Assembly (NCBI GenBank): GCA_035288725.1
Contig: DATDZK010000066.1
Location: forward strand, 1 to 25,079
Reading direction: 5' to 3'
Length of the DNA: 25,079 nucleotides
DNA from: Candidatus Nanoarchaeia archaeon
Lineage (GTDB): Archaea > Nanobdellota > Nanobdellia > SCGC-AAA011-G17 > DATDVL01
In this document: piece after piece, positions 1-25,079 of the stretch
Layout: each line of letters begins with the position of its first letter
Position numbering within the stretch: the first letter of the stretch is position 1
Notes under the pieces: generated by a model
The model's input: the letters and a program-made list of their open reading frames with translations, nothing else
Databases searched by the model: none
Told to the model about the DNA's origin: nothing
Made by a program: the position numbers and the translations under genes

Positions 1-353
1 AAAGTGGGGATATTTCTGATGCCGTAGAATGGGAATGCCGAAGACAAGGATTAGATCCAAAAAAAGTTGATTGGAGAGAGATGCAAACTCAGGATTTAAT
101 ATGGTTAGCTTTTGGTGGCGGAAGAACCTATAAGACTAGTCCAGATAAATATGCTATAGAATTAACCGTGCCAACAAAAATCACGACAATTAGGCATGAA
201 GTAAGGCATATCCAAAAAGGTCATGTAGAAGATACTTATGGGAATTTATCTCCTAAAGTAAGACTTAAACACCATATAATGCATATATTTAGGGATGAAC
301 CATTGACATTTATGTATGCATCCACAGGTCCATCTTATAAGCCGACCCCCTAA
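1..353 (+). CDS. 5'-truncated hypothetical protein with HExxH (zincin-like) motif
   Basis: The frame of ORF 81..353 stays open back to position 3 (SGDISDAVEWECRRQG...), so it starts before the window. Contains IRHEVRHI. Confidence 0.6.
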   Translation, partial: SGDISDAVEWECRRQGLDPKKVDWREMQTQDLIWLAFGGGRTYKTSPDKYAIELTVPTKITTIRHEVRHIQKGHVEDTYGNLSPKVRLKHHIMHIFRDEPLTFMYASTGPSYKPTP

Positions 354-412
354 TTTTCTTTAGAATTTTTATCGAACCAGCCCTATTAAATAAATCTCCA
401 GCCAATTGCGTG

Positions 413-545
413 TAATCGCTGTTAGTTTCTCCAGAATACTTGGAGGGATTGGGTTTTAGTGCAACGTTCGGCGAAGCCGAAAAATCCAAAGTTGAGAAAA
501 CGGCGTCTTCAAGTGCGGAGCACCAGAAATTAAAAAATGATAGGT
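413..545. repeat. Dispersed ~130-bp intergenic element, copy 1 (two GNA-triloop hairpins)
   Basis: 413-466 matches 4579-4632 at 45/54 nt, followed by hairpins TTCGGC-GAA-GCCGAA (467-481) and GTGC-GGA-GCAC (513-523). Confidence 0.8.
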
Positions 546-590
546 TTTGGGCGTTCCACTAAGTTAGCCTCTTCTGAGTAGTAAAATATA

Positions 591-604
591 GAAAACTTTA
601 TAAA
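591..604 (+). promoter_or_regulatory. Archaeal BRE/TATA promoter
   Basis: GAAAAC-TTTATAAA, with TATA ending 22 nt before the ATG at 627 (leaderless-type spacing). Confidence 0.65.
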
Positions 605-626
605 GCTTAACCTACTACTAAGTGAT

Positions 627-1208
627 ATGACAAGTCAAACACAGGAAGTGAATCTTCCAGGATATGTGAAAAAAGCGATTACCAGCAACCTTGCACTAAC
701 TGAACCATACAGTTGGTTAAGTCCTGGGCATTGGAGAGAATTAGCTGAGCATGTCTATGCCGATGAGATTATTCCACGAGCAGAAGGAACTGATGCAACA
801 TTTCTACAACGTGGAACACAAAACGCATATGGACATGGAAGGCGAAGAACATTAAATGGAATTTTGTGTTCAGCAGTGGTTGATCATAATGGTGTTGAAA
901 GTCATATTCCTAATTACAGAAGAGTCAAAGAAATTTACGAATCAGTTAACTGTGAAAGAGGAGATGATGACTTAATAGTTGGTGGAATTAAAAAAATAAT
1001 CTATAGACATATGATTGACAGAGCACCGATCCTGGAAGACAGAGAACAAAAAATCGGGTTAGATGGATTTCATGAACAGCTCTGGGAAAACGGTTGGATG
1101 GATGAAGAAGGTCATTCGCTATTAAGAGGCGAATTCAGAATCGTTTATGAAGCTCATGCAGAACCCGGTAACAACTTTATTCAATGGTCTGCTATGATAA
1201 CCGAATAA
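627..1208 (+). CDS. Hypothetical protein (193 aa)
   Basis: Long ORF with an upstream TATA box; no recognisable motif. Confidence 0.7.
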   Translation: MTSQTQEVNLPGYVKKAITSNLALTEPYSWLSPGHWRELAEHVYADEIIPRAEGTDATFLQRGTQNAYGHGRRRTLNGILCSAVVDHNGVESHIPNYRRVKEIYESVNCERGDDDLIVGGIKKIIYRHMIDRAPILEDREQKIGLDGFHEQLWENGWMDEEGHSLLRGEFRIVYEAHAEPGNNFIQWSAMITE

Positions 1209-1249
1209 ATTTAAGACGCCCCGCCTTTTAATATTTTCTCAGATTTTTT

Positions 1250-1362
1250 ACATTTGTTAGCGAGCCAGCGATTGCAACTAATCAGTGTTAGCAGACCCGA
1301 CTGAAAGGAGGAGAGCGCAGCGGGGTGCGAACGATAGTGAGCAAGTTGCGGAGGGGTCGCCG
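1250..1362. repeat. GC-rich REP-like/att-like intergenic element
   Basis: GC-rich stretch between convergent AT-rich genes, with short hairpin motifs (GC-GCA-GC) and two GTTAGC boxes. Its end, 1346-1361, is an inverted copy (13/16) of 1823-1838. Confidence 0.45.
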
Positions 1363-1788
1363 TCATTTTTTATGTAATTTCAAATATTCTTCAATTGTTT
1401 TTTTAGTATAATGTTCAATAGGTAATTTTAATGCTTCATTCAGGGTAATCCATACAAATTCCTGTCCCTCAGAATTAAGTTTAACTTCTGGCGAATCTGT
1501 TTTGCAGGCAAAATCAAAGAAGATAAAGTGTTTTTTCTTCCAAAATTCTTCACCATAAACAAATTCTTGAAAGCAAATAAACTCTATATCATAAATATCT
1601 AATCCTGTTTCTTCTTTGATTTCTCTTTTTAGAGCATCTTCGATTTTCTCTCTAAGTTCAACATGACCACCAGGAATTACATATTTATCTCTCCATTTGT
1701 GAGATTTCATTAAGAAGATTTTGCCTGCCGAATTGAAGATTAATGCACCGCAAGTTGGTTCTGGATATTGTTGTTCTGTCATAATCAT
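1363..1788 (-). CDS. NUDIX hydrolase (true start may be 1782)
   Basis: Nudix box GGHVELREKIEDALKREIKEETGL fits GX5EX7REUXEEXGU. A TATA box (plus-strand 1806-1813) favours the second ATG. Confidence 0.92.
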   Translation of the reverse strand: MIMTEQQYPEPTCGALIFNSAGKIFLMKSHKWRDKYVIPGGHVELREKIEDALKREIKEETGLDIYDIEFICFQEFVYGEEFWKKKHFIFFDFACKTDSPEVKLNSEGQEFVWITLNEALKLPIEHYTKKTIEEYLKLHKK

Positions 1789-1844
1789 TGATTATTTAAT
1801 GGAAGTTATAAATGTATCTAAAGGCGACCCCGTAGCAATTTCAC

Positions 1845-1919
1845 TTAACAGTTAATATGCGAATTCCATCATCTCCGAAACTTCTGGGCGTTTTCGTGCC
1901 ATATCCAGAAATTTTGTCA
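1845..1919. repeat. 75-bp direct repeat, copy 1 (attI-like site)
   Basis: 69/75 identical to 5089-5163. On the minus strand it ends in GTTAAGT (GTTRRRY). It lies between the divergent integrase and NUDIX genes. Confidence 0.85.
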
Positions 1920-1998
1920 TAAAAAAAGTGATACTTTTCGGGAATAGTGTAAAAATTCCGGATTTATCAAAGCAAGGCATATTAAGCTCCTTGGCTAT

Positions 1999-2487
1999 AT
2001 GGTGGTCATGGATGTCCTTGAGAAAGTGAAAAAGGAGATGTTGAGAAGAAGATACTCTGCAAGGACAATAGCAACCTACTTGAACTGCGTAAGGAGCTTC
2101 ATAAAAGCAAACCATAAGGATACAAGAAAGTACAGCAAGACAGATGTCAGGGAATTCCTGGAAAAACTAGCTGAAAAAGGGGCTTCAGGTAGCACAATAA
2201 ACGTCAACCTGCAGGCATTAAAATTTATGCTGGAATATGCATTAAACAAGCGTGTATGGATCGATATAAGATATAGCAAGAACAACAGGAAAAGGCTCCC
2301 TGAAATACTGGCATATGATGAAGTAAAAATGCTGTTTAGCACTATAAAAAACGAAAAACACCTTATCATGGTGCAGCTGCTTTACGGTGCAGGCCTGCGT
2401 GTATCCGAATTGCTTAACCTGAAAAAAATGGATTTTGTACTGGATCAATGCTATGGATGGGTCAGAAAAATACCGCCACAGTTGTAA
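1999..2487 (+). pseudogene. C-terminally truncated integron-integrase-like/XerD-like tyrosine recombinase
   Basis: SAM-like N-domain (RRRYSARTIATYLNCVRSF) and first catalytic box LLYGAGLRVSE. The frame ends at WVRK-IPPQL, where the catalytic Lys loop would follow; the HxxR and Tyr boxes are absent. Confidence 0.85.
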
Positions 2488-2500
2488 GTGCACGTTTTAA

Positions 2501-2514
2501 CGAAAGTTTTAAAT
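2501..2514 (+). promoter_or_regulatory. BRE/TATA promoter of the Fic gene
   Basis: CGAAAG-TTTTAAAT, 23 nt before ATG 2538. Confidence 0.55.
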
Positions 2515-2537
2515 AGTGGCGTGCCCATACATAGGTT

Positions 2538-3479
2538 ATGGCTTATGTTGAAACAATAAAGAGAGGAAATAAGGAATATTATTACCTTACTAAGAATCTT
2601 CGGGTTGGTATTAACAAATGGAAGAAGATTAGGGTGTATATCGGAGATAAGAAACCAACAAAATCTGAAATCCAGAAATATGCTAAAGAGATTGAGAAGC
2701 AGGTTGAGGAGGGAGGGTTCAAAAAATCAGAATACTCTTATCTTGGTGAGGAAGATGCCGAAACACTCCAGGATCTTAAAGAAGGCTATAAGGAGTGGTT
2801 AAAGAAAACCCCGGAAAGCCTCAAAAACAAGTTCTATGATGATTTTGTAATTCGGTTTACCTATCATAGCAATGCCATTGAAGGGAATAGGCTTACTCTG
2901 CGGCAAACAGCCCTTATTCTTAAAGATAAAGTTATTCCCTCTGGCGTACTGGCATCTGATTATCATGAAGCTGTAAACGGAAAGGAGTGTTTAGAATTTC
3001 TGAAAGAGCACAAAGGAGAACTAAACAGCAGATTATTGGAGAAAGTAAATGGAATTTTAACCAAGAACACTGATATTGTTTATGGGGGAAGAATTCGTTT
3101 TTTTGATGTTAAAATTGAAGGTTCTAAGCACGTCCCGCCTCCAAACGAAGAAGTGAAAAGGCATTTGCTAAACATGTATAAGTGGTATAGCGCCAATAAG
3201 AATAGATTGCACCCATTCGAGCTTGCAGCAATGATTCATGCTAAGTTAACTTGGGTTCATCCGTTTGAAGATGGCAACGGAAGGACATCTAGGACGATTA
3301 TGAACTGGATTTTGATGAAGAATGGTTATCCTATGTTCTTTATCCCGTTTGAAAAGCGAGAAGAGTATTACATGGCTTTGGAGGAAGCTGACAAAGAGAA
3401 TTTTAAGGCGTATATGGCCAGAATGTTGCGGTTGATTATAGACCAAGTAAGAAGTTACGGGCACAAGGAGAAGAAATAA
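2538..3479 (+). CDS. Fic-domain protein (class II type, internal inhibitory motif)
   Basis: Complete Fic motif HPFEDGNGRTSR and an upstream SNAIEG matching (S/T)xxxE(G/N). Confidence 0.92.
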   Translation: MAYVETIKRGNKEYYYLTKNLRVGINKWKKIRVYIGDKKPTKSEIQKYAKEIEKQVEEGGFKKSEYSYLGEEDAETLQDLKEGYKEWLKKTPESLKNKFYDDFVIRFTYHSNAIEGNRLTLRQTALILKDKVIPSGVLASDYHEAVNGKECLEFLKEHKGELNSRLLEKVNGILTKNTDIVYGGRIRFFDVKIEGSKHVPPPNEEVKRHLLNMYKWYSANKNRLHPFELAAMIHAKLTWVHPFEDGNGRTSRTIMNWILMKNGYPMFFIPFEKREEYYMALEEADKENFKAYMARMLRLIIDQVRSYGHKEKK

Positions 3480-3577
3480 GAGTAGTATATGGGCACAGAG
3501 CAGGATTAGTTATTATATTTAAGGCAAAACTGGAATATTTATATATAATTAGATTATACATTATGATAGGTAACACC

Positions 3578-3802
3578 ATGGAACAATTCGAGGCAATCCC
3601 GAAAAAATGGGGCAATTCATTAGGCATAACAATACCATCCGACATCGCAGAGCAGGAGAACATACAGCCGCAAAAGAAAATAACTGTATTGGTTATAGGG
3701 AACAAGCAGAAGCAACTTAAAAAGATGTTTGGAACCTTGAAGCTGAAAAAACCAACGCAGCAAGTAATGGATGAAATAGATGAAGGGTATGACAAACACT
3801 GA
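3578..3802 (+). CDS. vapB: AbrB/MazE/SpoVT-type antitoxin (VapB-like)
   Basis: KKWGNSLGITIP signature; overlaps the start of a PIN gene. The alternative start is 3563. Confidence 0.85.
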   Translation: MEQFEAIPKKWGNSLGITIPSDIAEQENIQPQKKITVLVIGNKQKQLKKMFGTLKLKKPTQQVMDEIDEGYDKH

Positions 3803-4165
3803 AATATTCTTTTGCGACACCTACGCATTGATAGAAATAGTCGGTGGAAATCCAAGCTATAAAAAATACCTGTCATCTTCACTGATTACCTCTGATTATA
3901 ACCTAATGGAGATGTACTATGCATTCTTGAGAGACTGCTGGGCCAGCAGACAGCGGATAAATATTTTGACCAATGGAGTAAATTTCTTGTGCAGATTCCG
4001 CTCGAAACAATAAAACAGGCAATGGTTTTCAGGCTTGCGAACAAAAAAGAGGATCTAAGCTATGTGGATTGTATAGGATATGCTTTTTCCCAGCAAAATC
4101 TGATAAAGTTTCTGACCGGAGACAGGAGATTCGAAAGCAAAATAGGGGTGGAGTTCGTCAAATAA
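3789..4165 (+). pseudogene. vapC: PIN-domain toxin (VapC-like), frameshifted near 3928-3940
   Basis: The N-half has FFCDTYALIE. The C-half is in the -1 frame: LGQQTADKYF...LSYVDCIGYA...FLTGDRRF...EFVK*, stop at 4163-4165. Confidence 0.85.
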
Positions 4166-4188
4166 AATTGAACTTATTCTTTTGGTCT

Positions 4189-4551
4189 ATGGATTTTTAC
4201 GATTTGTTCAAACCATATTCTCCTGAAATTAGGGGAGATTTAGAAGCATACTTGCGTGAGCATGATGGAAGTAGCGCCAGCAACCTTTTTTATGGACCAG
4301 AATATTTTTTGGTTATAAAAGATAAAAGGTGGATGGTTCCTGGCCAGACTTGGATAAGGGTTAATCAAAGTTCAGTTCCAGATATTGCTTATGTAGTTAA
4401 TTCTGATTTTATGTTAGAAAGTAGTGGCCGAGGGAAAGACAATATGAGTTGTGTCGGCGCTACGAGAGGAGTTTATGATCCTTCTAAAGCATTAATAAGA
4501 AAGGCATGGTCAATTTTGGGTTTGAACCTTAATCCGCCGGCCAGAACGTAA
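4189..4551 (+). CDS. Hypothetical protein (120 aa)
   Basis: The track ORF 4069..4551 overlaps the PIN C-terminus; ATG 4189 is the first start clear of it. Confidence 0.55.
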   Translation: MDFYDLFKPYSPEIRGDLEAYLREHDGSSASNLFYGPEYFLVIKDKRWMVPGQTWIRVNQSSVPDIAYVVNSDFMLESSGRGKDNMSCVGATRGVYDPSKALIRKAWSILGLNLNPPART

Positions 4552-4578
4552 TAGGGAGCACGATTTTTTAATTGAGTT

Positions 4579-4713
4579 TAATCGCTGTTAATCTCTCCCG
4601 AATACTTGCAGGGACTAAAATTTAGTGCAACGATGCCGAAGGCAAAATTTTAGAGTTTTTGTGGGCAAAATTATATCTAGCACGAAGTGCCTTAAATGAA
4701 AAATAATAAAGGG
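4579..4713. repeat. Dispersed ~130-bp intergenic element, copy 2
   Basis: Homologous to 413-545; hairpins TGCC-GAA-GGCA (4634-4644) and GCAC-GAA-GTGC (4680-4690). Confidence 0.8.
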
Positions 4714-4719
4714 CAAGAA

Positions 4720-5001
4720 TTAAAGTTTATGATAAAATTGTACAGCGACTGGAAAACCATTTTGATAACTTTCGCCGGGATTTCCAATAACATAAGCATT
4801 AGCAGGTTCAGGTTTTTCTAATTCAGCCACTAAATCTCCAACTTTGTGAAATTTGTCAGTTGGTATCCTAAGAACTTGTGGAAGACCAACAGCTAATGCG
4901 TGAACAGGTTTTTGTTCTGTTCTTATTGTTCCATCTAGATTTTGAAATCTTAATGATTCATACAAAATGTTTTCCTTCAATACTAATTCTGAAAGTTCCA
5001 T
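4720..5001 (-). CDS. Small hypothetical protein (93 aa)
   Basis: ORF with a minus-strand AGAAAGATTTATATAC promoter at 5025-5040. Confidence 0.65.
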   Translation of the reverse strand: MELSELVLKENILYESLRFQNLDGTIRTEQKPVHALAVGLPQVLRIPTDKFHKVGDLVAELEKPEPANAYVIGNPGESYQNGFPVAVQFYHKL

Positions 5002-5088
5002 ATTATATTTACAACTATTAAGTAGTATATAAATCTTTCTGTTAGTAGATTCTTGCTCCTTTCACTATTTTGCCCGCAAAAATTGAAT

Positions 5089-5163
5089 TTAACAGTTAAT
5101 ATGCGAATTCAGTCATCTCCGAAGCTTCTGGGCTTTTTCATGCCATATCAAGAAATTTTGTCA
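5089..5163. repeat. 75-bp direct repeat, copy 2 (includes the tuf stop codon)
   Basis: 69/75 identical to 1845-1919; minus-strand core GTTAAAT; 5161-5163 is the TGA of tuf. Confidence 0.85.
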
Positions 5164-6447
5164 CAAAATCTTCTTCACATAATCAATGCACATTCCAGCT
5201 GCAACAGTTGATCCAGCATCCCTGATTGCAAACCTTGCCATGTGCGGAATGTCTTTTTGCTTCTCAATGACTACAGGCTTCATTGGCTTGATCTTTACAA
5301 TTGCAACATCCCCATTCTTGATGAAGTCAACCTTGCCTTCAATCTTCTGCCCTGTTCTTGGATCAAGCTTGTGCATCAATTCTGCAAACTGGCATGCAAC
5401 CTGCGCAGTATGGATATGGAACACAGGCGTATATCCTACAGTAATCACAGTAGGATGGTTCAAGACAGCAACCTGCGCAGTAAATTCAGTCACTATTGTT
5501 GGAGGGCTGTTCTCATGTCCTAAAACATCCCCTCTTTCAATGTCCTTCATCTGTATTCCTTTTACTGTAAACCCTACATTATCCCCTGGAAGCGCTTCAG
5601 AAATAGATTCATGGTGCATCTCAATGGTCTTGACCTCTCCCTTGATTCCCTTGCCATCTCTTGCAGGTACAATTATGACCTTCTCATTCGGCTTCATCAC
5701 ACCAGTCTCAACTCTTCCAACAGGCACAACTCCTATTCCCTTGATATTATACACATCCTGAATAGGCAGCCTTAATGGCAGGTTTGTTGGCTTTTCAGGC
5801 ACGTCAAACTTGTCAAACTGCTCAAGCACTGTTGGCCCTGTATACCAGGGCATGTTTGCAGATTTCTTCACTATATTGTCTCCAATAAATCCTGCAGTAG
5901 GAATGAACTGCACCTTGTCCAGCTTATAGCCAACTCCCTGTATAAGCTTGCTAAGCTCTGCCTTGACATCTTCAAATCTCTTCTGGTCATACTTGGAAAC
6001 ATCCATCTTGTTGACAAGGACAGCAATCTGGCCAACTCCAAGTGTCCTGAGCAGCATCAAGTGCTCTTTGGTCTGCGCCATTGCCCCTTCAGGAGCAGCA
6101 ACAGCCAAAAATGCAGCATCAGCCTGGCTTGTTCCAGTAATCATGTTCTTGATGAAATCCTTATGCCCGGGAGCGTCAATTATAGTGATTTCAAACTTCT
6201 GCGTGATTACCTTCTTGTATGAAAGGTCAATCGTTACTCCCCTTTCCCTCTCTTCCTTCAGGTTGTCCATGACAAATGCAAACTCAAACCCGACCTTCCC
6301 CACCTGCTGTGCAGTCTCCTTCAGCTTTCTCATGGTAGCGTCATCAATCTTTCCAGAATCATACATAAGCCTGCCTATTGTAGTGCTCTTTCCGTGGTCA
6401 ACATGGCCAACGAAAACAATATTTAAGTGTGGTTTTGCTCTTGCCAT
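5161..6447 (-). CDS. tuf: Translation elongation factor EF-1alpha
   Basis: [19 protein letters not shown] and NKMD motifs; archaeal-type N-terminus; upstream GAGGT SD. Confidence 0.99.
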
Positions 6448-6544
6448 TGTTATTTAGTACCTCATAGTTTATTATGAATGTTTGTAGTTTCGAATTACTG
6501 AGGATGCTTTATAAACATTTCTGTTCTAAACTTTCCATGAGAAA

Positions 6545-7105
6545 ATGGGAAATATTAAATATGTAATCGAGCACATGGAGCCAGAGCTGTTTGAGTGGTG
6601 CTTAATCGAGTACAAGAATATATCAAGGATTGTTGGCAGAGAGCATCTGATATTTACAAGTGTTAAGAATGATGCGCGCAAGCTCAAGCAATTTGGAGCT
6701 GTCTGCAATGAGCCAGTTGCCCAGCTTCATCTGCAAAATGCCTGCATCCTGGATCCGGCAGCCTCAAAGACATTGTCCTCGCATGATCAGTTTGAATTCC
6801 TTATCTTCGGAGGCATCCTGGGAGATTTTCCTCCAAAAGCAAGAACAAAAGAGCTGTCTAGCAAGCTTAATTATCCAGCAAGGAATCTAGGAAAAAAACA
6901 ATTCTCCACAGACACAGCAGTCTATGTTGCCAGGGAAATCATGCATGGAAAGATGCTTAAGGATTTTGCTTTTCAAGATGGAATAAAAATAAAATTAAAC
7001 AATGTAGAGACAGTTGAGCTTCCATTCACCTATGTTCTAATTGATGGTAATCCCCTGATTCCTCCAGGCCTAGTGCGTCATTTAAGGCAGAGAAGAGAAT
7101 TTTAG
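6545..7105 (+). CDS. SFM1-like SPOUT methyltransferase
   Basis: YVIEHME...EWCLIEY, ILDP, FGGILGD.PP..RT, RNLGKKQFSTDTAV and ELPF motifs typical of the Sfm1-like family. Confidence 0.82.
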   Translation: MGNIKYVIEHMEPELFEWCLIEYKNISRIVGREHLIFTSVKNDARKLKQFGAVCNEPVAQLHLQNACILDPAASKTLSSHDQFEFLIFGGILGDFPPKARTKELSSKLNYPARNLGKKQFSTDTAVYVAREIMHGKMLKDFAFQDGIKIKLNNVETVELPFTYVLIDGNPLIPPGLVRHLRQRREF

Positions 7106-7527
7106 GCAGAAGGAACAAATGTCGGAATCTCTAGGTGCTTGTAATCGCAGTGAAGCAGGCGCAGAAGCTGAGATTCAATGAATGACTCAGGAGACCTTAG
7201 TGAAGTCTGCATTAAAGTGCCTGCCTGCCTGCCATTGTAGCGGGTAATGACTATGGTGTTGATGCTAATCCCGTCAATAGTCAGCAGGTCTGAAGTGGCA
7301 GTAAACTCAGTAACTAAAGGCGGCCTGGGATCTACAGAAAACGGCCTGAGAATCTCGCCAAGGTACTCAACCATGTGCCTCATCTGCTGCGGGCTGCAGT
7401 TTTCAAGAAAGGCTTTGTTGAAAAGTCCACGGTATAATTTTCTTTTAGGATCATAGGAAAATCCGCATGCATACTCTGGGTTCTTCTGAGCATGCTCCTG
7501 TGTATCTAGCATATTATCAAGCGTCAT
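7102..7527 (-). CDS. Hypothetical protein (141 aa)
   Basis: ORF convergent on the SPOUT gene with a 4-nt overlap; TATA-like TTTTAAG upstream. Confidence 0.6.
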   Translation of the reverse strand: MTLDNMLDTQEHAQKNPEYACGFSYDPKRKLYRGLFNKAFLENCSPQQMRHMVEYLGEILRPFSVDPRPPLVTEFTATSDLLTIDGISINTIVITRYNGRQAGTLMQTSLRSPESFIESQLLRLLHCDYKHLEIPTFVPSA

Positions 7528-7574
7528 GGAAAATAGAAAAAAAGTAATGCTTAAAAGCGTTGTGAATGTGGGTT

Positions 7575-8084
7575 TTATATTGGGACACTCAAGATTTCCT
7601 CATGCAGCTCTTTGTAATGTGCACGAATATATATCCCAAGGCGTTCTAGTAGCATATTATGTTTTGCATGCTCCCTAGAAGGGTTAAATGCCTCGCGAAG
7701 TTCGCTTTCAAGTTCTTCCCTGCTGACAATCTTTCCGAGATAGTCCAAATGGATGATTGCATCAATGTCTGGCTCGCCTTTTGCATAAGGTCTGCGGTAA
7801 TGTTCAGCGAAAGCAGCAAGTAAAACTGTCCTGGCAATGTCCCGCTGTTCTTCATTTATGCCATAATTGATTCTTTCTTCAAGCTCCTGAATATGGCGCA
7901 TATGGTCAGAAGATTCTTGCCATGCCTCTCTCTCTGCTGCCCTCCTTTCTTTCCGTAGATCACTTTTGCTCAATCCTTGTGTAACAGGATCGTTAATCAA
8001 ATCTTTAAATTCATCAAAGCGGCGAACCCTGTTGTTGTATGGCGCATTGCGCACTCGAAATGACGTATGTAGTTGATGTACCAT
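7575..8084 (-). CDS. Hypothetical, largely helical protein (169 aa)
   Basis: GAGGTG SD before the ATG; GAAAAATTTAAATA promoter around 8128-8141. Confidence 0.72.
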   Translation of the reverse strand: MVHQLHTSFRVRNAPYNNRVRRFDEFKDLINDPVTQGLSKSDLRKERRAAEREAWQESSDHMRHIQELEERINYGINEEQRDIARTVLLAAFAEHYRRPYAKGEPDIDAIIHLDYLGKIVSREELESELREAFNPSREHAKHNMLLERLGIYIRAHYKELHEEILSVPI

Positions 8085-8220
8085 GGTATCAACACCTCGC
8101 GAAGTTTTGTAAAAGTAAAGAAGAAGAGTATTTAAATTTTTCTATTTGTAACTACTGAATAGTAAATGAGCGCAAAAACCCCCTACAAAAACCAGGTATG
8201 CCCTGTGTCCTCTTTTGCGT

Positions 8221-8245
8221 AAAAAAAGAACTCCTTTTTCCGGAG
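8221..8245 (-). terminator. Possible terminator downstream of fusA
   Basis: Minus strand reads CTCC-GGAAAAA-GGAG followed by TTCTTTTTTT. Confidence 0.35.
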
Positions 8246-8299
8246 ATAAAGATGCATGAATCAACCCAAAGTATATTTATTAACCTTGCGTTTTCAATT

Positions 8300-11098
8300 T
8301 CAGCTCAAGCTCATCTGATCTGGATTCAGTCCCTTCCTTTCGCGAATCCTTCTGATAACCTTCTCCTGCAGGTCACCAGGCACCTTGTCATACTCCTGGT
8401 CAACTAGGTAATAGGTCCCTCTGCCTTCTGTTGCGCTCCTTAAATCCGAGGCAAGTCCTATCATCTCAGCTACTGGAAGCCTGCATTTCACCAGTATCTC
8501 AGTGCCTTTATGTTCCAAGTCTATAAGCTGCCCTCTTTTGTTGCTTACAAGCCTGTTAATTTCACCCATGAAGTCTCCACGGCATTCAATCAGGATTATT
8601 TGGTATGGCTCATACATCACTGCTTTCGCATCCACCATTGCAGCTTTGATAGCTTCGCGAATAGCAGGCAGCACTTGCGCAGGCCCTCTGTGAATCGCAT
8701 CTTCATGCAGCTTGCAGTCCCTGACAACAACTTTAATTTTGACGCAAGGCTCCCTAGCCAAAGGCCCTTCTCTCATCACCTGCTCAAAACCTTCATTAAT
8801 TAGCTCCTGCACTTCCCCAATAGCGACAATGCCTTTAGTGCCATCAATTAGCACATTTTCATTGTAAACATCCCTGATTCTCTTTGCTTCTTTCACAGCA
8901 ATTCCAGCTTTCTCAAGTTTCAGGTAAGCTTCTGCATCTCCCTTTTTCATTTTCCCGCCAGTCAAGACTTCTTCCTTAATTAGATTGTACCATTCCTTGC
9001 TCAATGGCTCAACAGTTATGTAAAACTTGTTGTGCTTGTTTGGGGACTTCCCTTCAACTTCTGCAGAAGGATTCTGGATGGTTTCCCTGTACACAACAAT
9101 GGGCTCTCCTGTCTTCACCTGGAATCCCCTTTCCTCCTTTATCCTGTTTTCAATAATCTCCAAGTGCAGTTCTCCCATGCCATGGATTAAATTCTCCCCA
9201 GTTTCAAGATTAATGGTAACTTTAAGCGACGGATCTTCCTTGCTGACCTTCTTCAGAATCTCAACTAACTTAGGCAAGTCTTGTGGCTTCATGGGCTCAA
9301 TGCTCTTTATTATTACAGGATCGAAAATATGTTTCATGTCCTCAAAAGCTTGTTCAGGTTCAAGCGTTATTGTCTCTCCAGCAAATCCAGAAACTCCTCC
9401 TAGTGCTATGACATTTCCAGCCACAGCCTCTCCAATCTGCTCAGGCCTTATTCCCTTGTACAAGAACACCTGGCCAACGCGCTGGTACTGCTTTGCATTG
9501 TTCAGCCATACCTGCATTCCTTCATTTACAGTCCCAGAGAATAATCTTCCAGCTGCCATCTCCCTTCCGAATTTTGGATCAATTACAATTCTTGTGATTA
9601 CAAATGCGACCTTTCCATTTGGATTGCAGTTGACCAGATCCTGCCCTAATGGGCTTTGGATATCTCCTTTCCAGATGTGCGGAATTCTGTATCTCTGCGC
9701 TTCTACAGGATCAGGCAGGTGATTGATGACCATGTCAAGAATGACTTCATACAAGGGTGCATTCTTCCAGAACCAGTCTGTTATCTCTTCTTTTTGTTTT
9801 CCTGATGTGTACTGCTCAATTATATGCTTGAATGTGATGTTCTTCTTTTTCATCCCAGGAATGCTTAGCCCCCAGTTCTCCCTTGCAGAGCCAAATGCAA
9901 CGCTGCCGTCCATGATGTTTACTTTCCATTTTTCCTTGTACTCATCTTCTGCAATGCGCTCAACAAGCTTGTTGAAATCCAGAACCAGCTTTACAAATCG
10001 CTCCTGCATCTGCTCTGGTGTAAGTTTTAGCTCGTTGATCATCCTGTCTACTTTGTTTATGAATAATACAGGCTTCACTCTCTCCCTGATAGCCTGCTTC
10101 ACAACAGTCTCGGTCTGCGGCATTATCCCTTCAACACCGCAAATCAGCACTATAGTGCCGTCAATTGCTCGCATCGCCCTTGTTACGTTCCCTCCAAAGT
10201 CAACGTGCCCTGGGGTATCAATAAGATTAATCAAATAGGATTGCCCTTCATAGTCATGGCTCATGCTCACATTTGCAGCATCAACAGTCAGCAGCCTTTC
10301 TTGCTCATCCTTGTGCTGCCATGTTGCCATGCCTTCCTCTAAGTTTCCAGCCGCTTTCTCGCTCATCAGCCCAGCTGCTGCAAGCAGGTTGTCAGTTAAT
10401 GCTGTGTTATGAATTATCATTCCTTCTGCAACAAAGTTATGATTATCAGGAATAGTGAAGTCATATACTGTTTCTTCATATGATTGGGAAATAGATTCTA
10501 CAGGAACAAAAGCAAGATCTTCATGGTGGTTTCTGATATTCTGTAGCAATATTTGATTATTTGACCTTACTTGGACCTGAATAGATTCATATTCCATTGA
10601 TAGGCTATTCTTTTCCTTCCAAAAGAATTCTAATTTTCTTGCACAAACAACATTGTCTCCTAATTTAAGTTCTGCAGCTGTTTTTTCTACGAATTGCATA
10701 TGCTCAAAAGTGAGGTACTTGTGTTCAGGCGTTGTTGTAATCCCAAATCCGTTGCGTAGCTTGACAGTAATGGTTTTCCCGCCTTGCAGCTTCCAAGCCA
10801 AATCAATTTTTTTATTCTCAAGGTTTCCTGTTTCCTTGTTGAGCGAAAAAATATATAGGGGATTTTGAGATAGGTCATAGATGGTGTGCTCTTCTTTTTC
10901 CTCAAACTTAGTTCCAAGGCTTAGAGCAGTTTCATATAGTTCCTTTGCAGTCTTTATGCTTCCATTAGCAAGAATAAGCCTGGAGTCTCCAGCTATGCAT
11001 TTTCCATGGTGTATATGCGCAGAAGTGCAGATGTTCCTTATATTCTTCGGCTTCTTCATCAATCTTTTGAGATCTTCAATAGTAGTTGCTTTTCCCAT
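8300..11098 (-). CDS. fusA: Translation elongation factor EF-2 precursor with intein (mature ~734 aa)
   Basis: DTPGHVDF, NKVD, HMGELHLE-like and diphthamide-loop DAIHRGPAQ motifs; intein inside the P-loop. Confidence 0.98.
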   Translation of the reverse strand: MGKATTIEDLKRLMKKPKNIRNICTSAHIHHGKCIAGDSRLILANGSIKTAKELYETALSLGTKFEEKEEHTIYDLSQNPLYIFSLNKETGNLENKKIDLAWKLQGGKTITVKLRNGFGITTTPEHKYLTFEHMQFVEKTAAELKLGDNVVCARKLEFFWKEKNSLSMEYESIQVQVRSNNQILLQNIRNHHEDLAFVPVESISQSYEETVYDFTIPDNHNFVAEGMIIHNTALTDNLLAAAGLMSEKAAGNLEEGMATWQHKDEQERLLTVDAANVSMSHDYEGQSYLINLIDTPGHVDFGGNVTRAMRAIDGTIVLICGVEGIMPQTETVVKQAIRERVKPVLFINKVDRMINELKLTPEQMQERFVKLVLDFNKLVERIAEDEYKEKWKVNIMDGSVAFGSARENWGLSIPGMKKKNITFKHIIEQYTSGKQKEEITDWFWKNAPLYEVILDMVINHLPDPVEAQRYRIPHIWKGDIQSPLGQDLVNCNPNGKVAFVITRIVIDPKFGREMAAGRLFSGTVNEGMQVWLNNAKQYQRVGQVFLYKGIRPEQIGEAVAGNVIALGGVSGFAGETITLEPEQAFEDMKHIFDPVIIKSIEPMKPQDLPKLVEILKKVSKEDPSLKVTINLETGENLIHGMGELHLEIIENRIKEERGFQVKTGEPIVVYRETIQNPSAEVEGKSPNKHNKFYITVEPLSKEWYNLIKEEVLTGGKMKKGDAEAYLKLEKAGIAVKEAKRIRDVYNENVLIDGTKGIVAIGEVQELINEGFEQVMREGPLAREPCVKIKVVVRDCKLHEDAIHRGPAQVLPAIREAIKAAMVDAKAVMYEPYQIILIECRGDFMGEINRLVSNKRGQLIDLEHKGTEILVKCRLPVAEMIGLASDLRSATEGRGTYYLVDQEYDKVPGDLQEKVIRRIRERKGLNPDQMSLS
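10406..10999 (-). mobile_element. Mini-intein (198 aa) in the EF-2 P-loop
   Basis: HGK|CIAGDS...TTPEH...VYDFTIPDNHNF...IIHN|T. Blocks A, B, F and G are present; no LAGLIDADG motifs. Confidence 0.95.
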
Positions 11099-11194
11099 AC
11101 CAAACCAAAAATCCTTGAAAATGATTTAAAAACCTTTTCTTTTCTGTTTTTAAAAACAGAAAGCCTTAAGATTGCAAGGAAAGAAGAAAAATGC

Positions 11195-11620
11195 ATGAAA
11201 GCAAGAAAAATGCGCAACGAATCGTCCGGCTTAATGCTAGAGCAGATATTGGGAGAAAAAATAATCCTTTCAGTAGAACTTGTGAGGGTTCTTCCTCCAG
11301 AGGAGCATCTTGGCGTTGTATGCTATAATCAGCAAACAAAAGCGCATGATTTTATAGAGCCAATCTACAAGCCTAGTGCTCTAGAGGTAAGTCTTGCAAT
11401 AGAACAAGCGCAAAAAGAAGAAATCAATCCTAATAATCCTATTCTGTTCATATACGCAGGAGTCAACGCAGCAGAGTGGTTTTATGATGGGATTCAGGAA
11501 GGAATCCATCGGCTGCATGGGGCAATGTACTACCGCAGGTTAAAAGTATTGAATGACGCGCATCCTGAATTTGAGAAATACGCAGGAATATTGCTGCAGC
11601 AGAATTTCCAGTCAATGTAG
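11195..11620 (+). CDS. Hypothetical protein antisense between rps7 and fusA (start 11195 or 11210)
   Basis: The track ORF 11006..11620 overlaps fusA; the non-overlapping part fills the rps7-fusA gap. Confidence 0.6.
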   Translation: MKARKMRNESSGLMLEQILGEKIILSVELVRVLPPEEHLGVVCYNQQTKAHDFIEPIYKPSALEVSLAIEQAQKEEINPNNPILFIYAGVNAAEWFYDGIQEGIHRLHGAMYYRRLKVLNDAHPEFEKYAGILLQQNFQSM

Positions 11621-11628
11621 AATATTGT

Positions 11629-12225
11629 TTATCTTGCAGCGTCAGCCTGCCTTTCCAGCTCAAGCTTTTTTGATATTGCGAAGCTTCTGCCGTCGCTCTG
11701 TGATGCTCTGATAATCTCATCTGCAAGCGCCTCATGCGCCTTTATCTTGCTGCCATAGCTTTTCTGGTAGCTTCCCTGCACCATGAAGCGCAAGGCAATG
11801 TCTATCCTTCTCTGCGGGCTGCAGTCAACAGAGTGCGGGTATTTTGCGCCGCCATATTCTATAGTTGTAATGTCCTCACGCGGGGCAGCGTTCTCAACAG
11901 CTTTCACAAATACCTCAATAGGATTTTTCTTGGTCTTCTGCTCAATGAGATTAAACATCTTCAATGTCAGGGCAACAGAAGTCAGCCCTTTTCCTCCGCA
12001 TCTTCCTGAGCTGATGAAATGCTTCTTTCCCTTGTGCCCGGGAGCCATAAGCTTGTTCATGAACCTTTCAATGATCGTATACTTGTTCTTCCAGAATCTG
12101 ACGCGTGTATTCCTTCCAGCCATCCTCGGAACATGCATCATTCTGAGATTGATGTAGCTCTGCAATCCTGGATCCTGCACCTGAATGCCAGCAACATCCC
12201 ATCTGCCGAAGAATTTCATTGCCAT
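11629..12225 (-). CDS. rps7: 30S ribosomal protein S7 (uS7)
   Basis: KFFGRWD, ENAAPREDIT, VDCSPQRRID and LADEII motifs. Confidence 0.97.
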   Translation of the reverse strand: MAMKFFGRWDVAGIQVQDPGLQSYINLRMMHVPRMAGRNTRVRFWKNKYTIIERFMNKLMAPGHKGKKHFISSGRCGGKGLTSVALTLKMFNLIEQKTKKNPIEVFVKAVENAAPREDITTIEYGGAKYPHSVDCSPQRRIDIALRFMVQGSYQKSYGSKIKAHEALADEIIRASQSDGRSFAISKKLELERQADAAR

Positions 12226-12662
12226 TAGCGCCTTCCTTTTTCAATCCTGCCTTTCAATAAAGCATCTAAACTTTGATCATTGACCTTTATGACCTGCCAT
12301 CTTACGCCAGGAAGGTCTCCTTTCGCCCTTCCCATGGTCCCGCCAATGCATTCAACAATGACCTCATCATGCTCGTCAATCTGCTTGATTGCCCCCTCTC
12401 TTGGTGCAAATGCTGTGATTATTTTTCCGTTCTTTCTAAGTTGTACGCGAACGCATTTTCGCATGGCGCTATTCGGCTGCTTTGCTTCCCTCTGGGTTTT
12501 TTCAAGCACAATTCCCTTTGCCTGCGAAGCTCCCCCAAGAGGGTCTGCCTTTTCCTTAAGATTGAGAGCTCTTCTAGTGAACCATTTGGAGTTCCATCTG
12601 AAGGTTTTCCTTCGCTTCTTCAGTCGTTTGCCTGCAAATAATCCGTTGGATTTTCCACTCAT
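12225..12662 (-). CDS. rps12: 30S ribosomal protein S12 (uS12)
   Basis: [17 protein letters not shown] and [10 protein letters not shown] motifs. Confidence 0.98.
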
Positions 12663-12684
12663 GAAATTAATTAGCCAGAATTTG

Positions 12685-12700
12685 CTTTATAAATATTGCG
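12685..12700 (-). promoter_or_regulatory. TATA promoter for rps12-rps7
   Basis: Minus strand CGCAATATTTATAAAG, about 23 nt before the rps12 ATG. Confidence 0.55.
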
Positions 12701-12830
12701 TTTAACTTGCTGTGTTGCGTGATTCAAAATTTTTGATAAAGTACAAACTAATCCAACAAAAATAGCCTCCTTTTCGTCTATAAACGAAGAATAAATTTTA
12801 TTTAAGAATTGCGCAACACAGCAGTCCAAA
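12700..12830. repeat. Long inverted repeat, attC-like
   Basis: Arms 12708-12725 and 12806-12823 match at 16/18; both mismatches are G-T wobbles on the plus strand. Minus-strand GTTAAAC at 12706-12700. Confidence 0.65.
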
Positions 12831-12865
12831 AATTAAAGCTCGGCAGTCGCTCTAAGAAGTATACT

Positions 12866-13594
12866 CTACTCAGAAGGAAAGGGTCCTCTCTCGGTAAGTT
12901 GCTTCGTTAATTCTATAACTCGATCAATAACTTTACGTACGTCTTCAGAATATTTTTGACGCAGACCATCTAATTCACTTTGCATTTGACCTCTAGCATA
13001 ATTCACTCTATCCTGCTCTTCCATTATTTGCGTCTTCAACAATTCAGAGATATCTTTGTCAGTTCCTATTTCAACTAATCTAACTTCCTTTCCATCATCA
13101 TCAAATTCAGCATATGCCCACCCAGTAGAAGCAGAAGCATCCCATTCTTTTACATCTTTTTTAGGGATAATCTCCATATCCTGTAATTTTGCTTCTATCT
13201 GCTGGTCTGCTTTGCTTCCCTCTGGAGCATTCCAATACCTATCAATATTTCCCATAAAAGTATCATATAGGTTAAGAAAGAATTCTGAATCAACATTATG
13301 CGTAACTGTTCTTGGAAAAACACATTTCTTTTTGTATCCATTATAAAAACCACAATTTACTCCTTCCATACCATCTGGTTGCCATTCACACAAATTGCTT
13401 TTTACGGGACAATCTCTTGTAACAGTATATGTTTCATCTTCATCAGAATCCTGTTTCACTTGCATTTTAAATTGCGGTTCGGTGTGTTTTTCTAATTCTC
13501 TTTCTAATTGTTTTTGGGTTTCTTCACTACGTCCAATTAAAATAATTTCCAAATCTTTCGGAGAAAATTTTCCATCTATATTATCTTCACACAT
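12866..13594 (-). CDS. AT-rich hypothetical protein (242 aa) with a four-Cys cluster and coiled-coil-like tail
   Basis: Long ORF with its own promoter GAAACGTTTAAATA (~13617-13630); 20/60 GC in 13021-13080. Confidence 0.75.
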   Translation of the reverse strand: MCEDNIDGKFSPKDLEIILIGRSEETQKQLERELEKHTEPQFKMQVKQDSDEDETYTVTRDCPVKSNLCEWQPDGMEGVNCGFYNGYKKKCVFPRTVTHNVDSEFFLNLYDTFMGNIDRYWNAPEGSKADQQIEAKLQDMEIIPKKDVKEWDASASTGWAYAEFDDDGKEVRLVEIGTDKDISELLKTQIMEEQDRVNYARGQMQSELDGLRQKYSEDVRKVIDRVIELTKQLTERGPFPSE

Positions 13595-13649
13595 AGTAAG
13601 AGATTAATTCCAGTAGTATTTAAACGTTTCTATTTTTATCACTATTAAA

Positions 13650-14057
13650 TTACACAACCTTCAGCTGCACAGGGTAATATCTCTGCACAATCTTCTGCAT
13701 ATTTGAAAAATTGCTTTTGTTCCTTCCAAGCAGCATTGCCTTCTGCTGCGTGTTTTCCATCTCAATTAGGATTTTATTTTCTTCCTGTTTTATCGCCCTA
13801 GGCACTAATGGCAGGATGCAGTTCTTGGAGAATTCAACAGCGTCATTAGCAAACTCAATTATCCTTATCCTCTTCTTCAGCAGATTCCCAAGGCGCTTCA
13901 CATTGCTCCCTCCCTTTCCAATTGCCTTCCCCCCTTCCCCTTCCAGGACAATAAATGTCAATATCAAATTGTCATCATAGAAAACATCCTTCATTTTCGC
14001 TCTTGTTAAGGATTCAAAAGTGGTGATGTACCCAATCAGCTGGAGATCGTACTGCAT
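13650..14057 (-). CDS. nusA: Archaeal NusA-like KH-domain protein
   Basis: GKAIGKGGSNVKRL KH GxxG loop; position after rpl30e. The start at 14057 avoids the overlap. Confidence 0.93.
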   Translation of the reverse strand: MQYDLQLIGYITTFESLTRAKMKDVFYDDNLILTFIVLEGEGGKAIGKGGSNVKRLGNLLKKRIRIIEFANDAVEFSKNCILPLVPRAIKQEENKILIEMENTQQKAMLLGRNKSNFSNMQKIVQRYYPVQLKVV

Positions 14058-14059
14058 GA

Positions 14060-14314
14060 TTAGTAGCTGGCAACAGCAACATTGAACTTCTTCTTGCAAA
14101 GCAAGGCTAGCTCAGTGCTTGGCTCGTCAAGCTCGTATATTGTAATAGGATAGATTTTCATGTAGCGCTGCAGCGCTTCCTTTGCATCAGGAGGGCAGTT
14201 CTTTGCAAGGAAAATAGCCTTGGTCTTTCCCTTCCTGACATTGCGCAGAGTTGCATCGCTGCCATAAACGATTTTCTCTTCTTTCAGTGCCTTTCTCAGT
14301 GCCTGTATGCTCAT
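14060..14314 (-). CDS. rpl30e: 50S ribosomal protein L30e
   Basis: IVYGSDATLRNV...IFLAKNCP...ELALLCKKKFNVAV; conserved synteny. Confidence 0.92.
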   Translation of the reverse strand: MSIQALRKALKEEKIVYGSDATLRNVRKGKTKAIFLAKNCPPDAKEALQRYMKIYPITIYELDEPSTELALLCKKKFNVAVASY

Positions 14315-16893
14315 TTCTTGTCCTCCTTCTTTTCATTTGTCACAGCCACAAGGTCAGGCAAGCCAGTTCCCAAAGGCACAATCTGGTTAAGCATGACATT
14401 TTCGATAACAGAGTTCAGGTAGTCAACTTCGCCAACAAGCGACGCATCAACAAGGTGCTCAATTGGAGTTTCAAAGCTTGCCCTTGCAAGAACGCTTTCC
14501 TTCTCGCCTGCAATTCCTGAGCGAGTAATCCCTTTTATTTTCCCAGTTGCAGTCATGCTGTCTGCGATGAAAAGAATGTGCCTTACATCAACTTCAAGTC
14601 CCTGGTCTTCAATAACGCTCTTGGCTTCATTAATGATTGTCTGCCTGGCTGCCTCAATGCCAAGCACCTTCTGCACTTCAAATATGTCATTTGTGGTTGT
14701 CCTGCCTGCATCCACTCCAGGCAATGCAAAGACATCCTTAAGATTCGACCCTGCAGCAAGAATCATGAACTCGCTTCCATCCTTCACAGGCAGCACTTGC
14801 GTAATCTCCTTCACGCCGCGTATGAACACTCCTTTTATTTTCTCCTTCAGCTTGTATGTCTCCATCAGCTCGTTTTCCTTGGCTTTGGTCTTGAGGATTA
14901 TGCTGCTTCCCTCGTCCTTGATGGACGCATGTTTTGCTTCCTGCTCCAGGGCCTTCATGATCTGGTGGTTGGTAACTGAAAGGTTCTTCATCTTCTGCTT
15001 GTCAAGTATCATCTCAATCTGTAATCTTGCCACATCAATTGAGAAATCGCTGACAACTTCCTCTACTCTCGTCTCCTTGATCTGGGCTGCCACCTTCCTG
15101 ATTCTATCAGGGTCCTTTGCAATTTCCTTGTCAAGGTAAATCTTCATCAATGGCGTCTTTATTTCCTTGCGCGCATCAAACAGTTCTATTAGTCTAGGTA
15201 AGCCTTGCGTTACTGCCACTTCTGCTACGCCTGCAAAATGGAAGACATTAAGTGTATTATGGGTGATGATTCCTTCTGCTGTCGTGAAAGTCTCCAGCCC
15301 AGGAACGCTCAAGTCATAGACATAAGGATGGTCATAGTCAACATACTCAATCCTGATAATTTCGTCCCAGATCACGTCAGAATAGAACATGCGCTGCATA
15401 ATTTCAAGCTCTGCTGAGATGTCAGCATTCTTTTCCTTGGCTAGTTGTTCAAAGAGTTTCATGTATCTGAAGAGAGCAGTCCTTCCAATCTTTTGCCTGT
15501 TGGTGAAGTTGTTGACATAGCGCGTAGGATAGCCTACTTTCTTGGCAGCGTTCCTGAAAAGTTCTCCAAATCCAGATATCATGTCTGTATGGTCTCTGCT
15601 TTTATTGCTCCAGAAATGCTTTGCCTTCTCTGCAAGTTCTTCCAATGCTGCATGCTTGTAGTCAATATCGCTGCCAATATGCTGCAGGAATAATGGGGCA
15701 TGCTTGTATGGAATAAGCAGCCAGTGCTGCCCTTTCTTGTCTTTTGCTTTGAAGGAAAATATCTTGAATCTGGAAAGCAGCAATGCAATCCCATCAATGA
15801 GTTCCTTTGAATTTGAGGAGCAGCGAATCATCTTCCTGCCAACATGGATGTTGCCGTCGCCATCAAAGTAGCCGCGCAATAATCCTGAGACAAATTCATT
15901 GCTCGCAGAATATGCAAATTGTGGCACTTTCTTGAAATCAGAGCCTTCGCCGCAATGTTGAGTAATAAAGCGTGCAAGCAGAGAAGAGCTTACCTTGATA
16001 TCCCTGCTATCAGCAAATCCGCGATGATGAAAATCTTCTTTGTAATTCAAGCCAACACTGGTAATGAAGGATTTTGCTTGGTTAATATAATCATTATCCA
16101 AATTTGAGATAGACAAAGCATAATTAGACCCACATCCTTCAGATAAATATGCCCCAACAAACCATCCTGTTAATCCATCCAATGGAATGATGTTCTGCAT
16201 TGGCTTTGTTACTGTTCCCGGAACATGAATAATGCCGTCAGCATCAACAACCATGGGTGATGCAACTTCATCCTGAATTTTGATGTCTTTAGTGATGACA
16301 GGTGCGCTCAGATTGTTAATGGTTGGAATACGATTTCCTATCTTTAATGCTGTTCCTTTAACAGGTATAACCATGTTATCAATGCGCGTAACAAATGAAT
16401 GATTATCAGTGCAGGTAATGGATCTTCCAGAAGCAGTAATGATATTCATGAGCTTCCCAGGGTGTTTGTGCCTGCTGCATTCAATGACGCGCTTCCATTG
16501 CACTTTCTCATCCCTGTCTAGGCTAGGAACGTAAATTTCCAATCCATGTAAGGGAAGAATATGGGAATTATTAAACTCACGATAGCCATTAATATTCATT
16601 AATGTGTCAACAAATTTTCCAATAGGCATAAGTTGTACGGAATTATTTATCCGTAAAATTAACCACTCATTAGTCGCAACGGACATCTGCGTGCTCGGCT
16701 CGCCAAAGCTCTCTGCAGTTATGATTCCAATTGCCTCTCCTGGGCTGATCCTGCTCTTCTTGTATTCCTCATGCAGCAATTCCAGTGCTTCCTGCTTCTG
16801 CTTCGCATTCAGCCTCTCTTCAGCAGCAATTTCCTCAAATTCATCAAGTGCTTTCTTTGGGATTGCGCTTGCAATGTCTTCATTATTTTTCAT
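14311..16893 (-). CDS. rpoA2: RNA polymerase subunit A'' (Rpo1C) precursor with intein (mature ~384 aa)
   Basis: PGEAIGIITAESFGEPSTQM|TLNVFHFAG, QGLPRLIE and LARASFET motifs. Confidence 0.98.
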   Translation of the reverse strand: MKNNEDIASAIPKKALDEFEEIAAEERLNAKQKQEALELLHEEYKKSRISPGEAIGIITAESFGEPSTQMSVATNEWLILRINNSVQLMPIGKFVDTLMNINGYREFNNSHILPLHGLEIYVPSLDRDEKVQWKRVIECSRHKHPGKLMNIITASGRSITCTDNHSFVTRIDNMVIPVKGTALKIGNRIPTINNLSAPVITKDIKIQDEVASPMVVDADGIIHVPGTVTKPMQNIIPLDGLTGWFVGAYLSEGCGSNYALSISNLDNDYINQAKSFITSVGLNYKEDFHHRGFADSRDIKVSSSLLARFITQHCGEGSDFKKVPQFAYSASNEFVSGLLRGYFDGDGNIHVGRKMIRCSSNSKELIDGIALLLSRFKIFSFKAKDKKGQHWLLIPYKHAPLFLQHIGSDIDYKHAALEELAEKAKHFWSNKSRDHTDMISGFGELFRNAAKKVGYPTRYVNNFTNRQKIGRTALFRYMKLFEQLAKEKNADISAELEIMQRMFYSDVIWDEIIRIEYVDYDHPYVYDLSVPGLETFTTAEGIITHNTLNVFHFAGVAEVAVTQGLPRLIELFDARKEIKTPLMKIYLDKEIAKDPDRIRKVAAQIKETRVEEVVSDFSIDVARLQIEMILDKQKMKNLSVTNHQIMKALEQEAKHASIKDEGSSIILKTKAKENELMETYKLKEKIKGVFIRGVKEITQVLPVKDGSEFMILAAGSNLKDVFALPGVDAGRTTTNDIFEVQKVLGIEAARQTIINEAKSVIEDQGLEVDVRHILFIADSMTATGKIKGITRSGIAGEKESVLARASFETPIEHLVDASLVGEVDYLNSVIENVMLNQIVPLGTGLPDLVAVTNEKKEDKK
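15256..16683 (-). mobile_element. Intein (476 aa) with LAGLIDADG homing endonuclease
   Basis: TQM|SVAT...TDNH...WFVGAYLSEG...LLRGYFDGDG...VYDLSVPG...THN|T. Confidence 0.96.
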
Positions 16894-19492
16894 GCTTCAC
16901 GCTCTTCACAATGTTCCTGATGTTCAATGTTCCGCCCCATGTCTTGCTCACTTCAAGCCCATCCTCGCCATAGGAAAACTGCACCACATTCTTGTTTGCA
17001 TCTCTTACGCTGTTGTCATACTCCACCTTCATGTCCTGCAGCGCATTCGCAAGCCTTCTGTACAAGTATCCAGACTTTGGAGTTCGCAGCGCAGTGTCCA
17101 TCAGCCCGTCTCTGCCTGTCATCGCATGGAAGAAGAACTCGTATGGATTCAGCCCGCGCTTGAAGCTGTTCTTCACAAAGCCATGCGCATCTGCAGACAA
17201 GTCATCTTTTTTGAACATGCTCAATGTCCTTCCCTTGTACCCTGTAGTGATGCGGTGCCCCATCAGCGCCTGCTGCCCTACGCATCCAGACATCTGCGCA
17301 AGGTTCAGGATCTTTCCCCTTGCCCCAGACCTTGCCATTATCACTGCCGAGTTCCTTGACCTGGTGCTTTGCGCGACATATTGCCCTATCTTGTCCCTGA
17401 TCTTGTTCAGTACCCCCAATGTCTTGATCTCAAGAGTCTCAGCAAGCGTCCTTCCAGGCAAAGCATCCATTTTTCCAGCGCGGTATTCTTTTACAACCTC
17501 ATCAACTTCCTTGTCTCCCTGCGCAATGGAAGCATTAATCTTCTCCTGCACCTCTCGGCTTACATCAATGTTGTCAATGCTTATGGTAAATCCCCGCTTC
17601 AATAATATCTTGATGCCTAGTCTGAAGATGTTTCCCAGGAACTCTACAGTAATGCTGGGCCCATATCTCCTGTAAAATTCCATGATCATCTTGCCTCGCT
17701 CTTCCCCAATTGCATTTGAGTCAATCACCCCGCTGACAAGCTGGCCATCTTCAATTCTGACAAGCCCGTCATCTCCAAGTTTTAGCACTGCATCTTTTGG
17801 AGTTCCTTTTGCCAGGCCTTCATAGTTAAAGTCTTTTGGCAGCAGCATGCTGAATAATTCCTTGCCATTTATTTTCTGTTTGGCAATCTTTGGATCTTCA
17901 ATTCCAATGCTTACCATCAGCTGCGTGGCATCCTCCCTGGTGAGCTGCATCCCTTCTCCTTTAGTGAGCAAGTACAGCCCGGTAACAGAGTCTTCAACGC
18001 ATCCCATGACATTGTAGCCGTGCTTTGGAGTTATCATTTGCGTCTGCACTTCCATCAGTATCTCAGCTTCAGCTCTTGCCTCCTCAGTCTGCGGAATGTG
18101 CAGGTTCATCTCATCCCCGTCAAAGTCAGCATTGAAGGCATTGCACACGCTTGGATTCAGCCTGAAGCTCTTTCCTGGCAGCACGCGGATGCGATGGCAC
18201 ATGATGCTCATCCTGTGCAGGCTCGGCTGCCTGTTGAACAGTGCAATGTCTCCGTCAACAAGGTGCCTTTCAACTATCATGCCTGGTCCAATCTCGTTAA
18301 GTATGACTTCCCTGCTTTCATCAGTAATCTGCTTCTTCTTCCCGTCAGGCCGTACCACATAGTTCGCTCCAGGATATGCTTCAGCCCCTCTCTTGATTAG
18401 CTCTTTCAGCTTTTCAATATTCCATTCATTCACTCTCTCAGGCACTGTCAGCTCTAGTGCAACTCTCTGCGGAATGCCAACCTCATTGAACTTGATTCTT
18501 GGATCAGGGCTGATGACAGTCCTTGCAGCATAGTTGACTCGCTTGCCAGCAAGATTGTGCCTGAACCTTCCCTCCTTGCTCTTGATTCTTTCAGTTAGGG
18601 TCTTCAATGCCTGGCCGCTTCTGTGCCTGGCAGGAGGAACCTGGCTTATGGTATTGTCCAGGTAGGTAGTTACATGGTACTGCAGCAAGTCCCACAAATC
18701 TTCAACGATGATCTCAGGAGCGCCTGCATTGATGTTCTCAAAAAGCCTCTGGTTAATTCTCACCACGTCTCCAAGCTTGTGCGTCAGGTCATCCTCGCTT
18801 CTCTCTCCTGTTTCCAGTGTTATGCTTGGCCTCATTGTCACAGGAGGGATGCTGATCAAGGTTAGTACAGACCATTCAGGCCGGGCAGCTTTTGCATCAA
18901 GCCCAAGGAAAAACAGGTCCTCATTGCTTACCCTTTCCAGCCTGGTCCTTATCTCTATTGGAGTCAGCCTTCTGTCATTCTCCATAAGCGTGCTTGGCTT
19001 CTCTATCTTTATGCTGTACTGCTTTGCCTTGCAGTGCGGGCATTTCCTGATGTTCTTCACGCTTGTGATAAGAAGGGAAATAATGTCGCGCTTCGCATCC
19101 TCTCTGCCTTCTGCATATGCCTTATTAATTCTCCCTCTCCACTTCTCCTGGTCCTTGTCCTGCAGCAATACCTTCCCGCACTCCCTGCACGCGGATCTCA
19201 GGCAGTCAAGAATGACCTTGATGTACTTGATGTGAATGACAGGCCTTGCAAGCTCAATATACCCGAAATGCCCCATGCATTCCTTCAGCTTTCCTCCGCA
19301 TGTCTTGCATCTAAGTCCTGGGTCAATCACCCCAAGCCTGATGTCCATTAATCCCCCGTCAACAGGATACCCTTCATTGTCATAAAGCTCTGGAGTCACT
19401 ACTTTCACAGCGCTCATCTTCTGTATTTCTTCAGGGCCCAATAGCCCGAACTCAATGCTGTCCACGCACTTGTAAACATATTCTTCTGCCAT
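16883..19492 (-). CDS. rpoA1: RNA polymerase subunit A' (Rpo1N)
   Basis: Catalytic NADFDGD, CKTCG...CMGH zinc site, NRQPSLH and TALRTPKSGYLYRR motifs. Confidence 0.99.
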   Translation of the reverse strand: MAEEYVYKCVDSIEFGLLGPEEIQKMSAVKVVTPELYDNEGYPVDGGLMDIRLGVIDPGLRCKTCGGKLKECMGHFGYIELARPVIHIKYIKVILDCLRSACRECGKVLLQDKDQEKWRGRINKAYAEGREDAKRDIISLLITSVKNIRKCPHCKAKQYSIKIEKPSTLMENDRRLTPIEIRTRLERVSNEDLFFLGLDAKAARPEWSVLTLISIPPVTMRPSITLETGERSEDDLTHKLGDVVRINQRLFENINAGAPEIIVEDLWDLLQYHVTTYLDNTISQVPPARHRSGQALKTLTERIKSKEGRFRHNLAGKRVNYAARTVISPDPRIKFNEVGIPQRVALELTVPERVNEWNIEKLKELIKRGAEAYPGANYVVRPDGKKKQITDESREVILNEIGPGMIVERHLVDGDIALFNRQPSLHRMSIMCHRIRVLPGKSFRLNPSVCNAFNADFDGDEMNLHIPQTEEARAEAEILMEVQTQMITPKHGYNVMGCVEDSVTGLYLLTKGEGMQLTREDATQLMVSIGIEDPKIAKQKINGKELFSMLLPKDFNYEGLAKGTPKDAVLKLGDDGLVRIEDGQLVSGVIDSNAIGEERGKMIMEFYRRYGPSITVEFLGNIFRLGIKILLKRGFTISIDNIDVSREVQEKINASIAQGDKEVDEVVKEYRAGKMDALPGRTLAETLEIKTLGVLNKIRDKIGQYVAQSTRSRNSAVIMARSGARGKILNLAQMSGCVGQQALMGHRITTGYKGRTLSMFKKDDLSADAHGFVKNSFKRGLNPYEFFFHAMTGRDGLMDTALRTPKSGYLYRRLANALQDMKVEYDNSVRDANKNVVQFSYGEDGLEVSKTWGGTLNIRNIVKSVKHEK

Positions 19493-19493
19493 G

Positions 19494-21296
19494 TTAGTAT
19501 TTGCTCTTCAACCTCATCCTGGGAGCTATGCCCAGTGCTTTCAGTTCATCAAGCAAGAGCTTGAATGCGTAGCTTATTTCAACAGGAGTTATCTCCACAT
19601 TGCTTCCATCCTTGATGCAGAACTTCCTGTTCCTGAAGCTGTCATGCACAGCAAGCATGCCGCACGCCTCGCATATATGGACTATTGTCTTGTCAGAGTC
19701 AAACCTCTCCTTGAGCAGCAGGCTTGCCCCGTGCGCAACAAAGCAGTCCTTCTCCATTTCTCCAAGCCTTAATCCTCCGCCTTTGCTTCTTCCTTCAACA
19801 GGCTGCCTTGTCAGCAGCTGTATTCTTCCTGATGCCCTTGCATGAAGCTTGTTTGCAACCATGTGCTTCAGCCTTAGATAAAACATGTTTCCTGTGTAAA
19901 TTGCAACCTCAAATTCCTCTCCTGTTATCCCGTTTATCATCCTTTCAGTCCCGTTCTCCCTGAATCCCATGTCCTGCAGCATGCTTCTTAGGTTCTCCTC
20001 AGGCTCTGAGTTGAATGTGGTTCCATCAATGTACCGGCCTGTAAGCGCCCCAGCCTTTCCGCCAACAACCTCTATCAGGTGGCTTACAGTCATTCTTGTA
20101 GGCACAGAATGCGGAGAGAAAATCAGGTCAGGAATAATGCCAGAAACGCTGAAAGGCATGTCTGCCTGGGCGACTATCATCCCGATAACCCCTTTCTGGC
20201 CACAGCGCGATGCAAACTTGTCGCCTATCTCTGGAATCCTCTGCTCTCTCAGTCTTATCTGCACAATCTTGTTCCCTTCCTCATTCTCAGTAACAACAAT
20301 GAAGTCTGTAACTCCTTCTTCTCCCTGCTTTACAGTAACTGAGCTTTCCCTTCTTGTGCTTGCTGCTATGCTGAACTCCTCCATCTCTCCTAAGAACCTT
20401 GGAGGGCTTGTCTTCCCGATAAGCACATCATCTGGCTTTACTTGCTGCTCAGGATAGATAATGCCGTCATCTTCCAAAAACCTGTAATCCTTCTCGCTCT
20501 TGTAGCCTTTTGTCTCCTTGTCTGGAACTCCTATCTCATCCATAAGCCCGCCAGAATACCTAAGCTCTTCAGCATTGTACGGCCTGAAGTAGAAGCTCCT
20601 GGCTAATCCTCTTTCAACGCTCCCTTTGTTCAGGATTATGGCATCGCTCATGTTATATCCCTCATAGCTCATCAGTGCAATTACTATGTTCTGGCCAGCA
20701 GGATGATGGTTATATCCTGATATTTCGTGCATGAATGTCCTGACAATAGGCTGCTGAGGATACTGCAGCACAGATACATCGGTGTCCATGCGCAGCAGGT
20801 AATTCAGCGCATACAAGCCAAGCGACTGCTTTTGCGTCTTGCTTCCCCTGTTCAGCCTTGCTGACTGTCCAAAGTTCGCATAAGGAACAAGGCTTGTAGT
20901 TATTCCGAACATGATGGTAGGGGAGATTTCAAGGTGTGTATGCTCTGGAGTGATGTCATCTTCGTACAGCGCAACAAACGCATTTTCCTCTTCAGCAGCA
21001 TCCAGGTATTCAATAACGCCATGCGCAATCAGCTCCTTCCATCCAAGCTTCTTGTTAGCTACTTGCTGGTAAATTTCATCAGTGAACAGGCTTTTTCCAT
21101 CCTTCACAACAATCAATGGCCTTCTTACTCTTCCTTTGGAGATTTCAAGGTGCAGCTCGTCATGTAGTTCGTCATAGAACACGTTCAATGTGCCTGGCAG
21201 TTTTCCAGTTTTTCTTTCTTCTTTCACGCTTGCAGTGAATGCAGCTACGTTTTCAACTGTGCCTGCAAACCTGTCATCTATGAAGACGTCAGTCAT
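19494..21296 (-). CDS. rpoB1: RNA polymerase subunit B' (Rpo2C)
   Basis: GDKFASRCGQKG, LKHMVANK and GGLRLGEMEKD motifs. Confidence 0.98.
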   Translation of the reverse strand: MTDVFIDDRFAGTVENVAAFTASVKEERKTGKLPGTLNVFYDELHDELHLEISKGRVRRPLIVVKDGKSLFTDEIYQQVANKKLGWKELIAHGVIEYLDAAEEENAFVALYEDDITPEHTHLEISPTIMFGITTSLVPYANFGQSARLNRGSKTQKQSLGLYALNYLLRMDTDVSVLQYPQQPIVRTFMHEISGYNHHPAGQNIVIALMSYEGYNMSDAIILNKGSVERGLARSFYFRPYNAEELRYSGGLMDEIGVPDKETKGYKSEKDYRFLEDDGIIYPEQQVKPDDVLIGKTSPPRFLGEMEEFSIAASTRRESSVTVKQGEEGVTDFIVVTENEEGNKIVQIRLREQRIPEIGDKFASRCGQKGVIGMIVAQADMPFSVSGIIPDLIFSPHSVPTRMTVSHLIEVVGGKAGALTGRYIDGTTFNSEPEENLRSMLQDMGFRENGTERMINGITGEEFEVAIYTGNMFYLRLKHMVANKLHARASGRIQLLTRQPVEGRSKGGGLRLGEMEKDCFVAHGASLLLKERFDSDKTIVHICEACGMLAVHDSFRNRKFCIKDGSNVEITPVEISYAFKLLLDELKALGIAPRMRLKSKY

Positions 21297-22770
21297 GCTT
21301 CATCCCAAGCCCTTCCAGGACTTTTTTCACCTTGTCCTCGGAATATTCTTCTTGTGATACTGATGCAAGCATTGCCAGATTTTTTCTTAATCCAATTGGC
21401 GTGCCTTCAGGAGTCTCAATTGGGCATAACCGCGAGTAGTTGGTAGGGTGCAGGCTCCTGGCTTCAAAGTTCTCCTGGCTGGAGCTTAACAGCGAGACAA
21501 CTCTCTGCAAATGGCTTAATGTTGCAAGGAAATTAGTCCTGTCAATGTTCTGGCTTATCCCTTTCCTTCCTCCAACCCATGTCCCTGTTGCCATTGCGCT
21601 CTTCACTCTGCTTGTCAGCAGCTTGTCTCGAATGATTATCTTCACGCTGCTGAACTTTCCTCTTTTTACCAGGCGCTGGAAATTGTAAAGAATGTCATTG
21701 ACCAAAGCGCGCATGTTCACCCTGAAAAGGTCTGCAAGAAGGTCTCCGGAAAGCTTCAGTCTCTTGTTCATGTAATGGTCCTTGTCCTGCCCTTCAATGT
21801 CAGTCTTGGTAGTAATCAAAAATCTCCTAAGCAGCTTGCACAGGCTGTACGCCTTGAAGACCCTGTCATGCTGTGTCGTTCCAATATGCGGCAGCAGGTA
21901 CTTGTCCAGGTTATCAAGGACTTTCAGGTAATCTTCCTCAGCCTGGCCAACCATTCCAGCTTTTTTTGCAATGTAATCAAGGGCATCTTGCTGCGTCTTC
22001 AGATGAACAGAGTCATAAAGGTTGATGTAGATGTCGTCATACTGCTGTCCCTTTCCAATGTACTTGACAATCTCAACGTCCTTGGTTATGCCCAATGCCT
22101 TGATAAGCACAATCACAGGAATTCTTGTGAACCTTGTAAAAGTCAGGTTGATGATTCCATCTTTCATCTGCTCTATTAAGTGAGGAATCCTGTAGCTCCC
22201 TTTCTCAGAGAAAATCCTTCCAATGTACTTTGCAGTGCCGCTGCTCGGCTGCTCAGCAAACAGCTTGTTGCTTGCCAGATCCTCAACTGTGATCAATACT
22301 CTCTCATTTCCGTTTAATATGAAGTACCCTCCAGGGTCATGCGGATCTTCCCCGTTTGCAACAAGCTCGTCCTTTTTCATGCCATGCAGATGGCAGTACT
22401 TGCTCTTCAGCATTATAGGAAGCTTCCCAATCTGTGTAGTGAAGCTCTCCTTCTGCACCCCATTTATGTGCGCAGAAACCTCTAGAAATATAGGGGCAGA
22501 ATACGTCAGGTTCCTCAGGCGCGCTTCAATTGGCATGATGTTGCGCTTGCTCCCGTCAGCTTCCACAAGGTTAGGCTTCTCAACCCATATCTTGTCCAGC
22601 CTAATCCTGAAGTCCTCAATGTCCTGCGGAATAATTGTAGGCACAACCTCCTGCATCTCCTTGACAATCTCCTGCATTCCTTTTTCAATAAAGTTGTCAA
22701 AGCTCTGGATATTGCTTGCTATCAGGCTATGCTCTTCAAAATATCTCTGGATAAGTATGTCATTCTTCAT
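21289..22770 (-). CDS. rpoB2: RNA polymerase subunit B'' (Rpo2N)
   Basis: EARLRNLTYSAP, GGYFILNGNERV and RLCPIETPEG motifs; split Rpo2. Confidence 0.98.
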   Translation of the reverse strand: MKNDILIQRYFEEHSLIASNIQSFDNFIEKGMQEIVKEMQEVVPTIIPQDIEDFRIRLDKIWVEKPNLVEADGSKRNIMPIEARLRNLTYSAPIFLEVSAHINGVQKESFTTQIGKLPIMLKSKYCHLHGMKKDELVANGEDPHDPGGYFILNGNERVLITVEDLASNKLFAEQPSSGTAKYIGRIFSEKGSYRIPHLIEQMKDGIINLTFTRFTRIPVIVLIKALGITKDVEIVKYIGKGQQYDDIYINLYDSVHLKTQQDALDYIAKKAGMVGQAEEDYLKVLDNLDKYLLPHIGTTQHDRVFKAYSLCKLLRRFLITTKTDIEGQDKDHYMNKRLKLSGDLLADLFRVNMRALVNDILYNFQRLVKRGKFSSVKIIIRDKLLTSRVKSAMATGTWVGGRKGISQNIDRTNFLATLSHLQRVVSLLSSSQENFEARSLHPTNYSRLCPIETPEGTPIGLRKNLAMLASVSQEEYSEDKVKKVLEGLGMKHD

Positions 22771-23009
22771 TCTGTTACCACCCTGAAAAATGTGAATTTC
22801 CCGGCAGTCGGGCTGTCTCTTGTGATCTTGATTATGTCTCCTTCATGCGGTCCAAGAAGCTGGATTGCAGGATCTTTTGCAGAAATCTTTGGCAAATGTT
22901 TCCTCTCAATATGGTATGCTTGAAGCACTTGCTGTGCTGCCTCATCATTTAGCTTCTCGTGCTTAGGCACAAGCAGGTGTTTGCGGATGTCAAAGGTTAC
23001 TTCAGCCAT
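22767..23009 (-). CDS. rpoH: RNA polymerase subunit H (Rpo5)
   Basis: HLLVPKHEKL...LPKISAKDP...GDIIKITRDS. Confidence 0.97.
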   Translation of the reverse strand: MAEVTFDIRKHLLVPKHEKLNDEAAQQVLQAYHIERKHLPKISAKDPAIQLLGPHEGDIIKITRDSPTAGKFTFFRVVTE

Positions 23010-23023
23010 TTTTTGCAGTTAGA

Positions 23024-23124
23024 CGGGCCGGATGGGATTTGAACCCATGACCACTTGCTTGCCTTGAAGCATGATTGCTTGCTTGATAAAAGGCAAATGC
23101 TCTACCAAGCTGAGCTACCGGCCC
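23024..23124 (-). tRNA. tRNA-Lys(UUU) with a 27-nt intron at 37/38 (23060-23086)
   Basis: Cloverleaf GGGCCGG/CCGGCCC, anticodon TTT, G73. Central BHB helix CUUU/AAGG; CCA not encoded. Confidence 0.93.
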
Positions 23125-23126
23125 AA

Positions 23127-23221
23127 CGCCCTAGGCGAGAATTGAACTCGCGCCACAGCCTTTCTTTGGGCCTACTCATGCCCGTGACAGGGCTGTATCC
23201 TAACCACTAGACGACTAGGGC
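23127..23221 (-). tRNA. tRNA-Asp(GUC) with a 23-nt intron at 37/38 (23162-23184)
   Basis: GCCCTAG/CTAGGGC acceptor, CAGCC/GGCTG anticodon stem, anticodon GTC, G73; intron stem GGGC/GCCC. Confidence 0.92.
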
Positions 23222-23466
23222 ATGAATACCTCATCCTTCGCAGTCTTCCAGCTATGCGTTTTAATAGCATGTAAGAAAGGAGGACAGGAGCATTTAAAGA
23301 AAATGAAAAAGACCCTTTATAAGTCTTTCTATTAAAATAGAATTCTCACTATTTAGCTACTGTACATATGTTCTAAGAATCATAAGGTGAGCTTATTTAT
23401 ATATATTGTTGTTGCAAGGAAGTAGATTTTGCAGAGGATATATTTTTAAGGCAATAGCAGCCAAAA

Positions 23467-24018
23467 ATGTTTATGCTTCTAATCAAAAAAGTTGGAATTC
23501 TTGGAGCTTTGGCACTGGCAGGCTGCACTAGCACGCAAGAGCCACCTCTGGATTATTGCCTTGAAGATTCCATTCATGAAAGCATGCTTGCAGAAGAAGA
23601 CAAGCAGGCAATGTACCAGCGTTTCTGTGAAATCAGGGGAGAATATAACAAAAATTACATTCCAAACTTGCATGACTGTGACGATATGGCGCAGGAGTTT
23701 CGCGATTTTCTGGCAGGGATTGGAATTGCATATGGCCGCATGCGTCTTGTGCAGGGAGTCAGGAAAGAGGCGGGGAACAAGAAGTCTCCTGGTCATCTAT
23801 GGCTTGAAGTTTGGGAAAACAGAAAGTGGAAGGTCTATGATCCGTCGCAGAACAGGTTCGGCGAGCTGCCTGTGATAATGCGCCTGAAATATGGGATTGA
23901 GAAGGTAAGCATGGGAGATGAGATAATCAAGGATGGCAGCTATGGAACAGGTTCAGCAGGGTACAAGAATTACGGCGATCGCTTTGAAAACGGAGAATGG
24001 ATGTCAGGAAGGGAATGA
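23467..24018 (+). CDS. Putative lipoprotein with a transglutaminase-like Cys-His-Asp triad
   Basis: KK + hydrophobic stretch + LAGC lipobox; DCDDMA, GHLWLEV and YDPS motifs. Confidence 0.65.
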   Translation: MFMLLIKKVGILGALALAGCTSTQEPPLDYCLEDSIHESMLAEEDKQAMYQRFCEIRGEYNKNYIPNLHDCDDMAQEFRDFLAGIGIAYGRMRLVQGVRKEAGNKKSPGHLWLEVWENRKWKVYDPSQNRFGELPVIMRLKYGIEKVSMGDEIIKDGSYGTGSAGYKNYGDRFENGEWMSGRE

Positions 24019-24064
24019 TATCCCACAAGAAGGTTAGGACATATCTGTCTCATTTTCAGGACGA

Positions 24065-24523
24065 CTAAGTATCTTCATATCTTAATCTAAGTAGTTCTTT
24101 CCAAACTACTAGTAGAGGTATTCTGCCAGCAAAAAAGAAAGCGGTATTTACATTTGAGTGAATGGGAGAATCTGAATATGTAACAACACCGAATACATCT
24201 CCTTGACGTAATCTAAAACCATAAGGAAATAATTCAGATACCTTCTGATGGGTCTTATTAGGGAATAACTTTATTCCAGATTGCATAAGACTTTCTAAGT
24301 CAAAAACTTTAATTGCAGGACTATTTTTCGGACTAAAAAAGATAGAAATTTCGCGATGACCAGAAATTTTTCTTACAATCCCATTACCTTGATAGAGTAT
24401 TGGACCGACACCCATAGGTAATTGTTCAGTTGCTAATTTCAAAAAGTATTCAGATTCACGTTCATTCAGAAGTATATCCCTCAGATTTTGATCCACCATT
24501 TGACGTTTGCCCTGTTTATCCAT
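24065..24523 (-). CDS. Hypothetical protein (152 aa)
   Basis: ORF with AAAAGCTTAAATA promoter-like sequence about 20 nt upstream. Confidence 0.6.
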   Translation of the reverse strand: MDKQGKRQMVDQNLRDILLNERESEYFLKLATEQLPMGVGPILYQGNGIVRKISGHREISIFFSPKNSPAIKVFDLESLMQSGIKLFPNKTHQKVSELFPYGFRLRQGDVFGVVTYSDSPIHSNVNTAFFFAGRIPLLVVWKELLRLRYEDT

Positions 24524-24593
24524 ATGCCTAGTCCAATGAACATATATTTAAGCTTTTCTATAGTAATAACTTAAAAGTAGTTAAATAAAGCAA

Positions 24594-24714
24594 TCCCACA
24601 GGGAGGACTCGAACCTCCAACTTGTCGGTGTCAGCTGATGGTTCTTCCTCCAACGCATCAAGCGCTGTCTGACCATTTCTACAGCCGACTACTCTACCAT
24701 TGAGTTACTGTGGG
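24594..24714 (-). tRNA. tRNA-Tyr(GUA) with a 49-nt intron at 37/38 (24630-24678)
   Basis: C1-G72 and A73 (archaeal Tyr identity), anticodon GTA, short variable loop; TATA CTTATAAG at 24741-24748. Confidence 0.93.
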
Positions 24715-24750
24715 AACTGAAGAAAAAGCCGGCAACTTTCCTTATAAGTT

Positions 24751-24942
24751 TTACTGTAGGGAAATATCAAAAGGGAAGGAAAGATTGAGTATATTTGGGT
24801 TATCGATTCTTTTTCTGAATCCCATGATTGCAACGCCTACAACTTTGCCAGTTTTTTCATCCACGCGTTCTGATATGCCCTCGCCAATGTCCCTAAAATA
24901 TCCATGGGTAAATTTGCTCTTCTTATTTGTGGGGCAAACTTC
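24751..24942 (-). pseudogene. Start-less remnant resembling DUF2283-type antitoxins
   Basis: Open frame KFTHGYFRDIGEGISERVDEKTGKVVGVAIMGFRKRID...LQ*, preceded by an in-frame TGA (24943-24945). The family call is from recall only. Confidence 0.5.
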
Positions 24943-24984
24943 TCATAATCCCAACGTTATGTTCAATTCCCTCGGGCGCCTGAA

Positions 24985-25079
24985 TTATTTTACATCAAAT
25001 TTTCTTGCCCAAACATCAAGATGTTTGAAACATTTAATTAACTCTTTTCCTTTATTAGTTAATGAATATTCAACTCTTG
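24985..25079 (-). CDS. 3' end of an HxlR-family winged-helix regulator (partial)
   Basis: RVEYSLTNKGKELIKCFKHLDVWA; RVEYSLTxxGxxL is the HxlR wing signature. Not in the ORF track. Confidence 0.8.
   Translation of the reverse strand, partial: RVEYSLTNKGKELIKCFKHLDVWARKFDVK

Follow-up and report, generated by a model that had tools for sequence, protein, structure and literature searches.

A structured, dif-like element as the probable junction between single-gene cassettes in a DPANN archaeon

Results

Two copies of a non-coding element lie among single-gene cassettes

The window, the whole 25,079-nucleotide stretch of Candidatus Nanoarchaeia archaeon contig DATDZK010000066.1 that we analyzed, contains two similar non-coding elements, each 3′ of the stop codon of a + strand orphan gene (stops at 353 and 4551). 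Neither gene matched a Pfam or NCBIfam family. The pair, placed at 413-545 and 4579-4713 in the initial annotation, is real: the 63 nt at 404-466 match 4570-4632 with 83% identity, and the BLAST alignment of the two copies stretches to ~78 nt (80% identity, E 3e-13). Five dif-like sites split positions 400-5100 into cassettes of one gene each. The features are as follows.

405-492 and 4571-4656: conserved non-coding copies A and B (63-nt block plus covarying C(GAA)G hairpin)
405-432, + strand: junction J1, dif-like site (left arm ATTGCGTGTAA, 405-415; spacer TCGCTG, 416-421; right arm TTAGTTTCTCC, 422-432)
416-492, + strand: core of copy A, covariance-model match 104 bits (P1, 430-433/445-448; P2, 449-457/481-489; invariant bulge AGTGCAACG, 458-466; P3, 468-472/476-480, loop GAA; 3′ end AAAGT, 488-492)
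513-523, + strand: second hairpin on the copy A side, GTGC-GGA-GCAC, a cassette-private C(GNA)G mini-hairpin outside the conserved core
627-1208, + strand: orphan ORF of 193 aa, the cargo of cassette 1 (TATA-like box, 596-604)
1271-1342, + strand: junction J2, dif-like site 1271-1298 (ATTGCAACTAA / TCAGTG / TTAGCAGACCC, pattern match), then a variant structured linker
1343-1841: cassette 2, with a Nudix hydrolase gene on the − strand (1363-1788; Pfam NUDIX)
1838-1865, + strand: junction J3 (ATTTCACTTAA / CAGTTA / ATATGCGAATT), array-terminal dif-like anchor that opens repeat D1a
1999-2487, + strand: gene for a XerA-family tyrosine recombinase, truncated (162 aa; by Pfam, it keeps the SAM-like domain but no more than the beginning of the catalytic one)
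4571-4598, + strand: junction J4, dif-like site (ATTGAGTTTAA, 4571-4581; TCGCTG, 4582-4587; TTAATCTCTCC, 4588-4598; exact pattern match)
4582-4656, + strand: core of copy B, covariance-model match 86.6 bits (P1, 4596-4599/4611-4614; P2, 4615-4623/4645-4653; bulge AGTGCAACG, 4624-4632; P3, 4634-4637/4641-4644, loop GAA; 3′ end AGAGT)
4656-5082: cassette 3, with a 93-aa orphan gene on the − strand (4720-5001)
4680-4690: second hairpin on the copy B side, GCAC-GAA-GTGC, a mini-hairpin within cassette 3
5082-5109, + strand: junction J5 (ATTGAATTTAA / CAGTTA / ATATGCGAATT), which opens repeat D1b

Each copy opens with a site of 11-6-11 architecture (ATTGnnnnTAA / TCGCTG / TTAGTTTCTCC); that of J1 was tabulated together with 43 other copies. 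This 5′ site and helices P1 and P2 were not part of the initial annotation, nor were the third junction at 1271-1342, with its different linker, and the tie to the repeat pair D1a and D1b (1829-1924 and 5073-5168), at whose starts J3 and J5 lie. J2 folds at z −2.1, and comparable variant linkers occur in relatives G099 and G072. The remainder of D1b reaches the stop codon of the EF-1alpha gene (5161).

Clear private inverted repeats are present in two of the three window cassettes. In cassette 2, 1343-1361 and 1823-1841 match at 15 of 19 positions; cassette 3 has 4656-4671 and 5067-5082 (15/16) and a nested pair, 4708-4720 and 5049-5061. Around the cassette 1 gene we found by eye only a weak, tentative 8-bp pair (502-509/1213-1220). 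The proposed tie to mobile, variable orphan genes holds for the cargo: the 193-aa ORF matched no family and had no homologue among 240 genomes of the order, and for the 93-aa gene, 5.8 billion proteins contained just two relatives.

The core has a covarying fold

After each dif-like site lies ~60 nt of conserved fold-back DNA, consisting of three short helices and a C(GAA)G mini-hairpin. DNA folding of copy A recovered P1-P3 (z −2.2). The first hairpin of the initial annotation, TTCGGC-GAA-GCCGAA at 467-481 and TGCC-GAA-GGCA at 4634-4644, corresponds to the family-wide helix P3, in which four of five pairs covary. In a 39-copy alignment, compensatory changes were found at 14 of 18 pairs, and 91% of cells pair, compared with 31-73% when partners were slid. 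With 80 independent copies, the values were 15 of 18 pairs and 92.3% of cells; none of 500 shuffles reached the observed values on four of five measures, and two did on the fifth. Compensatory changes thus bear out the earlier suggestion that structure, and not sequence alone, is selected. About 90% of cells in the family are pure Watson-Crick, and the non-Watson-Crick cells include 36 G·T and 35 A·C. The P1 loop is either 2-5 or 10-11 nt long among copies. An invariant TTAGTGCAAC inside the core itself resembles a dif arm.

The element belongs to a large, co-oriented family

Of the 240 genomes in the order, 104 carry the element by BLAST, frequently in 2-4 copies each. A further 83 copies, collected independently, derive chiefly from MAGs of Woesearchaeota, Pacearchaeota and Nanoarchaeota. 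Across genomes, the family has >120 copies; the 57%-complete host genome itself contains just two canonical copies, and neither of two same-genus genomes has a canonical element.

The left arms (consensus ATT[G/A]nnn[A/T]TAA) match the E. coli XerD arm at 4-10 of 11 positions (median 8), using an E. coli dif sequence confirmed from print. Arm palindromy was 4.5 versus 3.4 ± 0.3 in shuffles, a modest signal (z ~3.8), with the right arm being a poor palindromic partner. The J1 left arm and the J3 right arm resemble, respectively, an arm and the right arm (TTATACGAATT) of the host genome's own dif. This separate, near-perfect palindromic site lies directly upstream of a full xerA on contig C41 of the host genome (G000).

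The array architecture recurs in relatives. On multi-copy contigs, copies were co-oriented in all cases (~19 contigs, plus all 10 such contigs of the independent set), and one gene lies between successive sites also in G072, G099 and G176. Private inverted repeats adjoin the core end and the following left arm in the window and at 9-10 other loci.

XerA-family genes are linked to some arrays

The first array of the window stops just upstream of the truncated XerA-family gene, with J3 128 nt upstream of it. The gene product matches NF040815 at 83.9 bits and the integron-integrase model below its cut-off; it shares just 32% identity with the complete XerA encoded on C41. Arrays end 41-160 nt upstream of a XerA-family gene in the window, in G176 and G099 and on metagenome contig L198, whose array ends in a dif that is palindromic at 9 of 11 positions. 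Of 81 independent loci, eight had a XerA-family gene, seven of these on the same strand, compared with an estimated chance expectation of ~1.5%; a recombinase lies within 8 kb at only ~10% of junction loci. Closed genomes have two or more XerA-family genes. Recombinases linked to arrays form two or more clades and do not separate cleanly from those near orc1.

Cassette and core sequences recur in unrelated contexts

The same cassette occurs in two contexts. The stretch 4615-5094 is 88% identical to part of the array on L198, while the flanks are unrelated. On the right, homology breaks at position 5094, inside the dif-like spacer (TAA-CA|); on the left, it begins at P2 rather than in the spacer. 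Core B (75 nt, from the spacer to AGAGT) is 100% identical in G099, a genome of another family, again with unrelated flanks. The preceding left-arm TAA and the following T are also common to both, and identity stops right at the 3′ edge of the core. Because of the L198 start at P2 and the G099 end at this edge, one crossover point in the spacer does not account for all mosaics. We saw neither excision circles nor empty sites nor differences in cassette order; the tuf neighborhoods of relatives are too rearranged for empty-site comparison.

Discussion

Our analysis suggests that the two copies are probably not genes but junction modules of a Xer-type site-specific-recombination, integron-like cassette array, with hairpins that act at the DNA level. 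On our best reading, the junction separates small, swappable gene cassettes in DPANN archaea. We found no description in print of an integron-like gene-collecting system of DPANN archaea with such junctions. The initial annotation had offered a recombination substrate, a REP-like element or a structured non-coding RNA (ncRNA) family. A DNA-level substrate fits better than RNA, given the equal G·T and A·C counts and the enrichment of C(GNA)G mini-hairpins described below; the REP-like element is not supported.

The site is a 28-bp Xer/dif-type sequence in which 6 bp of spacer separate the 11-bp left arm from a degenerate right arm, also of 11 bp. A cassette starts at a spacer and takes in the core, a private repeat arm, a single gene under its own promoter and the second, matching repeat arm, up to the left arm that follows. 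Strand exchange would occur in the spacer and be carried out by a XerA-family tyrosine recombinase, either the paralogue often encoded at the array end or housekeeping XerA acting in trans. Cassettes may be inserted or excised as circles at a dif-like anchor, accumulating much as Xer-exploiting mobile elements do at bacterial dif and as integron cassettes do. The conserved hairpins and private repeats could form extruded or single-stranded DNA folds that provide accessory architecture or determine the direction of the reaction.

The site resembles the archaeal XerA/dif module (Cortez et al., 2010; PMC2958812) in its 11-6-11 form, its XerA-family enzyme and its sometimes gene-adjacent position, and the host genome has such a module of its own on C41. 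Archaeal dif, however, is single-copy and nearly palindromic, whereas the sites at the junctions occur in many copies, with a degenerate right arm, and lie between mobile genes. 

An unlikely alternative is that the chromosomal dif region and its flanks were duplicated by IMEX-type integrations through housekeeping XerA, with no dedicated platform or recombinase. This explanation overlaps ours, the chief difference being which enzyme acts. Archaeal xerA/dif modules are known, and IMEX such as CTXphi, TLCphi, VGJphi and the gonococcal genetic island exploit Xer at dif (both reviewed in PMC5357621). As in IMEX, direct dif-like sites surround integrase-less units, one arm is degenerate and tandem build-up at one anchor is possible; CTXphi also has folded single-stranded sites. 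The G176 site is 12 kb from the point opposite orc1 and the G099 site ~142 degrees from orc1. G152 carries elements with a single, distant XerA gene, but its copies are at two distant places. Moreover, the palindromic dif of the host genome sits apart from the array, and in closed genomes a second XerA-family gene lies at the array end. In contrast to phages or islands, the cassettes carry one gene each, many per array, with a conserved structured linker, archaeal hosts and often a XerA paralogue at the array end.

The pdif sites of Acinetobacter alternate in orientation, whereas all sites here are direct repeats. pdif modules (PMC6449649, PMC12907356) are likewise small, often carry toxin-antitoxin or accessory genes and have Xer-type borders in varied contexts, but they are bacterial and plasmid-borne, use XerC and XerD and lack a conserved hairpin linker.

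We consider it quite unlikely that the core is a small structured ncRNA gene, a regulator or guide, that heads each cassette, with the dif-like left arm doubling as a TATA box. Strong covariation, the invariant unpaired stretches (AGTGCAACG), the sharp identity borders at both ends and the ATATAA-like left arms ~25 nt ahead of P1 speak for such a gene. However, with equal G·T and A·C counts and ~90% of cells pure Watson-Crick, RNA is disfavored, though there may still be a transcript. With this lack of wobble bias and no match in Rfam, the proposed free-standing ncRNA family was not upheld by these tests. In addition, strict co-orientation is unexpected for independent RNA genes, the C(GNA)G loop is a type noted for its stability in DNA, and there is no conserved oligo-T terminator 3′ of the core, because P2 flips A/T freely.

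An ordinary integron array, in which the element is attC, is very improbable. Archaeal integrons and attC clusters without integrase (CALINs) have been published, including for Nanoarchaeota (Ghaly et al., 2022; PMC9668308). Shared with the integron system (IntI, attI, attC) are co-oriented arrays in which most cassettes hold one gene and the orphan cargo varies, a gene for a tyrosine recombinase at one array end and hairpin-forming, structure-conserved sites between cassettes. Long-form junctions in relatives even fold attC-like, with TAAC and GTTA boxes paired and a bulge between, but the window copies are without any R″/L″ partner strand. The recombinases (268-280 aa) also match the integron-integrase model TIGR02249, but below its cut-off and in two separate segments, as would be seen if they lacked the integron-specific insert; they score above the XerA cut-off. 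The junction is instead a double-strand-type 11-6-11 repeat with a ~60-nt linker, highly conserved in sequence across families. The halves of each cassette's inverted repeat flank the gene rather than lying behind it, genes are on either strand with their own promoters, and the recombinase gene is downstream of, and co-oriented with, the array.

Chance similarity or a pseudogene fragment, which the two copies in the host genome and a minus strand readable as a short peptide might have suggested, is refuted by family size and covariation, and the indels between copies, like the P1 loop lengths, break the frame by not being multiples of three.

The second hairpin of the initial annotation is present on both sides but lies outside the conserved unit, is unaligned among relatives and gives folds no more stable than those of shuffled sequence (z +0.44 and −0.82). 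Thus, the swapped stem strands previously taken as covariation are two independent, non-homologous hairpins of one motif class. Within 90 nt 3′ of the core, C(GNA)G hairpins with stems of at least 4 bp occur at 18 of 88 junctions compared with 1% of control windows, a ~20-fold enrichment. Mini-hairpins of the d(GCGAAGC) type are known from phage origins and promoters, where they stand singly. Here they recur within a recombination junction: like them, P3 and the extra hairpins have short G+C stems, capped by triloops of the C(GAA)G, C(GGA)G or C(GTA)G kind.

A conserved element with a selected three-helix fold

The initial annotation described two copies of a noncoding element in the window, a complete 25-kb contig from a genome of 545 kb that is 57% complete. 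The block shared by the two copies extends over 404-466 and 4570-4632 (83% identity over 63 nt), and by BLAST the match is ~78 nt (E 3e-13). As had been described, each copy is 3′ of the stop codon of a + strand gene without a recognizable family, and a first hairpin is present in both with different stems (TTCGGC-GAA-GCCGAA versus TGCC-GAA-GGCA). The second proposed hairpin fared less well. The sequences exist at 513-523 and 4680-4690 and are of the C(GNA)G class, but the hairpins of the two copies are not homologous and lack thermodynamic support of their own.

Using BLAST against genomes of the same order, we found matches to the element in 104 of 240, with E < 1e-5 in ~60; many of these genomes hold two to four copies, frequently at contig ends. 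The aligned copies define a unit of ~85 nt that starts with TAATCGCTGTTAGTTTC and ends with AAAGT. Three helices make up its fold: P1, TCCC...GGGA, which follows the unit start and has a loop of either 2-5 or 10-11 nt; P2, TTGATTTTT paired with AAAAATCAA, which encloses an invariant AGTGCAACG and the third helix; and P3, whose loop is C(GAA)G. RNAalifold reported no structure from a plain MAFFT alignment, owing to gap placement. We therefore set the structure by hand, realigned the copies with Infernal, and built a covariance model on the three-helix structure. In 39 copies, 91% of cells were paired and double changes occurred at 14 of the 18 pairs, whereas only 31-73% of cells paired in slid controls.

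We obtained an independent set by scanning 185,579 species genomes with a 16-base pattern and filtering with the covariance model. None of the resulting 83 copies, found mostly in metagenome-assembled genomes (MAGs) labelled Woesearchaeota, Pacearchaeota, or Nanoarchaeota, had been used to build the model. In this set, 92.3% of cells were paired, with compensatory changes at 15 of 18 pairs. Across five measures and 500 shuffles, the observed value was reached by no shuffle on four measures and by two on the remaining one. Thus, the element is real and its structure is under selection, as the initial annotation had proposed from the two window copies. BLAST and the covariance model find only those two canonical copies in the source genome; the family covaries in both the 39-copy and the independent alignments.

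Covariance-model matches of 43-96 bits also occurred in MAGs labelled Thermoplasmatales, Methanosarcinales, Methanocellales, Aenigmatarchaeota, Portnoybacteria, and Bacteroidales (loci L067, L074, L083, L090, L091, L096, L098, L114, L122-L124, and L130). These are either mis-binned DPANN contigs or signs of a wider host range, and G+C content does not discriminate between the two.

Several other identities were considered. A pseudogene fragment is ruled out, as length variants break the reading frame. REP/BIME-type palindromes, scattered in both orientations, do not describe copies that are clustered, co-oriented, and punctuate genes. The idea that the core is the target gene of tRNA-style integrases was dropped, given the dif-like architecture described below, the patchy distribution, and the occurrence of identical cores in unrelated flanks; support was likewise absent for a tRNA or split tRNA. 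Elsewhere in the window, three Rfam tRNA matches (23024-23124, 23127-23221, and 24594-24714, − strand) are 95-121 nt long, which leaves room for introns. ARAGORN calls only one of the three, with an odd four-base anticodon.

A dif-like site at the 5′ end of the element

We tabulated 44 copies aligned on a conserved TGTTA. At the start of each is a left arm of 11 bp, with the consensus ATT[G/A]nnn[A/T]TAA; the spacer that follows has 6 bp and mostly reads TCGCTG or TTCCTG, and the right arm, again of 11 bp, is TTA[G/T][T/A]TTCTCC. The arms form an imperfect inverted repeat in which 4.5 of 11 positions match, compared to 3.4 ± 0.3 in shuffles, and their inner TAA/TTA is almost invariant. Left arms are identical to the E. 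coli XerD arm at 4-10 of 11 positions (median 8) and right arms to the XerC arm at 4-7 of 11; the E. coli dif string used was confirmed in print. The invariant TTAGTGCAAC looks like the palindromic counterpart of the left-arm consensus, TTATGTGCAAT, and may be an extra recombinase half-site.

Some archaea possess xerA/dif modules (review, PMC5357621). On contig C41 of the source genome (positions 1-925), a full-length XerA (253 bits on NF040815) is immediately preceded by a site that is palindromic at 10 of 11 positions, AATACGTATAA-TCAGCA-TTATACGAATT, ~55 nt from the contig start. This is probably the housekeeping xerA/dif module. The left arm of the window junction at 405 and the right half of D1, a 96-nt direct repeat, resemble the arms of this site. 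Unlike single-copy dif, the element is present in 2-12 copies per genome. In one genome of the same order (G176) the sites are near the point opposite orc1; in another (G099) they are 87 kb away from that point.

Junction sites delimit single-gene cassettes

Consecutive sites in the window are separated by intervals that each hold one gene, on either strand.

Junctions, cassettes, and private repeats in the window
405, + strand: junction site (pattern search of the window)
1271, + strand: junction site, co-oriented (same search)
4571, + strand: junction site, co-oriented (same search)
1838: D1 copy, starting with the same kind of left arm
5082: second D1 copy, starting with the same kind of left arm
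432-1271: cassette, one non-recombinase gene, flanked by direct dif-like sites
1298-1838: cassette, likewise
4598-5082: cassette, likewise
1343-1361 / 1823-1841: inverted repeat around a Nudix gene
4656-4671 / 5067-5082: inverted repeat (15/16), plus a nested second pair, around a gene for a 93-aa protein
Around a gene for a 193-aa protein: only a weak 8-bp inverted pair

A clear private inverted repeat thus surrounds the gene in two of three window cassettes, beginning directly after the core and finishing at the next left arm. A structured linker of another kind follows the site at 1271; hence the canonical core, although the most frequent linker, is not the sole type. Positions 1838-1865 close the first array, 128 nt upstream of the window's own XerA-family gene, which is truncated after 162 aa.

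Relatives have similar layouts. In G176, a single cassette is bounded by a canonical junction and by a left-arm anchor located 113 nt upstream of a XerA-like gene. In a further genome, G072, four junctions have single genes between them, with flanking repeats on each. In G099, 3 kb hold three or four junctions, and a XerA-like gene is encoded 4.4 kb away on the same strand. A systematic scan revealed 9-10 further loci at which the best inverted repeat runs from the core edge to the next left arm. On every contig with at least two copies (~19 at the order level, 10 of 10 in the independent set), the copies are on the same strand. The genes downstream of these co-oriented sites are on the + strand in 16 cases and the − strand in 12, with TATA-like boxes of their own.

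On contig C1 of G099 (L038, 10540-10600, minus strand), the stop codon of an iron-sulfur-cluster-type gene is directly followed by a partial core that retains just its 3′ half, TTTTAGTGCAATG...AAAGT. It is probably the outer edge of that array.

Arrays are linked to XerA-family genes

What connects the junction sites to Xer is gene linkage. Within 8 kb, a XerA-family gene is present at 8 of 81 independent loci, where we estimate a chance expectation of ~1.5%; the gene is on the same strand in seven and downstream in six. On L198, an 85-kb metagenome contig, the array ends in a dif that is palindromic at 9 of 11 positions, 41 nt upstream of a XerA-like gene. The G099 neighbor scores 226.8 bits against the XerA model (cut-off 220) and, in two stretches, 203.7 bits against TIGR02249 (cut-off 265). 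Array-linked recombinases are 268-280 aa long.

Closed genomes carry at least two XerA-family genes; in G099 and G176, one is near orc1 and one is at the array. G152, a third genome of the order, contains elements, and its sole XerA-family gene is the orc1-proximal one. In these three closed or near-closed genomes, a XerA-family gene is 9-26 kb from the best orc1/cdc6 gene. In a recombinase tree, the array-linked enzymes fell into at least two clades and not one, and the roles did not separate.

The pairing constraint looks like one on DNA

The initial annotation had also offered a structured noncoding RNA family. We searched the window and eight relatives with Rfam and recovered no match to the element at the gathering threshold or at E < 1; at permissive E-values, the matches were chance CRISPR-repeat or C/D-box fragments (E 4-7). 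A folded RNA is expected to tolerate G·U far more than A·C. Among 1326 paired cells of the independent set, G·T and A·C occurred 36 and 35 times; in the first, smaller set the counts were 24 and 14. With G·T about equal to A·C, the constraint looks strand-symmetric, as DNA would give. The lack of an Rfam match and of a preference for G·U over A·C argues against the RNA family, and the base-pair counts suggest that pairing is constrained in DNA.

The C(GNA)G loop is of a type known from very stable DNA mini-hairpins. Hairpins of this class lie within 90 nt 3′ of the core at 18 of 88 junctions, compared to 1% of control windows.

Cassettes and cores are found in unrelated surroundings

The orphan 193-aa cassette protein has no homologues in the 240 genomes of the order; for the 93-aa protein, likewise an orphan, a set of 5.8 billion proteins contains two relatives. 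A metagenome scan placed one of these on L198, where homology is limited to window positions 4615-5094 (88% nucleotide identity) and both flanks are unrelated. There, the shared cassette is inside another array, with a long-form junction on either side. The right-hand break of homology is two bases into the spacer, after TAA-CA; the homology starts at P2 and not at the spacer. The 75 nt of the core at 4582-4656 are identical to a copy in G099, which belongs to a different family, again with unrelated flanks on both sides, and the identity ends at the 3′ edge of the core. The start at P2 in one case and the stop at the 3′ edge in the other indicate that exchange is not confined to one point. 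Judging from these breakpoints, homologous recombination between cores likely contributes.

The canonical element was absent from both genomes of the same genus, each 88% complete. All 15 pattern matches in viral contigs failed the covariance model, leaving no true copy. No cassette circle or empty site was found; the comparison for an empty site used the tuf locus in three relatives, where rearrangement has made the neighborhoods differ in every case.

A candidate platform for gene capture

The genomes of DPANN archaea are tiny and these organisms are host-dependent; little is understood of how they acquire and shuffle accessory genes. Our most far-reaching interpretation, which we consider to have an even chance of being correct, is that DPANN archaea of several orders carry a widespread, integron-analogous gene-capture platform built from the chromosome-resolution toolkit, an independent archaeal invention of cassette arrays. 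It would combine dif-like junctions between cassettes with an anchoring dif and a XerA-family recombinase, and the conserved three-helix DNA fold and the split private hairpins would license or direct recombination. By analogy with attC sites and the folded CTXphi site, the fold of core and private repeat could present the site or bias the reaction.

Such a platform would work like integrons and tandem Xer-exploiting elements, but it fails defining tests of both. The array recombinases lack the additional domain specific to IntI. Integron attC sites have R″-L″...L′-R′ boxes (RYYYAAC / GTTRRRY) that build a single imperfect hairpin with extrahelical bases, whereas hairpins in the window copies are confined to P1-P3 and no partner strand is available to the arms; an attC-like fold is seen only in long-form junctions of relatives. 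Integron cassettes are promoterless and share a common promoter; here, the sites are co-oriented and the genes are on either strand. By contrast with dif, the junction sites are multi-copy and have a degenerate arm. As in IMEX-like elements, the units are flanked by direct dif-like sites and encode no integrase of their own. Literature searches turned up integrons and CALINs in archaea (PMC9668308), XerA/dif in archaea (PMC2958812, PMC8371274), and Xer modules in bacteria; none of the descriptions found matches this arrangement.

If the interpretation is true, the hypervariable islands and many of the contig breaks in DPANN MAGs would have an explanation, integron-like gene capture would have a second, independent example, and Archaea would supply a natural instance of a Xer enzyme recruited for acquiring genes. 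Searches for such arrays could use the conserved 75-nt core directly as a probe, and biochemistry could use it as a defined substrate.

The D1 repeat and long-form junctions

The copies of D1 (1829-1924 and 5073-5168) are 86% identical, and each opens with a left arm of the junction type and a right arm that is dif-like. The first copy precedes the truncated xerA-like gene, and the second directly adjoins the stop codon of the EF-1alpha gene. Between the two copies, 3.2 kb hold the recombinase fragment, a Fic gene, a MazE/AbrB-type antitoxin, a PIN-like gene (3780-4165) that appears frameshifted and whose assignment lacks Pfam confirmation, and an orphan. The D1-bounded stretch may represent a recombinase-bearing element that was inserted or rearranged. 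In its full length, D1 is not widespread. We considered and rejected D1 as the 5′ domain of long-form junctions, as only its first ~25 nt, comprising the left arm and the preceding bases, are common to both.

Long-form junctions occur at L018, L014, L024, L027, L020, L016, L034, and L198. In these, the left arm and the spacer are separated by an extra conserved module of 75-110 nt, whose ends, for example GGAATTTAACG and CGTTAAATTCC, pair and covary with the spacer, giving the attC-like fold with a 2-nt bulge. The module could be a mini-cassette that lacks a gene, or a site that folds as a single strand.

Follow-up and report, generated by a model that had tools for sequence, protein, structure and literature searches.

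A duplicated attI-like site, one copy fused to the stop codon of tuf, in a putative integron-like cassette array of a nanoarchaeon

Integrons are the textbook single-gene collectors of prokaryotes; their defining features are a special integrase domain and folded attC sites. Accessory DNA is also found at dif-like sites, e.g. in the IMEX (CTXphi and the gonococcal island) and in the pdif modules of Acinetobacter. The small gene modules bounded by pdif are often toxin-antitoxin pairs, and their sites alternate in orientation. Integrons consist of an IntI integrase, an attI site and attC cassette arrays; archaeal integrons and integrase-less arrays (CALINs) were described by Ghaly et al. 2022 (PMC9668308). 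The archaeal dif site consists of 11-bp imperfect inverted arms around a 6-bp spacer (Cortez et al. 2010, PMC2958812), and in Thermococcales it was reported to occur only once, at a distance from xerA (PMC2958812).

The locus compared with these systems here was found in a contig of a Candidatus Nanoarchaeia archaeon, from a fragmented, 57%-complete assembly; the window is the whole analyzed stretch of 25,079 nucleotides. Read along tuf, the order is tuf, a first putative docking site (type L1, copy 2 of the repeat D1), a cassette with a 93-aa ORF and its cassette-end site (type L2), a 2.7-kb block with an unknown ORF, an AbrB/PIN-like pair, Fic and a truncated integrase, the second docking site (D1 copy 1), a NUDIX cassette with its own L2, and further cassettes. 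In the list below, R2 denotes a model of 10 L2 sites taken from other genomes only, and a slash within a sequence marks a junction.

3..353, plus strand: 155-aa ORF with an HExxH motif, 3' part only; metagenome contig L075 has the whole ORF (2264-2731)
403..492, minus strand: D2 copy 1, putative L2 site (R2 59.3 bits, E 5e-17; repeat D2)
627..1208, plus strand: 193-aa ORF of no known family (ORF list), putative reverse-oriented cassette gene
1248..1322, minus strand: third, GC-rich L2-type site, apparently ending the NUDIX cassette (...GCTAACACTGA/TTAGTTGCAAT); a weak call (R2 13.1 bits, E 0.013)
1363..1788, minus strand: NUDIX hydrolase (PF00293 2.5e-19), putative cassette gene, first after D1 copy 1
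1829..1924, minus strand: D1 copy 1, putative integrase-linked docking module, 74 nt upstream of the integrase gene and pointing away from it
1865-1855, 1854-1849 and 1848-1838, minus strand: left arm, central part and right arm of the copy 1 core
1999..2487, plus strand: int', truncated class-A Xer-like tyrosine recombinase (PF13495 2e-16, partial PF00589)
2538..3479, plus strand: Fic/DOC-family gene (PF02661 9e-19), part of an integrase-Fic backbone
3563..4165, plus strand: toxin-antitoxin pair, AbrB/MazE-type antitoxin (3563-3802, PF04014 5e-7) and PIN-like toxin
4189..4551, plus strand: 120-aa ORF of no known family (ORF list), last gene of the integrase-bearing block
4553..4657, minus strand: D2 copy 2, putative cassette-end (L2) site, attC-like in role (R2 65.1 bits, E 8.5e-19)
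4720..5001, minus strand: 93-aa ORF of no known family (ORF list), putative gene of cassette 1, co-oriented with tuf, between the predicted L1 and L2 crossovers
5073..5168, minus strand: D1 copy 2, putative docking (attI-like, L1) module with no adjoining integrase, fused to the tuf stop
5109-5099, 5098-5093 and 5092-5082, minus strand: left arm, central TAACTG and right arm of the copy 2 core
5161..6447, minus strand: tuf (archaeal EF-1alpha, 428 aa; Pfam GTP_EFTU 1e-53 plus domains 2 and 3)

Pfam gave no match for the 93-aa, 120-aa and 193-aa ORFs, nor for the PIN-like toxin, which is split by a frameshift (3780-4013 and 3989-4165) and was assigned only from motifs read in its translation. 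The Fic gene has 82% nucleotide identity over 1013 nt to a homolog in another genome (G099, contig L058), there situated directly behind a full-length class-A integrase gene. The array runs on past the contig end: L075, 99.97% identical over window positions 1-3757, extends it by 2.4 kb with a nucleotidyltransferase-like gene and more small accessory ORFs, all classed from translations only.

D1 is the longest direct repeat of the window, and only these two copies occur in the whole assembly. The first-pass annotation had reported it as a 75-bp repeat (1845-1919 and 5089-5163), and direct comparison gave the same 69/75 identical positions; the ungapped span was extendable to 96 nt (1829-1924 and 5073-5168; 86% identity, BLAST E 6e-27 within 5.3 kb), with 13 differences and an exact 22-mer common to both copies. 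The homology had also been said to end near a GTT core on the minus strand, and the copies are indeed identical through ...GAATTCGCATATTAACTGTTAA before they diverge (GTG.. versus ATT...). Any residual likeness past this break (..AATT...CGGG) is at most at the general level within the site family presented below. Left of GTTA the pair agrees at 68/75 positions and right of it at 17/40; in G110, G048, G155 and G033, copies within a genome agree at 54-73/75 and 10-17/40 positions, respectively, so that the break after GTTA is found in five genomes, the window included. On the minus strand an accessory gene comes after each copy, as previously noticed, namely the NUDIX gene and the 93-aa ORF, with candidate promoters (TTTATAA and TTTATATA; by-eye reading only) about 30 nt before each ATG.

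A repeat in such an assembly might be an artefact, i.e. two loci of the population joined via a shared core; the exact 22-mer, the fragmented state of the assembly and the frequent breaking of related contigs at the site are all compatible with this. However, L075 contains copy 1 with both of its flanks, i.e. the junctions from NUDIX over copy 1 and integrase to Fic, and the 13 differences among 96 positions imply that both copies exist in the data. The junction of tuf and copy 2, present in one assembly only, lies in unique sequence, and a chimera would be possible only by a switch at the 22-mer, which is where the natural crossover is placed. An artefact is therefore extremely improbable.

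The repeat belongs to a family of sites associated with integrases. In the order, class-A integrase genes are accompanied by a conserved site, which lies immediately 3' of the gene, with the core overlapping only the last few integrase codons, or 100-250 nt upstream and pointing away, and the layout of copy 1 (integrase, a gap of about 60-250 nt, site pointing away) recurs in other genomes. The site lies 0-250 nt from the integrase gene, and contigs stop at its GTT, five of them 0-7 nt past the GTT of an integrase-linked site. A model (R1) of 38 sites beside class-A integrases of other genomes (alignment A3, window left out) matched the window only at 5068-5149 (minus strand, 28.1 bits, E 4.4e-8) and 1829-1900 (minus strand, 25.1 bits, E 3.7e-7), the next match having E 0.009, and PWM scores were 33.2 bits for copy 1 and 30.7 bits for copy 2; as the input sites of both PWM and R1 were chosen by a D1-derived pattern (ATAT-N5-GTT), the independent support comes from the columns outside this pattern and from the first, unbiased BLAST matches. 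Among the 38 sites, arm complementarity was highest at 6-nt spacing (5.6/11 positions, compared to 3.0 +/- 0.25 for random pairs), and within the module this 28-bp core, with its 11-bp imperfect inverted arms and 6-bp spacer, shows the strongest conservation among genomes. In the window the arm symmetry is moderate, at 7/11 in copy 1 and 4/11 in copy 2.

L1 matches were found in 60 out of 151 genomes, several of which had two to four. Out of 20 extra copies that were fetched, 19 had no integrase within 3 kb, and their neighbors include FtsZ (twice), RadA, an S-layer protein, a Rad50-like ATPase and HerA. Such integrase-free modules show no preference for co-oriented 3' ends, the left neighbor being co-oriented in about 10 cases and opposed in 7.

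We consider it likely that both copies are docking sites of an integron-like cassette system run by a Xer-like recombinase. An L1 module of about 95 nt would consist of a conserved left extension followed by a dif-like core (AATTCGCATAT-TAACTG-TTAA...), i.e. a 6-bp center flanked on either side by an imperfect 11-bp inverted arm. Strand exchange would take place at G/TTA, predicted to fall between 1849 and 1848 in copy 1 and between 5093 and 5092 in copy 2, with the left part kept by the platform and the right part belonging to the inserted unit, while each cassette would be closed downstream by an L2 site (D2 of the window) of the same strand. Copy 1 would then be the integrase's own site and copy 2 an integrase-free duplicate of the module; either the integrase block may have entered an array anchored at tuf, or a later cassette may have entered copy 2. 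We infer the recombination at these sites, the enzyme acting on them and the order of insertion from the sequence.

The product of tuf has 87% amino acid identity to that of a genome of the same genus (G001). The tuf TGA (5161-5163) is supplied by D1 copy 2, in agreement with what had been noted earlier, and since D1 homology reaches 5 nt further into the gene (TTTT, then G or A, then TGA), the last two tuf codons as well as the stop are inside the repeat. The tuf genes of relatives have a TAA stop and other last codons. D1 was not found in the tuf 3' flank of 40 related genomes, where matches begin at the tuf stop and run inward only, and no site of D1 type was present at the 23 tuf loci examined; the tuf flanks of G001, G004, G033 and G005 are unrelated to that of the window. 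The repeat is thus not a native flank of tuf, and the best explanation would be that the left edge of copy 2 replaced the native end of the gene.

These data also bear on a classical integrative island at the tuf 3' end, in the style of those at tRNA genes. Such an island would be a 3.2-kb element, integrated once between attL and attR and devoid of cassettes, with integrase, Fic, a toxin-antitoxin pair and two small ORFs. The segment is indeed bounded by direct repeats, one of which adjoins the integrase gene; it has typical cargo (Fic, AbrB-type antitoxin), and its genes are not downstream of tuf in the four relatives just named. The repeat, however, is missing from the tuf flanks of the 40 relatives, i.e. 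it is not the tuf 3' end or flank of uninterrupted genomes, and its match to a family located beside integrases and unrelated genes makes it a site sequence rather than a tuf sequence. Moreover, the segment is split by an internal L2 junction that would release a single-gene cassette, further L2-bounded units follow past copy 1, and other genomes have two to four modules that are identical on the left and different on the right. We therefore regard a plain island as unlikely. In the first-pass annotation the choice had been between attL/attR of a 3.3-kb element and a duplicated attI that makes the tuf 3' end a gene-capture site. The former holds insofar as recombination between the copies would excise a 3244-bp circle, but is incomplete given the internal D2 junction (4582/4581), a repeat that is not a duplicated tuf target and the integrase-free modules elsewhere. 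The latter fits the evidence well, as the copies fall in an integrase-linked site family, the break is at G/TTA, and the cassettes end in a co-oriented second site.

This second site, D2, is the second repeat of the window and is situated on the same strand as D1. In D2 copy 2 the junction ...AACAGCGA/TTAAAC is between 4582 and 4581, and the right arm TTAAACTCAATT resembles the right arm of D1 copy 2, TTAAATTCAATT. Positions 4579-4657 (79 nt) are 100% identical to a site in a genome of another family (G120, L064 16434-16512), and the two diverge exactly at the junction ...GCGA/TTA. D2 copy 1 has its junction ...CTAACAGCGA/TTACACGCAATT between 416 and 415, and around the third site positions 1298-1341 are 91% identical to an array site in G146 (L068 13484-13527). 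Outside the window, all 48 L2 matches (29/29 and 19/19) are co-oriented with L1 and on its right, i.e. downstream, side; the three L2 sites of the window are likewise on the D1 strand and downstream of an L1, giving a co-oriented array in which each cassette is closed by a putative recombination site. In both G146 and G127, L1 and a site 1.1-1.5 kb downstream have an identical 12-nt right arm and different left arms, and G146 contains an 84-nt site-only unit three times. The central 6 nt are TAACTG in L1 and CAGCGA in L2, a poor fit to classical two-strand exchange, which is intolerant of such a difference.

Neither D1 nor D2/L2 shows the attC hairpin, R''(RYYYAAC)...R'(GTTRRRY) with extrahelical bases. 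The L-box-like pairing of ATATGGC..GAA with TTCGCATAT that had been proposed can be drawn, but is unsupported by the fold search, in which neither strand of either D1 copy rose above its shuffles (z -0.13, +1.20, -0.10 and +0.14). In D2/L2 a ..TAAC box lies 4-5 nt ahead of the junction with a GTTGCAC box upstream, the reverse of the attC order, and RNAalifold on alignment A4 returned no consensus pairs, though by eye a covarying stem can be made out. The D1 core appears to be a double-stranded, dif-like 11-6-11 site and not an attC hairpin. The fold results also weigh on a segmental duplication, without recombination, of some functional 3' element such as a small ORF, a 3'-UTR or a terminator RNA. 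Copy 1 does contain an open 22-codon frame with an ATG start (MTKFLDMARKRPEVSEMMEFAY), and the tuf stop lies within a short hairpin, here as in relatives. In copy 2, however, this frame is stopped by a TGA at codon 9, one of the six differences is synonymous, both copies fold no better than shuffled sequence, and no Rfam match was obtained. Conservation peaks in the 28-bp core instead of the ORF, and the frame through the core varies among genomes, which leaves a duplicated 3' element very unlikely.

The integrase beside copy 1 is not of the integron type but Xer-like. Homology in int' is confined to the N-terminal 157 residues, with a break after ..YGWVRK at 2469 due to an internal deletion at some distance from the site, and the HxxR and Tyr catalytic blocks are gone. 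As the local integrase is dead, any present activity must be provided in trans. Identity of int' is 71% to a full-length 304-aa protein (P0001) but 32% to the XerA that the genome itself encodes on contig C41, the one other tyrosine recombinase in the 57%-complete assembly. Aligned to VchIntIA (2A3V), P0001 and P0010 gave two pieces, leaving IntI residues ~211-229 without a counterpart, whereas with XerA (4A8E) they aligned in one piece, end to end; the IntI-specific domain around patch III was thus not found in these two proteins, and int' ends before the region. Class-A proteins scored 178-199 bits against TIGR02249, under its cut-off of 265, and 214.6-227 bits against NF040815 (NCBIfam, cut-off 220), to which the genome's own XerA scored 253 bits. 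Their closest solved relatives are XerA (4A8E, 1e-35 to 2e-39), and they form a paralogue of their own, sharing about 40% identity with the XerA class of most genomes in the order. SSV-type 'suicidal' archaeal integrases, in which the att site is internal to an integrase ORF that is split on integration, do not match: PF13495 and PF00589 are present, not Phage_integr_3 (PF16795), and sites 3' of the gene overlap it by no more than its last few codons.

Compared with integrons, the locus is similar in that the recombinase gene adjoins the putative docking site, insertion would be at G/TT, cassettes of one or two genes share one orientation and are each closed by a second site type, site-only 'empty' units and arrays without an adjoining integrase occur, and the cargo is accessory (NUDIX, Fic, toxin-antitoxin). 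It differs in a recombinase that lacks the IntI-specific domain and is XerA-like end to end, in a docking site of ~95 nt, built as a module around a dif-like 11-6-11 core and lacking a hairpin fold, in an AAC box 4-5 nt before the cassette-end junction instead of the AAC...GTT hairpin order of attC, and in having several docking modules per genome. In the comparison with XerA/dif (structures 4A8E and 5HXY), XerA is the nearest sequence relative of the recombinase, and the core has the architecture of dif. The class-A recombinase is, however, not the housekeeping enzyme, a separate XerA being present in the genome, and the site is beside the recombinase gene, multi-copy and at the head of accessory-gene arrays. 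Nor is it a single dimer-resolution site, with two copies in the window and up to four in related genomes, each followed by cassettes. As in IMEX and pdif modules, accessory DNA in small modules is bounded by dif-like sites, but here with a dedicated recombinase paralogue, array sites all in one direction and two site types, L1 and L2. Islands at the 3' ends of tRNA or protein genes likewise have direct repeats around an integrase segment, one of which gives the last codons and stop of the core gene; here the repeat is not a duplicated target, the segment is composite, and the module is found at unrelated loci in relatives. What this locus adds is the duplicated putative docking site with one copy fused to tuf.

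Tentatively, the docking module could be mobile in its own right, or easily copied, seeding integrase-free sites by core genes, although we lean against this. If so, several chromosomal capture points, i.e. tuf here and ftsZ, radA, S-layer, rad50-like and herA genes in relatives, would be served in trans by one recombinase, and an integrase-bearing platform could enter such an array in the manner of a cassette. Cassettes co-oriented with tuf, which is among the most highly expressed genes, could then receive read-through transcription. For the order, these small-genome archaea would have the logic of integrons built from other parts, a Xer-like enzyme and a dif-like site, which could account for the integrase-less cassette arrays of archaea and bears on the origin of integrons. 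One genome may hold several docking modules, only one of them linked to the recombinase, and one may sit right at the stop of a gene that is essential and highly expressed; strain-level variation would be predicted to begin exactly at G/TTA behind tuf.

The 75-bp direct repeat reported in the first-pass annotation (1845-1919 against 5089-5163, 69/75 identical) is present as described and is part of a longer ungapped match of 96 nt, here called D1 (copy 1 at 1829-1924 and copy 2 at 5073-5168, 86% identity), which is the longest direct repeat within the window and, when more copies were sought, was found only these two times in the assembly. The neighboring tuf gene (5161-6447, minus strand) encodes archaeal EF-1alpha, and copy 2 does abut its stop as had been claimed, since the TGA of tuf is the first triplet of this copy in the minus-strand reading. 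The D1 homology continues 5 nt into tuf past the stop, and the last two codons and the TGA lie inside copy 2, while the conserved coding part stops at ..VKK. The tuf 3' flank was compared across relatives, as had been proposed: 40 genomes matched a query of repeat plus tuf end only from the stop codon inward, and tuf in G001 (same genus), G004, G033 and G005 has a TAA stop, other final codons and unrelated sequence beyond. D1 is not tuf flank. The accessory genes of the window were not found downstream of tuf in these four genomes. None of the genes downstream of tuf in G001 had homologues in the window's 57%-complete assembly, and those from G004 that did have homologues there have them on other contigs and place nothing. 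Copy 1 and both its flanks are included in L075, an independent metagenome contig with 99.97% identity to window 1-3757.

A short inverted repeat, followed by a T-rich run, spans the tuf stop in the window (5150-5175), G001 and G004 with differing sequences (ATTTTG-TGA-CAAAAT, CGCTG-TAA-CAGCG and AAGGTT-ATGTA-AACCTT at the three tuf ends), and may be a conserved terminator-like feature. An assembly break at the tuf 3' end is also seen in the related genome G017, where a contig (C15) stops at the tuf C-terminus (..DYVKKTN, ahead of any stop) in the last 30 nt of locus L018.

The window spans an entire 25-kb contig; the assembly, from a small-genome archaeon, totals 545 kb and is 57% complete. 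Named relatives of the window's proteins carry the label Nanoarchaeota, and among the named metagenome samples that yielded matching contigs are the Hainich H43/H51 runs. To the right of tuf lies a conserved cluster of rpo genes, L30e, NusA, S12, S7 and EF-2, and to the left only accessory genes. In the following layout, L1 denotes the docking-site type to which D1 is assigned (attI-like in role), L2 the cassette-end site type (attC-like in role), and int' a truncated gene of the class-A Xer-like recombinases.

Layout of the window to the left of tuf, read along tuf
5161-6447, minus strand: tuf
5073-5168, minus strand: L1 (D1 copy 2)
From copy 2 to the junction 4582/4581: cassette with a 93-aa ORF, L2 at its end
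From there to copy 1: 2.7-kb block in opposite orientation, with a 120-aa ORF, a frameshifted PIN-like gene paired with an AbrB/MazE antitoxin, Fic and int' (1999-2487, plus strand)
1829-1924, minus strand: L1 (D1 copy 1)
From copy 1 to the junction at about 1282/1281: NUDIX cassette, weak L2 at its end
From there to the junction 416/415: 193-aa ORF, L2 at its end
Beyond 415: HExxH ORF, then 2.4 kb of further accessory genes on L075

Elsewhere in the window, the EF-2 gene (8300-11098, minus strand) harbors an intein within its GTPase domain (Pfam Intein_splicing at residues 42-231). Three tRNA genes on the minus strand (23024-23124, 23127-23221 and 24594-24714) were all called by Rfam, while ARAGORN called one of the three, with a 4-nt anticodon; their lengths of 95-121 nt suggest introns. 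Rfam identified only tRNAs in the window and had no match in the loci L068, L074 and L075, ARAGORN reported nothing at the D1 repeat, and a search of viral contigs with the exact 22-mer of the D1 core gave no match.

When the flanks of 30 class-A genes were compared by unbiased BLAST, similarity appeared among the flanks and to the distal part of D1. Read directly, these flanks contain a conserved site, ..TTGCGTATAT-GAACTG-TTAt.t.CAAT.... This site takes one of two positions: immediately 3' of the integrase gene, whose last codons extend into it, or 100-250 nt upstream, facing away from the integrase as in the window. Five contigs stop 0-7 nt past the GTT of this site. A position weight matrix of 16 sites gave the two copies in the window 33.2 and 30.7 bits, against at most 8 bits in the rest of the window and at most 14 bits in the rest of the assembly, and an anchored alignment (A3) was conserved over ~95 nt. 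R1, a sequence model of 38 L1 sites with none from the window, recovered 5068-5149 (E 4.4e-8) and 1829-1900 (E 3.7e-7), both on the minus strand, with the next match at E 0.009; E-values of such home-built models are rough. The training sites were chosen by the pattern ATAT-N5-GTT taken from D1, which leaves the remaining columns and the unbiased flank BLAST as the independent signal. The E 0.009 match (4285-4329, plus strand, 11 bits) is to the left extension of the model, inside the 120-aa ORF and on the strand opposite D1, and is probably a chance occurrence in AT-rich sequence.

The core of copy 1 reads AATTCGCATAT-TAACTG-TTAAGTGAAAT, and complementarity between 11-nt arms across the family peaks at 6-nt spacing (5.6/11, against 3.0 +/- 0.25 in random pairs). 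The L1 core thereby shares the 11-6-11 architecture reported for dif (PMC2958812). Between the two window copies no difference occurs in the left arm, the centre or TTAA, after which three of the seven remaining right-arm positions differ and the sequences diverge. The left ~50 nt of D1 aligns to the left extension of the family, which codes for the integrase's C-terminal tail where the site is 3' of the gene and whose DNA is conserved even when non-coding. The suggested resemblance to attC hairpins is not supported, because neither D1 copy folds better than shuffled sequence (z-scores near 0), on which ground an RNA or hairpin reading of the repeat was also rejected. A small ORF in D1 was rejected because of a stop codon in copy 2.

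R1 recovered the module from 60 of 151 genomes, several of which carry 2-4 copies. Out of 20 extra copies fetched, 19 had no integrase within 3 kb, and their left neighbors include FtsZ (G110, G048), RadA, an S-layer protein, a Rad50-like ATPase, HerA and a ThiI/NFACT-like gene. In the last case (L109, G020:C10, about 3124-4110, minus strand) the integrase-free module overlaps the 3' end of the gene and contains its TGA, which is the second case, after tuf, in which a core gene takes its stop codon from a module. Integrase-free modules showed no clear tendency to sit at 3' ends of co-oriented genes, with about 10 left neighbors co-oriented against 7 opposed. Copies within G110, G048, G155 and G033 are 54-73/75 identical left of GTTA and 10-17/40 right of it, and the window copies give 68/75 and 17/40 in the same comparison. 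This recurrence of copies alike on the left and unrelated on the right makes the 75-bp repeat one instance of a recurring feature, in which a genome has several docking modules with similar platform sides and unrelated cassette sides, as judged from these alignments. Two co-oriented modules 16.8 kb apart in G177 (L110, C44; 89-200 and 16988-17091, minus strand), one of them at the 3' end of a class-A integrase gene, were considered as a second tandem case, which was not confirmed, as R2, the sequence model of L2 sites, matched no L2 of the window's type between them; the L2 sites there may belong to another subfamily.

The L2 type was recognized from D2, the second repeat of the window (404-482 against 4570-4647), whose copies end on the minus strand in ...CTAACAGCGA/TTACACGCAATT and ...ATTAACAGCGA/TTAAACTCAATT (slash at the junction). 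The right arms fit the family pattern, the second being nearly that of D1 copy 2, TTAAATTCAATT. Elements of this kind are also present in the arrays of other genomes, and ten of them, none from the window, were used to build R2, which covers one L2 subfamily only (G177 gave no match) and was kept as a sequence-only model because RNAalifold gave no base pairs on the alignment A4. In the window, R2 matched 4553-4657 (E 8.5e-19), 403-492 (E 5e-17) and 1248-1322 (E 0.013), each on the same strand as D1. Outside it, all 29 matches in 11 integrase-linked loci and all 19 in loci with integrase-free modules are co-oriented with L1 and on its right side. An inverted placement of D2 relative to D1, suggested by GTTA on the plus strand and pointing to invertible or pdif-like modules, was rejected because R2 matches every D2 copy on the minus strand and because the junctions align with L1 right arms.

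The D2 junction is marked independently by G120, a complete genome from a different family: window 4579-4657 (79 nt) is 100% identical to a site there (L064, G120:C1, 16434-16512), identity stops at ...GCGA/TTA, and the sequences either side of the shared element are unrelated. In G146 and G127, L1 and a site 1.1-1.5 kb downstream have an identical 12-nt right arm and unlike left arms. Locus L072 has another, overlapping piece of D2 in common with the window (4615-4720, 86%), and the L2 elements look mosaic. In L068 (G146:C9), an 84-nt site-only unit occurs three times (10415-10493, 11459-11542 and 11543-11626), once right after the docking site and then twice in tandem; it begins with a right arm (TTAATCAAAATT...), finishes with an L2 left arm (...GCTTAACAAGTA) and looks like a gene-less 'empty cassette'. 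A stem around both a GCC-TTCG-GGC hairpin and the invariant CGTTGCACT is seen in L2 copies of L056, L064, L068, L072, L073, L077 and the window (403-492, 4553-4657), and covaries between copies (CTAAAATTT/AAATTTTAG, TTGATTTTT/AAAAATCAA, TTGAGTTTT/AAAACTCAA); RNAalifold found no consensus pairs in the wider L2 alignment.

Relatives of int' in 240 genomes of the order fall into two classes. The widespread one is ~40% identical to P0001, the closest full-length relative of int' (71% identical), and includes the genome's own copy on contig C41 (32% to int'). Class A is patchy, 50-59% identical to P0001, and its genes are very often 100-250 nt from a contig end. The full-length relatives of int' have ~300 aa, of which int' retains residues 1-157, with the break after YGWVRK. 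As a full-length class-A gene in G099 directly precedes a Fic gene 82% identical in nucleotides to that of the window, the integrase-Fic backbone of the window has an internal deletion. The integrase in the window is dead.

Taken together, we infer from sequence that cassette recombination operates at these loci. On the best reading, a class-A Xer-like recombinase would exchange strands at G/TTA between L1 and L2, in a manner resembling attI x attC recombination on dif-like cores. Copy 1 would be the integrase's own docking site and copy 2 an integrase-free one, whose left edge would have replaced the native tuf end. Two histories fit the layout equally well: the integrase block may have entered a tuf-anchored array (93-aa cassette, NUDIX etc.) between the first two cassettes by L1 x L2 exchange, or it may have joined copy 2 by L1 x L1 exchange, with the 93-aa cassette put into copy 2 later. 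Recombination between the two copies would free a 3244-bp circle and leave the predicted empty site tuf-L1(copy 2)/TTAAGTGAAATT-NUDIX, and the earlier interpretation of the repeats as attL/attR of a 3.3-kb element is thus formally correct, but incomplete. Predicted circular junctions are L2(D2 copy 2)/TTAAATTCAATT for the 93-aa cassette and L1(copy 1)/TTAAACTCAATT for the 2.7-kb integrase block. The central 6 nt differ between L1 (TAACTG) and L2 (CAGCGA), a difference that points to single-strand exchange or to a tolerant enzyme.

The proposed system would work like an integron, but lacks two defining features: its recombinase is without the IntI-specific domain (TIGR02249 score under the cut-off), and its sites are not hairpins of the attC type. 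Published archaeal integrons were recognized by an IntI bearing that domain and by bacterial-type attC sites (PMC9668308). XerA is the nearest counterpart of the enzyme, and the core resembles dif; the enzyme is nevertheless a paralogue of its own, with a multi-copy, array-linked site. DPANN, Nanoarchaeota and Woesearchaeota go unmentioned in a review of archaeal tyrosine recombinases (PMC8371274), and a literature search found no description of such a system. What this locus adds is a duplicated docking module, a copy of it fused to tuf, and, in relatives, integrase-free modules beside core genes.

What the first reader, a model, noticed from the sequence alone, without database searches (positions are those of the whole stretch)
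10286..11011. EF-2 with both monovalent-cation ligands of the GTPase site replaced
Seen: the P-loop reads AHI-H-HGK|TA instead of AHI-D-HGKTT (codon CAC, 11011-11009). Switch I reads ER-L-LTV instead of ER-G-ITI (10297-10286). DTPGH, NKVD and the diphthamide HRG loop are normal, and EF-1alpha in the same window keeps GHVDHGKS and ERGVTI. Known: in translational GTPase structures the P-loop Asp and switch I Gly coordinate a K+/Na+ ion needed for GTP hydrolysis. Inference: the coupled change suggests a different activation chemistry, for example His standing in for the cation. It may be a lineage-wide DPANN trait rather than unique to this genome.
Basis: partly seen in the sequence, partly recalled or inferred. 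Interest (0 to 1): 0.7.

Follow-up and report, generated by a model that had tools for sequence, protein, structure and literature searches.

The report
His-type archaeal EF-2 GTPase site
The only translocation factor (EF-2) of this small DPANN archaeon has histidine where translation GTPases normally have a catalytic, cation-binding aspartate. This is a conserved, widespread but patchily inherited variant, so it offers a natural test of how ribosomal GTPases are switched on.

Summary
The ORF at 8300-11098(-) is aEF-2, interrupted by a 198-aa mini-intein between GK and T of the P-loop. The spliced P-loop reads AHIHHGKTA (His30, CAC 11009-11011). Switch I reads ERLLTV (Leu269, 10292-10294).

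This is not an error or a spare copy:
- The 121 closest database relatives and 44 genome loci all show His with a non-Gly residue.
- Both His codons are used.
- 100%-complete relatives hold a single EF-2.

The change is larger than two residues. It also includes GKTT>GKTA, a 3-aa insertion, LDF>TW in the switch I helix, gate Ile>Met/Leu, and Asp>Asn after switch II.

His-type EF-2 was found in 108 of 400 high-quality genomes of the phylum sample (261 had Asp, one had both). It occurs in at least four sequence forms, including one in cultivated Nanobdella. His never occurs with the switch I Gly.

His-type genes form one clan in the EF-2 tree, yet they are mixed with Asp-type genes within families and genera. 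One genus carries a His/Asp mosaic.

The claim that both ligands were replaced is overstated, because the Gly ligand is a backbone carbonyl.

The most likely mechanism is inferred, not shown: a protonated His supplies the charge normally given by Asp plus a cation. I found no published description.

The parts
8300..11098 (-). aEF-2 precursor gene (932 aa; 734-aa extein plus 198-aa intein). It is the only EF-2 found in the genome.
   Evidence: Pfam finds GTP_EFTU, EFG_III, EFG_IV, EFG_C and D2. TIGR00490 aEF-2 scores 886.7 bits against a cut-off of 738.45 on the post-intein part alone. The own-genome search finds a single EF-2.
11000..11020 (-). P-loop (G1) N-extein part, AHIHHGK
11009..11011 (-). 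His30 codon (CAC), at the position of the conserved catalytic, cation-binding P-loop Asp (EF-Tu Asp21, MnEF-2 Asp31)
   Evidence: aligned to solved aEF-2 structures; role of the Asp from PMC8244253 and PMC5084732
10406..10999 (-). 198-aa mini-intein (Cys1, TTTPEH block B, C-terminal His-Asn, +1 Thr) without a homing endonuclease domain
   Evidence: Pfam Intein_splicing, 7e-25. It aligns end to end with the 490-aa LAGLIDADG-bearing inteins at the same site in G002, G004 and G032; about 290 central residues are missing.
10400..10405 (-). Thr34-Ala35. Thr34 is both the intein +1 nucleophile and the Mg2+-binding P-loop Thr. Ala35 replaces the second Thr of GKTT.
   Evidence: Thr35/Thr36 roles in MnEF-2 from PMC8244253
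10277..10363 (-). Remodelled switch I (extein residues 48-76). It has a 3-aa insertion (LEE, 10334-10342), Thr-Trp replacing Leu-Asp of LDF (10319-10324), and ERLLTV (10283-10300).
   Evidence: alignment of 80 EF-2 genes; type-specific columns
10292..10294 (-). Leu (extein residue 71) at the position of the switch I Gly whose backbone carbonyl binds the monovalent cation
   Evidence: PMC8244253
10205..10219 (-). Switch II DTPGH with the catalytic His, unchanged
10187..10189 (-). Asn (extein residue 106) replacing the Asp of GGDVT just after switch II. This column is type-specific.
8684..8707 (-). Diphthamide loop HEDAIHRG, unchanged
5161..6447 (-). EF-1alpha, an internal control with canonical GHVDHGKS and ERERGVTI

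Best explanation
This is the genome's sole, functional translocase. It belongs to a conserved 'His-type' lineage of archaeal EF-2.

Shown:
- After the P-loop intein splices out, the G domain has His at the P-loop Asp position.
- Several other changes are co-inherited with it: GKTT>GKTA; a switch I helix with a 3-residue insertion and a Thr-Trp motif; Gly>Leu and gate Ile>Leu/Met before the Mg-binding Thr; and Asp>Asn after switch II.
- The catalytic switch II His, the G4/G5 motifs and the diphthamide loop are intact.

Inferred:
- Next to the triphosphate, and on the ribosome next to the sarcin-ricin-loop phosphates, the His side chain is protonated.
- It would then itself supply the positive charge that canonical factors obtain from Asp plus a bound K+/Na+ (free factor) or Mg2+ (on the ribosome). 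In effect it is a built-in 'histidine finger'.
- With no ion to hold, the Gly constraint in switch I lapses, and bulkier residues (Leu, Trp) pack around the imidazole.
- GTP hydrolysis would still be triggered by the ribosome through the unchanged switch II His.
For: Identity and function:
- TIGR00490 scores above its cut-off, and all five domains are present.
- There is a single EF-2 in the own genome and in the 100%-complete His-type relatives G007 and G025.
- In 400 high-quality genomes, 108 carry AHIHHGK, 261 carry AHIDHGK, and only G329 carries both. In G329 the Asp-type copy has lost the diphthamide motif while the His-type copy keeps it.

Selection:
- His is invariant in 43 aligned relatives of 58-85% identity and in all 121 best hits.
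- Both CAC (30) and CAT (16) codons are used.

Coupling:
- All His-type forms have Leu, Glu, Gln or Cys instead of the switch I Gly, and all but the intermediate second copy of G543 (L041b) have Thr-Trp instead of Leu-Asp. All 36 Asp-type loci keep RGITI.
- The change is specific to EF-2. EF-1alpha and aIF5B of the same genomes keep the P-loop Asp.

Literature:
- The Asp carboxylate and the Gly carbonyl form the M+ site in aEF-2 (PMC8244253).
- EF-Tu Asp21Ala lowers ribosome-stimulated GTPase about 1000-fold. In ribosome-bound EF-G the Asp holds a Mg2+ near A2662. A His near the nucleotide and the sarcin-ricin loop is computed to have pKa >9 (PMC5084732).
- Yeast Snu114 has His143 at the same P-loop position (PMC7192624).
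Against: - No structure or assay exists. The AlphaFold2 model has pLDDT below 50 in switch I (59-76) and switch II (99-105), so it says nothing about where His30, Trp62 or Leu71 sit.
- A cation could still bind through backbone and phosphate oxygens.
- The only characterised protein with His at this position, Snu114, is held in a non-hydrolytic GTP state (PMC7192624). That could point to slowed hydrolysis rather than cation-independent hydrolysis.
- All His forms may descend from one event (AU test p=0.70). The His/non-Gly/Trp association therefore rests on few independent origins.
Confidence: 0.5

Rival explanations
1. The cation is retained. His30 is neutral and merely hydrogen-bonds a phosphate or a water. 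K+/Na+ (or Mg2+ on the ribosome) still binds through the Leu269 backbone carbonyl, phosphate oxygens and water. The module is a drifted but mechanistically ordinary variant held together by compensatory changes.
For: The switch I ligand is a backbone carbonyl (PMC8244253). The Gly position varies in several cation-site-bearing trGTPases (PMC4342817) and in the aIF5B of these genomes, which keep the Asp. Asp with Gln at the Gly position exists in other DPANN EF-2 (P0178, P0233). EF-Tu Asp21 mutants keep measurable activity, and no K+ stimulation is seen on the ribosome (PMC5084732).
Against: The only side-chain ligand is lost, and the local charge changes from negative to neutral or positive. 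In EF-Tu and eIF5B, Asp mutants lose K+ stimulation (PMC5084732). The strict absence of His with Gly, and the conserved Thr-Trp shared by nearly all His forms, argue for a reorganised site rather than drift.
Confidence: 0.25
2. It is a slow or weakly hydrolysing translocase. Like Snu114 or EF-G2, the His-type G domain binds GTP tightly and hydrolyses poorly. Translocation would then rely mainly on GTP-state binding, which slow-growing, host-dependent DPANN cells could tolerate.
For: Snu114 has His at the same P-loop position and stays GTP-bound and non-hydrolytic (PMC7192624). T. thermophilus EF-G-2 lacks the Asp and Gly yet supports poly-Phe synthesis (PMC8244253). EF-Tu Asp21Ala is about 1000-fold slower (PMC5084732). 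The holders have reduced genomes of 0.5-1.7 Mb.
Against: The catalytic switch II His, DTPGH and all other G motifs are strictly conserved in every His-type sequence, whereas EF-G-2 has lost the catalytic His. Close relatives with similar genome sizes, in the same genera, keep the Asp type. The variant therefore does not track lifestyle in any obvious way.
Confidence: 0.15
3. A different metal is used. The His28-x-His30-His31 cluster binds a divalent or transition-metal ion that takes over the role of the monovalent cation or of the bridging Mg2+.
For: The P-loop has three His within four residues. Imidazoles are good ligands for Zn2+, Mn2+, Fe2+ and Ni2+ (general knowledge).
Against: His28 and His31 are also present in canonical AHIDHGK, where no such metal is described. 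No other new ligand residue is conserved: the type-specific columns are Ala, Thr, Trp, Leu, Met, Val and Asn.
Confidence: 0.07
4. It is an artefact, a pseudogene or a dispensable paralog.
For: The genome is only 57% complete, so a second copy cannot be excluded in this bin alone.
Against: The reading frame is intact. The intein has all its splicing residues. The family equivalog score is above cut-off. The gene sits in the conserved S12-S7-EF2 neighbourhood. The same variant is the single EF-2 in 100%-complete relatives and occurs in more than 160 independent sequences.
Confidence: 0.01

Closest known systems
Canonical archaeal EF-2 (TIGR00490; e.g. Methanoperedens nitroreducens EF-2 with GMPPCP, PDB 6U45, and Pyrococcus EF-2, 5H7J)
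   Same: It shares the five-domain architecture, 60-65% identity over the first 200 residues to solved aEF-2, DTPGH, NKVD, G5 and the diphthamide loop. It also shares the gene neighbourhood and is single-copy.
   Different: - P-loop Asp>His and GKTT>GKTA.
- The switch I helix has a 3-aa insertion and Thr-Trp for Leu-Asp.
- RGITI>RL(L/M)TV.
- GGDVT>GGNVT.
- About 20 type-specific columns in domains G and II.
Snu114 / EFTUD2 (spliceosomal EF-2 paralogue of eukaryotes)
   Same: It has His at the P-loop Asp position (yeast G-P-L-H143-S-G-K-T-S, PMC7192624). It is an EF-2-family five-domain protein that retains the switch II His.
   Different: Snu114 is a eukaryotic paralogue beside a canonical eEF2. 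It acts in the spliceosome, not on the ribosome, is kept GTP-bound by Prp8, and has an acidic N-terminal domain. Here the His-type protein is the only EF-2 and keeps the diphthamide loop. The resemblance is most likely convergent.
e/aIF2-gamma and bacterial EFGII / EF-G-2
   Same: These are trGTPases already known to lack the cation-binding Asp (Ala in eIF2-gamma, Gly in EFGII) and the switch I Gly (PMC4342817, PMC8244253, PMC5084732).
   Different: eIF2-gamma is activated by a protein, not by the ribosome. EFGII is an accessory paralogue that has also lost the catalytic His. Neither puts a potentially cationic residue at the position, and neither is the cell's sole translocase.
Cation-dependent TRAFAC GTPases (MnmE, Era, dynamin) and Arg/Lys-finger GTPases
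   Same: Conceptually, a positive charge placed between the alpha- and gamma-phosphates activates hydrolysis. Evolution has swapped ions and side-chain fingers before (PMC6310460).
   Different: In those families the charge comes from K+/Na+ held by a K-loop, or from an Arg/Lys supplied in trans or from another domain. A P-loop His in cis has not been described as such a finger in the papers I could search.

Membership tests
Archaeal elongation factor 2 (aEF-2, TIGR00490 equivalog) | Whole-protein HMM score above the curated cut-off | tested here: met
   886.7 bits against a cut-off of 738.45 for the post-intein 701 residues. The intein-free ortholog P0001 (90% identical over the tree's 631 columns) scores 923.1.
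Archaeal elongation factor 2 (aEF-2, TIGR00490 equivalog) | Five-domain architecture G/G', II, III, IV, V | tested here: met
   Pfam finds GTP_EFTU, GTP_EFTU_D2/EF-G_D2, EFG_III, EFG_IV and EFG_C. The AF2 model has mean pLDDT 82.
Archaeal elongation factor 2 (aEF-2, TIGR00490 equivalog) | Catalytic switch II His (DxPGH), NKxD, and the diphthamide-acceptor loop HxDxxHRG | tested here: met
   DTPGH, NKVD and HEDAIHRG are all present.
Archaeal elongation factor 2 (aEF-2, TIGR00490 equivalog) | Sole translocase of the genome | tested here: met
   One EF-2 in G000 (57% complete). One each in the 100%-complete His-type genomes G007 and G025. Only 1 of 400 high-quality genomes has both P-loop types.
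Monovalent-cation-dependent translational GTPases (Kuhle-Ficner motif) | P-loop Asp whose carboxylate binds M+ | tested here: not met
   His30 (CAC 11009-11011). The motif definition is taken from PMC8244253, PMC4342817 and PMC5084732.
Monovalent-cation-dependent translational GTPases (Kuhle-Ficner motif) | Switch I Gly preceding the I-T of G2 (a backbone carbonyl ligand) | tested here: not met
   The residue is Leu269 (10292-10294). However, the ligand is a backbone atom, and the residue varies in other family members (PMC4342817). This failure is therefore weak evidence against cation use.
Monovalent-cation-dependent translational GTPases (Kuhle-Ficner motif) | K+/NH4+ stimulation of GTPase, or an ion seen in a GTP-state structure | not testable with these tools
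   This needs biochemistry or crystallography. The AF2 model is unreliable in switch I and II.
Class 1 intein (mini-intein) | Cys1, block B TxxH, C-terminal His-Asn, and a nucleophilic +1 residue; Hint fold | tested here: met
   The features are Cys34, TTTPEH, His-Asn231 and Thr232. Pfam Intein_splicing scores 7e-25. The intein is homologous to the 490-aa inteins at the same site.
Class 1 intein (mini-intein) | Homing endonuclease domain (needed for mobility, not for membership) | tested here: not met
   There is no LAGLIDADG hit. The central ~290 residues present in the G002, G004 and G032 inteins are absent.
Snu114/EFTUD2 | Eukaryotic spliceosomal paralogue with an acidic N-terminal domain, existing beside eEF2 | tested here: not met
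   There is no N-terminal extension. The best structural-sequence matches are aEF-2 (2.9e-74), against Snu114 at about 1e-26 to 1e-30. The organism is an archaeon with a single EF-2. Only the P-loop His is shared.

The most novel reading that the evidence does not exclude
His-type EF-2 is a translational GTPase that needs no cation at the Asp site. A protonated P-loop His acts as a cis 'histidine finger' toward the alpha/gamma-phosphates and contacts the sarcin-ricin-loop phosphate directly. This co-adapted G-domain/domain II module is an exchangeable unit that moves between DPANN lineages by recombination, possibly helped by the homing intein that sits three codons from the His. That would explain why sister genera, and even members of one genus, differ in EF-2 type.
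Probability: 0.25. Interest if true: 0.8.

Novelty: new variant of a known kind. Interest (0 to 1): 0.62.

Why it matters
The P-loop Asp is described as conserved in all ribosome-activated translational GTPases and as a second catalytic residue: EF-Tu Asp21Ala is about 1000-fold slower (PMC5084732). Whether it acts through K+, through a Mg2+ bridge to the sarcin-ricin loop, or electrostatically is still debated.

A natural, strongly conserved Asp>His replacement in the sole translocase of roughly a quarter of sampled Nanoarchaeota-type genomes gives a ready-made experiment:
- Nature has already found the compensating changes (Thr-Trp, Gly>Leu, GKTA).
- Closely related Asp-type and His-type proteins exist in the same genus, along with a natural chimera.
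- At least one holder is in culture (Nanobdella aerobiophila), and probably Nanoarchaeum too.

The work also shows that EF-2 exists as two deep, recombining types in these archaea. This is a further reason not to use EF-2 as a phylogenetic or completeness marker there.

Tried and rejected
- **Structure.** I built an AlphaFold2 model of the intein-free ortholog from a 43-sequence alignment. It is good overall (pLDDT 82), but switch I and switch II are below 50. No geometry for His30, Trp62 or Leu71 could be read, so I ran no fold search.
- **Ribosome co-variation.** I tested whether the sarcin-ricin loop changes with EF-2 type. A G2661A variant exists in the order, but it occurs with both EF-2 types, so I rejected it as a partner change.
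- **Genome-wide shift of trGTPases.** Rejected, because EF-1alpha and aIF5B keep the P-loop Asp in both His-type and Asp-type genomes.
- **N-terminal cassette only.** I tested whether just the P-loop-to-switch I segment is exchanged, for example by intein co-conversion. This was not supported in general: with columns 1-100 removed, the His-type genes still form one clan. The one clear mosaic (genus g194) has its breakpoint near residue 360, not near the intein site.
- **Species tree from flanking genes.** I planned to use the flanking rpo/S12/S7 genes, but that synteny holds in only 10-23 of 81 loci. I used EF-1alpha (40 loci) and the taxonomy codes instead.
- **Literature.** Searches for the motif strings and for Nanoarchaeum EF-2 returned nothing. 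Kuhle and Ficner 2014 itself is not held; its content is cited through PMC8244253, PMC4342817 and PMC5084732.
- **Not used.** Read mapping was not needed, because the variant is confirmed by more than 160 independent sequences. Complex prediction was not used, because no protein-protein claim is made.
Full report
**What is in the window**

The ORF at 8300-11098 on the minus strand encodes a 932-aa protein. Pfam finds the full EF-2/EF-G domain set plus an intein splicing domain. Translation and codon mapping give the following layout:
- Residues 27-33 read AHIHHGK, and His30 is CAC at 11009-11011.
- A 198-aa intein follows Lys33. It runs from Cys34 to His-Asn231 (10406-10999), and the extein resumes with Thr-Ala.
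- R-L-L-T of switch I lies at 10297-10286.

DTPGH, NKVD and the diphthamide loop HEDAIHRG are canonical. EF-1alpha in the same window keeps GHVDHGKS and ERERGVTI. The post-intein part alone scores 886.7 bits on the aEF-2 equivalog TIGR00490, against a cut-off of 738.45.

The intein is a derivative, without the endonuclease, of the 490-aa LAGLIDADG inteins found at the same site in G002, G004 and G032. Its +1 residue is the Mg2+-binding P-loop Thr, so the P-loop exists only after splicing.

**Not an error and not a spare copy**

- The own genome (545 kb, 57% complete) has one EF-2.
- Among 40 relatives, every His-type genome has one EF-2. These include G007 and G025, both 100% complete.
- The 121 best hits in the 5.8-billion-protein collection all read AHIHHGK with RL(M/L)TV. 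Their sources name them Pacearchaeota, Woesearchaeota or Nanoarchaeota EF-2.
- In 43 aligned relatives of 58-85% identity, His30, Ala35, Thr61, Trp62 and Leu71 are invariant.
- The His codon is CAC in 30 loci and CAT in 16.

**The change is a module, not two residues**

I aligned 80 EF-2 genes fetched from genomes of the class. The main His form (H1, which includes the window) differs from the Asp type at about 20 columns:
- D30H, T35A (GKTT>GKTA), S37T and G43A.
- A 3-residue insertion at 55-57.
- L61T, D62W and F63Q (LDF>TWQ).
- G71L, I72M/L (the hydrophobic-gate residue) and I74V.
- D106N, just after switch II.
- A few positions in the G' subdomain and in domain II.

Other His forms exist:
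- AHIHHGKTT with FTWWH and RE(I/M)T, in Nanoarchaeales-type genomes.
- SHVHHGKTT with (Y/F)TWF and R(Q/E)LT.
- SHIHHGKTT with TWI and RLMT, named Micrarchaeota by its source.
- An intermediate second copy in G543, with His, GKTA and ERCMT but no insertion or Trp.

Across all of these, His never co-occurs with the switch I Gly. All 36 Asp-type loci keep RGITI. Asp with Gln does occur (P0178, P0233).

One holder can be named. P0146 is labelled Nanobdella aerobiophila by NCBI, and its longest contig (668,961 bp) equals the length of G495:C1. G290:C1 is 490,885 bp, which from my memory is the size of the Nanoarchaeum equitans genome. That identification is an inference.

**Distribution and evolution**

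Pattern scans gave the following:
- In the window's order (240 genomes), the His type is present in all five f1 genomes, in f12, f29 and f23, and in most of f22.
- It is present in only one genus of f4 (g6), one genus of f15 (g91) and two genera of f11.
- In a phylum-wide sample of 400 high-quality genomes, 108 carry AHIHHGK, 261 carry AHIDHGK, and one (G329) carries both.
- Several genera contain both types (g194, g139, g192, g266).

Trees and recombination:
[quoted passage not shown] It places 38 H1 genes from 14 families in one clan (SH-aLRT 99). The Asp-type genes of the same families sit elsewhere.
- The neighbouring EF-1alpha gene follows taxonomy and needs at least 6-10 changes of EF-2 type on its tree.
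- Holding all His forms together is not rejected (AU p=0.70).
- In genus g194 the His-type genes are mosaics. Residues 1-360 resemble His-type genes of their family. Residues 361-734 resemble the Asp-type genes of their own genus.
- In G329 the two types lie in tandem. The Asp-type copy is the divergent one and has lost the diphthamide motif.

EF-2 therefore exists here as two deep types that replace each other, by horizontal replacement or by paralogy with loss, and they recombine. I could not decide between these two histories.

**Specificity**

aIF5B keeps its P-loop Asp in both His-type and Asp-type genomes, while its switch I 'Gly' position is Leu, Lys or Ala. EF-1alpha is canonical. The sarcin-ricin loop does not co-vary with EF-2 type.

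**What is known**

- In aEF-2 bound to GMPPCP, the nascent monovalent-cation site is formed by the Asp31 carboxylate, the Gly69 backbone carbonyl and phosphate oxygens (PMC8244253).
- The Asp is described as conserved in trGTPases except eIF2-gamma. EF-Tu Asp21Ala lowers ribosome-stimulated hydrolysis about 1000-fold. Asp mutants lose K+ stimulation. On the ribosome, the Asp of EF-G holds a Mg2+ near A2662. A His near the nucleotide and the sarcin-ricin loop is computed to have pKa above 9 (PMC5084732).
- A survey of 1483 genomes listed only EFGII (Gly) and eIF2-gamma (Ala) as P-loop exceptions. It noted that the switch I Gly varies in eEF2, Snu114, Ria1, aIF5B and EFGII (PMC4342817).
- Yeast Snu114 has His143 at the Asp position and is kept in a non-hydrolytic GTP state (PMC7192624).
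- A study of EF-2 evolution in Archaea does not mention the P-loop (PMC6143161).
- Full-text searches for the motif strings and for Nanoarchaeum EF-2 found nothing.

**Mechanism**

The steps shown are the identity of the gene, its sole-copy status, the conservation of the variant, and the co-inheritance of His, Thr-Trp and non-Gly.

The inferred step is as follows. The His is protonated in the anionic pocket and supplies in cis the positive charge that Asp plus K+/Na+ or Mg2+ supplies in canonical factors. The Gly constraint is thereby released, and hydrophobic residues pack around the ring. I give this reading about 0.5.

The rivals are:
- the cation is retained through backbone and phosphate ligands (0.25);
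- a slow, Snu114-like GTP-state translocase (0.15);
- another metal bound by the His cluster (0.07);
- an artefact (0.01).

The AlphaFold2 model could not discriminate among these, because switch I and II are modelled with pLDDT below 50.

**Verdict**

The claim that both ligands were replaced is overstated. The trait is a widespread, patchily inherited EF-2 type rather than a peculiarity of this genome. It is a new variant of a known kind. It is of real interest to the translational-GTPase field, because it contradicts the 'invariant catalytic Asp' and comes with natural controls.

Noticed in passing
L127:1501-1514 (G025 23S rRNA) and the genomes listed; the window's own genome has no 23S hit: The sarcin-ricin loop reads AGUACGAAAGGAAC in many genomes of the order. 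That is G2661A in E. coli numbering, giving a GAAA instead of a GAGA tetraloop. It is found in all 13 f22 genomes with a hit, and in G058, G169, G038, G170, G029, G027, G014 and G040. G2661 is usually regarded as universally conserved. The variant occurs with both EF-2 types.
   Followed up: partly
L034, L035, L036 (genus g194) versus L032, L033: These are natural EF-2 chimeras. Residues 1-360 are His-type (72-90% identity to the family's His-type genes over residues 1-120). Residues 361-734 are closest to the Asp-type EF-2 of the same genus (71-88%). The breakpoint is near the boundary of domains II and III.
   Followed up: yes
L083 (G329:C16), two tandem EF-2 genes: This is the only one of 400 high-quality genomes with both P-loop types. 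The His-type copy keeps HEDAIHRG. The Asp-type copy is on a long branch and lacks the diphthamide motif, like the EF-2 paralogues described for Asgard and Korarchaeota.
   Followed up: partly
L041 (G543:C2), two tandem EF-2 genes 2.4 kb apart: Both copies have the P-loop His. The second is an intermediate form (GKTA and ERCMT, no insertion, no Thr-Trp) and is 70% identical to the first.
   Followed up: partly
window 14311-16893 (-): The ORF in the RpoA'' position is 860 aa, about twice the usual length. It may hold another intein or be a fusion.
   Followed up: no
window 6545-8084, between EF-2 and EF-1alpha: Three small ORFs (186, 141 and 169 aa, on mixed strands) separate EF-2 from EF-1alpha. 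A 242-aa ORF (12866-13594) sits between nusA and rps12. The usual S12-S7-EF2-EF1alpha string is therefore interrupted twice in this genome.
   Followed up: no
L114:2-1660 (G000:C22), aIF5B: The aIF5B switch I reads GLITQ instead of GGITQ. Relatives have GKITQ or GAITQ, while all keep the P-loop Asp. The P-loop of the window genome's copy is cut off by the contig end.
   Followed up: partly
EF-2 P-loop site in relatives (L042, L048, L054, L109, L110, L111; L011, L026): The same GK|T insertion site holds inteins of 183-198 aa (mini) or 477-490 aa (with LAGLIDADG), in both His-type and Asp-type EF-2. The same-genus genome G001 has none.
   Followed up: partly
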